Below the pieces are notes generated by a model. It searched no databases. It was not told the DNA's origin and worked only from the letters and a program-made list of their open reading frames with translations. This document shows positions 1 to 64,000 of a stretch of 64,000 nt of DNA, in pieces (within the stretch, counting starts at the first letter, position 1; each line of letters starts with the position of its first letter). The stretch is taken from contig JBDROZ010000041.1 of assembly GCA_043809585.1 (NCBI GenBank), positions 1 through 64,000 of the forward strand. The letters run 5' to 3'. The translations under genes were made by a program, and so were the position numbers. Origin of the DNA: Candidatus Eiseniibacteriota bacterium (lineage in GTDB: Bacteria > Orphanbacterota > Orphanbacteria > Orphanbacterales > Orphanbacteraceae).

Positions 1-736
1 CCTCGTGCCCCACCGCCGAGAGGACGGGGATTCCGGAGCGGGCGATCGCCCGGGCGAGGACCTCCTCGTTGAACGCCCAGAGATCCTCGAGAGAGCCGCC
101 CCCCCGGCCGACGCCGAGAAGATCGACGCCCCCCCGCTCGGTCAGCCGGTCGAGTGCCCCGGCGATCTCCGCCGCCGCCCCTTCCCCCTGCACCTTCACC
201 GGAACGAGAAGGAGCTCCACGGGGAAGCGGGTGCGGAGCACGCGGATCACGTCGTGGATCGCCGCCCCCGTGGGGGATGTGATCACGGCGACGCGCCGCG
301 GGAAGCGGGGGAGACGCTTCTTCTTCTCCTCGTCGAAGAGCCCCTCGGCCCGTAGTTTTTCGACGAGCTGCCGGAAGGCGAGTTCCAGATCTCCCGTCCC
401 CACCGGGACCATGCGGCGCACCAGGATCTGGTACTGGCCGCTCCGCTCGTAGACGGTGATCTCGCCCCGCACCCGGACCTTCATCCCGTCCTCGGGACGG
501 AACCGGAGCAGCCGGTTGTCCCCCTTGAAGAAGACCGACCGGAGCTGGGAGCGCTCGTCCTTCAGGGAGAAGTACCTGTGGCCCGACGAGTGATGGACGA
601 AATTCGAGATCTCCGCCTCCACCCAGACCGCGGGAAAAGCGCTCTCGAGGGCCCGCTTTACCGCCGCCGTGATCTCGGCGACGGACCAGACCTTCTCCTC
701 CGGTGCGGGGGCGTCGGGGACGAGGGGGGAGCCCAT
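1..736 (-). CDS. xseA: Exodeoxyribonuclease VII large subunit (3' end runs off window)
   Basis: Manual translation, absent from ORF track: VWVEAEISNF..SGHRYFSLKD..VITSPTGAAIHD..GRGGGSLEDLWAFNEE..SAVGHE. ATG overlaps the folD stop (TGATG). Confidence 0.95.
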   Translation of the reverse strand, partial: MGSPLVPDAPAPEEKVWSVAEITAAVKRALESAFPAVWVEAEISNFVHHSSGHRYFSLKDERSQLRSVFFKGDNRLLRFRPEDGMKVRVRGEITVYERSGQYQILVRRMVPVGTGDLELAFRQLVEKLRAEGLFDEEKKKRLPRFPRRVAVITSPTGAAIHDVIRVLRTRFPVELLLVPVKVQGEGAAAEIAGALDRLTERGGVDLLGVGRGGGSLEDLWAFNEEVLARAIARSGIPVLSAVGHE

Positions 737-1629
737 CAGACCGACCCGCCCGCGGCGGCCCGGGCCGTGGCCCGGAGGAGCACCGCCGTCGTGACGGGGC
801 CGACGCCCCCCGGCACGGGGGTGATGCGCGAGGCAGCCGCCTCCGCCGAGACGAAGTCCACGTCCCCCGTGAGGCGCCACCCCTTCTTCGCCGACGGGTC
901 GGGCACGGCATGCGTGCCGACGTCGATCACCACCGCGCCCGGCCGGAGCCAGTCCCCCTTTACGAACTCCGGCTTCCCGACGGCGACCACCAGGATCTCC
1001 GCCTGCCGGGCGATGGCGTCGAGGTCCTTGCTCCGGGAGTGGCAAACCGTCACCGTCGCGTCCCCCCCCGCTCCCTTGCGGAGGAGCAGCGTCGCGAGGG
1101 GCGCGCCGACGACGCGGCTCCTCCCGAGAATCACCACCCGCCGGCCGGCGGTCGGGATCGACTCGGCCTGCAGGAGCTCGATCACGGCGAGGGCCGTGCA
1201 CGGGACGAACCGGGGGCGGCCGAGGGCGAGGAGGCCGAGGTTCCACGGGTGCATCCCTTCCACGTCCTTCCGGGGATCGACGAGAGAGAAGATCGACTCC
1301 TCCGACACGCCCGGCGGCAGGGGGAGCCTGAGGAGGATGCCGTGCACCGTCCGGTCCTCGGAGAGCCGGACCACCGCCTTCGCGAGGCCCCGCTCGACCT
1401 CTTTCATCGGCACCGTCTCCAGGTCGGCCCGGATGCCGACCCTCGCGCATGCCTTCTCCCGGGACCGCATGTAGGAAGCGAAGGAGGGATCGTCGTCTTC
1501 CACCGCCACCGAGACGAGCCGGGGCGACGTCCCCCGCTCCTTCAACCGCTCCACTTCGGCGGCGACGCCCTGCTCGATCCTGGCCGCCGCCCCCTTCCCG
1601 TCGATTCTCTTTTCAGTCTCCATTCCCAT
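736..1629 (-). CDS. folD: Bifunctional methylenetetrahydrofolate dehydrogenase/cyclohydrolase
   Basis: KDVEGMHP, PCTA, GRSRVVG, VIDVG, ITPVPGGVGP motifs. Start chosen at the ATG after a GGAG. Confidence 0.95.
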   Translation of the reverse strand: MGMETEKRIDGKGAAARIEQGVAAEVERLKERGTSPRLVSVAVEDDDPSFASYMRSREKACARVGIRADLETVPMKEVERGLAKAVVRLSEDRTVHGILLRLPLPPGVSEESIFSLVDPRKDVEGMHPWNLGLLALGRPRFVPCTALAVIELLQAESIPTAGRRVVILGRSRVVGAPLATLLLRKGAGGDATVTVCHSRSKDLDAIARQAEILVVAVGKPEFVKGDWLRPGAVVIDVGTHAVPDPSAKKGWRLTGDVDFVSAEAAASRITPVPGGVGPVTTAVLLRATARAAAGGSV

Positions 1630-3250
1630 TACGGTCACTCCCCGACCTTCCTTCCCCTTTTCGAACCCAGAAGATCAAGCGATACCCCCCCCCCGAAAGC
1701 AATCGATCCTCAACATACGACTGCCTGAGCCAGCAAAGCAACGGTGCGCCCTCCGGGCGACGCAGGTCGTTTTGCCGGGGCACGACGACGTCCGGCCCGA
1801 GCCGATCAAGGATTTCGACAAGGTGTGTGAAGATATCGCCTTCGCTCGTTGCCGAGAAGAACGAGTCGGTGGCGAAGTCCCAAGTAACAAAGGGGAGAGG
1901 GTCTATCCGGCGTCCGAGGAAAAGGTTTTCCCACTTCGCGAAGAAGACCGCTTCTCCATCGCCCAGCCTTGCAAAGAACCGGTCCGAGACTTCCCGCTGG
2001 TCCGCGAGAGTATATCGCGCCCCGAAAAGCGGGGGCCTATTGACACGGAGCTCCCCGGCCAGGAATGACGGTCTCGCGAGGGTGAGAAGTGCCGCCCCCA
2101 GGGCGGCCGAGAGGGTCCTCGTCGCCAGGCGGCGCCCGCGGGGGGAGAGCGCCCGACGACGAAGCCCGATCGCTTTTCGTGCCGAGTAGTAGAAGATGCA
2201 GACGGGAAGAGCGGCAAAGAGGCCGAGCGCCCCGAGGAGGAAGTACGCATCACCATGAAACTGGAAATCGAGGAGGCTGAACCCCACGACACCGTAAAGC
2301 CAGACAGTAAGACTCGTCGCCAGGGGAAACGTCCGGTCCCCTCTCCGGGAAAGGAGGGTGAATGGAAGGAGAAGCATGCCCGCGACGGAAAGAACGAGCG
2401 CCCACTCCCCGCCCTCGCCGTCGGCGAGTGTCGTCGGGAGGATCGCTTCGGTGAAGCGCTGCCAGATCCCGATCGCCTGCAGCGACTGAGACCCGCGGGA
2501 GATCGCGGAACCGACAACGGCCCGCCACGCCTCGTCGAGCGCCCCGTGCGCGCCGAAGTAAACGAGGAACGGTGCGGCGGCCATGATCATCCCGACCAGG
2601 AGCCGGCCCGTCGCTTTCCCTCGATCCGTTTCCGACGCGGCCAAACCGGCGAGCACCGCCACGAGCGAGAGGCCGGCGGCGATCTGCCAATCGGCGCCGG
2701 CCAAGGTGACGAAGACCCCCACGAGAATCCACCGTTGGTGATGCACCGCGAGGATCGCGGCGAGGGCAAAGACCATGGCAGCCAGCTTCGGTATGATTCC
2801 GATCGCCGGAAGAAGTCCGAGGAGAGAGAAACCGGACAGCACGATGAGGGCGATCCATCCGGCACCGGCCCGCCCTCGGAAGAGATGAAAGAACACCAGA
2901 AAGGATAGCGTCATCATGATCGCCGCGAGGAGGAGGAAGCCGATGCGAATCACGAGGAGTGGTTCCACGCCGACCGATTCCCCGGTCCGGTAGAGGAAGG
3001 CCCCGAGGAGCGTCGAGAAGGGTGTCTTGTAGTCAAAGTAGTCCCGGTAGAGGACGTCACCCGAAGCGGCGCGAAATGCGTGATAAAGGTAGATTCCGAC
3101 GTCGCTGAGGATCGGTTGTCGTCGGATATCGAAAGAGGCGATGTGGATTAGGGAAGCGAGCAGGGCGAGGACGCCCCACCGTCGGGGCCTCAGGGAACCG
3201 CGGAAAGAACGTCCCGTGGCGAGTCCCCGACTCCGCATATTGATTGCCAT
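1613..3250 (-). CDS. Multi-pass membrane protein, probable GT-C (ArnT/PMT-like) glycosyltransferase
   Basis: Many hydrophobic segments; first loop SD..Y.Y.A....G..LYRDYFDYKTP resembles GT-C proteins. Confidence 0.6.
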   Translation of the reverse strand: MAINMRSRGLATGRSFRGSLRPRRWGVLALLASLIHIASFDIRRQPILSDVGIYLYHAFRAASGDVLYRDYFDYKTPFSTLLGAFLYRTGESVGVEPLLVIRIGFLLLAAIMMTLSFLVFFHLFRGRAGAGWIALIVLSGFSLLGLLPAIGIIPKLAAMVFALAAILAVHHQRWILVGVFVTLAGADWQIAAGLSLVAVLAGLAASETDRGKATGRLLVGMIMAAAPFLVYFGAHGALDEAWRAVVGSAISRGSQSLQAIGIWQRFTEAILPTTLADGEGGEWALVLSVAGMLLLPFTLLSRRGDRTFPLATSLTVWLYGVVGFSLLDFQFHGDAYFLLGALGLFAALPVCIFYYSARKAIGLRRRALSPRGRRLATRTLSAALGAALLTLARPSFLAGELRVNRPPLFGARYTLADQREVSDRFFARLGDGEAVFFAKWENLFLGRRIDPLPFVTWDFATDSFFSATSEGDIFTHLVEILDRLGPDVVVPRQNDLRRPEGAPLLCWLRQSYVEDRLLSGGGYRLIFWVRKGEGRSGSDRNGNGD

Positions 3251-3272
3251 CCGTTCAGTCCCCCCCCCGCCG

Positions 3273-4097
3273 TCACCGGGAAGAAAGGGGCAGGTGAACG
3301 CGTTCGATGCGGACCGCCTTCCCCCGGGCGGCCTCCACGTCGACCACCACGCCGGAGAGCCTCGGGTCCCCTTCGGCCGGCTCGAAGCGGATCGGCGTCT
3401 GCGCGAGATAACGGTGAAGAACCAGTTCGGTCCTCACGCCGATGATCCCGTCGTGGGGTCCGGTCATGCCGGCGTCGGTGATGTACGCGGTGCCCGCGGG
3501 CAGGATCCGCTCGTCCGCGGTCTGCACGTGGGTGTGGGTGCCGACCACCGCGCTCACCCGGCCGTCGAGGTGACGGCCGAGGGCGGTCTTCTCCGAAGTG
3601 GCTTCGGCGTGGAAATCGACGAAGATCACGGGTGTCTCTTTGCGGACCTCGTGCACGATCCGGTCCGCCTTGCGGAACGGGCACTCCACGGGGGTCATGA
3701 AGACCCGGCCGATCAGATTGATCACCGCCACCTTCACGCCCCGCCGGCTCTCGAAGACGCCGTGGCCCCGGCCCGGCGCCCCGTCCGGGTAGTTCGCCGG
3801 CCGAAGGACCCGCGCCTCGGCATCGAGGTAGGGGATCGCCTCCTTCCGGTTCCAGGTGTGGTTGCCGCCCGTCAGGACATCCACGCCCGATCGGAGCAGC
3901 CCCTCCGCGAGGGAGGGCGTGAACCCGAACCCGCCTGCCACGTTCTCGGCATTGGCGATCACCAGGTCGGGCATGAGCCGGCCCTGGAGGTCCGGAAGCG
4001 CCTCGTGGATGGCCCGGCGCCCGGCGGCGCCGAACACGTCCGCGAGAAAGAGGATCCGCACCGTACCGTCCCCGGCGGGCCGCGCCATCTCGTTCAC
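3273..4097 (-). CDS. ymdB: YmdB-family (TIGR00282-like) metallophosphoesterase
   Basis: NAEN, TGGNH, DFHAEATSEK, GTHTHV motifs; directly downstream of rny. Confidence 0.93.
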   Translation of the reverse strand: MNEMARPAGDGTVRILFLADVFGAAGRRAIHEALPDLQGRLMPDLVIANAENVAGGFGFTPSLAEGLLRSGVDVLTGGNHTWNRKEAIPYLDAEARVLRPANYPDGAPGRGHGVFESRRGVKVAVINLIGRVFMTPVECPFRKADRIVHEVRKETPVIFVDFHAEATSEKTALGRHLDGRVSAVVGTHTHVQTADERILPAGTAYITDAGMTGPHDGIIGVRTELVLHRYLAQTPIRFEPAEGDPRLSGVVVDVEAARGKAVRIERVHLPLSSR

Positions 4098-4118
4098 CGG
4101 TCTTCCCCCGAGGGTCCG

Positions 4119-5681
4119 CTACCGGGCGTACTCCACCGTGCGCGTCTCCCGGATCACCACGACCTTGATCTGGCCCGGGTACTCCAGTTCCTTTTCCACC
4201 TTTCGGGCGATGCTCGTGGAGAGGTTCGCGGACTCCTCGTCGCTCACGATGCCGCTCTCCACCATGATGCGGATCTCCCGGCCCGCCTGGATCGCGTAGC
4301 ACTTGTCGACGCCCTTGAACGAGTTCGCGATCGCCTCGAGCTTCTCGAGGCGCTGCACGTACGTCTCCAGCGTCTCCCCCCGGGCGCCGGGCCGGGCGCC
4401 GGAGATGGCGTCGGCCGCCTGAACGAGCGGGGCGTAGAGGGAGATCGCCTCCACGTCCTCGTGGTGGGCGCGGATCGCGTTCACCACCTGGGCCGGCTCG
4501 CCGCACCGTTCCGCCACGTCGCCGCCGATGAGGGAGTGGATCCCCTCGGTCTCGTGGGTGAGGGCCTTGCCGATGTCGTGGAGGAGACCGGAACGCTTCG
4601 CGACCTGGGCGTCGATCCGGAGCTCCGAGGCCATCAGCCCGCAGAGCCAGCCGACTTCCTTCGCGTGCTGGAGCACGTTCTGGCCGTAGGAGGTCCGGTA
4701 GTGGAGGCGGCCGAGCAGCCGGACGAGCTCCTCGTGAAGCCCGACGATCCCCATCTCGAGGGTCGTCTGCTCCCCGATCTCCACGATCCTCTCCTCCATC
4801 TCCTTCTGCTCCTTGAGGACCACCTCCTCGATCCGGCCGGGGTGGATCCGGCCGTCCGAGATGAGCCGCTCGAGGCTCGCCCGCGCCACTTCCCGGCGAA
4901 TCGGATCGAAGCCGGAGAGGACCACCGCCCCGGGCGTGTCGTCGATGATGACGTCCACGCCCGTCGCCTGCTCGAAGGAGCGGATGTTCCGCCCCTCCCG
5001 CCCGATGATCCGACCCTTCATTTCGTCGTTCGGGAGGGTGACGACGGAGACGGTGTTCTCCACGGAGTGGTCGGCGGCGCACCGCTGGATCGCCTGGGTG
5101 ACGATCTTCTTCGCCTCCTTCTCGGCGGTCCGCTTCGCCTCGTCCCGGATCTGGCGGAGGGTCCCTGCCGCTTCGTGGCGCGCCTCCTCCTCCAAGTTCT
5201 GCATGAGGATCTGCCGCGCCTCCGCCGCCGACATGGCGGCGATCCGCTCGAGCTGCCGGTTTTCGCGCTCGACCAGGTTCTTCAGCTCGTCCTGCTGTTT
5301 GCGAACGATCTCCTCGCCCCGCTGGAGCTCCTGCTCCCGGCGTTTCGAATCCGATTCCTTTTTGTCGAGCAGATCCACTCGCCGATTCAGACCGGATTCC
5401 TTCTCGTTGAAACGCTTCTCGAGCTTGGCCAGCTCCTTCCGCCGCGCGTCCGTCTCCTGCTCGAACTTCTCCTTCGCCTTATACCATTCCTCTTTCGCTT
5501 CGAGGATCGCTTCTTTCTTCCGTGTTTCGGATTCCTTCTTCGCCTCGTCGATGATGCGCGCGGCGATGCTGCTCGCCGACCCGACGCGCCGGCTGCCGAC
5601 CCGCCACTGTACGAACCAGGCGATCGCGAAGAGGAGAGCGCCGAAAACAACGGCCATGAGGATCGTCGTGGGCGTGAACAT
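4119..5681 (-). CDS. rny: Ribonuclease Y
   Basis: N-terminal TM, coiled coil, KH domain ([13 protein letters not shown]), HD domain (LLHDIGK). Confidence 0.97.
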
Positions 5682-5863
5682 CCCTGTTCCTCCCGGGGAA
5701 AGTCTATGTCAACGCGCCGGGGACGCGGCAGCCCGCCGCCCCCGCTCCCAAGAAAAAACCCCACCGGCGGCGATCCCCCTCGAGTGAGGAGAACCGCTCC
5801 GCGGGCAGGGCTCCCGGCCGCACCGTGATTTCAGCGCCCCCCGATCACGGGGGGATTCGGGAC

Positions 5864-6211
5864 TCAGCCGCTCGTTCCGCCCTCCAGGACCCGGTCCAGC
5901 TCCGCCGCCCTCTCGTCCACCTGCTGCTGCCACCGCTCGCGGCGCAGCCGCTCCTTGTGAAGCTCGTCGGCGATGTTCATCGCCGCGAGGATCGCGATCT
6001 TGGTCGACGAGGAGATGGTGCTGCGCTCCTGGAGCTCGCGCATCTTCCGGTCCACGTATCGAGCGATCCGCTCGATGTAATCCGGATCTTCGGCCGCCTT
6101 GATATTGTAGTCGTTGCCGAAGATCGTGACTTTGGCGCTTTTAGCCTGAGGATCCAACGGGTCCTCCGCGAACGAACGATCGGATTCCGATGTCCGGCTG
6201 ATCTCACTCAT
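5864..6211 (-). CDS. zapA: Cell division protein ZapA
   Basis: VTIFGNDY..IARYVDRKM..AILAAMNIADEL pattern; upstream of rny. Confidence 0.9.
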   Translation of the reverse strand: MSEISRTSESDRSFAEDPLDPQAKSAKVTIFGNDYNIKAAEDPDYIERIARYVDRKMRELQERSTISSSTKIAILAAMNIADELHKERLRRERWQQQVDERAAELDRVLEGGTSG

Positions 6212-6278
6212 GTGCCTGAAGCCCGCGCCCGTCGACCGGGCACTTTCGAGATTTATGACAAATGGAACAAGCCCGGAG

Positions 6279-6554
6279 CTACGACTCGATGGATCGGATC
6301 CTCTCGAGCATGCGGCCCACCTGCCGGCGAACCTGCTCCTGGCTTTTCCGGTACTGCTCGTTCTCGGTTTCGAGAAGGGTGAGCCGCTCCCCCGATTCCC
6401 GGAGGGAGGAGAGTTCCCCCTGCAGGGCCCGAACCTTCTCCTCGTACCTCGACCGGTCGTCCTCGAACCGCGAGCGCTCCTCTTCGAGACGGAGGAATCG
6501 CTGCTGAATCGAAGCGATCCGCTCGTCGAGCTGGCGGAAGTTCAAGTCTTCCAT
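6279..6554 (-). CDS. Short coiled-coil protein, ZapB-like
   Basis: MEDLNFRQLDERI..RMLERIRSIES heptad pattern; AAGGAG upstream; precedes zapA. Confidence 0.65.
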   Translation of the reverse strand: MEDLNFRQLDERIASIQQRFLRLEEERSRFEDDRSRYEEKVRALQGELSSLRESGERLTLLETENEQYRKSQEQVRRQVGRMLERIRSIES

Positions 6555-6652
6555 GAGGCCCCGCTCCTTATTCACTATAAAAATAGCACATCCGAGGATC
6601 CAGTCCAGCGAAAAACGTCCCCGCACCCGGGCGGGCCCGTTTCGCGACGGAC

Positions 6653-7030
6653 TTAAGCCTCGGCCGGGGTCTCCGCGGCCGCCTCGCCCTTCGCCACCCG
6701 GACGAGTTCCGAGAAGGTCGCGTCGTCCCGGGCGGCCAGGTCGGCGAGGACTTTCCGGTTCAGCTCCACGCCCGCCTCCTTCAGGCCGTGCATGAAACAG
6801 CTGTAGGATATTCCGTGCTTCCGGGCCGCCGCGCCGATCCGGACGATCCAGAGGGCGCGGAACTGCGCCTTCTTGTCCTTCCGCCCCTCGTACGCGTGCT
6901 GGAGTCCCTTGATGGTCGCTATGAGGGCCGTCCCGTATAGCTTCCCCCGGCCGGCCCGATAGCCCTTGGCCCGCTTCAATACCTTGCGGTGGCGCTTCGC
7001 CCCCGGAGGTCCGCTCTTCGCTCTCGGCAT
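6653..7030 (-). CDS. rplT: 50S ribosomal protein L20
   Basis: KVLKRAKGY, FRALWIVRI.AAAR, LNRKVLADLA. Confidence 0.96.
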   Translation of the reverse strand: MPRAKSGPPGAKRHRKVLKRAKGYRAGRGKLYGTALIATIKGLQHAYEGRKDKKAQFRALWIVRIGAAARKHGISYSCFMHGLKEAGVELNRKVLADLAARDDATFSELVRVAKGEAAAETPAEA

Positions 7031-7068
7031 GGCTTCGTCTCCTCAAGAAGGGCGCCGCGCGCCCCGAT

Positions 7069-7665
7069 CTATGTGCGCTCCGTCCCGGCCCCCTCGCCCT
7101 CCGCGGGCTCCGGAGCCTCCTTCAATTTCGGCTCGCTCGTCTTTATCCGCGCCTTCGGTGAAAGGACCAGCGACATGGTCCGGCCTTCCATCTTCGGCGG
7201 CACCTCGAGCAATGCGCCCTCTCCGACGTCCGCGACGAACCGGTCGAGAATCCGGCGGCCGATGTCGATGTGCGCCATCTCGCGGCCCCGGAACATGATC
7301 GTCACTTTGACCTTGTCCCGGCCTTCCAAGAACCGGAGGGCGTTGCGCAGCTTGAACTGATAGTCGTGCTCCTCGATCTTCGGCCGGAGCTTGACCTCCT
7401 TCAGATGGGTGACGTGCTGCTTCTGCTTCGCCTTCTGGGCTCTTTTGGACTGCTGGTACTTGTACTTCCCGTAGTCCATGATCCGGCAGACGGGAGGCTT
7501 CGCGTTCGAGGCGACCTCCACGAGGTCGAGCCCCTTCTCCTCCGCCATGGCCAGCGCCTGCTCGGTGGAAATGACTCCGATCTGTTCCCCATCATCTCCG
7601 ACGACCCGCACCTGGGGTACCCGGATCCTGCGGTTCACACGTACTTCGTCCGTCGTGCGTTTGAT
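7069..7665 (-). CDS. infC: Translation initiation factor IF-3 (probable ATC start)
   Basis: LDLVEV, PPVCRIMDYGKYKY, KVKVTIMFRGRE. In-frame ATC at 7665 follows GGAGGTGA. Confidence 0.95.
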   Translation of the reverse strand: MKRTTDEVRVNRRIRVPQVRVVGDDGEQIGVISTEQALAMAEEKGLDLVEVASNAKPPVCRIMDYGKYKYQQSKRAQKAKQKQHVTHLKEVKLRPKIEEHDYQFKLRNALRFLEGRDKVKVTIMFRGREMAHIDIGRRILDRFVADVGEGALLEVPPKMEGRTMSLVLSPKARIKTSEPKLKEAPEPAEGEGAGTERT

Positions 7666-7669
7666 CGCC

Positions 7670-9451
7670 TCACCTCCCCGGGGGAAGACCCGTCTCGCGA
7701 CGGTCGATCTCTCCCCGAATGCGTTCCAAAAACTCGCTCACGGAAAACACGCCCTGCTCCCCCTCCGACCGGTGCCGCACGGAAACCGCGCCCGCCTCGG
7801 CCTCGCGCCCCCCCGTGACCAGCAGATAGGGGACGCGCTCCTCCCGTCCCTTCCGGATCTTGTTTCCCAGCTTCTCGTTCGCGTCGTCTACCGTCGCCCG
7901 GACGCCTCCGGCCCGGAGCTCTTCCTCCACGGCGCGGGCGAAGTCGTTCTGCCCGTCCGTGACCGGCAGGATCCTCGCCTGCTCCGGCGCGAGCCAGACG
8001 GGGAACGCTCCGGCGTAATGCTCCACGAGGCAGGCGAAGAACCGCTCGAAGCTCCCGAGGAGCGCCCGGTGGATCATGATCGGCCGGTGGTCCTTTCCGT
8101 CCGATCCCCGGTAGGACATGTCGAACCGCTCGGGCAGGTTGAAGTCGACCTGGATGGTCGAACACTGCCAGGAGCGGCCGAGACTGTCCCGGATCTTGAC
8201 GTCGATCTTCGGTCCGTAGAAGACCCCTTCGCCGGGGTCCTCGTCGTAGTCCAATCCGGACCGCTCGAGCGCCTCCCGGAGGGCGCCGGTCGCCTTCTCC
8301 CAGTCGTCGTCGCCCCCCACGGACTTCTCCGGCCGCGTGGAGAGGTAGACATCGAACTCGTCGAACCCGAAGGTCCGGAGCATGTGGAGCGTGAAGCCGA
8401 GCACCCTCTCGATCTCCGCCTCCAGCGTCTCGGGCGTGCAGAAGAGGTGGGCGTCGTCCTGGGTGAACCCGCGCACCCGCTTCAGGCCGTGAAGCTCGCC
8501 CGACTGCTCGTACCGGTAAACCGTGCCGAGCTCCGCCCACCGGAGCGGCAGATCCCGGTAGCTCCGAAGCCGGCTCCCGTACACGTGAATGTGGAACGGG
8601 CAGTTCATGGGCTTCACGATGTAGTTCGTCCCGTCGATGTCCATGGGCGAATACATCCGGTCTTTGTAGAAGTCCATGTGGCCCGACGTCTCCCACAAGT
8701 GCTGCTTCGCCAGGTGGGGCGTGTAGAGCACGTCGTACCCGTTCTTGAAATGCTCGTCGTACCAGAACCGCTCGATCTCGTTCCGGATCCGTGCCCCTTT
8801 CACGTGCCAGAAGATGAGCCCCGGTCCGTACCGCTCGTCCACGGAGAAGAGGTCGAGCTCCTTTCCGAGCCGCCGGTGGTCCCGCTTCTCCGCCTCCTCG
8901 AGCTTCCCGAGATACGCCTCGAGTTCCTCGTCGCCGGCGAAGGCGACGCCGTAGATCCGCTGGAGCATCTTGTTCCGCTCGTCCCCCCGCCAGTAGGCGC
9001 CCGCCACGGAGAGAAGCCGGAAGGAACGGATCTCCCCGGTCGAACCGAGGTGGGGCCCCCGGCAGAGATCGACGAAGTCCCCGTGCGCATAGAGGGAGAT
9101 CGTCTCCCCTTCCGGGATCTCCTTCAGGAGCTCGACTTTGTAGTCCTGCCCCTTCTCCCGGAAGAGGTCGATCGCCTCCTCCCGGGTGACCTCCCGCCGC
9201 AGGTAGGGCAGGTTTTCGGCGATCATCTCCCGCATCGTCTCTTCGACGCGCGGGAAATCCTCGGGGGTGAGGGTGCGTTCCATGTCGAGGTCGTAATAGA
9301 AGCCGACACCGCCGAACTTCTCCCCCTCCCGGGTGGGCGGCCCGATGGCGAACTTCACGCCCGGGTAGATCCTCTCGATCGCCGAGGCCATCAAGTGGGA
9401 CGTGGAGTGCCGGTAGGTTTCGTACGACCGGTCGTTCTTTTTCACCGACAA
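7670..9451 (-). CDS. thrS: Threonine--tRNA ligase (no N-terminal TGS domain)
   Basis: HSTSHLM, DLCRGPH, KPMNCP, RVRGFTQDDAH, IHRALLGSFERF. Confidence 0.97.
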   Translation of the reverse strand: MSVKKNDRSYETYRHSTSHLMASAIERIYPGVKFAIGPPTREGEKFGGVGFYYDLDMERTLTPEDFPRVEETMREMIAENLPYLRREVTREEAIDLFREKGQDYKVELLKEIPEGETISLYAHGDFVDLCRGPHLGSTGEIRSFRLLSVAGAYWRGDERNKMLQRIYGVAFAGDEELEAYLGKLEEAEKRDHRRLGKELDLFSVDERYGPGLIFWHVKGARIRNEIERFWYDEHFKNGYDVLYTPHLAKQHLWETSGHMDFYKDRMYSPMDIDGTNYIVKPMNCPFHIHVYGSRLRSYRDLPLRWAELGTVYRYEQSGELHGLKRVRGFTQDDAHLFCTPETLEAEIERVLGFTLHMLRTFGFDEFDVYLSTRPEKSVGGDDDWEKATGALREALERSGLDYDEDPGEGVFYGPKIDVKIRDSLGRSWQCSTIQVDFNLPERFDMSYRGSDGKDHRPIMIHRALLGSFERFFACLVEHYAGAFPVWLAPEQARILPVTDGQNDFARAVEEELRAGGVRATVDDANEKLGNKIRKGREERVPYLLVTGGREAEAGAVSVRHRSEGEQGVFSVSEFLERIRGEIDRRETGLPPGR

Positions 9452-9509
9452 GCGAACGTCTCCACTAGTGTTCCGGGAATCCTCTCCCGGATACGCTCCG
9501 AACCAACGG

Positions 9510-9542
9510 AAAAGAAGAGGCGCGGCTCGGCGCCGGCCCCTC
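9510..9542 (-). terminator. Possible intrinsic terminator or processing hairpin after tRNA-Val
   Basis: Imperfect GC stem (GAGG..CGGC/GCCG..CCTC) followed by TTCTTTT on the minus strand. Confidence 0.35.
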
Positions 9543-9563
9543 CCCCGCTCACAAAAAGAAGCA

Positions 9564-9640
9564 TGGTGGGCGATACTGGACTTGAACCAGTGACCTCTTG
9601 CATGTCAAGCAAGCACTCTAACCAACTGAGCTAATCGCCC
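9564..9640 (-). tRNA. tRNA-Val (GAC)
   Basis: GGGCGATTAGCTCAGTTGG..CTTGC-TTGACAT-GCAAG..GGTTCAAGTCC..ATCGCCCACCA cloverleaf with encoded CCA. Confidence 0.97.
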
Positions 9641-9671
9641 ATCACCTTGAGAGATACGCCTCATCAGGCTG

Positions 9672-9699
9672 ATTATAGGCGGCGGGCCCTTTCTGTCAA
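9672..9699 (-). promoter_or_regulatory. Sigma70 promoter for tRNA-Val/thrS
   Basis: Exact TTGACA-16 nt-TATAAT on the minus strand. Confidence 0.85.
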
Positions 9700-9710
9700 C
9701 CCCATTCAGT

Positions 9711-11549
9711 CTATTCGTCGTCTTCATCCTCGTACGAATCACTCCCGGGCAGATCCACGAGATCCGCGATGGTCGTCTTGCCGCTCGTCTGGACCCGGCG
9801 ATGATAGCCATCCACCTCGTCCCGCTCTTCCTGATTCAGGAACGCCTTGACGGACAACACGATCCGGCGGTTCTGCGGATCGAGCCGCACGACCCGGAGG
9901 CTGAGGGAGTTGCCGGTCTCGAAGTTCTCCTTGTTCCGGAGCACGTCTTCCGGGATCTGGGAGAGGGGCACGAATCCTTCGACGTCGTCCCCCACGTCCA
10001 CCACGACCCCCTTGTCCAGGACCTTGACCACCACGGCGTCCACCGCCGCCCCTTCGGGGAGCCGCTCGTACATCCGCTCCCACGGGTCCTCCTGGACCTG
10101 CTTCAGGCCGAGGGAGATCCGCCGGTTCTCTTTGTCGATGTTGAGAACCATGACCTCCACGTCGTCGCTTTTCTTCACGACCTCGTTGGCGTGTTTGATC
10201 CTCTTCGTCCACGACATGTCGGAGATGTGAACGAGTCCGTCGATGCCCTCTTCGAGCTCGACGAAGGCTCCGAAGTTCGTCAGGTTGCGGACCTTGCCGG
10301 TCAGCTTCGACCCGACCGGGTAGCGCTGTTCGATGGTGAGCCACGGATCGGGCTCGGTCTGCTTCAGGCCCAGCGAGATCTTCTCCGCTTCCCGGTCGAC
10401 CTTCAGCACCACCGCGTCGAGTTCGTCCCCGACCGTGAGGATCTTGGAGGGGTGGCGGATGTGGCGGGTCCACGACATCTCGGAGACGTGAACGAGGCCT
10501 TCGATCCCCTTCTCCAACTCCACAAAAGCGCCGTAGTCGGTGATCGAGACGACCCGACCCTTGACGCGGGATTGGACCGGATAGCGATCCTCCACATCCT
10601 CCCACGGGTAAGGCGTCAGCTGCTTCAGGCCGAGAGAGATCCGCTCTTTCTCCCGGTCGAACTCGAGGACTTTCACCTGAATCGTGTCGCCGATGCCGAC
10701 CACCTCGGAAGGGTGCCCGATCCGGCCCCACGACATGTCGGTGATGTGAAGGAGGCCGTCGATGCCGCCGAGATCGACGAAAGCCCCGAAGTCGGTGATG
10801 TTCTTCACCTGGCCCTCGCGAATCTGGCCCTTCTCCAGCTCCTTGATGAGCTTCTCTTTCTTCTGGTTCCGCTCTTCCTCGAGCACCACGCGCCGGGAGA
10901 CCACGATGTTCCGGCGCCTCTTGTTCAGCTTGATGATCTTGAACGGGAAGGCCTGGCCGATCAAGTCGTCCAGATTCGGCACCTGGCGGAGGGCCACCTG
11001 GGACCCGGGCAGGAACGCTTCGACGCCGAACAGGTCGACCACGACCCCGCCCTTGATGCGGCGGGTGAGCCGCCCCTCGACGACGTCCCCCTCGTCGTAG
11101 GCGTCCTTGATGCGGCCCCACACCTTCAGGAAGTCGGCCCGCTGCTTCGAGAGCACCACGAGCCCGTCCTGGTTCTCCAGCTTTTCCAGATAGACGTCGA
11201 GCTTGTCGCCGACGCTGATGTTGATCGGTTCGGGGAACTCGGAAAGCGAAATCACGCCCTCCGACTTGAAGCCGACATCGACCAGGACTTCGTTCTCGCC
11301 GACCCGGAGGACCGTTCCGATGACGATCTGGCCCTCCTCGATCTCCTTCATCGATTCTTCGTAGACGCCGAGCATCTGCTCGAGCACCGCCTTGTCCTGG
11401 TCCTCGTCCTCCTCGTCCACGTTCACGAAGCGGATCTTCGGGGGCTGCCGCACACCCCCTCCGGACTTCGACGGAAAATAGTCCCGGTCGTCGTCCGCAT
11501 CATCCCTTTCCCCGTAGGAATCCCGCTCTTCCCGTGTTCTCTCCTCCAT
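9711..11549 (-). CDS. rpsA: 30S ribosomal protein S1
   Basis: Six S1 repeats (e.g. ITDFGAFVDLGGIDGLLHITDMSW). Confidence 0.97.
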   Translation of the reverse strand: MEERTREERDSYGERDDADDDRDYFPSKSGGGVRQPPKIRFVNVDEEDEDQDKAVLEQMLGVYEESMKEIEEGQIVIGTVLRVGENEVLVDVGFKSEGVISLSEFPEPINISVGDKLDVYLEKLENQDGLVVLSKQRADFLKVWGRIKDAYDEGDVVEGRLTRRIKGGVVVDLFGVEAFLPGSQVALRQVPNLDDLIGQAFPFKIIKLNKRRRNIVVSRRVVLEEERNQKKEKLIKELEKGQIREGQVKNITDFGAFVDLGGIDGLLHITDMSWGRIGHPSEVVGIGDTIQVKVLEFDREKERISLGLKQLTPYPWEDVEDRYPVQSRVKGRVVSITDYGAFVELEKGIEGLVHVSEMSWTRHIRHPSKILTVGDELDAVVLKVDREAEKISLGLKQTEPDPWLTIEQRYPVGSKLTGKVRNLTNFGAFVELEEGIDGLVHISDMSWTKRIKHANEVVKKSDDVEVMVLNIDKENRRISLGLKQVQEDPWERMYERLPEGAAVDAVVVKVLDKGVVVDVGDDVEGFVPLSQIPEDVLRNKENFETGNSLSLRVVRLDPQNRRIVLSVKAFLNQEERDEVDGYHRRVQTSGKTTIADLVDLPGSDSYEDEDDE

Positions 11550-11633
11550 CCTTACCCAATTCCTCCTTCAACCACTGGACTTTGGCCCTCTAGGAGGGCG
11601 AACGTTCATCATAGATCATCGATTCGGCGGGCG

Positions 11634-12248
11634 CTACCCATAAATCGCCTGGAGGGCACGGATTCTCTCGATGGCGAGTTCGCCGATCCGGCGCTGCACT
11701 TCCTTCCTCGTCCCCCCCTCCGCGGCCCCGGGTTCCACGGGATCCCCGAAGAAGACGCCGAGCGTCCCGCGGCGCCGGAGCCCCCCCCCGATCCCCCGGG
11801 TCCCCCGGAGGTAGGTGGGGACGACGGGGACGTTCGCCCGGGCGGCCATCATGCCGATCCCCGGCCGGGCGTCCCGGATCTTCCCGTCCAGGGACCGGGT
11901 CCCCTCGGGGAAGACGAGGAGCGCGCCCCCCCCCGTCAGGATCTCCTGGACGGTCTGGAGCGTCTCCCGCCCCACCGACCCCCGATCGACGGGGAAGGCG
12001 CCGCACGCCCGGATCAGGCCGCCGAAGAAGGGGTTCCGGAAAAGCTCCCGCTTCGCGAAGAAGCGGAGCTCCCGGGGAGAGCCGGCCGCGGCCACCATGG
12101 GATCGGCATAGGAGGCGTGGTTGACGGCGAGGATCATCCCCCCCTGCCGGGGGATCTTCTCCAATCCCTCGACCCGAAGCCCCCAGAGGAGACGGAAGAC
12201 GAGCCGGACCGTCCCCCGGGAAAAGCGGTAGAACGGCCTCATTCTCAT
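11634..12248 (-). CDS. plsC: 1-acyl-sn-glycerol-3-phosphate acyltransferase
   Basis: NHASYAD (HX4D) and FPEGTRS motifs. Confidence 0.9.
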   Translation of the reverse strand: MRMRPFYRFSRGTVRLVFRLLWGLRVEGLEKIPRQGGMILAVNHASYADPMVAAAGSPRELRFFAKRELFRNPFFGGLIRACGAFPVDRGSVGRETLQTVQEILTGGGALLVFPEGTRSLDGKIRDARPGIGMMAARANVPVVPTYLRGTRGIGGGLRRRGTLGVFFGDPVEPGAAEGGTRKEVQRRIGELAIERIRALQAIYG

Positions 12249-12919
12249 CCGCCCGCCTCCCGGACGATCCTGACGATCCGTTCGATCTGCCCCTCGAGGG
12301 TCATGCCGGTCGTGTCGACATCGATCGCGTCCGCCGGGCGCTTAAGCGGAGCGACCGCCCGGCCCGAATCCCGCCGGTCCCGCTCCGCGATGGCGCGCCG
12401 CAGTTCGACCGGATCGACCGTCAGGCCCGCCCTCTCCATCTCCCGGGCCCGCCGCCGGGCCCGCTCGTCGATATCCGCGAAGAGGTAGATCTTGACCGGC
12501 GCCTCGGGGAAGACCACGGTCCCGATGTCCCGGCCTTCGACGACGAGGCCGCCCTCCCCGGCGGCCCCCCGCTGGATCCGGATGAGGAGGCTCCGGATCT
12601 CGGGATTCGCGGAGAGGGGCGAGACGAGCCCGGTCACCTCGGGCGCGCGAATGGACCCGCTCACGTCTTCCCCGTCGAGAAGCACGTCCATGGCGCTCCC
12701 GCGCCACCGGGGCCGGACCTCCGCCCTCCGGCAGACCTCCACCGCATCGGGACCGAGGGGATCGGCCGCCCCCGATCGGAGGACCGCGAGGGCGAGGGTC
12801 CGGTAAAGGGCGCCCGTGTCGAGATAGCGGTAGCCGAACCGTTCGGCCACGCCCCGGGCGGTGCTCGTCTTGCCGGCCCCGGCGGGGCCGTCGATGGTGA
12901 CGATGAGACCGGCCATCAT
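12245..12919 (-). CDS. cmk: Cytidylate kinase
   Basis: TIDGPAGAGKTS, LDTGALYR, EGRDIGTVVFP. Start overlaps the aroA stop. Confidence 0.95.
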   Translation of the reverse strand: MMAGLIVTIDGPAGAGKTSTARGVAERFGYRYLDTGALYRTLALAVLRSGAADPLGPDAVEVCRRAEVRPRWRGSAMDVLLDGEDVSGSIRAPEVTGLVSPLSANPEIRSLLIRIQRGAAGEGGLVVEGRDIGTVVFPEAPVKIYLFADIDERARRRAREMERAGLTVDPVELRRAIAERDRRDSGRAVAPLKRPADAIDVDTTGMTLEGQIERIVRIVREAGG

Positions 12920-14223
12920 CCTTCCTCGATCGCCTCGCCGAGACCGAGGGCGGCGGCCATGGGAAGGAACTCGGGGAGAGAGGTGGAGACGCACGCGGTG
13001 TCCCGCACTTCCGAAGGGCCGGCGGCGGCGAGGGCGAGCACGGCGGCGGCCATGGCGATCCGGTGGTCCCCGCCGCTCTCGACGATCGCCCCCCGGACCG
13101 GGCCCCCTTCGAGGTCGAAGCCGTCCTCCACCTCGTCCACGGTCCGGCCGAAGGCGCGGGCGGTCTCGGCGATCTTGCGGATCCGGTCGCTCTCTTTCAC
13201 GCGGAGTTCCTTCGCGTCCCGGACCCGGAAGACGCCCTCCGCCACGCATGCCGCCGCGGCGAGCACGGGGATCTCGTCGATGAGGCGGGGCACCTCCTCT
13301 CCCTTCACGTCCGTCCCCCGGAGCTTCGACGAACGCACCCGGAGCCGGAGACGGGGCTCCGGCCCGTCCGTCTCCATCGGCTCCCGTTCAAGGCTCGCCC
13401 CCATCCGCTCCAGCACGTCGAGGTAGGCGGTCCGGGTCCGGTTGTCGAGAACCCCCTCGAGAACCACGTCCGAGCCCGGCACGATGAGCGCCGCCACGAC
13501 GAAGAACGCCGACGACGAGGGGTCCCCCCCCACCTCGACCGGCGCCCCCCGGAGCCTTGTCCCCCCCGTGACCGACGCCCGGAGGCCTTCCCTCTCGATG
13601 GCGCCGCCGAAGTAGGCGATCATCCTCTCCGTGTGGTCCCGGGAGGGGCCCGGCTCGGTCACCTCCGTGCGCCCTTCGGCCCGGAGTCCGGCGAGGAGGA
13701 TCGCCGACTTCACTTGGGCGGAGGCGACGGGGGAAAGGTAGGCGATCCCCTTCAGGTTCCCCCCTCGGATCGTGAGGGGGAGCCGCTCACCATCCCCCTC
13801 CCCTTCGATGACCGCGCCCATGGCCCGGAGAGGCTTCACGATGCGCCCCATCGGCCGGCGTCGGAGCGAGTCGTCCCCGTCGACGGTCGCCGCGAAGGAC
13901 TGGCCGGCGAGCACCCCGGCGAGGAGGCGGACGCCGGTCCCGGAGTTGCCGAGGTCGAGGGGCCCCCGGGGCGCCGCGAGCTCCCCCCCCCGGCCGACGA
14001 CGAGCCACCCCCGCTCCCGCTCCTCGATCGATACGCCGAGGGCGCGGAGGGCGGCGGCCGTCGCGAGACAGTCCCCCCCCCGGTTCGGGCGCCGGATGTC
14101 GGTCTCCCCCTCGGCGAGGGCGCCGAGGAGGAGCGCCCGGTGGGTGACCGATTTGTCCCCCGGAACGACGGCCCGCCCGCGGGGCGCGGCGCCGGGGCGT
14201 ATCCGATAGCGGGAGGCGTTCAT
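12916..14223 (-). CDS. aroA: EPSP synthase
   Basis: PGDKSVTHR, GNSGT, SAQVKS, LRVKESDR, DHRIAM. Confidence 0.96.
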   Translation of the reverse strand: MNASRYRIRPGAAPRGRAVVPGDKSVTHRALLLGALAEGETDIRRPNRGGDCLATAAALRALGVSIEERERGWLVVGRGGELAAPRGPLDLGNSGTGVRLLAGVLAGQSFAATVDGDDSLRRRPMGRIVKPLRAMGAVIEGEGDGERLPLTIRGGNLKGIAYLSPVASAQVKSAILLAGLRAEGRTEVTEPGPSRDHTERMIAYFGGAIEREGLRASVTGGTRLRGAPVEVGGDPSSSAFFVVAALIVPGSDVVLEGVLDNRTRTAYLDVLERMGASLEREPMETDGPEPRLRLRVRSSKLRGTDVKGEEVPRLIDEIPVLAAAACVAEGVFRVRDAKELRVKESDRIRKIAETARAFGRTVDEVEDGFDLEGGPVRGAIVESGGDHRIAMAAAVLALAAAGPSEVRDTACVSTSLPEFLPMAAALGLGEAIEEG

Positions 14224-14224
14224 T

Positions 14225-15238
14225 TCAGAGGGTTCTTCCGACGACGCGGGCGATCTTCTGGACGTCTTTCATGAGGCCCGCGAACCGTTCGGGCAGGAGG
14301 GACTGGTCGCCGTCGGAGAAGGCCCGGTCCGGATCGGCATGCACTTCGATCATCAGGCCGTCCGCGCCGGCGGCCACCCCCGCGAGGGCGAGGGGCGCGA
14401 CCCAGCGCCAGTGGCCGGTCCCGTGAGAGGGATCGACGACGACCGGCAGGTGGCTCCAGTGGTGGACGAGGGGGACCACGGCGAGGTCCATGGTGTTCCT
14501 CGTGGCCCGCTCGAACGTGCGGATCCCCCGCTCGCACAGGATGACGTCGTAGTTCCCCGCCGACATGATGTACTCGGCGGACATGAGGAGTTCGCTCAGG
14601 GTCGTCATCATCCCGCGTTTCAGAAAGACCGGCTTCTTCGCCCGGCCCACTTCTTTGAGAAGGGCGAAGTTCTGCACGTTCCGGGCCCCCACCTGGAGGA
14701 TGTCCGCGTACCGGCAGATGAGCTCCACGTCCCGGGTGTCCATCACCTCCGTGACGATCTTGAGGCCCGTCTCCTCCCTCGCCTCGGCCATGATGGCGAG
14801 CCCCTCCTCGCCGAGTCCCTGGAAGCTGTAGGGAGACGTGCGGGGCTTGAAGGCGCCCCCCCGGAGGACCGTGGCGCCCGCCTTCTTCACCTCCCGGGCG
14901 AGATGCAGGAGGTCGTCCCGGTTTTCCACCGAGCAGGGGCCGGCCATGACGTGGATCCGGTCGCCGCCGAAGGCGAGGTCGCCGACCATCACCTCCGCCC
15001 TTTCGGGCCGGAACTCGCGGTTCGCGAGCTTGTAGGAGGTCTCGATCCGGACCACCCGCGCCACGGCGGGATGCCGCTCGAGGTCCATCGCCTCCATGTC
15101 CTTCGGCGGACCGATGGCGGCGACGATCCGGCCGCCGGTGCCGGGCGATTCGTGGATCTGCACGCCGTGAAGGGCGAGACGGCGCATCAGGTCCTTCTCG
15201 TCCTTGGCCGACACGTTCTTTTTGATGTGAAGAATCAT
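14225..15238 (-). CDS. aroF: DAHP synthase, type I-beta with N-terminal regulatory domain
   Basis: AGPCSVE, RGGAFKPRTSPY, CERGIRTFE, DPSH. Confidence 0.93.
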   Translation of the reverse strand: MILHIKKNVSAKDEKDLMRRLALHGVQIHESPGTGGRIVAAIGPPKDMEAMDLERHPAVARVVRIETSYKLANREFRPERAEVMVGDLAFGGDRIHVMAGPCSVENRDDLLHLAREVKKAGATVLRGGAFKPRTSPYSFQGLGEEGLAIMAEAREETGLKIVTEVMDTRDVELICRYADILQVGARNVQNFALLKEVGRAKKPVFLKRGMMTTLSELLMSAEYIMSAGNYDVILCERGIRTFERATRNTMDLAVVPLVHHWSHLPVVVDPSHGTGHWRWVAPLALAGVAAGADGLMIEVHADPDRAFSDGDQSLLPERFAGLMKDVQKIARVVGRTL

Positions 15239-15253
15239 AGGATTCGTCGCCCG

Positions 15254-16000
15254 TCAACTGACGCCGAGCTTCACCTGCTTGCGAAGGCGGTCCGCCTCCG
15301 CTTCGCTCAGGAAGCGCCACTCCCCGGCCGGAAGCCCCCGGAGGGAGAGCGGGCCGTAGCGGATGCGGACGAGCCTCTCCACCTTGAGGCCCACCTCCCG
15401 GCAGATCCGCCGGATCTCCCGGTTCTTCCCCTCCGCGAGCACCACCTCGAGGGTGGTCCGCTTCCGGTCCCGGTAGATCACCCGCACCTCCACCGGCCGC
15501 GTGAGACGGCCGTCGATGATGATGCCCCGCCGGAACCGGGCGATCGGCTCGTCGGGCAGTTCCCCCCCCACCCGGAGGCGGTAAACCCGCTCGACCCCGT
15601 ACTTCGGGTGGGTGAGGCGGTGGGCGAGGGGCCCGTCGTTGGTGAGGAGCAGCAGCCCTTCGCTCATCCGGTCGAGCCGCCCCACCGGGAAGAGCGGCTT
15701 CGGCGCCCCCTTGAGGAAGTCGAAGACCGTGCGCCGTCGCTCCGGATCCCGGGCCGTGGTCAGCACGTCCACCGGCTTGTGGAAGAGGACGTACGCGACG
15801 CGCCGGGGGGGCGCGATCACGCGGCCGCCGACCCGGACGCGGTCTCTCTCCGGATCGACCCGGGCGGTCAAATCCTTCACCCGCTGGCCGTTGATGGTGA
15901 CCCGTCCTTCGAGGACGAGTTCCTCCACCTTCCGCCTCGATCCGAGCCCGGCGGAGGCGAGAAACCGGTTGATGCGCACCCCCTCCTCGGTAGGCATCAC
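15254..16000 (-). CDS. rluB: RsuA/RluB-family rRNA pseudouridine synthase
   Basis: S4 domain, PVGRLD, EGKNREIRR; follows scpB. Confidence 0.85.
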   Translation of the reverse strand: MMPTEEGVRINRFLASAGLGSRRKVEELVLEGRVTINGQRVKDLTARVDPERDRVRVGGRVIAPPRRVAYVLFHKPVDVLTTARDPERRRTVFDFLKGAPKPLFPVGRLDRMSEGLLLLTNDGPLAHRLTHPKYGVERVYRLRVGGELPDEPIARFRRGIIIDGRLTRPVEVRVIYRDRKRTTLEVVLAEGKNREIRRICREVGLKVERLVRIRYGPLSLRGLPAGEWRFLSEAEADRLRKQVKLGVS

Positions 16001-16800
16001 CGGTCGCCCGCGGCGACGGCGTCCCGGGGCTCCTCGCCCCGCCCGTCCCCCCCGGAAACGTCCTCGAGCGTCTCCCCCTCGGCCTCGTCCGGTTCCGCTC
16101 CGGACAACGGCCCCGGGACGATCGACCCCGGCGCCTCCCTTTCCCCTCCTCCGTCTCCGCCCCCCTCTTCCGCCATCGCCTCCGGAGGAAGGGAGGCCCT
16201 CGGCCCGAACATCTCCTCTACCTCCGACTCGATCTCGTCCATCTCCTTCGACCTCATGATCTCCGACAGCTCTTCGATCTTGGGAAGCTCGTCGAGTCCC
16301 TTCAATCCGAAGTGATTGAGAAAGAAATCGGTCGTGCCGTAGAGCAGGGGCCTTCCGACCCCCTCGGCCCGCCCTTTCAGGGTGACCAGGTTCCGATCGA
16401 GAAGGGTCTTGAGCACGCCCCCCGCGTCGACGCCCCGGATCAGCTCGATCTCGGAACGCATGACCGGCTGCTTGTAAGCCACGATCGCGAGGGTCTCGAT
16501 CGCCGCACGGGAGAGCCTCATCGCCCGCTGCTCGCTGCGGAGCCTCCGGACATGGGCGAAGTAGTCGGGCCGGGTGAACACCTGGTACCCGTTCTCGATC
16601 TCCCGGAGCTCGAAGCTCCGCCCGTCCCGGTCGTAGTCCGCCCGGAGTTCCTCCGCCGCCGCGCGGATCATCGCCGGCTCCATGTCCGTCATCACCTGAC
16701 GGAGCTCTCGGAGGGTCAGGGGCGCGTCGGAGGCGAAGAGCAGCGCCTCAAGGACCTGCTTGACGCTCGGGCTCCCGTTCGTTTTCGTTTCCGATTCCAT
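15997..16800 (-). CDS. scpB: Segregation and condensation protein B
   Basis: LSRAAIETLAIVAYKQP, IRGV, GRPLLYGTT; acidic tail. Confidence 0.95.
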   Translation of the reverse strand: MESETKTNGSPSVKQVLEALLFASDAPLTLRELRQVMTDMEPAMIRAAAEELRADYDRDGRSFELREIENGYQVFTRPDYFAHVRRLRSEQRAMRLSRAAIETLAIVAYKQPVMRSEIELIRGVDAGGVLKTLLDRNLVTLKGRAEGVGRPLLYGTTDFFLNHFGLKGLDELPKIEELSEIMRSKEMDEIESEVEEMFGPRASLPPEAMAEEGGGDGGGEREAPGSIVPGPLSGAEPDEAEGETLEDVSGGDGRGEEPRDAVAAGDR

Positions 16801-17578
16801 CGTCCTCGATTCCCGTGTCTTCGTCGGGCGGATCGGTCCGCCGCCGGATCCAGATTCGACCGAAGAGGGCCGCTTGGCGGAGACGGATCCGTTGAAGACG
16901 GAGCAGCTCCAGCATCGCGATGAAGGTGACGACCACCTCCGCCCGCGAGGCGCCCTCGGAGAAGAGGTCCGTGAACTCCACTTCCCCGTCCCGGTCGAGG
17001 ATGTTCTCGATTCGCTCGACCTTCTCGTCGAGGGTGAACTCGTCGAGGATGACCTCGTACGCCTCCATCCGGGGGGCCCGCGCGATCAGCTGGGCGAAAG
17101 TCCGCAGGAGGCCGACCAGATCGACGGGGATCTGCAGCTCCTCCGGCTCCTCTTCCTCCGGTCCTTCCAGGTCGAGCCGCCCGCGGCCGACCAGGAGCCC
17201 CCGCTCCACCGCCCGCTCCCGGAGGCGCTCCGCGACGTTCTTGAAGCGGCGGTACTCGAGAAGGCGCCGGACCAGCTCCTCCCGCGGGTCCTCCTCTTCC
17301 TCCTCCCCCTCCGCCTCCGGCTTCGGCAGGAGCATCTTCGCCTTGATCCGCATGAGCGTCGCCGCCATGACGAGGAACTCCCCCGCCACCTCCAGGTCGA
17401 GGGCCTGCATCAACCGGACGTGCTCGAGGTACTGCTGCGTCACCCGGGCGATCGGGATGTCGTAGATGTCGATCTCGTCCCGCTTGATCAGATAGAGGAG
17501 CAGATCCAGGGGCCCCTCGAAGCTCTCGAGGACGACCCGGTAACCGGTCCCTCTGACCTCTTCGGCGATCTGAACCAT
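16748..17578 (-). CDS. scpA: Segregation and condensation protein A
   Basis: FEGPLDLLLYLI, EFLVMAATL, TFIAMLEL. Confidence 0.95.
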   Translation of the reverse strand: MVQIAEEVRGTGYRVVLESFEGPLDLLLYLIKRDEIDIYDIPIARVTQQYLEHVRLMQALDLEVAGEFLVMAATLMRIKAKMLLPKPEAEGEEEEEDPREELVRRLLEYRRFKNVAERLRERAVERGLLVGRGRLDLEGPEEEEPEELQIPVDLVGLLRTFAQLIARAPRMEAYEVILDEFTLDEKVERIENILDRDGEVEFTDLFSEGASRAEVVVTFIAMLELLRLQRIRLRQAALFGRIWIRRRTDPPDEDTGIEDDGIGNENEREPERQAGP

Positions 17579-17706
17579 GAGATCCCTCGTCCCCCAAGCT
17601 CGTCCACGGGCGGATGGTCCATTGAAGCACATGGAACGACGCCGTTTCCATGATTATTTCGGGGGGGAGGGGGATGGGGGGCCCGCCGGAGTCAATTCCG
17701 GGGTCA

Positions 17707-17793
17707 ATTCCGGGGACGCCATACTTATTTCATTCGATGAGGTCACTGCCGACGACAAAGCCACTCTGGAAATAAGTATGGCGTCCCCGGAAT
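17707..17793. repeat. Perfect 25-bp inverted repeat (REP/MITE-like element)
   Basis: ATTCCGGGGACGCCATACTTATTTC (17707-17731) and its exact reverse complement (17769-17793), 37-bp spacer. Confidence 0.9.
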
Positions 17794-17828
17794 GGGCCCC
17801 TGCATTTTCCCGGAGGTCGTGGGGAGCA

Positions 17829-18740
17829 TCACCCCCGGGGATGGAAGGTCCGGTGCACCTCTTTGAGGTAGGTCCGGTCCACGGCCGTGTAGATCTGCGT
17901 CGTCGACACGTCGCTGTGCCCGAGCATCTCCTGCACGTCCCGGAGGCTCGCCCCCCCTTCGAGAAGGTGCGTCGCGAACGAGTGCCGGAGGGTGTGGGGG
18001 GAGATCTTCCCCGGGAGACCCGCCTCCCGCGCCCGCTTTCTCAGGATCTTCCACACCCCCATCCTCGAGAGGGCGCCCCCCCGGTGATTCAGGAAGAGCT
18101 CCTCCGTCCTCTTCCCCCGGATCAGGATCCACCGCCCCTCCTTCAGGTACCGATCCACCGCCGCAAGCGCCCGCCTCCCGACCGGCACGACCCGCTCCTT
18201 CCCCCCCTTCCCGACTACCCGGACGTACGCCTCCTTCCGGGAGAGGGCGCGGAGGGGGAGGTCGATCAGCTCCGAGACCCGCATCCCCGTCGCGTAGAGA
18301 AGCTCGAGCATCGCCCGGTCCCGATGCCCGAGGGGCCCTTCGGCGGGAATCTCATCGAGAAGCCTCTCCACCTCCCGGACCGGGAGGGCGTGGGGGAGCC
18401 GGAAAGGGAGCCGGGGGGAGAGAAGAGCGGCGGTCGGGTCCCGGCGGAGAATCTTCTCCCGGACCAGAAAGCGGTGGAACATGCGAAGGGACGAATGGCG
18501 GCGGGCGAGGGTCCGCGCCGAGAGACCGGCCCGGCTCTCCCCCTCCGCGAACCCCGACAGGTGCTCCGGCCCGATCCCCTCCGGCTCCCCCACCCCCTGC
18601 TCCCCGAGGAAGCGGAGGTACCGGGCGAGGTCCCGCCGGTAGCTCTCGATGGTGTTCGCGGCGAGGGAGCGCTCGGTCTTGAGATACACGAGAAACTCCC
18701 CGAGGGCGTGGTCGATGGGGGAGGTCCGCCCGCGGCTCAT
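17829..18740 (-). CDS. xerD: Tyrosine recombinase XerD
   Basis: LYATGMRVSEL, GKGGKER, HTLRHSFATHLL, LGHSDVSTTQIYT, HPRG C-terminus. Confidence 0.92.
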   Translation of the reverse strand: MSRGRTSPIDHALGEFLVYLKTERSLAANTIESYRRDLARYLRFLGEQGVGEPEGIGPEHLSGFAEGESRAGLSARTLARRHSSLRMFHRFLVREKILRRDPTAALLSPRLPFRLPHALPVREVERLLDEIPAEGPLGHRDRAMLELLYATGMRVSELIDLPLRALSRKEAYVRVVGKGGKERVVPVGRRALAAVDRYLKEGRWILIRGKRTEELFLNHRGGALSRMGVWKILRKRAREAGLPGKISPHTLRHSFATHLLEGGASLRDVQEMLGHSDVSTTQIYTAVDRTYLKEVHRTFHPRG

Positions 18741-20539
18741 GACGCCCCCCCTTCGCCCAGGCCCTTCCGGATCCGCCGCGCAAGGGCCGGGCCGATTCCC
18801 GGAACTTCGGCCAGCTCCTCCTCCGATGCCTCCCGGATCCTCTTCACCGAGCGGAAACGTCTCAGAAGGGCCTCTCTCTTGGACGGACCGAGGCCGGGTA
18901 GGCCGTCGAGGGCGGAGCGCTTGTACCCGGCGGTTCGCCGCTTTCGCTGGTAAGTGATCGCGAAGCGGTGCGCCTCGTCCCGGAGGCGCTGCAGCAGATG
19001 GAGGGCAGGCCCGTCGGGGAGCCGGATCGGCTCGGAGCGCCCCGGACGGAACACCTCCTCCTCCCGTTTCGCGAGGGAGGCGGCGGCCACCTCCTCGGCG
19101 CCCGCATTCCGGAGGGCCCCCATCGCGCTCGAGAGCTGCCCCTTCCCGCCGTCCACGACAACGAGGTCGGGCAGGTCCTGCCCCTCTTCGAGAAGCCGCC
19201 GAAAGCGCCGTCCCACGATCTCCCCCATGGAGGCGTAGTCGTCGACCCCCCCATCGCCCCGGATCCGGTAGCGCCGGTAGCGTCCCCTCTCCGGCAGCCC
19301 GTCGAGGAAGCAGACCGACGAGCCGACGAGGTCCCGGTCCCCCAGGTTGGAGACGTCGAAGCACTCGATCCGGCGGGGAAGGTCGGCGAGGCCGAGTTCC
19401 CGCTGGAGACCGCGGAGGGCGGCGAAGGAACGGTCCTTCCGGGCGAGCTTCCGGACGATGGTCGCCCGGCGCTCGTGCTCCGCGTTCGCCGCCGCGAGCT
19501 CCACGATCCGCCTCTTGTCCCCCTTCCGCGGGACCCGAATACTGACGGCGCACCCCGCCGGGCCCGCGAGCCACTCCTCAATCGCCTCCCGGTCCGAGAC
19601 CTCCCGGTCGACCAGGATCTCCGAAGGGGGAGTCATCCCCCCCGAATAGATTCTCTTCAAGAAGGGCCCGAGGGGCTCCTCCTCCGCTCCCGCCGCGAGG
19701 GCGAAGGTCTCCTTGCCGCTCATCTTCCCGTCCCGGATCCGGAGAAGCACCGCCACGAGCTCCCCATCCCCCTCGGCGAGGGCGATCGCGTCCCGGTCGG
19801 CGAAGTCGCCCGACGTGATCCGCTGGCGCTCGCCGATCCGTTCCACCGCTTCGATCTGGTCCCGGAGGGCCGCGGCCCTCTCGTACTCCCGGTCCGCCGC
19901 CGCCCGCCCCATCTCCTCCCGGAGACCGGCGACGAGTGCCCGGTTCTTCCCCTTCAGGAAGAGGACCACGTGGTCCACCATCCGGCGGTACTCCTCCTCC
20001 GGCACCTTCCCCTCGCAGGGGCCGAGGCACTTGCCGATCTGGTAGTCGAGGCAGAGCCGGACCGGGGTCTTCGACGGGAAGACATAGGCGCACGAGCGGA
20101 GCGGAAAGAGCCGGATGATCAGGCGGAGGGCCCGGTGCATCGCCTTCGCGTCGGTGTACGGACCGAAGTAGAGGGACCCGTCGTTCTCGATCTTCCGGGT
20201 GCCGTACACCCGGGGAAATTGGTCCCCCACGGTCACCTTGATGAAGGGGTACTTCTTGTCGTCCTTAAGGCGGACGTTGTACCGGGGCCGGTGCTCCTTG
20301 ATCAGGTTCAGCTCGAGGATGAGCGCCTCCTTCTCCGTGTCCACGAGCACCGTCTCGATGTCGACGATGTTCTTCACGAGGGCCCGGAGCCGGGCGTTTT
20401 CGTGAGTGCGGCCGAAGTAGCTCCGCACCCGCTTGCGGAGGGAGTTCGCCTTGCCGACGTAGATCACCGTCCCCCGGGCGTCCTTCATGAGATAGACGCC
20501 CGGGTGATCGGGGATGCGCGGCAGATTCTCCCGATTCAC
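18737..20539 (-). CDS. uvrC: Excinuclease ABC subunit C
   Basis: GIY-YIG N-terminus (PGVYLM..IYVGKA), IECFDVS, VDGGKGQ, RDEAHRFA, HhH tail. Confidence 0.97.
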   Translation of the reverse strand: MNRENLPRIPDHPGVYLMKDARGTVIYVGKANSLRKRVRSYFGRTHENARLRALVKNIVDIETVLVDTEKEALILELNLIKEHRPRYNVRLKDDKKYPFIKVTVGDQFPRVYGTRKIENDGSLYFGPYTDAKAMHRALRLIIRLFPLRSCAYVFPSKTPVRLCLDYQIGKCLGPCEGKVPEEEYRRMVDHVVLFLKGKNRALVAGLREEMGRAAADREYERAAALRDQIEAVERIGERQRITSGDFADRDAIALAEGDGELVAVLLRIRDGKMSGKETFALAAGAEEEPLGPFLKRIYSGGMTPPSEILVDREVSDREAIEEWLAGPAGCAVSIRVPRKGDKRRIVELAAANAEHERRATIVRKLARKDRSFAALRGLQRELGLADLPRRIECFDVSNLGDRDLVGSSVCFLDGLPERGRYRRYRIRGDGGVDDYASMGEIVGRRFRRLLEEGQDLPDLVVVDGGKGQLSSAMGALRNAGAEEVAAASLAKREEEVFRPGRSEPIRLPDGPALHLLQRLRDEAHRFAITYQRKRRTAGYKRSALDGLPGLGPSKREALLRRFRSVKRIREASEEELAEVPGIGPALARRIRKGLGEGGAS

Positions 20540-20573
20540 GGCCGGTCTCCTTCTCTCCCAGTGTAGGCGCCCT

Positions 20574-22172
20574 CTACCGCGGCGGCAAGGGTCGGCGGAG
20601 GAGGGCGGCCTTCACGTCCGCGAGTTCCCGGCGGCAGAGGAGCGCCGCGAGACCGACGTAGACGCCCCCCCCGATCAGGATGGTTCCCGCGACGTGGACG
20701 ATCTGCGCCGGGAGCGTCGGGACGGTGGGCCGGAGCCGGCCGTCCACGAGCCAGAGAGCGGCGCCCATCCCGAGGGCCGAGAGGGTGATCCGGAAAGACG
20801 AGGAGAGGAGATGCCCCCCGAGGGGACCGGTCCTGCGGACCAGCGCCCCGAGGAGCAGGAAGAAGTTGGCCGCCCCGGCGAGGGCCGTGGCGAGGGCGAG
20901 CCCGCCCACCCCGAGGGGGCGATAGAGCAGGAAATCGAACAGGATGTTGGCCGCCAGCGCGATCCCTCCCGCCACGACGGGGGTCCTCGTGTCCCGCATC
21001 GAGAAGAAGACCTGGGAGACCCCCTTCACGCCGCCGTAGGCGAAGAGCCCCGCCGAATAGAGGAGAAGGGCGGTCGACGTGAGGTCGAGGGAGCGGCCGG
21101 CGTCGAAGGCGCCCCGCACGAAGAGGAGCTGGATGATCGGCCGCCGGAGCGCCATGAGCCCCACCGACGCGGGGATGAGCAGGAAGAAGAGCATTCGCAG
21201 CGAGTAGGCAAGGGTTCGTTTCGCCCGTTCCACGCCGTCCAACGCCACCTGGGCGGAGAGGGAAGGGAGCGACGCGGAGGCGATGGCCGTCGCGAAAATC
21301 GCGAGGGGGAGGAGCATGACGCGGTTTCCGAGGCGGAGCGCCGTGACCGACCCTTCGGAGAGGAGGGTGGCGAAGAAGGTGTCCACGAGGGTGTTGACCT
21401 GCACGACCGCGAGGCCGACGACGCCGGGGAGCATCAGCTTCCCCACCGCCCGGAGCTCCGGGCTCCGGAGGTCGACGTGGGGGGTGAACCGGAAGCCCTT
21501 GCTCCGAAGGGTCGGGATCTGCACGAGGAGCTGCCCGAGGGAGCCGACGACGACGCCGGCGCAGAAGAGATCGATCCGCGCCGTTCCCTCGGCCGGCGCC
21601 TTCCAGGCGACGAGCGCGAAGGCGATGATCCCCACGTTCCACACCACCGGCGAGAGGGCGGGCACCGTGAAGTGCCGGAGCCCGTTCAAGATCCCCATGA
21701 CGAGGACCGCGGGGCCGATGAACAGAAGGTACGGGACGAGGATCCTCGTGAGGCGTACCGCCGCGTCGATCCGCTCCGGCTCCCCCCGCCACCCCGCCGC
21801 GTAGAGACGGACCACGGCGGGCGCGAAGAGCAACGCCGCCACCACGGAGAGGACGAGGAGAATCGATAGAACGGTGAGCGCGTTCGACCCGAACCGCCAC
21901 GCCTCCCTCTCCCCCTTGGCGATCCTGTGCTGCGTGAACACCGGAATGAAGGCGGCGTTCATCACCGCCTCGCCGAAGAGGCGCCGGAAGAACTGGGGCA
22001 TGGAGAAGGCGAGGTTGAACGCGTCGGCGTAGAGGGAGGTTCCGAACAGGAAGGCAAATACCACGTCCCGGACCATTCCGAAGATGTGGGAGACGAAGGT
22101 GGCGGCGCCGATCTTCCCGGCGGAGCGCCCGATCTCGGCGTGCTCGTCCCGCTGCCTCTCCCCGTCCGTCAT
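20574..22172 (-). CDS. murJ: Lipid II flippase MurJ
   Basis: GMVRD, FRRLFGE, AAFIPVF, QVNTLVDT; many TM segments. Confidence 0.93.
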   Translation of the reverse strand: MTDGERQRDEHAEIGRSAGKIGAATFVSHIFGMVRDVVFAFLFGTSLYADAFNLAFSMPQFFRRLFGEAVMNAAFIPVFTQHRIAKGEREAWRFGSNALTVLSILLVLSVVAALLFAPAVVRLYAAGWRGEPERIDAAVRLTRILVPYLLFIGPAVLVMGILNGLRHFTVPALSPVVWNVGIIAFALVAWKAPAEGTARIDLFCAGVVVGSLGQLLVQIPTLRSKGFRFTPHVDLRSPELRAVGKLMLPGVVGLAVVQVNTLVDTFFATLLSEGSVTALRLGNRVMLLPLAIFATAIASASLPSLSAQVALDGVERAKRTLAYSLRMLFFLLIPASVGLMALRRPIIQLLFVRGAFDAGRSLDLTSTALLLYSAGLFAYGGVKGVSQVFFSMRDTRTPVVAGGIALAANILFDFLLYRPLGVGGLALATALAGAANFFLLLGALVRRTGPLGGHLLSSSFRITLSALGMGAALWLVDGRLRPTVPTLPAQIVHVAGTILIGGGVYVGLAALLCRRELADVKAALLRRPLPPR

Positions 22173-22271
22173 GATTGGCTCCCCCGCCTCGCGCCGTTCC
22201 GCCGAGGTTTTCGGATACGCTACACGATTCGCGGAGGGAGGGGAATCGGGAACGGCGCCCGGGAAAGAGGT

Positions 22272-22814
22272 CTACCGAAAGAGTCCCTTCACCGTTCCCC
22301 AGGTCGAAGCCGGGGGAAGGGGGGGCGCGATCGCGACCGAGGCGCCGATCGACCCGTCCACCGTCCCGGTCACGAAGGAGCGGGCGAACCACCCCGAGTT
22401 CTGCTCGTCCACGACGAGCTCCGCGAGGGCCTCGCCGGCGGCCCGGTAGGTGACGGTGACCGCGAGGAACGGAGGGGCCAGGGGACCGAAGAACCGGTTC
22501 GCCGCTCCGAGATAGACGCATCCCGGCGACCGCGATTCGGGAGTCTCGTTCGTCCACGCGCCGGGCATCCGGTACGCGGCGTCCACGAACTCGAGGGCGC
22601 CGCCGGGAGAGCAGAGGGTGATCCCCCACGCCACGAGCGGCTCCCCCCCCACGAACCAGAGATCGACCGCGATCTCTTCTCCGACCCGGACGGTGTCCCG
22701 ATCGGCGCCGTCCCCGACGACCCCGCTCAGGTCGACCTCCACAATCGGCCCGGCGGAGCCGCCCCCGGTTCCGACGAGAATCGCGAAGACCGCCGCCCAT
22801 GTCGTCCTCTTCAT
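22272..22814 (-). CDS. Secreted beta-sandwich (cohesin-like) protein with C-terminal WGTVKGLFR motif
   Basis: Signal peptide MKRTTWAAVFAILV..., beta-rich body, Pro linker, tail ASTWGTVKGLFR. Confidence 0.65.
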   Translation of the reverse strand: MKRTTWAAVFAILVGTGGGSAGPIVEVDLSGVVGDGADRDTVRVGEEIAVDLWFVGGEPLVAWGITLCSPGGALEFVDAAYRMPGAWTNETPESRSPGCVYLGAANRFFGPLAPPFLAVTVTYRAAGEALAELVVDEQNSGWFARSFVTGTVDGSIGASVAIAPPLPPASTWGTVKGLFR

Positions 22815-22901
22815 GACCCACCCCCGATCCAGGCGTCGATTCCTATATCGGCAGAACGGGGGCTTCGGAGGAGACGGGGCGTTCGGGACCGACCCGAGTA
22901 T

Positions 22902-23088
22902 CCCGGGGGCCGAAGTTTCGGCACGGCTTCGTCACGAGGCCCCGCGTCCCGGCCCGGAGATCCCGCGGACCGGAAGCGAGCGGCTCCCCTCTCATCCTGA
23001 TTCCCTGGCCCGGGGGCCGCGGTTTCGGGACGGATTCGTCACGAGGCCCCGCGTCCCGGCCTGGAGATCCCGCGGACCGGAAGCGAGC
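22902..23088. repeat. Two-copy 80-bp direct repeat, 107-bp period
   Basis: 22902-22981 vs 23009-23088, 5 mismatches by manual alignment. Confidence 0.88.
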
Positions 23089-23100
23089 CCGTCACGAGAG

Positions 23101-23211
23101 ATCGTCCCGGGCGGCGAGAGGACGACTCTGGACGAGGAACTCCCGGAGGCGTAGCCGAAGCTACTCCGAGGAAGTGACGAAGGAAGAGCGTCCTCGCAGC
23201 CCCCGGGACGA
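23101..23211. repeat. Long imperfect palindrome / structured element
   Basis: Nested arms TCGTCCCGGG/CCCGGGACGA, GAGGACG/CGTCCTC, GTAGC-CGAA-GCTAC. Confidence 0.65.
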
Positions 23212-23244
23212 GTTCGCAGTAGGGATCGATTGCGGCCCGCGGGA

Positions 23245-24465
23245 TCAAAAGCCCATCAGGCCGCAACAGCGCCGGCAGACCGGCATGATGCCTTCCTCGG
23301 CGATCGACTTGCGGAACTCGAGGGCCCTCTCGTTGTTCCACATGTCCTGCACGTGGTCCCGGGCGATGTTGCCGATCACGTAGTCGTGAAAATCCCGGCA
23401 GAGCGAGACGTTCCCGTTGCTGTCCACCTCGCAGGTCATGAAGATGCTGACGCACTGCCGGTAGCCGAAATCGTCGTCGTGCCGGCTGTAGTACCGCTCG
23501 ATCTCCTCCCGGGTCTGGAGGTCCGGCATCGAGATGGGCGGGCACTTTCCGGTCTCCCTGTTGATCCCCCGTATCTCCTCCAGCTTCTCGTGGACGAGAC
23601 CGTGATCGAAGTCCTTCCATCCGCCGATCCACCCGAGGTGGGTCGAGGGCGTGAAACCGAAGCGCCGTTCGAAGTCGTGAGAGTGGGCCTTCGCGTTCTC
23701 CTCGTCGATCCACCAGGTCAAATACAGGATGTGGGCGTCCGCGTAGCCCGCGACGAATCGATGCAGATCGACGAGCCGGTCGATGTTGTAGCTCGTGACG
23801 CACGACAGAGGGATGATCAGCGGAAAGAAAGACCCCCGTCGCTCTTTCTCCGCCTTCACCGCCTCGAGCGCCGCCTTCACGTCACCGAAGTTGTTCGTCC
23901 CCGCCCCCGCCCCCGGCCGCTGGGTGTTGTGGGTCGCCTCGTCCGGGCCGTCGACGCTGATGTAAAAGATCCGGCACGTCTCGACGATGTGCTCCGCGTT
24001 CTCCGCGACCCGGGTTCCGTTGGTCACGATCGAAATCGGCATGCGGCGGTCGTGGATGTAATGGAGAAGCTCGTTCATCCCCGGATAGAGCATCGGCTCC
24101 CCGCCCCACACGTACCAAATCGGCGCCCATCCCGCACCGAGGATCTGGTCGACGAACCGCTTGTACACGGCCACATCGACCTCCTGGTCCTTCAGTTCCC
24201 GCATCGACTTGCCGAGGAGATATCCGTTGTCCCCCCACTGCCCACACGAGTGGCATCGAAGATTGCACCGGTCGGTGATGCGCAGACTGACCAGCTGGAG
24301 GTCGTCCCCCTTCCCGTGCTTCGCCCCCCGGGGATGGCGCAGGTGGAAGATCTCCTTCGACGCCTGGTAGCGAAGAAAGGTCTTGGACGTGATCCAGTCA
24401 TCGGTGAGGGCCGAAGCCAGATTCCGGATGAAACCCCGGGGGGGGATGCGGCTGCGAATCGCCAA
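23245..24465 (-). CDS. Radical SAM protein with SPASM/twitch domain
   Basis: CNLRCHSC, GGEP, TNG, SVDG; C-terminal C..C..GN..CRRCC. TTG start uncertain. Confidence 0.9.
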   Translation of the reverse strand: MAIRSRIPPRGFIRNLASALTDDWITSKTFLRYQASKEIFHLRHPRGAKHGKGDDLQLVSLRITDRCNLRCHSCGQWGDNGYLLGKSMRELKDQEVDVAVYKRFVDQILGAGWAPIWYVWGGEPMLYPGMNELLHYIHDRRMPISIVTNGTRVAENAEHIVETCRIFYISVDGPDEATHNTQRPGAGAGTNNFGDVKAALEAVKAEKERRGSFFPLIIPLSCVTSYNIDRLVDLHRFVAGYADAHILYLTWWIDEENAKAHSHDFERRFGFTPSTHLGWIGGWKDFDHGLVHEKLEEIRGINRETGKCPPISMPDLQTREEIERYYSRHDDDFGYRQCVSIFMTCEVDSNGNVSLCRDFHDYVIGNIARDHVQDMWNNERALEFRKSIAEEGIMPVCRRCCGLMGF

Positions 24466-25782
24466 TTAGTCTTCTCCTTCCGAGAGATCCTCGAGGCCGA
24501 GGCCGGGATCGACGACGCCGAGAATGCGCGCGAGAGGGTACCGCGCACCCCGAAGGACCCGCCCGAACCGCGGCTCCCTCTCGGGCTTCGGCTCGACCCG
24601 TCCCAGAACTCGGCACCCGTCGGGTCCCCGGTTCGTGTATCTCACCCGCCCCCAAACGATGGACCGTTTGAAGACGGCGCAGACACCGTTGACGCCCCCG
24701 AGAAGGAGCGCGAACGGAACCGTCAGGGAGGACAATACCAGAGTCCGCCGGATGCGGGGGTCCCGGCGGATCCGTTCCGGCAAGGTCATCGCGAAGAGGA
24801 GATAACTCCCCGATTCGAGCAGAGGCACGGCGAGGAGCGGGTAGAACCGGGCGGGCTCGAACAAGACCAGCGGCAGGGTCAGCGCGAACACGAGTCCCTT
24901 GGGCAACAGGAGGGTCAGGCTGAGCACCCACGAAACGCGGAGACCCATCCAGTAAGTCACCGCCATCTGCCGGTTGGTGAACTCGAGAACCTGCTTCCAC
25001 CGCCTCTCCCCGCTGAAGTGCGAGGGCAGGACGTCGGGGACGAAGTGGATCCGCCGCCCAAGCTCGGTCATCGCCTTCGTCATATGCTGATCCTCGAACG
25101 TCGCCCGTTCCCAGCGCCGCCGGATTCCCCCTTCGTCGAAGACATCCCGTCGGATCGCCGACGAACCGCCCCAGACCATGCCGATCCGGGGAACGCTATA
25201 GAGAGGAATCTGGAAGTTCACCCAAACCGCCTCGGTGTACGAGACGATGCTGGGTACGAGGGGCGCGTAAAACCTCGCGCCCGTGGAGACGCCGATCTCC
25301 CGGTCCTGGAGAGGCTCCACGAGACGGGCCAACCAATCACGATCGATCCCCGCGTCCGCGTCGACGAAAGCGAAGACCTCGACATCGTCGTCGACCGCCT
25401 CCAGGGCGGTCAGCAGGTTCTCCGCCTTCTGGGACCTTTGCCGCCCTTCATCCACGACGTTCCGGGCGAGAAGAACCCGGGCCCGGGAATCTCCGGCGGC
25501 GATCCGCCGCAGGTGATCGTGGGACGAGTCCGCACCCCGTTCGTTCCGGTGGGTGACGAAGTAGACCCGGTAGGAGCCTCCATAGTCGAGATCGAGCAGG
25601 CGCCTTACGTTCTCTTCGGTCCCCCCCTCCCAGCCGTAGTGGGGGGCGATGACGGCGACCTTCGGATGAAAAGGAGCCCACCTTCTGGATCGAGTCCGCG
25701 AGGCGTACCGGAAGGCCTGAACGAGCAGAACCAGCTCCACGAGAAAGACGGAACCGGTGATGGCGACGAGGATCTCGATCAT
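24466..25782 (-). CDS. Membrane GT2/GT21 (ceramide glucosyltransferase/HpnI-like) glycosyltransferase
   Basis: N-terminal TM, K..NL, DAD, WGGS, ED motifs; C-terminal TMs and W.G..Y-like tail. Confidence 0.8.
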   Translation of the reverse strand: MIEILVAITGSVFLVELVLLVQAFRYASRTRSRRWAPFHPKVAVIAPHYGWEGGTEENVRRLLDLDYGGSYRVYFVTHRNERGADSSHDHLRRIAAGDSRARVLLARNVVDEGRQRSQKAENLLTALEAVDDDVEVFAFVDADAGIDRDWLARLVEPLQDREIGVSTGARFYAPLVPSIVSYTEAVWVNFQIPLYSVPRIGMVWGGSSAIRRDVFDEGGIRRRWERATFEDQHMTKAMTELGRRIHFVPDVLPSHFSGERRWKQVLEFTNRQMAVTYWMGLRVSWVLSLTLLLPKGLVFALTLPLVLFEPARFYPLLAVPLLESGSYLLFAMTLPERIRRDPRIRRTLVLSSLTVPFALLLGGVNGVCAVFKRSIVWGRVRYTNRGPDGCRVLGRVEPKPEREPRFGRVLRGARYPLARILGVVDPGLGLEDLSEGED

Positions 25783-25928
25783 GAATGGCTCACATTCATA
25801 TCCGTCCTTTACCCGCTCCGTCCGACCCGGATCCGTTGTTTCGTCGAACCCCACACGGGTGATGCGGGTCCACCCGAACGGATTCATGGGCGGCAATACC
25901 GCCCGTTACGCGGAGGATGCTCGCCGAG

Positions 25929-25957
25929 AGGATAACCGCGCCGGTCGGGGTTGTCAA
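25929..25957 (-). promoter_or_regulatory. Sigma70-like promoter for the GT-radical SAM pair
   Basis: TTGACA-17 nt-TATCCT on the minus strand. Confidence 0.65.
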
Positions 25958-26177
25958 AAGCTCCGGCGACAATTCCGGGGTGCGGCCCGGCCTGGGGCGG
26001 AGACCGGCCTGGGGGTGAGACCGGGAAGAGGGCGCACTCCCACCTCGGAGAAGAGGGAGACCCGGGCGGGCGGTCCCGCCCTCTCGACGGTTCCCCGGCT
26101 CGGGGGCCCGCGCTCGGCGCGGGCCCCCTCCCCGATCGTGTCACTCGGCGCTCCTCGACGAAGCGGCGGCCCTCCCC

Positions 26178-27611
26178 TCAGTCGAGGGGATCGTGAAACA
26201 AGTTCTTGATCGCCCCCCAGCTCTTTCCCGTCGTCCATGTCCCGGACTGACCGTTCGTCTCCTGGGGGCTGTAGTCCCAGTCGAACCCTTCCAGCGAGGG
26301 CCTGGTCCACTCCCCGTACCCGTCGGGAAGGCGGATCATCGATTCGCCGTGATTGCCCTCGGATCCGTACGACCTCTCGTCGACGAGCTCGCCCATCCGC
26401 CGGAGCTCGACGGTGTCTCCCGTGTTGGAGAGCCCGTTGCCGATCCGGCCGTCGTCCACGTACACGCCGCCGTCGAATCCTGCGGGAGAGCCGCCGCCGA
26501 AGAGGGTGACGAACCCGTGGGCCGGAATCGTCGAGCCGGCGGGGAACTGGAACTCGCCTCCCGGCGCGTCATCGTCCGAGAGGGTCCAGCCCGAGAGGTC
26601 CACCGGATCGTCGCCGGCGTTGAAGAGCTCGACGAACTCGTCCTGGTAAACGTCGATGAGCCCATCTCCGTTCGCGTCCGACGGGGGCGCGGCGAGGATC
26701 TCGTTGATCATCACCAGAGGAAGATGGTCCTCCACGACGTACCCGTACGTTTCCCCCGGCGCCCCCGGAGGATCGTACGCGGCGTTGGTCTCGTCGTCGG
26801 TGGCGCAAAGGTAGTAATCCACCGCCGCCCCGTCCGCCTGGGGCGGGAGGAGCGTCTCGTACCAGCCGCCGCCGATGTCGCTCATGACCATTACGTGATA
26901 GATGCCGCCGTCGACGCGGTAGTAGACCAAGGCCTGGTCGACGACGCCGTCGTCCTGGACCTGGGCGCCCACGATCACCGTGTCCGCCGAGGTCGGGTAG
27001 GGGGGATCGTGCTGGGCGCCGGTGATGACCGGCGGTCCCGAAACCACGCCCCAGGCGTCGTTCGCCGCGCCGGGGGTGCCGTAGTCCCCGTCGCCGTAGG
27101 TGGAGACGACGCACTCCTCCCAGTTCGATCCGTCGTTGTTCTCCCACGCCGGATTCCGGAGCTCCATGGACGCCCCGGTCGGGTCGGGAAAGGTCGAGCC
27201 GTCGTCGTAGGCCACCGAGTCGATCGTCCCCCCGCCGTCCCGGATCACCACCCGGTCGTCGCCGTTGGCGAGGGTGATGCCCGAGTAACGGTAATCGCAG
27301 GTGAACCCCCCGTTGACCGACGGATCATCGTTCCGGCCGAGCACGAGGAAGCCTCCCGCGGCGAGGACCAGGGTCCCGCCCGCGTCGATGGTGTGCTCCT
27401 CGGCAGCGCCGTCGCCTACGGTCCACCCGTCGATGTCGATGTCCGCCCCCGTCGGGTTGTACAACTCGATCCATTCGCCGTACGTGTCGCTCACCGCGTC
27501 CGGATTCTGCATGATCTCGGTGATGACCACGTCCCCCGGGGAAGCGCTCCATACGAGGGGCGCGATGACCGCCCAAGCCAGCAATAGAAACAGAAACCAA
27601 ATCGCTCTCAT
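26178..27611 (-). CDS. Secreted protein with two lamin-tail domains and C-terminal WGAIKNLF motif
   Basis: Signal peptide; VVITEIMQNP..GEWIELYN..GTPG and VMINEIL..DEFVELFN; central Ig-like segment; GGAGG upstream. Confidence 0.8.
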   Translation of the reverse strand: MRAIWFLFLLLAWAVIAPLVWSASPGDVVITEIMQNPDAVSDTYGEWIELYNPTGADIDIDGWTVGDGAAEEHTIDAGGTLVLAAGGFLVLGRNDDPSVNGGFTCDYRYSGITLANGDDRVVIRDGGGTIDSVAYDDGSTFPDPTGASMELRNPAWENNDGSNWEECVVSTYGDGDYGTPGAANDAWGVVSGPPVITGAQHDPPYPTSADTVIVGAQVQDDGVVDQALVYYRVDGGIYHVMVMSDIGGGWYETLLPPQADGAAVDYYLCATDDETNAAYDPPGAPGETYGYVVEDHLPLVMINEILAAPPSDANGDGLIDVYQDEFVELFNAGDDPVDLSGWTLSDDDAPGGEFQFPAGSTIPAHGFVTLFGGGSPAGFDGGVYVDDGRIGNGLSNTGDTVELRRMGELVDERSYGSEGNHGESMIRLPDGYGEWTRPSLEGFDWDYSPQETNGQSGTWTTGKSWGAIKNLFHDPLD

Positions 27612-27999
27612 CCGCACATCCTCCCATCTACCGGTTTCATTGATTTCTCGATGATCACCCGTCCCGGAACCGTGCTCCCCCGACCACCCCCTTCCTCCGG
27701 GCGACTTCTCGTCGTGGGGGATCAGCACGATTCGTTCCCGGGAGGCCGGCGGGCTTCCCTTTCGTAACGCCATAGCCGGAGACGCGGAACGCGTGCGCCT
27801 GTGGAGCCTCTCGTCCCCGGGCGGCCACGGTCTGGCCGTCCCGAGCGGCGGGGTGACCACGGGGAGTTCACGGGCCCGGTCGCAGGGATGGGGGGACGCC
27901 CGCGCGGCCGCCGTCCGCGCCGGTCGCCACCGAACGCGAAAGCGCCCGGTCCCCCTGCGGGGTCCGGGCGCGCGAGGAACTGGGACGAGGTTCTTTGTT

Positions 28000-29106
28000 C
28001 TAGCCTGGATTGGGACCGTCGAACAGGTCCTTCACATGGCACTTGTTGCAGAGGGAACGCTGGTTCGCCGAACCGTAGGGATCGGGGATCGGATAGGAGC
28101 CGGACTCGGCACCGTCGTCCTCGAGAAAGGTGACCTGGAAGTCCCAGCGGCCGGCGTCGGCCGCGGAGCTCGCGTGGGCCCGGTGGCAGGTGAGGCACAT
28201 GACCCGGGACTCGGCGCCCGGGCCCTCGGACGAGTAGATCGTCACGTCGGCGTCCTCGAAGGGGACGAGGGGCAGGTACGAGACGGTCGCCCCCCCGCCG
28301 AGGGGATCGTCCGTTCCGTCGTATCCATTATATGCGTCGGCCATCGCCTGACCGATGGCGACCCCCGAGGGGTGGACGAAGTCCGTCTCGTTCTGGTGGT
28401 ATTCCTCGTGGCAGTTCGCGCACCAGGCGCTCGTGCCTCCGCGGTACGCCGTGTGCCGGCCCGCCCTCTCCCGCCCGTGATAGATGGAGAGCCCTTCGGC
28501 GTCCGGGGCGGGATTCGAGAACGTGTAGAGACCGTCCTGCACCTCCCGGCCCGCTCCGTAGAGCATGCGGAAGTCCGGGTTCCCGTGGGGATCGTGGCAG
28601 CTCGTGCACGCAAGAAGGTCGGAAGGGAATGTCCCTCCCGGCGCGGTCGAGAGCACGGGATCCGCCGCGACACCCCGATCGGGGGAGATCACGTTGTGTC
28701 CCGCCCCACGACCGGGGACGGGGTTGGCGCTCCCGCCGTGACCATCGTTCACGTTGTCTTCGAGGAGGAACACGAAGTTCCCCGCACCGATCTCGTACGG
28801 AGGATTCAGGGGATCGGAACCGAAGACGTTGCCCACGTACCCGGCGTGGCAGTTCAAGCAGACGTCGGTGGAGTTCGACCGACTGAGGAGCCAGGGATTC
28901 CCCGAGGGGCTGTCGGGGTCGACCGGGGCGCCGTCCTGACTGTTGTGCATGGTGTGGCAGACATCGCAGCGGGCCACCCCACCCCGGTGGATCCCCTTGG
29001 GGATTCCGCCGTGGATGTCGTGACAGTAGTAACAGGACGCCCCGTAGGCGGGAAGGAACGCGCCGGCGAAAAACAAGATGAAAACCGCGATGAAAGAGAG
29101 CCTCAC
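28000..29106 (-). CDS. Secreted hepta-heme c-type cytochrome, OmcS-like
   Basis: Seven CxxCH motifs (CYYCH, CDVCH, CLNCH, CTSCH, CANCH, CLTCH, CNKCH); signal peptide; GTG start 8 nt after AGGAGG. Confidence 0.9.
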   Translation of the reverse strand: MRLSFIAVFILFFAGAFLPAYGASCYYCHDIHGGIPKGIHRGGVARCDVCHTMHNSQDGAPVDPDSPSGNPWLLSRSNSTDVCLNCHAGYVGNVFGSDPLNPPYEIGAGNFVFLLEDNVNDGHGGSANPVPGRGAGHNVISPDRGVAADPVLSTAPGGTFPSDLLACTSCHDPHGNPDFRMLYGAGREVQDGLYTFSNPAPDAEGLSIYHGRERAGRHTAYRGGTSAWCANCHEEYHQNETDFVHPSGVAIGQAMADAYNGYDGTDDPLGGGATVSYLPLVPFEDADVTIYSSEGPGAESRVMCLTCHRAHASSAADAGRWDFQVTFLEDDGAESGSYPIPDPYGSANQRSLCNKCHVKDLFDGPNPG

Positions 29107-29340
29107 GTGCCTTGCCTCCTGCGATCGTCCCTCCCGACCGGGGCGACAGGATTCCGCCGCGGCCTCGAACGGGGACAAGTCCACTCGTCCGGTTCTCGAG
29201 AAAGGACCATGGGGGCCGTGGTCTCCCGCTCCTTCGATAAGAAACCGCAATCCACGACCCCCGATTGCATGTGATTCTCTCATAGATGGCCGTGTCATTG
29301 CAACCCTAAACTACACCCTTAGCTCCTACCCGATAAGAAC

Positions 29341-29354
29341 TTGACTGATATCAA
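29341..29354. promoter_or_regulatory. FNR/CRP-family-like binding box
   Basis: TTGAC-TGAT-ATCAA, one mismatch to TTGAT-N4-ATCAA, in an AT-rich patch upstream of the cytochrome. Confidence 0.5.
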
Positions 29355-29428
29355 CCACTAAAGTTAACGAACATCAATCCAGGTGGGCTACGGAGGGCGC
29401 GGGAGGAGCAAGGAGGTCCAGGGACTCC

Positions 29429-30238
29429 CTACGGTCCCCGGGGAACGTGGAGCTTGACGTAGGCGAGGGATCCGTTCTCACGGCCCTCTTCGAACCGGTA
29501 GTGAAACCCGATCGAGGCGGTGTCGAAGATGATCTCGATGCCGAGCCCCTGGTTCCCGTCCGTGTCCGCCCTCCCCCGGAGGGCGAGATAAGTCGTGGGG
29601 AAGAACTCCACCCCCCCGACGGGAATCATCTCCTCGTAGTCGTCCCCCCGGAAATGGCGGGCCTGGGCGAAGAGAGTGAGTCTGCGCGGGACCAGGAAGC
29701 CCCGGACTCCCGCCTCGTAGAATCGGCCGAGCTCCTTGGGTCCGAGCTCGGTCCGGAGCAGGTTTCGCCCTGTCGCCGACACTTCGATCCGGGGATGGGG
29801 GCGTCCGGCGATGCCGATGTCCCAAGAAGTGAGATCGTCCAGATCGCCGTCGTCGGAGGAGTACCAAGAATAGGAGAGACCCACCGCCCATCCCCGGGTG
29901 AAGAGTCGTCCGAGGGCGACGACGTAGCGCCTCGTCTCCCGGTCCTCGAGAACGTGGAAGCTCTCGGTGGCGAATCCGAACCCCCGGGAGCGGACGCAGA
30001 GGAGATTGTCGCCGTCCAGGATCCCTTCCGAGCTGAGCTGGCCGTAGAGCAGTTCCGGGCGCTCCACGAGACCGAGCCATCCCGGCGCGGTCAGCACGGC
30101 GGTTGAGAACCGGTTCCCCGCCCAGGGCACGGGATCGAACCGGGAGGCGGCGCCGACGAGCACTTCCTCGTCCCGTCCCTCCCCAGGGACGGCGTGGGCG
30201 ACAAACAGGAAAAAGAGAAGCGAAAGGGCCCGTCTCAT
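29429..30238 (-). CDS. Putative outer-membrane beta-barrel protein
   Basis: Signal peptide; alternating Gly/aromatic amphipathic strands (WAVGLSYSW, WDIGIAGRP, GGVEFFP, IGFHYRF). Confidence 0.6.
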   Translation of the reverse strand: MRRALSLLFFLFVAHAVPGEGRDEEVLVGAASRFDPVPWAGNRFSTAVLTAPGWLGLVERPELLYGQLSSEGILDGDNLLCVRSRGFGFATESFHVLEDRETRRYVVALGRLFTRGWAVGLSYSWYSSDDGDLDDLTSWDIGIAGRPHPRIEVSATGRNLLRTELGPKELGRFYEAGVRGFLVPRRLTLFAQARHFRGDDYEEMIPVGGVEFFPTTYLALRGRADTDGNQGLGIEIIFDTASIGFHYRFEEGRENGSLAYVKLHVPRGP

Positions 30239-30371
30239 TCTATCATCCTCGTGGGGTCTTGCTCGCCCGCGGCCGGATCTCCGGCCCGTTCGTCATCTAT
30301 ATTTCATGAGAAGGCCCTTGTCACCAACGAAAGCCGAACCGCTCCGGCTTCTCCGGGAAAGGGAAGATCCC

Positions 30372-31418
30372 GTGCGCGCCGTGCTGATGGACGGAAGAGG
30401 GGGCGTGACCCTCGGCGAAATCCCGAAGCCCCGGGTTCCGAAGGGGGGCGCGCTGATCCGGGTGACCGCCGTCGGCATCTGCGGCTCCGACACCCACAAG
30501 TTCGGCCGCGCCCCCCGGGGAACGATCCTCGGGCACGAGGTGGCCGGCGTCGTGGAGAGGCTCGGTCGCGGCGCCCGGGGATTCCGGGTGGGGGAGCGGA
30601 TCGTCGTCGCCCACCACGTCCCGTGCGGGCGATGCCCCTACTGCCGGGCGGACAATCACTCCCAGTGCGCCCTCTTCCGCACCACCAACCTCCGGCCGGG
30701 GGGATGGGCGGAGTTCGTGGCGGTGTCGGACATGCACCTCCGCCACGCCGCGTTCTCCCTTCCCGCCGCTCTGGACGAGGGGACGGCGAGTCTCACCGAG
30801 CCACTCGCCTGCTGCGTCCGCGCCGTCCGCCGATCCGGAATCCGGAAAGGGGACGAAGTGGTGGTCGTCGGCCTCGGCCCGGTGGGTCTCATGCTCGCCG
30901 CCCTCTACCGGCGCGAAGGGGCGCGGGTCCACACCTTCGACCGGGTCGCCGCAAGGGCGGTCCTCGCGAGGAAATGGGCGGGCGCCTCCCCCCTCCCCCC
31001 GGGCGGGGCGCGAGCGGCCGCCGCCCTCCGGCGCCGCACCGGGGCGCGGGGGGCGGATCAAGCGGTGCTCTCCGCCGGCGCCGCCTCCACCTTTCCCCTC
31101 GCCCTCGAAATGGTCCGGCGGGGGGGGACGGTGCACCTCTTCTCCGGTCCCGACGAAGGGACCTCGGTTGACGTCGACCTCAATCTGATCTATAAGAGAG
31201 AGGTGCGGGTCCTCGCGACGTACTCGTCCTCCCCGGCCGACCTGAGAGAGTCGTTCCGGCTGATCCGAGAGGGTGTCCTGCCTGTGGCCGGGCTCATCAC
31301 CCACCGTCTTCCCCTCTCCCGCATCGAGGAAGGGCTCCGCCTCATCCGATCCGGGAAAGCCCTGAAGGTGATCCTGGAACCGGGAGGCCGGCCGGACCGG
31401 CAAGGAGATTCCCCGTGA
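30372..31418 (+). CDS. Zinc-dependent alcohol/polyol dehydrogenase (MDR family)
   Basis: CGSD, GHE, CGRCPYC..C, EPLAC, GLGPVG. Confidence 0.9.
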   Translation: MRAVLMDGRGGVTLGEIPKPRVPKGGALIRVTAVGICGSDTHKFGRAPRGTILGHEVAGVVERLGRGARGFRVGERIVVAHHVPCGRCPYCRADNHSQCALFRTTNLRPGGWAEFVAVSDMHLRHAAFSLPAALDEGTASLTEPLACCVRAVRRSGIRKGDEVVVVGLGPVGLMLAALYRREGARVHTFDRVAARAVLARKWAGASPLPPGGARAAAALRRRTGARGADQAVLSAGAASTFPLALEMVRRGGTVHLFSGPDEGTSVDVDLNLIYKREVRVLATYSSSPADLRESFRLIREGVLPVAGLITHRLPLSRIEEGLRLIRSGKALKVILEPGGRPDRQGDSP

Positions 31419-32449
31419 ACCGCATGACATCGGCCCTCTTCTACGGATCCCGGGAGTTGAAGCTCGAGCGCGTCCCCGTGCCCCGCCCCGCCCGGGGGGA
31501 GGTCCTCGTCCGGGTCGAGCAGGCGCTCACCTGCGCCACCGATCTCAAGACCTACATCCGGGGGTCCCACAAGATGATCCCCGAACTCCCCTCCCCCTTC
31601 GGTCACGAATTCGCCGGCGTGGTGACCGAGATCGGCGAGGGGGTGACCGGAGTGGAGCCCGGCGCCGCGATGGCGGTGGCGAACTCGGCCCCCTGCAACG
31701 AGTGCTATTTCTGCCGGCTCGAGCGGCACAACCTGTGCGACAACCTCCGCTTCCTGAACGGCGCCTACTCGGAGTACATCATCGTCCCCGAGGCGATCGT
31801 GAAGCAGAACATGTACGGCATTCCCGACGGCGTCCCCTTCGAGCGCATGGCGCTCCTCGAGCCCCTCGCCTGCGTCGTCCACGGAGTGGAGCGGACCGGC
31901 TTCCGCATGGACCACATCGCGGCGGTCATCGGCGCCGGGCCGATCGGCCTCATGTTCGTCCGTCTCATCAAGATGACCGGCGCCGAGGTGATCGTTCTCG
32001 GCCGCACGCCCTGGAAGCTCGAGGCGGCCCGCCGGCTCGGCGCGGACCACGTGATCAACGTGACCGAGGAGCGGGACGTGGAGGGGACGGTGAAGGACCT
32101 CTCCCACGGGCGGGGCGTCGACGTGGTGATCGAAGCGGTCGGTTTCCCGGAGATCTGGGAGCGGGCGATCAACATCACGAGGCGCGGGGGGAAGGTGAAC
32201 CTCTTCGGCGGCTGCGAGAAGGGGACGGAGGTCAAGATCGACACCCACGCCCTCCACTACGAAGAGAAACGGATCATCTCGGTCTTCCACCACACGCCGC
32301 GGTACGTCAAGATGGCGTTCGACCTCCTGGTGCGGGGGGAGTTGGACGAGCGGATCCTGATCACCGAACAGCGGCCCCTCGCCGAGCTCGCCCTGGCCTT
32401 CGAGAAGATGGAGCGCCGGGAGGCTCTGAAGATCGCCATCCGGCCGTGA
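31415..32449 (+). CDS. Zinc-dependent alcohol/polyol dehydrogenase (MDR family), second copy
   Basis: CATD, GHE, CNECYFC..C, EPLAC, GAGPIG. Confidence 0.92.
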   Translation: MNRMTSALFYGSRELKLERVPVPRPARGEVLVRVEQALTCATDLKTYIRGSHKMIPELPSPFGHEFAGVVTEIGEGVTGVEPGAAMAVANSAPCNECYFCRLERHNLCDNLRFLNGAYSEYIIVPEAIVKQNMYGIPDGVPFERMALLEPLACVVHGVERTGFRMDHIAAVIGAGPIGLMFVRLIKMTGAEVIVLGRTPWKLEAARRLGADHVINVTEERDVEGTVKDLSHGRGVDVVIEAVGFPEIWERAINITRRGGKVNLFGGCEKGTEVKIDTHALHYEEKRIISVFHHTPRYVKMAFDLLVRGELDERILITEQRPLAELALAFEKMERREALKIAIRP

Positions 32450-34185
32450 ACGAACTCGCCCGTCTCCGGCCCTACCTCCGCCGCTACCGGAAAAGCTACG
32501 TCGTCGGCTTCGTCCACGTCTTCCTGACGAACGTCTTCACCCTGGTCGCGCCCCTGATTCTCAAGCAGGCGGTGGACGAACTCCGGGCGGGGAAGCTCCA
32601 GCACTCCCTCGCCGCCTACGCGGGCGCCGTCGTCGGACTCTCCCTTCTCCAGGGGGTTTTCCGCTACTACATGCGGAGGATCATGATCGGCGCCTCCCGG
32701 GAGATCGAGTACGACCTCCGAAGCGACCTGTTCGACCACCTCCAGCGCCTCCCCCTCTCCTTCTACGACCGGAACCGGATCGGCGACCTGATGGCCCGGT
32801 CCACGAACGATCTGAACGCGGTGCGCATGTTCCTCGGCCCCGCGATCATGTATCTGGCGAACACGTTCCTCACGTTCACCATGGGCCTCGCCATGATGAT
32901 CACCATCGACGGGAAGCTCACGCTGCTCGCCCTCCTCCCCTTCCCGCTCCTCTCGGTCGTCGTGAACCGCCTCGGCAAGGCGATGCACGTCCGGTTCGAC
33001 CGGATCCAGGCGCAGTACTCGGACGTCACGACCCACGTGCAGGAAAACCTCTCGGGCATCCGGGTGGTGAAGGCCTTCGCACGGGAGGCGGACGAGGTGC
33101 GCCGCTTCCGGACCCTGAACCTGGAGTTCATCAAGAGGAACATGGACCTGGTCAAGGTGTGGGGGCTCTTCTTCCCGGTCATGACCCTCCTGACCGGCGG
33201 CGCCCTCCTCATCGTCATCTGGGTCGGCGGCCTCCGGGTGGTCCGCGGGGAGATGACCCTGGGCGGGTTCGTCGCCTTCATGAGCTATCTCGCCATGCTC
33301 ACCTGGCCCGCCATCGCCCTCGGCTGGGTCTTGAACCTGATCCAGCGGGCCGCCGCGTCGGCGGCGCGCATCGGGAAGATCCTCGACGAAGAGCCCGCCG
33401 TGACCGGACCGGCCTCCTCGGGGGACGAGGGCCCGGTGCATGGCGCCCTCGCATTCCGGGGGGTCGCCTTCGGCGCCGGCGGGACGTCGATTCTCGAAGA
33501 CATCGACCTCGAGGTGAAGGAGGGGGAGACCCTCGCCGTGGTCGGGCCGATCGGCTCGGGAAAGACGAGCCTGGTCCGGCTGATCCCGCGCCTCCACGAT
33601 CCGACGAAGGGGGAGGTGACCCTCGACGGCACACCCCTCCCCGGGATTCCCCTCCGCCGTCTCCGGGGGGCCATCGGCTACGTCCCCCAGGACACGTTCC
33701 TCTTCTCCCTCACCGTGGAGGAGAACGTCCGCTTCGGCGTTCCCGATCTCTCGGACGACGATCTCCACGCCGTCTGCGGGCTCGCGCGGGTGGCGGAGGA
33801 CGTGGAGCAGTTCCCGAAGGGATACGGTACCCGCGTCGGCGAGCGGGGCGTCCTCCTCTCGGGGGGACAGAAGCAGCGCTTCGCCCTTGCCCGGGCCCTC
33901 GCCCGGGACCCGCGCATTCTCGTCCTCGACGACGCCCTCTCCGCGGTCGACCTCGGCACGGAGGAGGAGATCCTGAAAGGGCTCCGCCGATTCCGGAAGG
34001 GGCGGACCACGGTGATCGTCTCCCACCGGCTCTCGGCGGTCAGGGACGCGGACCGGATCGTCGTCCTCGACGGGGGGCGGATCGCCGAGCAGGGAACCCA
34101 CGAGGAACTCGTCCGGGCGGGCGGAGTCTACGCGCGGATCCACGAGAGGCAGCAGCTCCGGCGGCGCCTCGAGGAGATCGAATGA
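32446..34185 (+). CDS. ABC exporter half-transporter (TMD+NBD), degenerate Walker B
   Basis: TM domain; GPIGSGKT, LSGGQKQR, LVLDDALS. GTGA overlap with the upstream gene. Confidence 0.93.
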   Translation: MNELARLRPYLRRYRKSYVVGFVHVFLTNVFTLVAPLILKQAVDELRAGKLQHSLAAYAGAVVGLSLLQGVFRYYMRRIMIGASREIEYDLRSDLFDHLQRLPLSFYDRNRIGDLMARSTNDLNAVRMFLGPAIMYLANTFLTFTMGLAMMITIDGKLTLLALLPFPLLSVVVNRLGKAMHVRFDRIQAQYSDVTTHVQENLSGIRVVKAFAREADEVRRFRTLNLEFIKRNMDLVKVWGLFFPVMTLLTGGALLIVIWVGGLRVVRGEMTLGGFVAFMSYLAMLTWPAIALGWVLNLIQRAAASAARIGKILDEEPAVTGPASSGDEGPVHGALAFRGVAFGAGGTSILEDIDLEVKEGETLAVVGPIGSGKTSLVRLIPRLHDPTKGEVTLDGTPLPGIPLRRLRGAIGYVPQDTFLFSLTVEENVRFGVPDLSDDDLHAVCGLARVAEDVEQFPKGYGTRVGERGVLLSGGQKQRFALARALARDPRILVLDDALSAVDLGTEEEILKGLRRFRKGRTTVIVSHRLSAVRDADRIVVLDGGRIAEQGTHEELVRAGGVYARIHERQQLRRRLEEIE

Positions 34186-35999
34186 GCCACCTCGACCCGG
34201 TCATCCCCGACGAGGAAGTGGTTCAGAAGAAGGTCGACTGGGACCTCTTCCGCCGGCTCCTCCGCTACCTCCGGCCGTACCGGGGGCAGGTCGCTTTCTC
34301 GGTGGCGCTTCTCATCGTGCTCTCGGGGCTCGCCATTCTCGGGCCGTACATCACCAAGGTCGCCATCGACCGGGCGATCGCCGCCGAGGGCGTGCCGCTG
34401 GCGGAGCGCTACTCCGTGCTCGCCCGCATGGGGATCCTCTTCCTCGTGGTGCTCGTCCTGGAGTTCTCGATCCGGTACGTGCAGGTCTACATCACCCAGC
34501 TGATCGGGCAGAAGGTGATGTACGACCTCCGCATGGAGATTTTCTCCCACCTGCAGGGGATGTCGCTCGGGTACTTCTCGAAGAACCCCGTGGGGCGGCT
34601 CATCACGCGGGTCACCTCGGACGTGGAGGTGCTGAACGAACTCTTCACCTCCGGCGTGGTGCAGATCTTCGGCGACGTCTTCCTCCTCGGCGGCATCATC
34701 ACGGCCATGCTCCTCCTCGACGTCCGGCTCGCCCTTACCCTCTTCTCGGTGCTTCCCGTGCTCTTCCTCGCCTCCGCCCTCTTCCGGGCCAAGGTGCGGG
34801 ACGCCTTCCGGGACGTGCGAACCCGCATCGCGAAGGTGAACGCCTACCTGCAGGAGAGCCTGACGGGGATGAAGGTGATCCAGCTCTTCGGCGGCGAGGC
34901 GAGAAGCTTCCGCCGCTTCGACGGCCTGAACGCGGAGCACCGGGACGCCCACCTCCGGACGGTCTTCTACTTCGCCGTCTTCTTCCCCGTGGTGGAGGTG
35001 ATCGGCGCGGTGGCGGTGGCGCTCCTCATATGGAAGGGCGGATCGGAGGTGCTCGAGGGGGCGGTCACCTTCGGCGCCCTCGCCGCGTTCCTCCAGTACA
35101 CCAGCCAGTTCTTCCGCCCCATCCGGGACCTGTCGGAGAAGTACAACATCCTCCAGGCGGCCATGGCCTCGTCCGAGAGGATCTTCGACCTCCTCGACAC
35201 CCCCCCGGAGATCGCCACCCCCGCCGCGCCCCGCGCCCCCGGGCGGCTCTCCCGGGCGATCCGCCTCGAGAACGTCTCCTTCGCCTACAACGAGGGGGAG
35301 TGGGTGCTCCGGAACATCGACCTGGAGGTGAAGAAGGGGGAGCGGGTCGCCCTCGTCGGCGCGACGGGGTCGGGGAAGAGCACCCTCGTCACGCTTCTCG
35401 GCCGCTTCTACGACGTCACGGAAGGGCGGATCACCTTCGACGGCGTCGACCTCCGGGAGATGGACCCCGCCGACCTCCGCCGCAGGATCGGGACGGTCCT
35501 CCAGGACGTCTTCCTCTTCAGCGGCACCGTGGACCGGAACATCCGGCTCGGGGACGAGTCGATCCCGGCCGCGCGGATGGTGGCGGCCGCCAAGATCGCC
35601 AACGCCGACACCTTCATCGGCCGGATGAAGAAGGGCTACGACACCGTTCTTCAAGAGAGGGGCGCCGGGCTCTCGGCGGGAGAGAAGCAGCTCCTCGCCT
35701 TCTCCCGGGCCCTCGCGGCGGACCCGGAGATCTTCATCCTCGACGAGGCGACGTCGAACATCGACAGCGAGACGGAGGGCCTCATCCAGGAAGCCCTCGA
35801 GCGGATCCTCGCCGAGCGGACTTCCATCGTCATCGCCCACCGGCTCTCGACGATCCGAAACGTCGACCGGATCGTCGTCCTCCACCACGGCCGGATCCGG
35901 GAGGAGGGGACTCACGAGGAACTCGTCGCTAAGGGCGGTCTTTACAGGACTTTATACGACCTGGAGTACCGGAACGGAAGTCCGGGGGGGGCGAACTGA
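34182..35999 (+). CDS. ABC exporter half-transporter (TMD+NBD), heterodimer partner
   Basis: GATGSGKS, LSAGEKQ, FILDEATS, IAHRLS. ATGA overlap. Confidence 0.93.
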   Translation: MSHLDPVIPDEEVVQKKVDWDLFRRLLRYLRPYRGQVAFSVALLIVLSGLAILGPYITKVAIDRAIAAEGVPLAERYSVLARMGILFLVVLVLEFSIRYVQVYITQLIGQKVMYDLRMEIFSHLQGMSLGYFSKNPVGRLITRVTSDVEVLNELFTSGVVQIFGDVFLLGGIITAMLLLDVRLALTLFSVLPVLFLASALFRAKVRDAFRDVRTRIAKVNAYLQESLTGMKVIQLFGGEARSFRRFDGLNAEHRDAHLRTVFYFAVFFPVVEVIGAVAVALLIWKGGSEVLEGAVTFGALAAFLQYTSQFFRPIRDLSEKYNILQAAMASSERIFDLLDTPPEIATPAAPRAPGRLSRAIRLENVSFAYNEGEWVLRNIDLEVKKGERVALVGATGSGKSTLVTLLGRFYDVTEGRITFDGVDLREMDPADLRRRIGTVLQDVFLFSGTVDRNIRLGDESIPAARMVAAAKIANADTFIGRMKKGYDTVLQERGAGLSAGEKQLLAFSRALAADPEIFILDEATSNIDSETEGLIQEALERILAERTSIVIAHRLSTIRNVDRIVVLHHGRIREEGTHEELVAKGGLYRTLYDLEYRNGSPGGAN

Positions 36000-36122
36000 C
36001 CCCGGAGGCACCCCCAAGAAAAACCTTGCGTCATCTTCCGGGAACTGCTTAACTTATCAGTCTGTGATCGGGAATTTCGACCGTTCCGCCCCGCGGGGGC
36101 GATTTCGCGAGGAGACTTGACC

Positions 36123-36317
36123 ATGGCCCGTCGTTGCGACATCTGCGGAAAAGGCGTCCAGTTCGGCCACAACGTGAGCCACGCCCACAACACCACCAAC
36201 CGGCGCTGGCTCCCCAATCTCCAGAGGGTCCGGGTCGTCGAGAAGGGCGTCATCCGCCACCGGAACGTCTGCACCCGCTGCATCCGGGGGGGCAAGGTCC
36301 AGAAAGTCGCCCGGTAA
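36123..36317 (+). CDS. rpmB: 50S ribosomal protein L28 (zinc-ribbon form)
   Basis: [28 protein letters not shown]. Confidence 0.96.
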
Positions 36318-36340
36318 CCTCGACAGACATCGAAGAGACG

Positions 36341-36373
36341 ACGGGCGGGCTGTGAAAGGCCCGCCCGTTTTTT
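36341..36373 (+). terminator. Intrinsic terminator of rpmB
   Basis: 10-bp stem ACGGGCGGGC/GCCCGCCCGT followed by a T-run. Confidence 0.9.
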
Positions 36374-36406
36374 CACGCCCTGTCCTATGATACTGATCGG
36401 CCGTCC

Positions 36407-36580
36407 ATGTACGGGATGGGCGAATCGGGCACCCCCGTCGGCGGACCGATCGCCCTCGACCATAAGAACGGGAAGGCGTACGTGGCGAACCTCTCGAGCG
36501 ACGACGTGACGGTCGACGTCTCCCACGTCGCGGGGCGGGGCGTGGGGCCGGCCGAGGGAGGGATGAGGGGGCGGACTTGA
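36407..36580 (+). pseudogene. 57-codon ORF carrying one YVTN-type beta-propeller blade (probable remnant)
   Basis: Manual translation: ..GPIALDHKNGKAYVANLSSDDVTVD.. Confidence 0.4.
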
Positions 36581-36772
36581 ACGCTCGTCGCGCGGCGGGA
36601 GAGAACCCTCCCCTTCTCCGGGCTCGTAGAAGGGGCGTCGCGAAGAACGGTGACAGCTCCCCGGTCATGCCCCCCTCCCTCCCGAGGCCGGACACCCGCC
36701 CCGCCGCCAACGCGGATACGGCACACGAAGATCATCATTCCAGGGTGCAGAAGGGGAGTCCGAGGAGAATAG

Positions 36773-38521
36773 TCACCTCGGAGCACTCACAAGACTCATC
36801 TCCGCCTCCCTCCACCCTCTCACCGAGTTGACGAGCCAGATCCGCTCCGCTCTTCGCAGATCGTCCGGCGTGAGGACCCCGTCCTCGATCTCGCCTTCCT
36901 CCAGGAGTTCCGCCCGAAACGTCCCGGCGAGGAGGCCGCTCCGGACCGGGGGAGTGATCTTCCGCCCTCCCTTCTCGACGACCACGTTCGCGAAGCACGA
37001 CTCGGTGACCTCTCCCCGCTCGTTCAGGAGGATCACGTCCTCCGCTTCGGGGTGGGCGGCAAGGGCTTCGTCGTACACCCTCCGATGGGTGGTCTTGTGA
37101 TAGAGGAAAGGATCGTCCGAGCGGACGGGCTCGGCGGCAATCGCGACGGCGGCCGCATTGTCGTCCCTTGCGCCGAGGGGGGCGGGCTCGAGAACGAGGC
37201 CTCCTCTTCGGTCGAGGAGCAACCGAACGCGGTAGCGCTCCTTCGCGAACGTCGCCGCCAGCGACTCCATGCGCAGCCGGACCGAGATCTCGTCGAAGGA
37301 GAAGCCGAAGTAGCGGGCCGAGCCCGCCAGGCGCCGGAGGTGGCGGCCCGCGAGGAACCAGCCCTCGTCCCTCGTCCAGAGCATCGTCTCGAGGAGGGAG
37401 AACGGGGTCCTCTCTTCGACGAGCACCTTCGCCTTCAGGAGGCACTCGTCGTACTCCCCCTCGGCTGTCGACTCCCACAGGACGCCCCCGCCGACGCCGT
37501 ACTCCGCCGCCCGCCTCTCCCGGTCGACGACGACCGTACGAATCGCCACGCTGAACGACGCCCGGCGGTCCGGCGCGACGAATCCGACGGCGCCCGTGTA
37601 GATTCCCCGGGGGGAGTCCTCGAGGGCCGCGATGATCGACATGGTCCTCGCCTTGGGCGCGCCGGTGACCGACGCGCAGGGGAAGAGGGCGCGGAAGATC
37701 TCGGGCAAGGGGGCGTCGGTGCGTGCCCTCACGGTGGAGGTCATCTGCCAGACCGTCGGATAACGTTCGGTGTCGAAGAGCCGTGAGGTCTCGACGCTCC
37801 CCGTCTCGGCGATCCGCCCGAGGTCGTTTCGGATCATGTCGACGATCATGAGGTTCTCCGCCCGCTCCTTCGCGGAGGACCGGAGCCCCTCCGCCCTCGC
37901 CTCGTCCTCTTCGGTCGTGAGCCCCCGGGGCGCCGTCCCCTTCATGGGGCGGCCCGTGACGACCTCCCCCCGGTGATCGAAGAAGAGTTCGGGCGACGCG
38001 GAGAGCACCGCGAAGCGGCCGGCATCGAGATAGGCGGCGTGGCCCGATTCCTGCGCGGCGGCGAGCCGGACGAACCAGGCGTACGGGTCTCCTTCGAAAG
38101 GCGCTCGGAGGCGGAAGGTGTAGTTCACCTGGTAGGTCTCCCCCGCCCCGATCCTCCGCCGGATCTCCCCGATCGCCCGCCGGTACGACCTCCGGTCGAC
38201 GCTCGGGGACCAGTTCGAAGGAGATATTCCCTCCCCCGCCGGCGGAGGAAGATCAATCGATTCGACGGGGGGATCATAAAGACCGAAGCGAAGGAGCGGC
38301 GCCTCCCCGGGCGGCCGGGTGACGAGGGCCCGGTCGAAGGCGGGCGCCGCCTCGTAGGCGACGTATCCCGCGCCCCAGAGACCCTTCACCGCTCCCCTCT
38401 CGATCCGCCCGAGGGCGGGCATGACCTCCGCGGGGAACCGGGCCTCGATGATCTCCCGAGGGTTCCCGAAGAGGAGCCAACCCCCGGAGGCGGCGTCCCG
38501 GATCACGGCCCGTCCCGTCAT
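36773..38521 (-). CDS. pabB: Aminodeoxychorismate synthase component I fused to a class IV aminotransferase (PabC-like) domain
   Basis: YQVNYT, SPELFF, PMKGT, ENLMIVD, SVTGAPK; C-terminal HKTT.R, NERGEVTE, GLLAGT.R. Confidence 0.9.
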   Translation of the reverse strand: MTGRAVIRDAASGGWLLFGNPREIIEARFPAEVMPALGRIERGAVKGLWGAGYVAYEAAPAFDRALVTRPPGEAPLLRFGLYDPPVESIDLPPPAGEGISPSNWSPSVDRRSYRRAIGEIRRRIGAGETYQVNYTFRLRAPFEGDPYAWFVRLAAAQESGHAAYLDAGRFAVLSASPELFFDHRGEVVTGRPMKGTAPRGLTTEEDEARAEGLRSSAKERAENLMIVDMIRNDLGRIAETGSVETSRLFDTERYPTVWQMTSTVRARTDAPLPEIFRALFPCASVTGAPKARTMSIIAALEDSPRGIYTGAVGFVAPDRRASFSVAIRTVVVDRERRAAEYGVGGGVLWESTAEGEYDECLLKAKVLVEERTPFSLLETMLWTRDEGWFLAGRHLRRLAGSARYFGFSFDEISVRLRMESLAATFAKERYRVRLLLDRRGGLVLEPAPLGARDDNAAAVAIAAEPVRSDDPFLYHKTTHRRVYDEALAAHPEAEDVILLNERGEVTESCFANVVVEKGGRKITPPVRSGLLAGTFRAELLEEGEIEDGVLTPDDLRRAERIWLVNSVRGWREAEMSLVSAPR

Positions 38522-38744
38522 CCCCCTTCTCCCTCCCGGAGCAGGTCGAGATAGGCGCCCTTCACGAGGGCCTTGATCTCGACGCTTCGGGGCATGGCTC
38601 ACCGCCTTTCGTGTTCACGGATCGGGATCGAATTCCCCCATCCCGGCCACTACCATTCTAATCCCGCTTCCCTTCCGAATCCGCGCCCAATAAGCGCGGG
38701 CCGAGTACCGGTCTTCCCGCGTTTGATGCCCGCGGTTACCGGCC

Positions 38745-40424
38745 CTATCTGGGCGTTTCCATGTCCTCGCCGGAAGGATTATCGCCGAGATTGCGATTCG
38801 AAGTAACGAGCACCTGCCGAATCTCCGGAGTCTCCGGAAAGAGGGACAGGAATCCGATACAAAGAGCCGATGCATCCATCCATCTCTTCTCCATGGCCGC
38901 CGAGCGGATATCCCGATGGAGATATTCCTCGAGCGCACGCTTGTTCGTGATCCGGCCCGAAGGGTCGAGAAGAGCCCCCGGCCAGCCCGCCCGTCGTCCA
39001 TGCACTCGGAGAAACCACTGGATCGCGGGTGCATAGGTCGGGTGGTCGCGGACAAGATCCCGAAAAGCGGAATGAGCACGGCCGGTTTCGGAAAGCCCGA
39101 GCAGACACAAGGCGGAACCATATTGGAAGAGGAAAGTCGTTGGATGATCGCCGCCCTTCGAAATCGCGAAATCGTATTGCGTCTTCGCGCGCCCATACTC
39201 CCCTTGTCGTCGCAGGTATTGCCCGGAATACGAATGTTGCACCGCCTGCGTGTATTTGATCAGCGGGAGGCTGACGAAGAAAGAGAGCGCAACGAGCGAT
39301 GTCGGGATCATCCATGCCAGCGGCCCCCATCGGAATATCCGCGCCCCATATCGCCCTCCCCTCGATAACAGAAGCCCCAAGACGGCACACACCCCGGTGG
39401 CAGGAAGATAATGGTACCGCCACGCCAGAGTTCCCGAATCCCACGGCGCGAACGGCAGGGTGGCGACGACGATCCACGCGGCGGCGATTCGAAGACGAGG
39501 TCTTCGAACGGTTGAGTAGATCAGAAGGCCGAGGAACAAGCATCCCAGAGCCACCCGAGTCGGAACGGTCCATCGAACCCATCGAACGTCCCGTGCCACG
39601 CCGACCACGATATCCGAAACGTAGAGCGCCATGTTGGTCAAGATGTGAGGTCCGACGTGAACCTCCCCCTGCGAAATCTCCGCGACCTCTTCCGTCCTCT
39701 CCCCTCCCTGCATCGTGATCGGCGTGTCGTAAACGAAGAGACTCAGCACAAGAACTGCCCCCACAGCCACCAGGAAGGGACCGGCGGCGATCGCCATCTC
39801 TTTCCGGGGTCGATGCCGAAGGAGGTAGAGGATCGGAAACAGAAATGCGATGGCTGATTCGTGGGCGCAGACGGCCGCCAGGAATAGGACGGACGCCATC
39901 CACGACCGTTTCTTGCTTTTCGCACCCGCCGTCCGACTCATGGCCAGAAATGCCGCGAGGCCGAACAGGGCGGCCAGTAGAAACGCCACCGCGGCCGCCC
40001 AAAACACCGCGCGGAGATGGCTGAGATTGATTAGGAATAGAAGCCCCGCGGAGAAGGAGCCGATTCTGCCGCCTCCCATGGAGGCGATGGAAAGGGCGAG
40101 AAGAAACGCGACCAGGGTGTGAAGAACCACACTCATCACGTGATATCCGGAAGGAGCGCCGTCGAAGAGGCCGTACAGAGCCAAATAGTAAAGATGAACG
40201 GCAGGGCGCGACGCGCCGCGGGCATTGGTCGCCTGGACGGGCTTGTCGGGAGAAAAGACGTACCACAGGTCGTGCCGAGCCCGCTGGGCGGCGGCGATGT
40301 AATCTTCGTCGTCAAACGACCAATCCTGGTCGACAGCCCCTCCGAAGGCGGCAGCGGAAACCAGTGCGAGGACGATTCCGTACAGGACCCACGGGACATG
40401 GCCGGAGGACAGAGCCTTATTCAT
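38745..40424 (-). CDS. Membrane protein, GT-C-like, with C-terminal TPR-like helices
   Basis: FDDEDY acidic loop after TM1, RP motif, many TMs, TPR-like C-terminus. Confidence 0.6.
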   Translation of the reverse strand: MNKALSSGHVPWVLYGIVLALVSAAAFGGAVDQDWSFDDEDYIAAAQRARHDLWYVFSPDKPVQATNARGASRPAVHLYYLALYGLFDGAPSGYHVMSVVLHTLVAFLLALSIASMGGGRIGSFSAGLLFLINLSHLRAVFWAAAVAFLLAALFGLAAFLAMSRTAGAKSKKRSWMASVLFLAAVCAHESAIAFLFPILYLLRHRPRKEMAIAAGPFLVAVGAVLVLSLFVYDTPITMQGGERTEEVAEISQGEVHVGPHILTNMALYVSDIVVGVARDVRWVRWTVPTRVALGCLFLGLLIYSTVRRPRLRIAAAWIVVATLPFAPWDSGTLAWRYHYLPATGVCAVLGLLLSRGGRYGARIFRWGPLAWMIPTSLVALSFFVSLPLIKYTQAVQHSYSGQYLRRQGEYGRAKTQYDFAISKGGDHPTTFLFQYGSALCLLGLSETGRAHSAFRDLVRDHPTYAPAIQWFLRVHGRRAGWPGALLDPSGRITNKRALEEYLHRDIRSAAMEKRWMDASALCIGFLSLFPETPEIRQVLVTSNRNLGDNPSGEDMETPR

Positions 40425-42147
40425 CAGCGGACTCCGGTGTCTTCCTGCGGGCGCGCCATCGGGCGGTGATCGCGGGGGCGACAACCCCAACCAAGCCGCA
40501 CAAGGAAAGCGCGGTCGCGGCCGCACGGAGCGGAGTGGTTCCGAACCGAACACAGATCTCCGAGTCTCCCGAGCCCGGCACGTCCACCGCGACGATTCCG
40601 AGCCCTTCCGCCGCGTGGACGGCAACCGCTTTCCCGTCCACGGTGGCTTTCCAGCCCGGAAAGTAGAATTGACTGACATGAATCCGAGTCGGCCGATCGT
40701 GGCGGACGACAAAACGATACTGGTTCCCTCGCCGGGAGGACGACCTGATTTCCGACCCGGGAGGAGTGCCGACCGGACCGGGAGGAGGACGGTCGGGAAA
40801 GCCGACCACGGCCATGGGCAGGAAATCATTGTCCGAAGTCGTCGTCGTCAGCATCGATTTTTCAGAGGATTGGAGATACGCAATCGATGTGAGACGGGCG
40901 GCTTCCTCTTTCGGCACGTACCTGGCCCGGCAATAGGGGCTGTAGAGAATCAACGCGGCCGCCGCCGCGACAAGAGCGAATGTCCAACTCTGCCGGAAGG
41001 ACAAGACCGCGAGGGTCGGACCGATCATCCCTGCGACCGCAAGGAGCAAGACACCATGAAGCCGCCACGGGAACTGGATGAACTGCATGGGTCGCACGGC
41101 GTCCCAAAAGGGTGCTGACAGGGGAAGCATGAGAATCAGCGCCCCCACGGCCACGGCCTGCCAGAAGAGCAGTTCTTGCCACGCGTCGCGCGATCGCCTG
41201 GTTCCCACGATCCAAGAGAGGGCGGATGCGACGAGGAGTCCACCGTGGACCCAACCCATTTGGAAAGACATCCCGTCCGACGGGCCCGGACGACTGTAAC
41301 CCCATCCCCAGTTTCTTTGAAAGAGCTGCGGCCATTCCACGAAGTGGTTCCGGTAGTTCAAGTAGCCGTCCAGAAGCCGGTGGATTTGCACGGCACGGAG
41401 CTCCCCGAGCGCCGGAATCCAGAAGAAGGCGGAAAGACACGCACCGGCGGAGAAGACGGCGAGGGAGGCACCGGAAGGGCGGAAACGACGCGCGAACATC
41501 GACATCCACACGCCTCGCGCCAACAGAAGCGCGCCGAGAACCATCGCGGATATGTTATGAGCCAGCACGATTCCGGCCCAAAGCGCGGCCGCGAGGGAAA
41601 GCCTGTCGATCCGAAAGGACCGCTCGGCGCGATCGGTCGCCCACAAAACCCAGGGGAAGATGCTCAGAGCAAGGGTTTCGGATATCGCTCCCCGCACAAA
41701 GACGTTCAGAAGGTAATAGGGTGCGAGCACATAGAGCGAGGCGGCAAGAGCCGCCGGAGGTCCACGCCAGCGGGCGCCTACCCATACCCAAACTCCGACC
41801 CAGCCGGCCCCGAGACTCAGGAAGAGCAGCAATCCCTTCGCGAGCCCCAGGCTATCCGTTACCCCGTAAAGAACGCCGCCGCAGACGGTGGCCAGAGGGG
41901 CGTAGTAGTTCAGCAGTGGATAGCCGTATCCGCGGGCCATGCCGGGGAGCCATCTCCATGAAACCGAGCCCTGGCCGGCCGCCTCCCGCGCGTACACGAA
42001 TCGAATCGTGCTGTTCTGTCCGTCATGATCATACGGAAGCGCCCCTGTCAGGAGGGGCCGTCCGCAGAGGAGGAGAACCACGGCCGCGAGCGCGGCTCCC
42101 CACACCCCGGCCCAGATCGAATCACCGGCGCTCTTGGATGGCCTCAT
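40417..42147 (-). CDS. YfhO/PTPS-related membrane protein (GT-C-like)
   Basis: HDG, W......GYGYPLLNYY.PL, APY, RGA..E, QFPWR, YFPGWKA.VDG. Confidence 0.75.
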   Translation of the reverse strand: MRPSKSAGDSIWAGVWGAALAAVVLLLCGRPLLTGALPYDHDGQNSTIRFVYAREAAGQGSVSWRWLPGMARGYGYPLLNYYAPLATVCGGVLYGVTDSLGLAKGLLLFLSLGAGWVGVWVWVGARWRGPPAALAASLYVLAPYYLLNVFVRGAISETLALSIFPWVLWATDRAERSFRIDRLSLAAALWAGIVLAHNISAMVLGALLLARGVWMSMFARRFRPSGASLAVFSAGACLSAFFWIPALGELRAVQIHRLLDGYLNYRNHFVEWPQLFQRNWGWGYSRPGPSDGMSFQMGWVHGGLLVASALSWIVGTRRSRDAWQELLFWQAVAVGALILMLPLSAPFWDAVRPMQFIQFPWRLHGVLLLAVAGMIGPTLAVLSFRQSWTFALVAAAAALILYSPYCRARYVPKEEAARLTSIAYLQSSEKSMLTTTTSDNDFLPMAVVGFPDRPPPGPVGTPPGSEIRSSSRRGNQYRFVVRHDRPTRIHVSQFYFPGWKATVDGKAVAVHAAEGLGIVAVDVPGSGDSEICVRFGTTPLRAAATALSLCGLVGVVAPAITARWRARRKTPESADE

Positions 42148-42374
42148 TTCGGAGTTCCGCTCCCGATCCTGTCGCTACCGCGGAGCCGTTCCCACTCGTC
42201 CCGGGAACCGGGCGGGCGAAGAGGTGTTTCGGCCGGCCCTCCTCCGGAAAGGCGACACCGGTGCCTTGGCGGCCGCGCGCCCCGGAGGCGCACTCCGGCC
42301 CTGCGGGCCGGCCGGAACGTGCGGAATCTCCGGGCTTCGCGGAGGCCCGGTCTTCGTGTCTTTCTGCCCCCTTC

Positions 42375-43532
42375 CTAGTCCGCCTGGGCGCGGAGGAAGG
42401 TCGGCGTGTCGAGATCGTCGTCGTCCCGGCGGTTCGTGCGCATCTGCGTCTTCCAGCGGGAGAGCATTCCCTCCCGGCGCTGGAAGGCCGGCTTCTGGAG
42501 CCGCGCGATCTCCGCGACCGGTTCCACGCGGCGCACGCGGTTCTCGCAGGAGATCACCTTCGGGCGCTGGCCTTCCCGGGAGCCGACGCCGGTGGCCACC
42601 ACCGTCACGTGCACCTCGCCCTGCAGCGCCTCGGAGACCATGGCGCCGAAGATGATGTTCGCCTCGGGGCCGGCGGTCTCGCAGACCAGGCTCGTCGCCT
42701 CGTTCACTTCCTGGAGCGTCAGGTCCGTGCCGCCGGAGATGCTGATCAGCACGCCCCGGGCGCCGGCGATGGTGACGTCTTCGAGCAGGGGGCTCGAGAT
42801 CGCCTGGTTCGTCGCCTCCACGGCCCGGTTCTCGCCGCTCGCGGCGCCCGTCCCCATGATCGCGTCGCCCATGCCGGCCATGATGGTGCGGACGTCCGCG
42901 AAGTCGAGGTTCACCAGCGCGGGCTGGGTGATGAGCTCCGAGATCCCCCGGGTCGCCCGGAGCAGCACCTCGTCCGCCGTGGCGAAAGCGTCGAGAAGGG
43001 AGACGTTCGCGCCCACCACGGAGAGAAGACGCTGGTTCGGGATGACGATGAGGGTGTCCACCATCGCCTTCAACTCCGCGATCCCCTCGTCGGCCTGGCG
43101 CATCCGCTGACGCCCCTCGAACTCGAAAGGCTTCGTCACGATGCCCACCGTGAGCGCGCCGAGATCCCGGGCCACCGCGGCGACCACCGGCGAGGCGCCG
43201 GTCCCGGTTCCTCCCCCCATGCCGGCGGTGACGAAGACCATGTTCGCCCCCTCGAGGGCGTCGTAGAGCATGTCCCGGCTCTCCTCGACCGCCCGGCGTC
43301 CCGTCTCCGGCTGTCCACCCGATCCGAGACCCATCGTCGTCTTTTCACCGATCTGGATCCGGTGGGGCGCCCGCGAAAGGTTGAGCGCCTGACCGTCCGT
43401 GTTCAGGGCGACGAACTCGACGCCGGAGAGGCCGGCGTCGATCATCCGGTTGACGGCGTTACCCCCCGCGCCGCCGACCCCCGCGACCTTGATGCGGGCG
43501 CCGTCATAGTTTTCCGATGCGAATTCAAACAC
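42375..43532 (-). CDS. ftsZ: Cell division protein FtsZ
   Basis: GGGTGTG tubulin signature, [15 protein letters not shown]-terminal peptide. GTG start after GGAGG. Confidence 0.97.
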
Positions 43533-43555
43533 CTTCTCCACCTCCTGTTCCCGTA

Positions 43556-44797
43556 TCAGAACTGGTTCACCACTGCCTTCAGCCAATGACCCATGCGCAG
43601 AATCCCGTTCCCGGCGCGGACCGACGGAACCATGCGGGCGTGCCGCCTCACCTCCCTTTCCGACCCGTACCGGACCAGCCCGACGGTGGTGCTGAAACGG
43701 GCGTCGTTCACTTCATCCGAGAGCCCGGTCATCCCCCGGGGTTTGCCGATTTTGACGGGCATCTCGAACAGGGCCTCCGCCATCTCCGGCACGCCCGGCA
43801 TCTCCGCCGTGCCGCCGGTGACGACCACGCCGCCGCCGAGAAAATCGAACAGATCCGTCCGCCGCGCTTCCCGCGCCGCGAGCTCGAGGATCTCCGCCAT
43901 CCGGGATTCGATGATCGAGCAAAGCACCTGATGGGAGATCGTACGGTCCGCCCGCCCGCCGATGCCGGGGACTTCGATCTGACGGTTCCCGGCCGCCTCG
44001 GAGGCGATGGCATGCCCGTAGTGCACCTTGAGCGCCTCCGCCTCCCCCAGGGGCGTGCGGAGGCCGATGGCGATGTCGGCCGAGACGTTCTCGCCGCCCA
44101 GTCCGATCGACGCGGTGGAGCGGAGGCTACCGTTCAAGAAGACGGTGAAATCCGTGGTGCCCCCTCCGATGTCGACGAGCACCACGCCGAGCTCCCTCTC
44201 GTCCTCCTCCAAAACCGCGCAGCCCGCCGCGAGCGACTCGAGGACGAGCTCCTTCACCTCCACTCCCGCCCGGCGGACGCACTTCTCCACGTTCCGCGCC
44301 GACGTGGCCGCGGCGGTGATGATGTGGACTTCCGTCTCGAGCCGAACGCCGGACATGCCCACCGGGTTGCGGATGCCGTCCTGGTCGTCCACCGCGAACT
44401 CGAGGGGCAGCACGTGGAGCACCCGGCGGTCCGAAGGAATGGCGATGGCCCGGGCCTGCTCGAGCACGCGCTCCACGTCCCCCGCGGTGATCTCGTCCTC
44501 CGAACGGGAAACGGCGATGACCGCCGGGCTGGTGACGCCCTGGATGTGGGCGCCGGCGATCCCGACGTATGCCTCGTCGACCTTCACGTCCGCCATCCTC
44601 TCGGCTTCGTCCACCGAGCGGGCGATCGCTTCCACGGTCTTCTCCACGTTCACGACCGCTCCCCGCTTCACTCCCTCGCTCCGGCTGGTCCCCACACCGA
44701 GGATCTTGAGGACCCCGCCATGACCGACATCGGCGATCACCGTGCAAACCTTCGTCGTCCCGATGTCGATGCCGGTGATCCTGTTCTCTCCCGCCAT
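43556..44797 (-). CDS. ftsA: Cell division protein FtsA
   Basis: [20 protein letters not shown]-terminal amphipathic helix. Confidence 0.96.
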
Positions 44798-44897
44798 CGT
44801 CACTTCTCCTGACCGCGGCCGTGCGCCGCGAACGTTACGCTTCTCCTCTATCTCGCGTTCCGTTCTTCCGTATCCGGCCCGTTGCTCGGATCATCCC

Positions 44898-44978
44898 CTT
44901 CGATACGGACCTTCGGTCCTACTCTGGACAGGCTTCGATACACCGTTCGGCTTCGCCGGACGGCACTCAGGACGAACG
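44898..44978. repeat. Tandem pair of hairpin repeat units
   Basis: CTTCGATAC-[stem with TTCG loop]-(T/C)ACTC(T/A)GGAC occurs twice. Confidence 0.6.
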
Positions 44979-45031
44979 CCTTGGTGCATGACCCGGCCCA
45001 CCTTCCCATCCCCCATCCCCTCTCTCACCTC

Positions 45032-45769
45032 TCAAGTCCCCTGTCCTTTCTTCTCCGCCTTCCCCCGCGCCACCGCTTGGTCGCCGTAGCGGAAGTCGAT
45101 CTCCCGGTAGTGCTCGCCGGTGGCCTCCCACGTCTTCATCACGAGGCGGAGCCTCTCCGCGCGGGCGGGAAGGTACTCCCGGCCGAGGCGGATTCGCGTG
45201 CCCCTCGAGGCTTCGACGAGAGTGATCGAACCGTCCTCGTCGATCGTCACCTGGGCCGCCCGCTCCGAGATCCAATCCCGGTCCTCGGGGAAGGCGGCGG
45301 CGAGCCGGGCCACGTCCTCCGGGGCGCCGCCGGCGAGCAGGGGAAGATCGAGGCACTGGTCCTTCCCCATCGCGGGAAATCGAACCCCCTCCCGGTCGAC
45401 CATCTCCGGCGATTCGCCCGCCGCCGCGAGCAGCCAGGGCCGGCGCTCCTCGACGCGGACCTGCACCCTCCCCGGCGGGCGGCGCCGGACCTCGGCGGAG
45501 CGGATCCAGGGGGATTCCTCGAGCCGGGCCTCGACTTCCCCGGGGTCGAGGGCGATCAGGTTCTCCCCCCGCTCCACACCGGCCCACTCGATCACCTCTC
45601 CTTCGTACAGCAGCCGGTTTCCTTCGACCCGGATCTCGGCGACCGGGAAACGGCCGTCGGCGGTCGCGTAGACCCGGGCCCGCTCGAGCCCGAACGAAAG
45701 CGCCGCCACCACGAAGAGGACCGCCGCGCCGGCGCCGAGCCGGAGCCAGAATCTCGCCCGCCGGTTCAT
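45032..45769 (-). CDS. ftsQ: Cell division protein FtsQ/DivIB
   Basis: TM, POTRA domain (PWIRSAEVRR.PP..V.VEER), IDFRY; position in dcw cluster. Confidence 0.88.
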   Translation of the reverse strand: MNRRARFWLRLGAGAAVLFVVAALSFGLERARVYATADGRFPVAEIRVEGNRLLYEGEVIEWAGVERGENLIALDPGEVEARLEESPWIRSAEVRRRPPGRVQVRVEERRPWLLAAAGESPEMVDREGVRFPAMGKDQCLDLPLLAGGAPEDVARLAAAFPEDRDWISERAAQVTIDEDGSITLVEASRGTRIRLGREYLPARAERLRLVMKTWEATGEHYREIDFRYGDQAVARGKAEKKGQGT

Positions 45770-46701
45770 GCTTCCTCCCCCACGATGCGGACCTCCGGTT
45801 CGAGGTCGACGCCCGACTGCTCCCTCACCCGCCGCCGGATCTCCTCGACCAGGGCGAGGACGTCCGCCGCCGTGGCGCCCCCTTCGTTGACGATGAAGTT
45901 CCCGTGAAGCGTCGACACCGCGGCCCCCCCGATCCGCAGACCCTTGAGCCCCGCCCGGTCGATGAGTTGTCCCGCGTATTCCCACTCCGACGGGTTCTTG
46001 AATATGCAGCCCGCCGTCGCCTCCTTGAGAGGCTGGGTCCGCTTCCGGTGCTCCCGGTTCTTCTCGACCTTTTCCTCGATGACGTCTCGGTCCGCCGGCT
46101 CGAGGGCGAAGCGGGCCCGCACCACCACCGCCCCCTCGGGCAGACGGATCGCACGGTACTCGGCCTCGATCGCCTCCCGGCCGAGACGAATCCCCCGGCC
46201 CTGCCCGTCGAGGAGATCGATCCCCTCGAGGCGGTTCGCGAAGGAGTCGCCGTAGGCCCCGACGTTCGTCGCCACGCCGCCGCCGACCGTGCCGGGCACG
46301 GTGGCGAGGAACTCGAGTCCCGAGAGCGACGCCTGGCGGCTGAGCCGGAGGATCGAGGCGAGGGACTCCCCCGCCATCGCCTCGAGGGTGCGGTCCCCCG
46401 CGATCTTCGAACCCGCGAGGTTCCGGGCGAGACGGATGCAGACCCCCCGGAAGCCGCCGTCCCGCACGATCAGGTCCGAGCCGGCGCCGAGGACGAGCTT
46501 CGGGATCCCCCCCGCCGCGAGCAGGCGGAGCACGCCCCGCAGTTCTTCCTCCGTTTTCGGAAAAACCATCAGATCCGCCGGACCGCCGACGCCGAGGGTG
46601 GCGTGCCTGGCGATCGGCTCGCCCGCGGCGATCCGTCCCTCCACGATGTCGCCCAGTCTCCGCTCCAGCTCTTTCCGTTGCATCATCGCCACCAGAATCA
46701 C
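45766..46701 (-). CDS. murB: UDP-N-acetylenolpyruvoylglucosamine reductase
   Basis: GGPAD, GLEF..VPGTVGG, AGCIFKNP, HGNFIVN. Confidence 0.95.
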   Translation of the reverse strand: MILVAMMQRKELERRLGDIVEGRIAAGEPIARHATLGVGGPADLMVFPKTEEELRGVLRLLAAGGIPKLVLGAGSDLIVRDGGFRGVCIRLARNLAGSKIAGDRTLEAMAGESLASILRLSRQASLSGLEFLATVPGTVGGGVATNVGAYGDSFANRLEGIDLLDGQGRGIRLGREAIEAEYRAIRLPEGAVVVRARFALEPADRDVIEEKVEKNREHRKRTQPLKEATAGCIFKNPSEWEYAGQLIDRAGLKGLRIGGAAVSTLHGNFIVNEGGATAADVLALVEEIRRRVREQSGVDLEPEVRIVGEEA

Positions 46702-48095
46702 CCCCGGCCCCCCCCGCCCTCGCGGCGGCCGATCGCCTCGAGAATCGCCTCGCCCGATCGGGACACGTCCCCCGCGCCGAGAGTGACGATCACGTCGCCC
46801 TCGGCGCTCTCCGCGGCGACCCGCTCCGCCGCGTCCGACCGTTCACGGATCCACTCCGGATCATCCCCCCCCGCCTCCCGGATCGCCTTCGCGAGCAGCC
46901 CCGAATCGACGCCCGGGATCGGCGTCTCGCTCGCCGGGTAGATGTCGAGCAGGAAGAGGCGGTCCGCCCCTTCGAAGGCGGTGCTGAACTCGCCGAGGAG
47001 CTTGGAGGTCCTTGTGTACCGGTGGGGCTGGAAGAGGACCACGACGCGCCTCTCCGGGTAGGCCTGGCGGATGGCCTGAAGAGTCGCCCGGATCTCGGTC
47101 GGGTGGTGTCCGTAGTCGTCGATGACCGTCCGCCCCGATCGCTCCCCTTTGATCTCCAGCCGCCGGTGGATCCCCTCGAAGGCGGCGATCCCCGCGGCGA
47201 TCTTCTCGAAGGGGGCCCCGACTTCGAGCCCGACGGCTACGGCGGCCAGCGCGTTCCGCACGTTGTAGAGCCCCGGCACGTGAAGCTCCGCCTCGCCGAG
47301 AAGCCCTCCGAAGGCGCGCACCGAGAACCGGGTGGTCCGCCCCCGGACCTTCACCTCTTCGGCCCGGAGGTCCGCCTCCCGGTCGATGCCGAAGGTCGTG
47401 ACCCGCCGGGTGACCCGGGGGAGGAGTTCCCTCAGAGCCTCGTCGTCGGCGTTCGCCACGGCGACGCCGAAGAAGGGGACCCGGTTCATGAAACGGAGGA
47501 AGGCGTCCTTGATCGCGTCGAAGTCCTCGTAGAAGTCGAGGTGCTCCCTGTCGATGTTCGTCACCACCGCCACGGTGGGCGTCAGCATGAGGAAGGTGCC
47601 GTCGCTCTCGTCCGCCTCCGCCACGAGGAGGTCCCCCCGGCCGAGGCGTGCGTTCGTTCCGAGGGTCTTCAGGCGCCCGCCGACCACGATGGTCGGATCG
47701 AACCCCGCCTCGGCGAGGACCAGGGCGGTGAGCCAGGTCGTGGTCGTCTTGCCGTGGGCGCCGCCGATCGCGATGCCCCGCTTCAGCCGCATCAGTTCGG
47801 CGAGCATCTCCGCCCGGGGGATGACGGGCACGCCCGACTTGTGGGCGAGGCGGATCTCCGGATTGGCGGCGCCGATCGCCGAGGAGACGACGGCCACGTC
47901 GGCGGCGGCGACGAGCCTTCCGCCGTGCCCCTCCGCGATCTCCGCGCCGAGGGAGACGAGGCGGTCGGTCACCTCCGTGAGCTTCGTGTCCGAACCGGTC
48001 ACCTCGAGACCGAGGTTGATGAGGATCTCGGCGATGCCGCTCATCCCGGTCCCTCCGATCCCGACCAGGTGGATCCGTTTCACCCGTCCGAACAA
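46698..48095 (-). CDS. murC: UDP-N-acetylmuramate--L-alanine ligase
   Basis: GIGGTGMS, HGKTTTT, EADESD, DDYGHHPTE, FQPHRY. Confidence 0.96.
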   Translation of the reverse strand: MFGRVKRIHLVGIGGTGMSGIAEILINLGLEVTGSDTKLTEVTDRLVSLGAEIAEGHGGRLVAAADVAVVSSAIGAANPEIRLAHKSGVPVIPRAEMLAELMRLKRGIAIGGAHGKTTTTWLTALVLAEAGFDPTIVVGGRLKTLGTNARLGRGDLLVAEADESDGTFLMLTPTVAVVTNIDREHLDFYEDFDAIKDAFLRFMNRVPFFGVAVANADDEALRELLPRVTRRVTTFGIDREADLRAEEVKVRGRTTRFSVRAFGGLLGEAELHVPGLYNVRNALAAVAVGLEVGAPFEKIAAGIAAFEGIHRRLEIKGERSGRTVIDDYGHHPTEIRATLQAIRQAYPERRVVVLFQPHRYTRTSKLLGEFSTAFEGADRLFLLDIYPASETPIPGVDSGLLAKAIREAGGDDPEWIRERSDAAERVAAESAEGDVIVTLGAGDVSRSGEAILEAIGRREGGGGRG

Positions 48096-48098
48096 CTC

Positions 48099-49202
48099 CT
48101 AAGCCCCTTTCCCGCCGGCCACCGCCATGATCTCGCCGGCGATCCGTTCCGCCGCGTCCGGCCGCCCCAGCTCTCGGGCCTTCCGGGCCATCGCCGCGCG
48201 GCGTTCGCCGTCGGCGAGCAGTTCCTTCATCGCGCCGAGGAGGATCCCGGGCGACAGGTCTTTCTCTTCCAAGGCGAGGGCCGCCCCGTGGCCGGCGAGG
48301 ACCCGGGCGTTCCTCGACTGGTGCCGGTCCGTCGCCGCCGGGAAGGGGACGAGGATCGACGGGAGGCCGAGGGCCGTGATCTCGGCGAGAGTGGACGCGC
48401 CGGCGCGGCAAACGACGAGGTCCGCCACGCCGTACGCGTCACCCATTTCGGTGAGGAAGGGAACGGGACGGACGAGAGGCGCGACCCGGCCGCAGGATTC
48501 CCGGATCGTCCCGATGTCCGTCTCGCCGGTCTGAAAGAGAACTTGCACTCCGTCCCCCCCTTCGTCCCACCGCTCGAGCGCCTCCCGGACGACGGCGTTC
48601 ATCGTCCGGGCCCCCTGGCTGCCGCCGATCACGAGAATCGTGAGCCGGTTTTCGCGGAGCCCCCACCGGCGGAGGGCCCGCTCCCGATCGCCCTCGAAAA
48701 TCTCCCGGCGGACCGGGTTGCCCGTGAGGACCGCGTCGGTCTTCGCCGGCAGCCCCGCCCGCGCATCGTCGTAGGCGAGAAAGACCCGCTTCGCCACCCG
48801 GGCGTTCCAGCGCGTGGCGATCCCCGCCACCGTGTTCTGCTCCGCCGCGAAGACCGGACGGCCGAGGAGCCTCGCGGCGAGGGCGACGGGCGTGCTCGCG
48901 TAGCCGCCCACGGCGACCACCGCCGCCGGCCGGAACCGGGCGACGAGGAGGAGGGAGCGGAGAACGGACAGGCCGAAACGGAGGAAGAAGCCCGGCATGC
49001 GGAGCCGGCTCCCCCGGGGCATGCCCCGGACCGGGATGGACCGCCACGGCACGCCCGCGCGCTCGAGCATCGCGCTCCCCCTCGTCCCGCCGAGCACGAA
49101 GAGAGGCTCGAGGGCGGGCGCCTTCGCGCGCATCGCTTCGATCACCGCCACGGCGGGGAAGATGTGGCCGCCCGTTCCGCCTCCGGCGAAAATCACCTTC
49201 AT
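48099..49202 (-). CDS. murG: Lipid II N-acetylglucosaminyltransferase
   Basis: GGGTGGHIFP, EQN, GNPVR, GGSQGA, RAGASTLAE. Confidence 0.96.
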   Translation of the reverse strand: MKVIFAGGGTGGHIFPAVAVIEAMRAKAPALEPLFVLGGTRGSAMLERAGVPWRSIPVRGMPRGSRLRMPGFFLRFGLSVLRSLLLVARFRPAAVVAVGGYASTPVALAARLLGRPVFAAEQNTVAGIATRWNARVAKRVFLAYDDARAGLPAKTDAVLTGNPVRREIFEGDRERALRRWGLRENRLTILVIGGSQGARTMNAVVREALERWDEGGDGVQVLFQTGETDIGTIRESCGRVAPLVRPVPFLTEMGDAYGVADLVVCRAGASTLAEITALGLPSILVPFPAATDRHQSRNARVLAGHGAALALEEKDLSPGILLGAMKELLADGERRAAMARKARELGRPDAAERIAGEIMAVAGGKGA

Positions 49203-50386
49203 GAACTCCTCGCCCGGCCGAGCCGGTCCACCGCCTGGCCGGCGGTCGCGAAGGAACGCCGGTACCCCTTGCGGGAAATGTTCAAGAGCACGCCCGCACC
49301 GAAGAGGGCGACGAAAAGCGACGATCCGCCGTAGCTGACGAAGGGGAGGGGGACGCCCGTGGTCGGCACGGCGTCGGTGACGACGGCGACGTTCAGCATG
49401 GCGTAGAGCATCACGAGCAGCGTGATTCCGGCGGCCAGGAGCCGCCCCTCCACGTCCGGCGCGTTCGCGGCGATCCGGGCCCCCCTCCACCCGAACACGA
49501 GGAAGAGGACCATCACGCCGCCGGCGCCGACGAACCCGAGTTCCTCCCCGACGATGCCCAGGACGAAGTCGGTGTGCGAGTCGGGAAGGAAGAAGTACTT
49601 CTGCTTCGAGTTCCCGAATCCCCCCCCCGAGAGACCGCCGGAACCGAGGGCGATGAGGGACTGGTCGGTCTGGTAATCGGTGGCCCGCAGGTCGCTCCGC
49701 CCGTCGACCCATTCGATCACCCGGTTCCACTGGTACGGGTTGGAGCGCACCGAGGCGAACGCCGTGAGACCGAAGATCAGGCCGATGAGAAACAGGTAGC
49801 GGAACCGCACGCCCCCCACGAAGAGGAGGAGCGAGGCGAGCATCGATACGTGGAGCACGCCCGAGAGGTTCTTCTCGAGGGCGATGAGGACCACGATGAC
49901 GCCGAGCACGACCACGGCGGGGAAGACGCCCCGGGCGAAGCTCCGCGCCTCGTTCCTCTTCCGGGAGAGGAAGTCGGCGAGATAGAGGACGAGCAGGAGT
50001 TTGGAGAGCTCGCTCGGCTGGAACGACAGAGGGCCGAGGCGGAGCCAGCGCCGGCTCCCTCGGATCGCGTCCTCGGGCCCGACCACGAGGACGAGGGCCA
50101 GGAGAACGATGCCGGTCAGCACGAGAGGCCGGGAGTACCGGGTCAGGATGCGATAGTCCGCGCGGTAGGCGATGAAGAACCCGGCGAGCGCGAAGAGGAC
50201 GCGAATGCCGTGGCGCTGCAGGAAGAAGGTCGAGCTCCGATAGATTTCGGCGGCCCGGAAGGAGCTCGCGCTGTACACCATCACCACGCCGATGCCGACG
50301 AGCAGGAGAACCGCCATGAGGAGCCAGCGGTCCGGGCCGGTCCGTTCGCCCGAGAACCCGTCCGTCGTTTTCGCTCTAGTCGTCAT
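49199..50386 (-). CDS. ftsW: SEDS peptidoglycan polymerase FtsW
   Basis: RW, FQPSE..K, HTDF, LPFVSYGGSS. Confidence 0.95.
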   Translation of the reverse strand: MTTRAKTTDGFSGERTGPDRWLLMAVLLLVGIGVVMVYSASSFRAAEIYRSSTFFLQRHGIRVLFALAGFFIAYRADYRILTRYSRPLVLTGIVLLALVLVVGPEDAIRGSRRWLRLGPLSFQPSELSKLLLVLYLADFLSRKRNEARSFARGVFPAVVVLGVIVVLIALEKNLSGVLHVSMLASLLLFVGGVRFRYLFLIGLIFGLTAFASVRSNPYQWNRVIEWVDGRSDLRATDYQTDQSLIALGSGGLSGGGFGNSKQKYFFLPDSHTDFVLGIVGEELGFVGAGGVMVLFLVFGWRGARIAANAPDVEGRLLAAGITLLVMLYAMLNVAVVTDAVPTTGVPLPFVSYGGSSLFVALFGAGVLLNISRKGYRRSFATAGQAVDRLGRARSS

Positions 50387-51752
50387 GTTTTTCCCGTTCC
50401 ACCAGGTTCCGGACCGCCTCCTTGAAGAGGCGGCCCCGCTCTTCGAAGTCCCGAAACATGTCGAAGCTCGTGCAGCCGGGCGAGAGGAGCACGATCTCCC
50501 CCTTCCGGGCGAGCCGGTAGGCGAGCATCGTCGCCTGCTCGAGAGAGTTCGCGTAGTAGCGCTCCCCCGTGTCGTGGAACACCTCGTCGAGGAGCTTCCG
50601 CGCCTCCCCGATCAGCACCATGGCCCGCACATGGATCGACACGAGATCCCGAAGCCGCTCGAAGGTCGGCTTCTTCGGGCGCCCGCCGGCGATCCAGACG
50701 ATGGGCGTGTCGAAGCTCTGCAGCGCGTAATGCACCGAATCCACGTTCGTCGCCTTCGAATCGTTGACGAAGGTGATGCCGCTCAAAACCGCCACCTTCT
50801 CGAGACGGTGCTCGAGGCCGGCGAACTCCCGGAGCGTCTCCCGGATCACGGCGTTCGGCACGCCGAGGACCTTCGCCGCCGCCGTCGCGGCGAGGGCGTT
50901 GATCCGGTTGTGGGGCCCGGGGATCGTGATGTCCCGCTCGAGTCCGACCAGTTCCTCCCCCGCCAGGGTGGAGATGATCTCGCCGAAACGGAGGTAGACG
51001 CCGGGAAGGCGGCCGAAGACCTCCTTGCTCACCCAGACGGTGCCGGGCTTCTCGTTCCGTTTCAGGCTCCGGCAGGCCGGATCGTCGTAACAGAGAACGG
51101 CGTGGTCCGTCTCTTCCTGGTTTTCGAAGATCCGCGCTTTCAACCGGGCGTACTCCTCGAAAGTGCCGTGACGGTCGAGGTGGTCTTCGGTGATGTTCAG
51201 GAGCACCGCCACCTTCGGCCGGAAGGTCCGGATCGTCTCGAGCTGGAAGCTCGAGATCTCCGCCACCACCCAGTCGTAGTCGCGCCACGGCCCGACGGCG
51301 TCGGAGAGGGGGCGGCCGATGTTCCCCGCCACCGCCGTTCGGCGGCCGTCCCTCTTCAAGATCTCCCCGATCAGGGTCGTGGTGGTCGACTTGCCGTTCG
51401 TCCCCGTCACGGCGACGAAGGAACAGTCGGCGGCCCGGAAGGCGAGCTCGATCTCGGAGATCACTTCGAGACCCTTCTCCGCCGCCGCCCGCGCCAACGG
51501 GTGGGCGAGGGTAACGCCCGGGCTCACGACCACTTTGTCCACCCCTTCCAGGATCGACGGGTCCGGATCGCCGAAGACGAACCGGGCCCCCTCCCCCTCC
51601 CACTCCGCGATCTTCTCCGCCCACTCGGCGGAGGGCCCTTTCCCGTCGTGGCCGATCGGTGACGAGCCGAGGCGAAGAAGCAGGTCCACCGCCGCCCGGC
51701 CGCTCCGGGCCATGCCGATCACCAGGTACTTCTCGTTCTTCCAATCGGTCAT
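50376..51752 (-). CDS. murD: UDP-MurNAc-L-Ala--D-glutamate ligase
   Basis: GTNGKSTT, EISSFQL, DHLDRH, NDSKATN, LLSPGC.SFD. Confidence 0.96.
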   Translation of the reverse strand: MTDWKNEKYLVIGMARSGRAAVDLLLRLGSSPIGHDGKGPSAEWAEKIAEWEGEGARFVFGDPDPSILEGVDKVVVSPGVTLAHPLARAAAEKGLEVISEIELAFRAADCSFVAVTGTNGKSTTTTLIGEILKRDGRRTAVAGNIGRPLSDAVGPWRDYDWVVAEISSFQLETIRTFRPKVAVLLNITEDHLDRHGTFEEYARLKARIFENQEETDHAVLCYDDPACRSLKRNEKPGTVWVSKEVFGRLPGVYLRFGEIISTLAGEELVGLERDITIPGPHNRINALAATAAAKVLGVPNAVIRETLREFAGLEHRLEKVAVLSGITFVNDSKATNVDSVHYALQSFDTPIVWIAGGRPKKPTFERLRDLVSIHVRAMVLIGEARKLLDEVFHDTGERYYANSLEQATMLAYRLARKGEIVLLSPGCTSFDMFRDFEERGRLFKEAVRNLVEREKHDD

Positions 51753-52834
51753 CGCAGCTTCAGCGTGCTCAAGGAGAGCAGGGCGAAAAGAATTCCGATG
51801 ATCCAGAAGCGCACCACCACCCGCTGCTCGGGCCAGCCGGACATCTCGAAGTGATGGTGGATGGGCGCCATGCGGAAGACCCGCTTTCCCCTTCGCTTGA
51901 AGGAGAGGACCTGGATCACCACCGAGAGAACTTCGATCACGAACACCCCGCCCACGAGGGCGAGGAGGAACTCCATCTTGATGAAGACCGCCACCGCGGC
52001 GAGGGCGCCCCCGAGGGCGAGGGAACGGGTGTCCCACATGAAGACCTGGGCCGGGTTGGGGTTGAAGCAGAGGAAGCCGAGGGCGGCCCCCGCGAGGGCG
52101 GCGCAGAAGACGGTCAGCTCGCCGACGCCGGCGAGGAAGGGGATGTTCAGGTACTCCGCGAATTTCGCGTTGCCCGTCAGGTACGCCATGCCGGCGAAAG
52201 TGAACGCCGCGAGGGCGACGAGCCCGATGGCGAGCCCGTCGAGGCCGTCGGTCAGGTTCACGCCGTTCGAGAAACCGGCGATGACGAGGACGACGAACGG
52301 CACATAGAGGAAACGGAAATCCACGACCGCGTTCTTGAAGAAGGGGACCGTCGTCTTCGTGGCCCACTCCGTTTCCGGGGCGTAGACCGTGAGGATCACG
52401 CCGAGCACGAGACCGAGGAAGATCTGGCCCGCCAGCTTGTACCGGCCCACGAGCCCCCGGGGGAACTTCTTCACCACTTTGAGGTAGTCGTCGAGGAGGC
52501 CGATCGCCCCGAGCCAGATGGTGGTGGCGAGGATCATCTGAATGTACCGGTTCGTGATGTCCGCCCAGAGAAGAGTCGGCACCAGGAGGGAGAGGAGAAC
52601 GAGAATGCCCCCCATGGTCGGCGTCCCCTGCTTGGCCCGGTGCGTTTCGGGCTGGAGATCGGACCCGACCTCCACGAACTGCTTCCGCCGGAGCCGGCGG
52701 ATGATGCACGGCCCGAGGAGAAAGCTGAGAAGCAGCGCGGTGACCGCCGCGTAGGCGCCCCGAAAGGTGATGTACCGGAAGACATTGAAGAACGAGACCG
52801 ATTCGCTGAGCGGGAAGAGAAGCAGATAGAGCAT
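51749..52834 (-). CDS. mraY: Phospho-MurNAc-pentapeptide transferase (atypical FMWDTRS motif)
   Basis: K.GTPTMGG, DDYLK, NLTDGLDGL, MAPIHHHFE. Confidence 0.95.
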   Translation of the reverse strand: MLYLLLFPLSESVSFFNVFRYITFRGAYAAVTALLLSFLLGPCIIRRLRRKQFVEVGSDLQPETHRAKQGTPTMGGILVLLSLLVPTLLWADITNRYIQMILATTIWLGAIGLLDDYLKVVKKFPRGLVGRYKLAGQIFLGLVLGVILTVYAPETEWATKTTVPFFKNAVVDFRFLYVPFVVLVIAGFSNGVNLTDGLDGLAIGLVALAAFTFAGMAYLTGNAKFAEYLNIPFLAGVGELTVFCAALAGAALGFLCFNPNPAQVFMWDTRSLALGGALAAVAVFIKMEFLLALVGGVFVIEVLSVVIQVLSFKRRGKRVFRMAPIHHHFEMSGWPEQRVVVRFWIIGILFALLSLSTLKLR

Positions 52835-54261
52835 CAGACGCCTCCTCCCGTCGGAGCGCCGGCGAGACGGCTGCGGACATCGTCCAAGATCTCCTCCATC
52901 TTCATCCCCCGGGAACCCTTCTCCACGAGACAGTCGCCGGGCGCGAGGTCGCCGGCGATCCTCCCGCCGAGTCCGGTCCTGTCGGCGCCGGCGGTGAAGA
53001 TCCGGTCCCGGGGGAGACCGCGGGAGACCGCCTCCTCGGCGGTCCACCGGGTCCGCTCGCCCGCGAGCCAGAGCCTGTCGAGCATCGCCTCCGCGACGGC
53101 CCGGCCGACGGCGCGGTGGTCCTCCTCTTCCCGGGGGCCGAGCTCGAGCATGTCGCCGAAAAGGAGGGCCCGGCGGCCTTCGATGGCGGCCTTTTCGAGA
53201 AAGCGGACCGCACCGAGAGTGGAAGCGAGATTCGCGTTGTACGTGTCGTCCACGAGAAGAACGCCGCCGACCCGCTCCGGCCGGAACCGCCCCGGCGCCG
53301 GTTCGAATGTCGCGAGCCCCCGGGCGATCACGTCCGGCGGCACTCCTTCGCCGAGGGCGACGGCGAGGGCGGCGACCAGATTCGCGAGATGGTGCTCCCC
53401 CCAGAGAGAAGCCCGAAAGGAACCGGCCCCCTCGATCTCGACCTCCACGCCGCGGAGGTTCCACGGATCGCGGCGGGCCGGGCGGATCTCGTTCGACCCG
53501 CCCAGCCCATACGTACGGAAGGGAGCGCCGCGACGCCGCGCCGCGTTCATCAGCGCGGCGTCGTCGCCGTTCACCCAGATCCGTCCGCCCGGCGCCACGT
53601 GGTCGATGAGGACGGTCTTTTCGTCCGCCACCTTCTCCACCGTGCCGAGCCCCTCGAGGTGCGCCCCGTGGGCGTTCGTGAAGACCGCCCCCCCGGGGGC
53701 CGCCAGGGCGCCGAGAACGTCCATCTCTCCCGGCGCGCTGATGCCGAGCTCGATCACCGCGAATCGGTGCTCGGGCCCGAGACCGAGAAGAGTGAGGGCG
53801 ACGCCGCAGAAGGTATTGTAGTTTCCCTTCGTCGCGAGGGTCGGTCCGTGGGCGGCGAAGATCGCCGCGAGCAGGTCCTTGGTCGTCGTCTTCCCGTTCG
53901 AGCCGGTCACGGCGATGAGGAGCGGATCGTAGCGGCGCCGGTGATGGCGGGCGAGGGCGAGCAGCGCCCCCGCCGGATCGTCCACGGCGATGATCCGCTG
54001 GAGGGGAAGCCCGCCGGGCAGCTCTCCGATCCGGTCCTTCCGAACCACGGCGAGGGAAGCGCCCTCGCGAAACGCGCCCTCCAGGAAACGGTGGCCGTCG
54101 GTCCGCTCCCCGGCGAGGGCGAAGAAGATCTCCCCCTCCCGGAGAAGGCGGCTGTCGATGCACGCCGCCGGCCCGCCCGCGGCCCCCGGCCCCCCCGTCG
54201 CGGCGAGGGTCTCGCCCGAGAGGATGCGCACGAGTTCACCGGCCGAGTAGGCGCCGCTCAC
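52834..54261 (-). CDS. murF: UDP-MurNAc-tripeptide--D-Ala-D-Ala ligase
   Basis: IDSR, TGSNGKTTTK, DTYNAN, GDMLELG, KGSRG. Confidence 0.95.
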   Translation of the reverse strand: MSGAYSAGELVRILSGETLAATGGPGAAGGPAACIDSRLLREGEIFFALAGERTDGHRFLEGAFREGASLAVVRKDRIGELPGGLPLQRIIAVDDPAGALLALARHHRRRYDPLLIAVTGSNGKTTTKDLLAAIFAAHGPTLATKGNYNTFCGVALTLLGLGPEHRFAVIELGISAPGEMDVLGALAAPGGAVFTNAHGAHLEGLGTVEKVADEKTVLIDHVAPGGRIWVNGDDAALMNAARRRGAPFRTYGLGGSNEIRPARRDPWNLRGVEVEIEGAGSFRASLWGEHHLANLVAALAVALGEGVPPDVIARGLATFEPAPGRFRPERVGGVLLVDDTYNANLASTLGAVRFLEKAAIEGRRALLFGDMLELGPREEEDHRAVGRAVAEAMLDRLWLAGERTRWTAEEAVSRGLPRDRIFTAGADRTGLGGRIAGDLAPGDCLVEKGSRGMKMEEILDDVRSRLAGAPTGGGV

Positions 54262-55769
54262 GGCGTCCCCCCTCTCCGGTCCAAGGCGTGCTCCGCCGCC
54301 GCCCGCTCGTTCCACCGGCGCCTCTCGGCGCCGTAGACCTGGTACGCCTCATGCCCCTTGCCGGCGAGCACCACCGTGTCCCCCGTCCGTGCGAGCCCGA
54401 CGGCCCGGTCGATCGCCTCCTCCCGGTCCGGCACCGTCTCGTACGCTCCCCCCCCCTCGCGAAGCCCCTTCTCCACCTCCTTCCGGATCGCCGACGGGTC
54501 CTCGCTCCGCGGATTGTCGTCGGTCAGCACCGTGTGGTCCGCAAGCTCCGCGGCGAGGCGGCCCATGACCGGCCGCTTCCCCCGGTCCCTGTCGCCGCCG
54601 CATCCGAAGAGGAGAATCAGCCGGCCGGGCGTGATCGCCCGCACGGTCCGGAGAAGATGGGCGAAGCCGTCGGGGGTGTGGGCGTAGTCGATGATCACGC
54701 CGAAGTCCTGCCCCCGGTCGACCCGCTCCATCCTCCCGGGCGGGGGCGTCGCGTCGGCGAGACCCACGCCCGCGTCCTCGAGACTCATGCCCGCCGCGAG
54801 GGCGAGGCCCACCGCCGCGAGACCGTTGGAGACGTTGAAGGCGCCGGGCAGGGGGAGCCGCGTCTCCACGGCCTCCCCTTTTCGGAGAAGCCGGAGGACG
54901 GAACCGTCCACGCCGGACTGGAGGATTTCGGCGCGTAGGTCCGCCCCCTCGGCCTCCCCGAAAACGATCTTGGCCAGCGGCGAGCGCCCGGCGAGGAGCG
55001 CCCCCGTCTCGTCGTCGCCGTTCAGCACCGCCGATCCGACCTCGAGCCGGTCCGGCCCCGTCTCGTCCGGGAGGAAGAGATGCATCTTCTCCCGGCGGTA
55101 CGATTCGACGGTGCCGTGAAAATCGAGGTGGTCCCGGGTGACGTTGGTCAGGGCCACGGCACGGAAGCGGAGCGCCACGAGACGGCGGAGCGCCACGGCG
55201 TGGGAAGAGGCTTCCATGGCGACGCACGCGGCCCCCCCCTCGAGCATGCGGGCGAGAAGACGGTGGATCACGTCCGCCCCCGGCGTCGTGTTCGGTCCGG
55301 GCTCCTCTCCCCCCGGCCAGAAGGCGCCGAGCGTGCCGAGCACGCCGCAGGGCCGGCCCGCCGCCGCCAGGATCGACCGGAGCATCCAGGTCACCGTGGT
55401 CCTGCCGTTCGTTCCGGTCACGCCGAAGAGGTCGAGGGTCCGGCTCGGGTTCCCCCAGACTTCCGCGGCCGCGACGCCGAGAGCGAGCCGCGTATCGGTC
55501 ACGGCCACCTGGGGGAGCGGGACCGACGGATCGAGGCGCTCCACAATCGCGGCCGCCGCCCCCCGCTTCGCCGCATCGCCGAGGAAGGCGTGCCCGTCCG
55601 CGTGAAAGCCCCGAAGGGCGACGAAGAGGGAGCCCTTGCGCGCCTGGCGGGAATCACAGGTCACGTCCGTCACCGGAACGTCCTTCCCCCCCATCCGTTC
55701 CCGGACCGGGAGCAGGGGAAGAAGGGTCGCGAGTGCGGTGGCGCGCCGTTCCTTCTTCATCCCCATCAT
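54258..55769 (-). CDS. murE: UDP-MurNAc-dipeptide--meso-DAP ligase
   Basis: DSR, GTNGRTT (atypical P-loop), TTP, DHLDFH, DYAHTPD, DNPR, GKGHE. Confidence 0.94.
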   Translation of the reverse strand: MMGMKKERRATALATLLPLLPVRERMGGKDVPVTDVTCDSRQARKGSLFVALRGFHADGHAFLGDAAKRGAAAAIVERLDPSVPLPQVAVTDTRLALGVAAAEVWGNPSRTLDLFGVTGTNGRTTVTWMLRSILAAAGRPCGVLGTLGAFWPGGEEPGPNTTPGADVIHRLLARMLEGGAACVAMEASSHAVALRRLVALRFRAVALTNVTRDHLDFHGTVESYRREKMHLFLPDETGPDRLEVGSAVLNGDDETGALLAGRSPLAKIVFGEAEGADLRAEILQSGVDGSVLRLLRKGEAVETRLPLPGAFNVSNGLAAVGLALAAGMSLEDAGVGLADATPPPGRMERVDRGQDFGVIIDYAHTPDGFAHLLRTVRAITPGRLILLFGCGGDRDRGKRPVMGRLAAELADHTVLTDDNPRSEDPSAIRKEVEKGLREGGGAYETVPDREEAIDRAVGLARTGDTVVLAGKGHEAYQVYGAERRRWNERAAAEHALDRRGGTP

Positions 55770-57700
55770 CGTTCGCTCCCCACGAGTTCGCAGACCGCGC
55801 CCGGCCGGAGGGGCGCGCCGGGGGGGGGCAGCTGGGCGGCCACCACGCCGGCGCCGAGAAGATTCACCGAAGCCTCGGCGGAGAGCAGCATCGACTTCGC
55901 CTCCCGGAGGAGACGGCCTCTCAGGTCCGGCATGAGTGGGGGCGCAGCTCCGTCGAAGGAGACCGGAGGCCGGGCAGAGGGGGCCGCCGCTTCCGCCAAC
56001 CGCCACGAGGCGACCGCCTCCTCCCGGAGAACACCTCGAAAGGACTCGGCGAGATCGGAACAGGCCACTTTGAGAAGGATGTCCCGGAAGATGGGGGCGG
56101 CCACCAGTCCGCCGTAGAAGACGCCCGAGATGTCGACGAGGACCACGGCGACCACCATCCGGGAACGCTCGGTCGGCGCGAAGCCGATAAAGGAGGAGGT
56201 GAACCGCCGGTGGGAGAAACCGCCCGTCTCCTCGAGGTACTGGGCGGTCCCCGTTTTCCCCGCGGTGGGCCAGATCCCGAGGTCCGCGCCCGACCCGGTC
56301 CCCTCGGTCACGGCCCCGTGAAGGAACTCGACCATGAGAGCCGCCGTCTCGGAGGAGATCACGCGGCGCACCTTCCGGGGCGGGATGCGCTCCACCACGC
56401 TCCCGTCGGGCCGCCGGATCTCGCGCACGAGTCGGGGTTCCATCAGGACGCCGTCGTTCGCCACCGCGCCGTAGGCGGCGACGAGCTGCACCAGATTCAC
56501 GGCCACCTCGTGGCCGATGGCGACGGTCCCGAGGGAGCGTCCACTCCACTCCTTCGGCCTCCGGAGCATGCCGGGCAGTTCCCCGGGGAAGGTGACGCCG
56601 GAGAGGGCCCCGAAGCCGAAGGCGCGGGAATAGGAGTAGAGCGCCTCGGGCCCGAGCTTGTGGGCGATCTGGGCGGTGACCACGTTCGACGAGAGCTCGA
56701 AGCCCTGCCGCACGGTCAGCGTGTCGTACTCTTTGGGGTCGTGGATCGTGTAGACGCCGAAGTTCATCTTTCCCCGGCCCGCCCAGAACAGGTCGTCCGG
56801 CGAAACCACGCCCCGGTCGAGGGCGGCGGCGTAGGTCACGAGCTTGTACGTCGAGCCGGGTTCGAACTGGGAGACCACGCACCGGTTGAGGGACTGCCGG
56901 TCCGCCTCCCCGCCGGCCCCTTCGGCGGTGGAGAGGGCGAGCACGTCCCCCGTAACCGGGTCCATCGCCATGGCCATTCCGTAGGCCGCCTTGTTGGAGG
57001 CCACGGCGCGACGGAGTTCGAGGTCCACCACGCTCTGCACGCCGGCGTCCAGGGTGAGCACCACGTCGCACCCGTCGACCGGCGGGCGGCACGGCCCCCC
57101 GGGAAGTTCGCGGCACCCCCGGGCGGGAACCGCCTGGAGAACGCGCCACCCCTTCTCCGCCCGGAGCACCGAATCGAACTGAAGTTCCGCCCCCTCGACT
57201 CCGACATTGTCCACGTTCGTGAAGCCGAGGAGGGGAAGGGCCAGGTCGCCGAGGGGACGGATGCGGTCCTTTTCGGGGATGCAGTAGACGCCCTCGAGGT
57301 CCGCCTCGAAAACGCTTTCGCCGACCGCGGGGTCCACCCTCCGGGCGAGATAGATGAAGTTCCCCGGGCGCCGGAGCCGTTCGCGGAGGGTCCCGGCGGA
57401 GAGCCCCAGGATCGGAGCGAGGGCGCGGCTCACCCGATTCGGGTCCGTGATCTGGGAGGGGTCGGCGATGACCGTCGGGGAAGAGAGGGTCCCCGCGAGT
57501 AGCTCGCCGTGGCGGTCGAGGATGCGCCCCCGGTTTCCCGGGAGTTCCACCTTCCGGTCGTGCTGGCGGGCCGCCCTCTCTCGGTAGACATCGTGATCCA
57601 AGAGCTGAATGCGCGCGAGGCCGATGAAGAGATAGACCCACACCGCGAGGCCCGCGGCGACGACGACGAACATGCGCGCCTTGCGGCCGAAGTGGTTCAC
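55766..57700 (-). CDS. ftsI: Class B penicillin-binding protein FtsI with C-terminal PASTA-like domain
   Basis: RG.ILDR.G, EPGSTYK (SxxK), SSN, KTGTAQ. Confidence 0.93.
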   Translation of the reverse strand: MNHFGRKARMFVVVAAGLAVWVYLFIGLARIQLLDHDVYRERAARQHDRKVELPGNRGRILDRHGELLAGTLSSPTVIADPSQITDPNRVSRALAPILGLSAGTLRERLRRPGNFIYLARRVDPAVGESVFEADLEGVYCIPEKDRIRPLGDLALPLLGFTNVDNVGVEGAELQFDSVLRAEKGWRVLQAVPARGCRELPGGPCRPPVDGCDVVLTLDAGVQSVVDLELRRAVASNKAAYGMAMAMDPVTGDVLALSTAEGAGGEADRQSLNRCVVSQFEPGSTYKLVTYAAALDRGVVSPDDLFWAGRGKMNFGVYTIHDPKEYDTLTVRQGFELSSNVVTAQIAHKLGPEALYSYSRAFGFGALSGVTFPGELPGMLRRPKEWSGRSLGTVAIGHEVAVNLVQLVAAYGAVANDGVLMEPRLVREIRRPDGSVVERIPPRKVRRVISSETAALMVEFLHGAVTEGTGSGADLGIWPTAGKTGTAQYLEETGGFSHRRFTSSFIGFAPTERSRMVVAVVLVDISGVFYGGLVAAPIFRDILLKVACSDLAESFRGVLREEAVASWRLAEAAAPSARPPVSFDGAAPPLMPDLRGRLLREAKSMLLSAEASVNLLGAGVVAAQLPPPGAPLRPGAVCELVGSER

Positions 57701-58142
57701 CGCCCCCCCCGCTCTCCCCGTCCTCGTCCCTCCCACCCCCGAGAAGATCGCCGATGATGCCGATACCCCGCCCGGCGCCCGACCGGACCGCCGCCGCGAG
57801 AGACCCCCACGCCGGCCGGGGAGGCCGGTTCTCGTTCCATTCGGGAAGGAACGTCTGCTCCCCCGGCGCGGGGGGCCTGAGTCCGAAGTCCCGGGCGGCG
57901 ACCGTTTCGATCCGGTCCCGGCCGGCGAGGCGGGCCACGTCCACCTCGGCCCGTTCCACTTTGTCCCGAAGGGTCTGAAGCCGGTCCTTGAGGTCCCGGT
58001 TCTCTTGATGGGCGAGGGCGACGGAGAACCGGGTATTCACGCATACGATCAACACGACCACCGATGCGATCAGGAGAGGCGCGAACCAGCCGACGGGAAA
58101 CGAAGGGAGTCCGCCGGTTCGCCTCTTCGCCCTTCCTCTCAT
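57697..58142 (-). CDS. ftsL: Cell division protein FtsL (apparent 1-nt frameshift near 3' end)
   Basis: TM plus leucine-zipper coiled coil and RIE..A...GL..P between rsmH and ftsI; no in-frame stop at the expected place. Confidence 0.75.
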
Positions 58143-59128
58143 CGCCGTCCCTCCTTTCTCGAACCCGCCGGGCCGACCCGGACCCCGACACGAAGCCTTG
58201 CGCTTCGGGCCCGCCCATTGGCGGACACCTCTTCATCGCGGGGCCGGACGGCCCGGCGGGGATGGAGACGGAGCACCGGGGATCGTCCACACCGGCAGGT
58301 TGGCAGGCGCGGCGGGCAGACGCAGCCCCGGGCCCAGTCACGAAAACGGCTCTTCACCACCCGATCCTCGAGGGAGTGGTACGAGAGCACCGCGATCAAG
58401 CCGCCGGGCGCGAGGGCCTCCACGGCGGCGTCGAGCCCTTCCTCGAGCGCGCGAATCTCGTCGTTGACTTCGACGCGAAAGGACTGAAACACGCGGGAGA
58501 GTCCCGCGATTCTGTGGCGCGGGTGGAGGCAGCGGCCGACCACTTCGGCCAGGCGGGCCGTGTCCTCGATGGGCGTCACTTCCCGGGCCCGGACGATGGC
58601 CCGCGCCACGGCCCTGGCGTTCCGCTCCTCTCCGTAACGGCGGATCACCTCTTCGAGCTTCTCCGCGGGATACTCGTTCACCAGGTCCCTGGCGCTCTTC
58701 CCCCTCGTGCGGTCCATCCTCATGTCGAGCTCCCCCTCCAGGCGATGGGAGAAGCCCCTTTCGGCCCGGTCGATCTGGGGGGACGAGACGCCGAGGTCGA
58801 AGAGCGCGCCGCCGACCCGTCCCCTCTCCCCTTCCTCGAGGAGGGCGCGAAGGTCGCGGAAGTCGCCGTGACGGAGAGAGACGGGCACGGACGGGGGCGC
58901 GCCGGCGAGGCGGAGCGCCGCGGCTTCGAGCGCCTCCCGGTCCCGGTCGATTCCGACATAGGTCTCGATTCCACGGACTTCCTCCAAGATCGCCGCGCCA
59001 TGGCCGCCGTACCCGACGGTGGCGTCCAGAAAGACGCCCCCGGGAAAACCCTCGAAAGCCCGGACGACCTCACGAACCATGACGGGAACGTGAGGGGGCG
59101 GGGGGACCCGCTCGCCCTCCGGGGTCAT
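58139..59128 (-). CDS. rsmH: 16S rRNA m4C1402 methyltransferase
   Basis: HVPVM, DATVGYGGH, DLGVSSPQ, LDMRM, YHSLEDR, ARSARLR. Confidence 0.96.
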   Translation of the reverse strand: MTPEGERVPPPPHVPVMVREVVRAFEGFPGGVFLDATVGYGGHGAAILEEVRGIETYVGIDRDREALEAAALRLAGAPPSVPVSLRHGDFRDLRALLEEGERGRVGGALFDLGVSSPQIDRAERGFSHRLEGELDMRMDRTRGKSARDLVNEYPAEKLEEVIRRYGEERNARAVARAIVRAREVTPIEDTARLAEVVGRCLHPRHRIAGLSRVFQSFRVEVNDEIRALEEGLDAAVEALAPGGLIAVLSYHSLEDRVVKSRFRDWARGCVCPPRLPTCRCGRSPVLRLHPRRAVRPRDEEVSANGRARSARLRVGVRVGPAGSRKEGRR

Positions 59129-59589
59129 TCCGGACGCTCGCCTTGGCGGCGGCGGAAGACCTCTTCGGCGACCTGCTCGTACGACTTCTTGAACGTCGAA
59201 CGGTACGCCTCGTGGACGTCCGGATTGAAGATCTCGAGGCGGGTGATCACGCCGAGAATGAGAACCTCGCTCGCGATGTTCGCCCAGTCGCGGTGCTCCC
59301 GGGAGAGAAGGATCCGGCCTTGCTTGTCGAGCGTGGTGTCCATGGCGTGAGAGGCCATCTCCCGGGTGTAGAATCGAACGTCGCTCGCCTCGTAGGGCAG
59401 GTCGCGGAGTTTGGCTTCCTCCACTTCCCACTGAGAGAGGGGGAAGACGACGAGAGAACGTTCGAGACCGCGGGTGACGATGATGGGGGTTTCCGGTTTC
59501 GGGGAGAGGACCTTGCGGAAGCGGGCGGGGATGTTCATCCGCCCTTTCGAGTCGACGGCGAACCGGTATCTTCCGAGCAGACGATCCAC
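59125..59589 (-). CDS. mraZ: Transcriptional regulator MraZ
   Basis: Two DxxGR repeats (VDSKGR, LDKQGR); first gene of the dcw cluster. Confidence 0.95.
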   Translation of the reverse strand: MDRLLGRYRFAVDSKGRMNIPARFRKVLSPKPETPIIVTRGLERSLVVFPLSQWEVEEAKLRDLPYEASDVRFYTREMASHAMDTTLDKQGRILLSREHRDWANIASEVLILGVITRLEIFNPDVHEAYRSTFKKSYEQVAEEVFRRRQGERPE

Positions 59590-59760
59590 GGTGACCCCTC
59601 CGGTCGGGCGGCTCGGGTTCCCGGGATTCCGGATTGCGCCGGGCGCTGTGCTATACTCGGCTGCGGCCGATCCGGCCTCGCGGGCGCCGTGAGGAGCGGT
59701 CAGAGGATCGCTCGGTTATCGATTGGGCGCTCACGAGGTTGGAGGCATGGGGACCCCCGG

Positions 59761-59826
59761 GGAACCATTTTCTACCACTTTAACCCACCGAGACCCATAC
59801 TAGGGCTCCGGGCGAAGAGGTGTCAA
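59761..59826 (-). promoter_or_regulatory. dcw promoter with four MraZ-type boxes
   Basis: TTGACA-18 nt-TAGTAT, then TGG(G/T) four times at exact 10-bp spacing. Confidence 0.8.
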
Positions 59827-59940
59827 CGGTTTTTGTGCGGTAATGGCAAAAACCTCGGACTTTTTTGCGGATTCTCGTCCCCTTCCCGAGCCCTTTACTT
59901 CGAGGGTTTTCTGAGACCCCTGCTGAAATGAATTGTTTTC

Positions 59941-61842
59941 ATGCAGATTAAACCGGATTCTCCTCGGAAGCTGGCCCGGCGGTGGGTCGTGATCCTCGCA
60001 GTCGCGGCGACCCTCCCGGGAGGATGCGGGCCGGAGGAGCGATTCCCCGGCGTGAATCTGATTCTGATCACTATCGACACCATGCGGTCGGATCACCTCG
60101 CCTCCTACGGCCGCCCCAACGCCCGGACCCCGCACATGGACCGGCTCGCCCGGGAAGGGACGCTCTTCACCCGGATGTACGCCTCCGCCCCCTTGACCCT
60201 CCCCTCCCACACCACGTTCCTGACGGGCCGGTATCCCTCCTCCCATGGGGTCCACGACAACGGCGCCTACCGTTTCGGCGAGGAGGGTACGACGATCGCC
60301 GAATACCTCTCCGGCGCCGGGTATCGCACCGCGGCGTTCGTCTCTTCATTCCAACTCGACCGGAAATACGGGCTGGCCCAGGGATTCCGCGAGTATGACG
60401 ATCGGATGCCGCAGAAGTTCGAAGTCTACGACCCCCGGATCGCGGCGGGGCCGAAGGCGGACAGCATCCGTCATCAGTCGGGCCAGCGGCGGGCGGAGGA
60501 GATCACGGCGCTCGTGACGGCGTGGCTCGGCCGGGGCGGATCGGAGCCGTTCTTCCTCTGGCTTCACTATTTCGATCCCCATGAATCGTACGACCCCCCT
60601 CCCCCCTTCGACCGGATGAACCAGGACCTCCCCTTCCCCGACAGTCTGTACGACGGGGAGATCGCCTACCTCGACCGGGAACTGGGAAGGCTGATCGGCG
60701 AGCTCGAGGATCGGGGAATCTACGACCGTTGTCTCGTCCTACTCTCCGCCGACCACGGCGAGGGGCTCGGCAGCCACGGCGAGCGTTATCACGACACGTT
60801 CATCTACGACTCGACCATTCGGATCCCCTTCCTCGTCGGCGGGGGCGCGGCGAAACGGAACGCTCCCCGCTTCGTGGAGACTCCGGTTCGGAGCATCGAC
60901 GTCCTCCCCACGCTCCTCGACGCGGCGGGCGTGAAACCGAAGGGGGACGTCCAGGGGGAGAGCCTCCTCCCCCTGCTGGAGGGAGAAGAGAGGCGCGGCG
61001 AATGGACCAGTTACGCCGAGACCTTTTCCCCCATTCACAACCTCTGCTCGAAGCTCTTCAGCATCCGCACGGAGGAGTGGAAGTACATCGAGGCCCCACT
61101 CCCCGAGCTCTACCGCGTCTCGGAGGATCCCGGCGAGAGAACGAACCTGATCGAACGGCGGCCGGAGGTGGCGCTCGACCTCCGGGAGATCCTGAAAGAG
61201 CACATGCCCGAAGAGGAGACGGGCCGCATCGAGATCGACGAGGAGACGCGGGAGAAGCTCGAGGCGATCGGCTACGTGCGCGGGGAGGCCGGTCCGGAAG
61301 CGGTCGTGGAGGGAAAAGACCCGAAGGAGATCCTCCCCTGTACGGACGGACTCCATCTCTCGATGCTCCACTTCACCTACGGGCGGTACGATTCGTCCCT
61401 CGCCGTCCTCGAACGGCTGAAGCTCGAGTGTCCCCCCCACGGCCAAATCTACGACAACATCGGGAACCTCCGGATCCGCCTCGGGCACTACGAGGAGACG
61501 ATCGAGGAGTTCACCGAGATCATCCGCCTCCACCCCAGCTATTCGAAGGGCTACTTCTGGGTCGGCATGGCGTACCTCCGGACCGGGCGGGACGCCGAAG
61601 CCCTCGAGTGGTTCCGGAAAGCCGTGGAACGGGACCCGAACATGCAGATCGCCCAGTACAACGTGGGCCTCGCCCTCGGCAACATGCGGCGGGTCGACGA
61701 GGCGCTCGAGGCGTGGGAGGAGGCGATCCGCATCAGCCCGAACAGTACGATCGGCCGGCTCGCGAAGCGGGCCTACGACGACGTGGCGAGTGCGCTCGAA
61801 CAGTCGAGGCGGGGCGCGGGACCGGTGAGGCCGGGGGGATAG
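59941..61842 (+). CDS. Sulfatase-like hydrolase/transferase with C-terminal TPR repeats, probable lipoprotein
   Basis: ITIDTMRSD, TLPSH..LTG, HYFDPH, YDGEI, DHGE; TPRs; signal peptide ending GGC. Confidence 0.88.
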   Translation: MQIKPDSPRKLARRWVVILAVAATLPGGCGPEERFPGVNLILITIDTMRSDHLASYGRPNARTPHMDRLAREGTLFTRMYASAPLTLPSHTTFLTGRYPSSHGVHDNGAYRFGEEGTTIAEYLSGAGYRTAAFVSSFQLDRKYGLAQGFREYDDRMPQKFEVYDPRIAAGPKADSIRHQSGQRRAEEITALVTAWLGRGGSEPFFLWLHYFDPHESYDPPPPFDRMNQDLPFPDSLYDGEIAYLDRELGRLIGELEDRGIYDRCLVLLSADHGEGLGSHGERYHDTFIYDSTIRIPFLVGGGAAKRNAPRFVETPVRSIDVLPTLLDAAGVKPKGDVQGESLLPLLEGEERRGEWTSYAETFSPIHNLCSKLFSIRTEEWKYIEAPLPELYRVSEDPGERTNLIERRPEVALDLREILKEHMPEEETGRIEIDEETREKLEAIGYVRGEAGPEAVVEGKDPKEILPCTDGLHLSMLHFTYGRYDSSLAVLERLKLECPPHGQIYDNIGNLRIRLGHYEETIEEFTEIIRLHPSYSKGYFWVGMAYLRTGRDAEALEWFRKAVERDPNMQIAQYNVGLALGNMRRVDEALEAWEEAIRISPNSTIGRLAKRAYDDVASALEQSRRGAGPVRPGG

Positions 61843-61854
61843 GGGAACTCCCGT

Positions 61855-61900
61855 TCCTGTGTCATTCCAGAGTGGCCATCTTCACTCGGAAGTGACAGGG
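61855..61900. terminator. Imperfect hairpin between convergent genes
   Basis: GTCA-TTCC-GAGTG pairs with CACTC-GGAA-TGAC; no clear U-tract. Confidence 0.35.
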
Positions 61901-61911
61901 AAGGTGAGAGA

Positions 61912-63054
61912 CTATCCTTTCAGCACTTCCCGGCCGATGGTGGAGCGCTGAATCTCCGACGTGCCCTCGAAGATCTCCGCCGCCTTGGCGTCCCGGTAGA
62001 TCTGCTCCATCCGGTACTCCCGCATGTATCCGTATCCGCCGTGGATCTGGATCGACTTGCCAGCGACGCGGGTGGCCGTTTCGGTGGCGAAGAGCTTCGC
62101 CTGCGACGCCTGCCGCGAGTAGGGCATCCCCTTCTCCTTCCGCCAACCCGCCTCGTAGGTCAGGAAGCGGGCGGCGTCGATCTCGGTGCGCATGTCGGCG
62201 AACATCCACTGGATCCCCTGGAAGTCGGCGATCTTGTGGCCGAACTGCTCCCGCTCGAGGGCGTAGCGCCGCGCGGCCTGGAACGCCTCCTCCGCCATGC
62301 CGACCGCGGAGGCGGCCACCGCCACCCGTCCCCCGTGGAGCGTCTCGAGGGCGATGCGGAGCCCTTTCCCCGGCTCGCCGAGCATGGCGGTCGCGGGCAC
62401 TTCCACATCCGCGAAGATCAGCTCGCACGTGGGCGAGCTCTTCAGCCCCATCTTCTTCTCCACCGTTCCCACGGAGAAGCCCTTCGCGTCCGAGTCGACG
62501 ATGAATGCGGACATCCCCCGGAGACCCTTCCCTCCCCGGTCGAGGCGGGTGAAGAGGATGATGAAGTCCGCGACCGATCCGTTGGTGATGAAGATCTTGG
62601 CGCCGTTGATGACGTACCGGTTCCCCTTCTGCACCGCCACGGTCTTGATGTGGGAGGCGTCGGAACCCGCGTCCGGCTCGCTGAGGGCGTAGCAGCCGAG
62701 GAGCTCTCCCGTGGCCGATCCCCGCAGGTATTTCTGCTTCTGCTCTTCGGTCCCGAAATGGAGGAGCGGGTAGTTGACCAGCGAGTTGGAGAGACCCACG
62801 GTCATTCCCTGGCCCGCGCTCGCCCGGGAGATCTCCTCCGTGGCGATGATATAGCTGATGAAATCGAGCTCCTGGCCGCCGTACTCTTCGGGCACGCAGA
62901 TTCCGAGAAACCCGTTCTCGGCGAGCCTGCGCGTCAGCTCCCGGGAGAACTCCCCCTTCTCTTCGGCCTCCATCGCCGCATCGCGGATCTGGTCCGCGAA
63001 CTGGCGGGCCATGTTGCGGATCATCCCCTGTTCTTCGTTCAGGCTGAAGTCCAT
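61912..63054 (-). CDS. Acyl-CoA dehydrogenase (short-chain/butyryl-CoA type)
   Basis: ALSEPDAGSD, K.FITNG, REQFG, QIHGGYGY, IFEGTSEIQ. Confidence 0.94.
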   Translation of the reverse strand: MDFSLNEEQGMIRNMARQFADQIRDAAMEAEEKGEFSRELTRRLAENGFLGICVPEEYGGQELDFISYIIATEEISRASAGQGMTVGLSNSLVNYPLLHFGTEEQKQKYLRGSATGELLGCYALSEPDAGSDASHIKTVAVQKGNRYVINGAKIFITNGSVADFIILFTRLDRGGKGLRGMSAFIVDSDAKGFSVGTVEKKMGLKSSPTCELIFADVEVPATAMLGEPGKGLRIALETLHGGRVAVAASAVGMAEEAFQAARRYALEREQFGHKIADFQGIQWMFADMRTEIDAARFLTYEAGWRKEKGMPYSRQASQAKLFATETATRVAGKSIQIHGGYGYMREYRMEQIYRDAKAAEIFEGTSEIQRSTIGREVLKG

Positions 63055-63158
63055 CTTCTCTCCCTGTCTCCCGGGCGGCTCGATTCCGCCGTCGCCCCCC
63101 CGGTCCGCCGGGTCGAGGGGGGGCGTCTTTCGCTTCGCCCGCGGGCGCGGGCGTGTCG

Positions 63159-63941
63159 TTATCGACCCTTGAACTCGGCCTTCCTCTTCTCGAGGAACGC
63201 CCCGCACCCTTCCTTCGCGTCCTCCGTGCCGTTCACCAGACCGAAGAGGACCGCCTCGTAGGCGCATCCCTCTTCCAGAGTCATGCCGAGGCCGCGCTGG
63301 ATCGCCTCGAGAGAGTAGCGGACGGCGAGAGGGCCGACCTTGTATGCGTCTCCGAGGATCGCCTCGCACGCCGGAATCAACTCCGCGGCGGGGACCACCC
63401 GGTTCACGAGACCGATCCGGAACGCCTCGTCGGCCTTCACGTTCCGGCCCGTCACGATCAGCTCCGCCGCGATTCCCTTGCCGACGATGCGCGCGAGCCG
63501 CTGGGTGCCCCCGTACCCCGGGATGAGCCCGAGCTTCACTTCCGGCTGGCCGAAGACCGCGTTTTCCGCGGCGACCCGCATGGTGCAGGCGAGGGCGAGC
63601 TCGCACCCGCCGCCGAGGGCAAACCCGTTCACGGCGGCGATCACCGGCTTGCCGGCGGTCTCCACGAGGCCGAACACGTGCTGGCCCCGGAGGGCGAACT
63701 GCCGCGCCTCTTCGGGGTCCAGCACCGCGAGCTCCGAGATGTCGGCGCCGGCGACGAACGCCTTCTCCCCTTCGCCGGTCACGATCACGCCCCGCACGTC
63801 GTCGTCCCGCCGGAGGCCGAGAAAGATCTCCCGCAGCTCGTTCATGGTCTCGGCGTTCAGCGCGTTCAGCACCTTCGGCCGGGCGATCCGCACGTAGGCG
63901 GTCGGGCCCTTCTTCTCGAGGATGACGTTTTTCGCGTCCAT
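63159..63941 (-). CDS. crt: Enoyl-CoA hydratase (crotonase)
   Basis: AFVAGADI, NGFALGGGCE, GQPEV.LG.IPG.GGTQRL. Confidence 0.92.
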   Translation of the reverse strand: MDAKNVILEKKGPTAYVRIARPKVLNALNAETMNELREIFLGLRRDDDVRGVIVTGEGEKAFVAGADISELAVLDPEEARQFALRGQHVFGLVETAGKPVIAAVNGFALGGGCELALACTMRVAAENAVFGQPEVKLGLIPGYGGTQRLARIVGKGIAAELIVTGRNVKADEAFRIGLVNRVVPAAELIPACEAILGDAYKVGPLAVRYSLEAIQRGLGMTLEEGCAYEAVLFGLVNGTEDAKEGCGAFLEKRKAEFKGR

Positions 63942-64000
63942 GATCGCCTTCCTTTCGTTGGCGGAGTCGGCGAAGGGGCCGGGCCCGGCGCGCGGACGCC

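Follow-up and report, generated by a model that had tools for sequence, protein, structure and literature searches.

The gene at positions 28003..29106 on the minus strand of the window (the whole 64,000-nucleotide stretch of Candidatus Eisenbacteria DNA analysed here) encodes a 368-residue homologue of the nanowire cytochrome OmcS, hereafter P0001, with seven rather than six CxxCH motifs. At the level of sequence, the seventh motif marks a distinct subfamily of the OmcS family. We consider it reasonably probable that P0001 is a Sec-exported member of this family with seven bis-His haems and a role in extracellular electron transfer, that osc-like genes on another contig of the same genome serve it in trans, and that it forms an OmcS-like polymer. 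All features described below lie on the minus strand.

Relationship to OmcS and conservation of the haem ligands

The reading frame of P0001 is intact, extending from a GTG start at 29106 to a TAG stop at 28000-28002, with a Shine-Dalgarno-like AGGAGG (29115..29120, as read from the sequence) 8 nt 5' of the start. Its N-terminus, VRLSFIAVFILFFAGAFLPAYGA, resembles a Sec signal peptide by inspection and forms a helix at residues 2-17 in the structural model; together with an alignment of 24 N-termini this predicts a signal peptide of residues 1-23 (29038..29106), ending in PAYGA. A count of the motifs places seven CxxCH at residues 25, 47, 83, 167, 229, 304 and 353, such that both the signal peptide and the number of motifs agree with what a sequence-only reading of this DNA had reported.

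A phmmer search of 177,635 PDB sequences with P0001 recovered OmcS (PDB 6ef8/6nef) with E 7.9e-40 in three stretches (query 40-360 against OmcS 2-407), and the next match was at E 2.7, indicating that the similarity is far above chance; the identity between the two proteins is about 30-38%. The AlphaFold (AF2) model built from an alignment of 147 sequences has a pLDDT of 90 and a pTM of 0.83, and supersedes an earlier model from the 24 seven-haem sequences alone (pLDDT 38). In a Foldseek search this model had a sole match at E<=0.001, namely 6ef8_A (E 9e-20, TM 0.71/0.65), and VIA-align superimposed model residues 39-360 on OmcS chain 1-407 with Z 30.4 and an rmsd of 2.4 Å over 312 residues. 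The accessible part of PMC6584659 describes the fold of OmcS as unique among structures solved as of 2019. P0001 is a true homologue of OmcS, as had been proposed earlier, sharing with that family full-length similarity, the fold, six CxxCH motifs in the same order and six distal histidines. Searches with domain profiles were less specific: P0001 contains the generic Pfam family Paired_CXXCH_1 (PF09699; 49.6 bits, cut-off 20.6), which is not particular to OmcS, and the NCBIfam search matched the doubled CXXCH domain TIGR01905 alone (45 bits, cut-off 25.2) and no OmcS-specific model. Publications have already described relatives of OmcS outside Geobacter, and the family extends over many phyla.

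The six motifs from residue 47 onwards each align with a single motif of OmcS and are invariant in all 147 aligned family sequences. By alignment to OmcS these canonical motifs are CDVCH (haem 1; 28954..28968), CLNCH (haem 2; 28846..28860), CTSCH followed by DPH with His174 (haem 3; 28594..28608), CANCH (haem 4; 28408..28422), CLTCH followed by RAH with His311 (haem 5; 28183..28197) and CNKCH (haem 6; 28036..28050). The sequence contexts that had been noted earlier as OmcS-like, namely GGVA.C..CHTMHNS, CLNCH, GHN...APGG..P...L.C.SCHDPHG, WCANCH, YL.L.PFE, CL.CHRAH and QR.LCNKCH.KD, do follow one another in this order in the HMMER alignment to 6ef8 chain A. Outside the motifs, His40, His137, His174, His245 and His311 occur in every one of the 147 rows and His54 in 146; each of the six aligns with a histidine of OmcS when they are compared as a set rather than haem by haem. 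Conversely, all seven non-motif histidines of OmcS that fall in the aligned blocks are kept in P0001. A further conserved histidine of P0001, His218, is missing from Geobacter-type sequences. Of particular functional relevance is His54 (28945..28947, in TMH-NS), which the HMMER alignment pairs with OmcS His16. Wang et al. reportedly identified His16 in 2019 as a ligand of haem 5 in the neighbouring subunit, and we take the position of His54 to be that of this inter-subunit ligand, whose retention the sequence-only reading had correctly noted. The available text of Filman 2019 (PMC6584659) gives OmcS 12 histidine ligands and says of the inter-subunit one only that it is a ligand of haem 505 supplied by the neighbouring subunit.

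The seventh CxxCH motif and its covariation with His210

The first motif of P0001, C25-Y-Y-C28-H29 (29020..29034; 'haem 0'), has no OmcS counterpart in the alignments or in the structural superposition. It had earlier been treated as incidental; however, it is the distinctive feature of the protein. An N-terminal seventh motif is found in 24 of 121 family sequences, always directly behind a hydrophobic signal peptide whose end is of the A-x-A/Q type, so placed that the mature chain begins 1-2 residues ahead of it in the 24 aligned N-termini, and C25, C28 and H29 are present in every one of these sequences. All 24 complete seven-haem sequences further possess His210 (28477..28479, in the loop GLSIYHG), as against four of the 97 others. 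Two of these four come from gene calls that cut off the N-terminus of a seven-haem protein, and the other two, P0017 and P0114, are full-length six-haem proteins, implying that the link between His210 and the extra motif is not absolute. Alignment columns 209 and 210 (Tyr209-His210) are the sole ones that distinguish the seven-haem from the six-haem forms. On a tree computed without these two columns the seven-haem clade nests among six-haem sequences, and the trait requires 2 changes, compared with a mean of 22.6 for shuffled traits and no equally low value in 500 shuffles. A metagenome search with the loop pattern IYHG.E....H.AY returned seven stretches, of which five carry a seven-motif gene (L094, L095, L096, L100 and L097, the last split over two frames); the other two (L098 and L099) yielded no CxxCH frame of at least 120 residues. 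In an independent lineage, represented by a Gemmatimonas sp. MAG (L037), a CxxCH motif is inserted into the His210-bearing loop itself, suggesting that a haem can be accommodated on this surface. We found no published description of a seven-haem form of the OmcS family, leaving aside the homologue listing of Shen et al. 2025.

These observations allow a potential mechanism to be proposed. P0001 would combine the OmcS six-haem core and its full axial histidine set, including His54 for haem 5 of a neighbour, with a seventh bis-His haem. This haem would be held covalently by the most N-terminal CxxCH of the mature chain; its distal ligand is probably His210, an invariant residue of the loop that separates haem motifs 3 and 4. 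Such a protein would polymerise head to tail as OmcS does, either alone or with six-haem paralogues, and haem 0 would then provide a further redox site in or close to the contact between subunits. More speculatively, haem 0 in seven-haem filaments might be ligated by His210 of the neighbour, creating a second, reciprocal inter-subunit His-haem bond, an arrangement that we regard as unlikely. Similarly doubtful is the idea that an interfacial haem 0 serves as a seventh link in the chain or as a branching, solvent-facing port for entry and exit, adjacent to those haems that OmcS exposes. If true, these would define a naturally 'upgraded' nanowire from an uncultured phylum, in which an N-terminal CxxCH and a loop Tyr-His suffice to give a cytochrome wire another redox centre.

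Alternatively, although we think it rather improbable, P0001 might be a non-polymerising member of the family, acting as a monomeric periplasmic or surface carrier or as a cap or initiator of a filament made of six-haem paralogues, with the N-terminal haem occupying or altering the arm that reaches into the next subunit. A haem-bearing extension on this arm, which forms the interface in OmcS, could indeed block polymerisation instead of joining it. The gene for P0001 is solitary, osc-like neighbours are missing from all four seven-haem loci with flanks, and the OmcS-like gene inside the osc-like cluster on contig C69 (see below) is the more obvious filament subunit; moreover, a table in PMC13194489 gives the Geobacter paralogue OscC/GSU2501 as periplasmic. 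According to the available portion of PMC12977616, OmcS itself is the sole member known to form a wire within Geobacter, and its authors caution that authentic nanowires of other genera cannot be recognised by homology. Nevertheless, every member of the seven-haem clade retains both the His54 equivalent and the haem 5 motif that it would bind, a conservation that is hard to explain without a subunit contact, and the systematic difference from six-haem forms at two columns alone implies that the remaining OmcS-type surface is kept, both of which argue against this alternative. It is highly unlikely that the seventh CxxCH is no working haem site (a chance occurrence, part of the signal peptide, the product of a mis-called start or a relic) in an ordinary six-haem homologue: the extension is poorly modelled (pLDDT ~53 at residues 21-40) and a further histidine three residues past the motif histidine occurs in just 14 of 24 sequences, but the motif is complete in all 24 behind a hydrophobic signal peptide, co-occurs with the clade-specific Tyr209-His210, is identical (CYYCH) in an orthologue that is 85% identical to P0001 (P0002), and has a parallel in the Gemmatimonas sp. 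loop motif.

Genomic setting, assembly genes and expression signals

The genome belongs to Candidatus Eisenbacteria as judged by UvrC and not to Geobacterales, in keeping with the earlier impression of a non-Geobacter genome. The gene for P0001 occupies a variable slot between two core genes of the phylum. On its 5' side is a gene for a 269-residue secreted protein with no Pfam match (29432..30238; 9 of 10 phylum genomes), which bounds the slot and is not linked to OmcS-like genes, and on its 3' side a gene for a secreted protein with a lamin-tail domain (LTD; 26181..27611; 10 of 10 phylum genomes). These flanking genes directly adjoin each other in two genomes, G003 and G006, with gaps of 240 and 352 bp. 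Between positions 18001 and 39000 of the window no osc-like genes were found, the neighbours being core housekeeping genes. The other three seven-haem loci with flanks (L094, L096 and L097) also have no osc-like neighbours, and the four loci, that of P0001 included, have no neighbour in common. By contrast, at least one osc-like neighbour was present at 47 of 75 loci from genome contigs, most of them with six-motif genes. OmcS-like genes occur in two of the ten phylum genomes, and their absence from eight of the nine other genomes suggests a lateral gain of the whole kit.

The variable slot and the sparse distribution might point to a recently acquired, unexpressed passenger heading for decay, as might the missing N-terminal third of the C45 copy in the same genome and the in-frame TAG in the sole copy of G006. 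This is very improbable for P0001, given its intact frame with all seven motifs and all ligand histidines, its good ribosome-binding site, its host-like GC3 of 0.80 and the preservation of the 85%-identical orthologue in a related genome, on a contig that also carries an 86%-identical UvrC. Scans of positions 27500-29500 returned no sigma-70 promoter-like site and one terminator-like site, on the wrong strand and at chance level; a search for the sigma-54 consensus gave 23 matches, where 25.8 would be expected, and offered no usable site 5' of the gene. In a search of sequencing runs by gene words no RNA run contained the gene, and three DNA runs from one study contained at most 0.37 of its words.

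The genome has four OmcS-like genes in total, and a block of osc-like genes on contig C69 (about 82.4-93.9 kb) encodes an 806-residue protein, a 193-residue lipoprotein, a 370-residue protein, a SurA-like PPIase and a 34-haem cytochrome, in addition to an NHL protein and a six-haem OmcS-like paralogue. In Geobacter sp. H2geo and Geomonas silvestris the omcS-like gene is followed downstream by a block with which the first five of these genes are collinear. The presence of this cluster on another contig supports the earlier, cautious proposal of a cytochrome filament in this organism, and its folding and secretion genes would act on P0001 in trans. A scan for ccm genes, as had been suggested, located CcmE, CcmF and a CcmC-like gene on contig C18. 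With ResB (PF05140) unmatched in the genome, this indicates that haem attachment proceeds by system I instead. P0001 would be exported by Sec, receive its haems from the Ccm system I and most likely work beyond the cytoplasmic membrane, taking part in extracellular electron transfer. Across the genome, 26 stop-to-stop open frames contain at least three CxxCH motifs and up to 36, and a search with PF14522 for a small PpcA-type trihaem cytochrome found c7-like domains only inside open frames of at least 220 residues. The four OmcS-like genes, the osc-like cluster, the Ccm genes and the cytochromes, whose haem motifs number up to 36, together make extracellular electron transfer likely in this organism.

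Significance and comparison with known systems

No biological wires are better understood than OmcS filaments, but to our knowledge all those with solved structures stem from a few Desulfuromonadia. A clade with one haem more on the OmcS scaffold offers a ready-made test of haem number and interface chemistry. It also points to positions that tolerate an additional cofactor, namely the N-terminus and the loop 205-215, where the Gemmatimonas sp. protein has its CxxCH. In ecological terms, Candidatus Eisenbacteria joins, through this genome, the lineages in which extracellular electron transfer is likely.

P0001 resembles OmcS of Geobacter sulfurreducens (GSU2504; 6EF8, 6NEF) over its full length, in fold, in the order of six CxxCH motifs and in having a Sec signal peptide. 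In contrast to P0001, with its seven motifs and His210, OmcS has six haems and a mature N-terminus of Phe-His; the mature chain of P0001 starts at the extra motif, 15 residues before His40, which aligns with OmcS His2, and is shorter (345 residues versus 407). Further, the gene for OmcS belongs to or adjoins the osc (omcS-companion) operon, unlike that for P0001, and the hosts differ. Closer to P0001 (55-65% identity) are the six-haem 'FHDGGVAHCNGCHTMHNS' OmcS-like proteins of FCB-group and other MAGs, whose named hosts include Candidatus Eisenbacteria, Delongbacteria, Krumholzibacteriota, Fibrobacteria and Thermoanaerobaculia. They share its layout and ligand set, but have the OmcS-like Phe-His start without the extra motif, mostly lack His210 (92 of 94 full-length sequences), and are often encoded beside osc-like genes (the 47 of 75 loci above), whereas the seven-haem genes examined are not.

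Among the Geobacter paralogues of OmcS, namely OmcT, OmcJ and OscC/GSU2501, the accessible text of PMC12977616 reports no known functions. They are, like P0001, OmcS-family members for which no polymerisation is reported, and the same text places the OmcJ gene, again like that of P0001, apart from the osc operon; as presented there, however, all three are hexahaem proteins, none with a seventh N-terminal haem. The octahaem nanowire protein OmcZ of G. sulfurreducens, which is not among the Foldseek matches of the P0001 model, has an unrelated fold and no inter-subunit His ligation according to the available part of PMC9473688, and is comparable by functional analogy alone. Nonetheless, the same source describes one branching, solvent-exposed haem in OmcZ, which provides a precedent for an exposed haem off the main chain of a cytochrome filament.

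Gene structure and relationship to OmcS

The cytochrome gene lies in an open frame at 28000..29298 on the minus strand, with a likely GTG start at 29106 (an AGGAGG lies eight bases upstream, at 29115-29120) and a TAG stop codon at 28000-28002 that closes a 368-residue product. The product has a hydrophobic signal-like segment, VRLSFIAVFILFFAGAFLPAYGA, at its N-terminus and CxxCH motifs at residues 25, 47, 83, 167, 229, 304 and 353, and the coordinates and the count of seven motifs in the sequence-only reading were right. A phmmer search of all PDB chain sequences recovered OmcS, the hexahaem nanowire cytochrome of Geobacter sulfurreducens (6ef8, 6nef), at E 7.9e-40, in three stretches pairing residues 40-360 with OmcS 2-407; the next-best match reached only E 2.7, and Pfam and NCBIfam recovered only a generic doubled-CXXCH domain. 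An AlphaFold model based on a 147-row alignment has a pLDDT of 90 and a pTM of 0.83, with residues 21-40 alone poorly defined; a model based on only 24 sequences had a pLDDT of 38. Its single significant Foldseek match against the PDB was 6ef8_A (E 9e-20, TM 0.71/0.65), and VIA-align superposed model residues 39-360 on OmcS chain residues 1-407 with Z 30.4 and rmsd 2.4 A over 312 residues. Together, these matches show that the protein adopts the OmcS fold. The residues before 39 lack an OmcS counterpart. With significant full-length similarity thus present at both levels, the earlier recognition of the gene as coding for an OmcS-type cytochrome is essentially right.

Filman et al. (PMC6584659) describe 12 axial ligands in OmcS, all of them His; the subunit itself supplies 11, and its neighbour supplies the remaining one, on haem 505. 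All the non-motif histidines of OmcS in the phmmer-aligned blocks pair with a histidine of the query, namely H2 with H40, H16 with H54, and those of the GHN, DPH, DIH, RHP and RAH motifs with H137, H174, H237, H245 and H311, respectively. His40, 137, 174, 245 and 311 are invariant in the 147 aligned family members, His54 is present in 146 of them (the exception being a sequence from Geomobilimonas luticola), and His237 is less well kept (133/147). The six invariant or near-invariant distal histidines correspond exactly to the need of six bis-His haems. Reportedly, Wang et al. 2019 identified His16 of OmcS as the inter-subunit ligand; its equivalent is His54, so that this residue is indeed retained, as had been proposed, both here and in all but one member of the family. 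A further conserved non-motif histidine, His218, occurs in 137/147 members, is absent from Geobacter-type sequences, and is surplus to the six needed as haem ligands.

A seventh motif with a companion histidine

Of 6561 candidates scored in a protein search for homologues, 2947 reached E<=0.001. A motif census of the query and the best 120 of these (121 sequences) revealed six CxxCH motifs in 96, seven in 24 (query included) and five in one truncated sequence. In the six-motif proteins the signal peptide ends directly before FHDGGVAHCNGCHTMHNS, and their mature N-terminus resembles that of OmcS; in the seven-motif proteins the extra CxxCH lies 1-2 residues past the signal peptide, 15-20 residues upstream of the six-motif-type N-terminus. 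A histidine at position 210, in a loop between motifs 3 and 4 (GLSIYHG), is present in all 24 complete seven-motif sequences, as against 4 of the 97 others. Two of these four are truncated calls of seven-motif proteins: P0003 begins within the extra motif, and P0029, without a signal peptide, matches the seven-motif protein of the metagenomic locus L094. The remaining two, P0017 and P0114, carry His210 although each is complete and has six motifs. When all columns after residue 35 were scanned, only columns 209 (Tyr versus Phe) and 210 separated the two forms.

A quick IQ-TREE tree was computed from 149 rows after removal of the N-terminal columns and column 210; the rows comprised 118 of the 121 proteins (the truncated P0003, P0029 and P0113 being excluded), 29 loci chosen for diversity from the 75 genome_contigs loci, and the two other full-length copies from the host genome. 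The seven-motif label requires two changes on this tree, with only one change forced by starred branches, while shuffled labels gave a mean of 22.6 changes and none of 500 shuffles was as low as the observed two, so that the seven-motif form is essentially one clade. The N-terminal CxxCH and His210 are read here as the covalent site and distal ligand of a true seventh bis-His haem (haem 0).

A third seven-motif type in the family, encoded by four genome_contigs loci (L013, L017, L020, L022) and by the copy L080 from another genome of the phylum (G006), has its extra CxxCH at the C-terminus, 16-17 residues past the last canonical motif. The OmcS-like protein of a Gemmatimonas sp. MAG (L037 8001-9092) has an insert of 24 residues, bearing a further CxxCH, within the His210 loop itself, which looks like an independent route to a seventh haem in that position. 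In a metagenome contig (L097 5321-6556) a seven-haem-type gene is split between two frames, 5651-6556 and 5321-5647, through a frameshift or else through misassembly, and adjoins a divergently oriented 10-haem frame.

Host genome and local setting

The host assembly (4.24 Mb, 123 contigs, 66% GC, completeness 97.5%) does not come from a Geobacter, as its sequence had suggested: the named relatives of its UvrC at 68-71% identity, all three of those above 60%, are labelled Candidatus Eisenbacteria bacterium, and named matches below that group are of mixed phyla at <=50% identity. The host thus belongs to Candidatus Eisenbacteria, with Geobacterales excluded on this evidence. OmcS-like genes occur in two of ten species genomes of the phylum, the host (four matches) and G006 (one). 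In the G006 copy (L080, G006:C46:249683-250636) an in-frame TAG replaces the invariant Trp228 before haem motif 4, which probably marks either a pseudogene or a mistake in the sequencing. The other host copies comprise six-motif genes on contigs C53 and C69 and a truncated copy on C45 (9681-10556, or L093 6682-7557; 292 aa, 4 CxxCH), which lacks its first third, the signal peptide and the first two haem motifs.

The neighbors in the window are housekeeping genes, coding for ScpA/B, UvrC, MurJ, a radical-SAM/SPASM enzyme, a GT2 glycosyltransferase and two zinc alcohol dehydrogenases, with FtsZ/FtsA further along. The cytochrome gene fills a slot (27612-29431) between two core genes of the phylum, coding for a 269-aa secreted protein (9/10 genomes) and a lamin-tail domain (LTD) protein (10/10). 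In G003 (C6) and G006 (C13) this slot is empty, with 240 and 352 bp, respectively, between the adjacent flanking genes; in G008 (C254) it is filled by the gene of a GT-C-like membrane protein, and in G004 (C44) it measures 7.7 kb. The cytochrome gene thus lies in a slot whose content varies between genomes, consistent with lateral acquisition. The arrangement is kept in a close relative, represented by P0002 (85% identical) and the UvrC P0123 (86% identical), for each of which the longest contig measures 29,964 bp. Downstream of the LTD gene lie the radical-SAM/SPASM and family-2 glycosyltransferase genes (23248-25905, minus strand), followed by a 219-aa frame (22275-22931) to which a Pfam search gives no match.

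At least one neighbor resembling the OmcS-companion (osc) assembly genes was present at E<=1e-6 in 47 of the 75 genome_contigs loci, a lower bound, as many loci are short. None was found at this threshold in seven other stretches (window 18001-39000, the C53 and C45 loci, L094, L096, L097 and L099), and the four flanked seven-motif loci (window, L094, L096, L097) share no neighbor besides the cytochrome gene. The seven-haem form is encoded by a gene that stands alone.

Assembly machinery, potential mechanism and known relatives

The host genome encodes haem-attachment functions: CcmE, CcmF and a CcmC-like gene are present on C18; a search of the genome for ResB found none. It has 26 stop-to-stop frames with at least three CxxCH (maximum 36), including grouped frames for very large multihaem cytochromes, with 20 and 36 motifs at C36:46289-50979, six frames with 5-12 each at C52:18710-32396, 16 motifs at C58:17441-22345, and 16, 8 and 11 at C61:35500-41769.

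In tblastn searches with the genes flanking omcS-like genes in Geobacter sp. H2geo (L076) and Geomonas silvestris (L048), matches fell beside the C69 copy, at about 82.4-93.9 kb (L091 4408-15871). The genes here, all on the minus strand, code in order for an 806-aa protein, a 193-aa GNA1162/LpoB-like lipoprotein (E 9e-31 to a Geobacter 201-aa protein), a 370-aa protein, a SurA-like PPIase (E 1e-14), a 34-haem cytochrome (E 8e-33), a 7-motif frame, an NHL-repeat protein (E 3e-12) and the six-haem OmcS-like protein. Genes one to five keep the order of the block by the omcS-like genes of those two organisms (collinearity), and the genome therefore has an osc-like cluster. Among the other genomes of the phylum, G001 alone has the lipoprotein marker (E 2.5e-20). 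Proposed roles, as summarised in PMC13194489, are folding for OscH, secretion for OscE/F/G and morphology for OscD.

In the preferred reading, the seven-haem cytochrome would be exported by Sec, receive its haems from Ccm to hold seven bis-His haems per chain, and be handled in trans by the C69 machinery, with head-to-tail assembly through a bond from the conserved His54 to haem 5′. Haem 0 would lie near the subunit interface, given that its attachment site precedes His40 by only ~11 residues and His54 by ~25. The main alternative, considered less likely, is that the N-terminal haem blocks polymerisation, making the protein a monomeric carrier or a filament cap. In the favored head-to-tail filament, His210 could serve as the ligand of haem 0 within the same chain or in the neighboring one.

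The locus scan found the family in MAGs labelled Fibrobacteria, Krumholzibacteriota, Acidobacteriota, Calditrichaeota, Ignavibacteria, Gemmatimonadota, Nitrospirota, several Desulfobacterota and Anaeromyxobacteraceae, and a profile search of 1.84 billion representatives recovered 1624, 573 and 174 clusters at E 1e-3, 1e-10 and 1e-30. The title of Shen et al. 2025 describes the machinery as 'widespread and ancient'. Searches of a collection of open-access papers yielded no description of an OmcS relative with seven haems, a point on which the supplements of that study could bear. OmcS homologues outside Geobacter are on record from Geoalkalibacter and Anaeromyxobacter (PMC10954620), a Coriobacteriales MAG (PMC7399161) and, from FeGenie-type surveys, Thermodesulfovibrionia (PMC8478452). 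An OmcS-type gene outside Geobacter is already known and not novel; what is new is the existence of a conserved subfamily with seven haems, defined by a CxxCH at the N-terminus together with the loop histidine that accompanies it, one member of which occurs in a genome that also carries the osc-like assembly genes.
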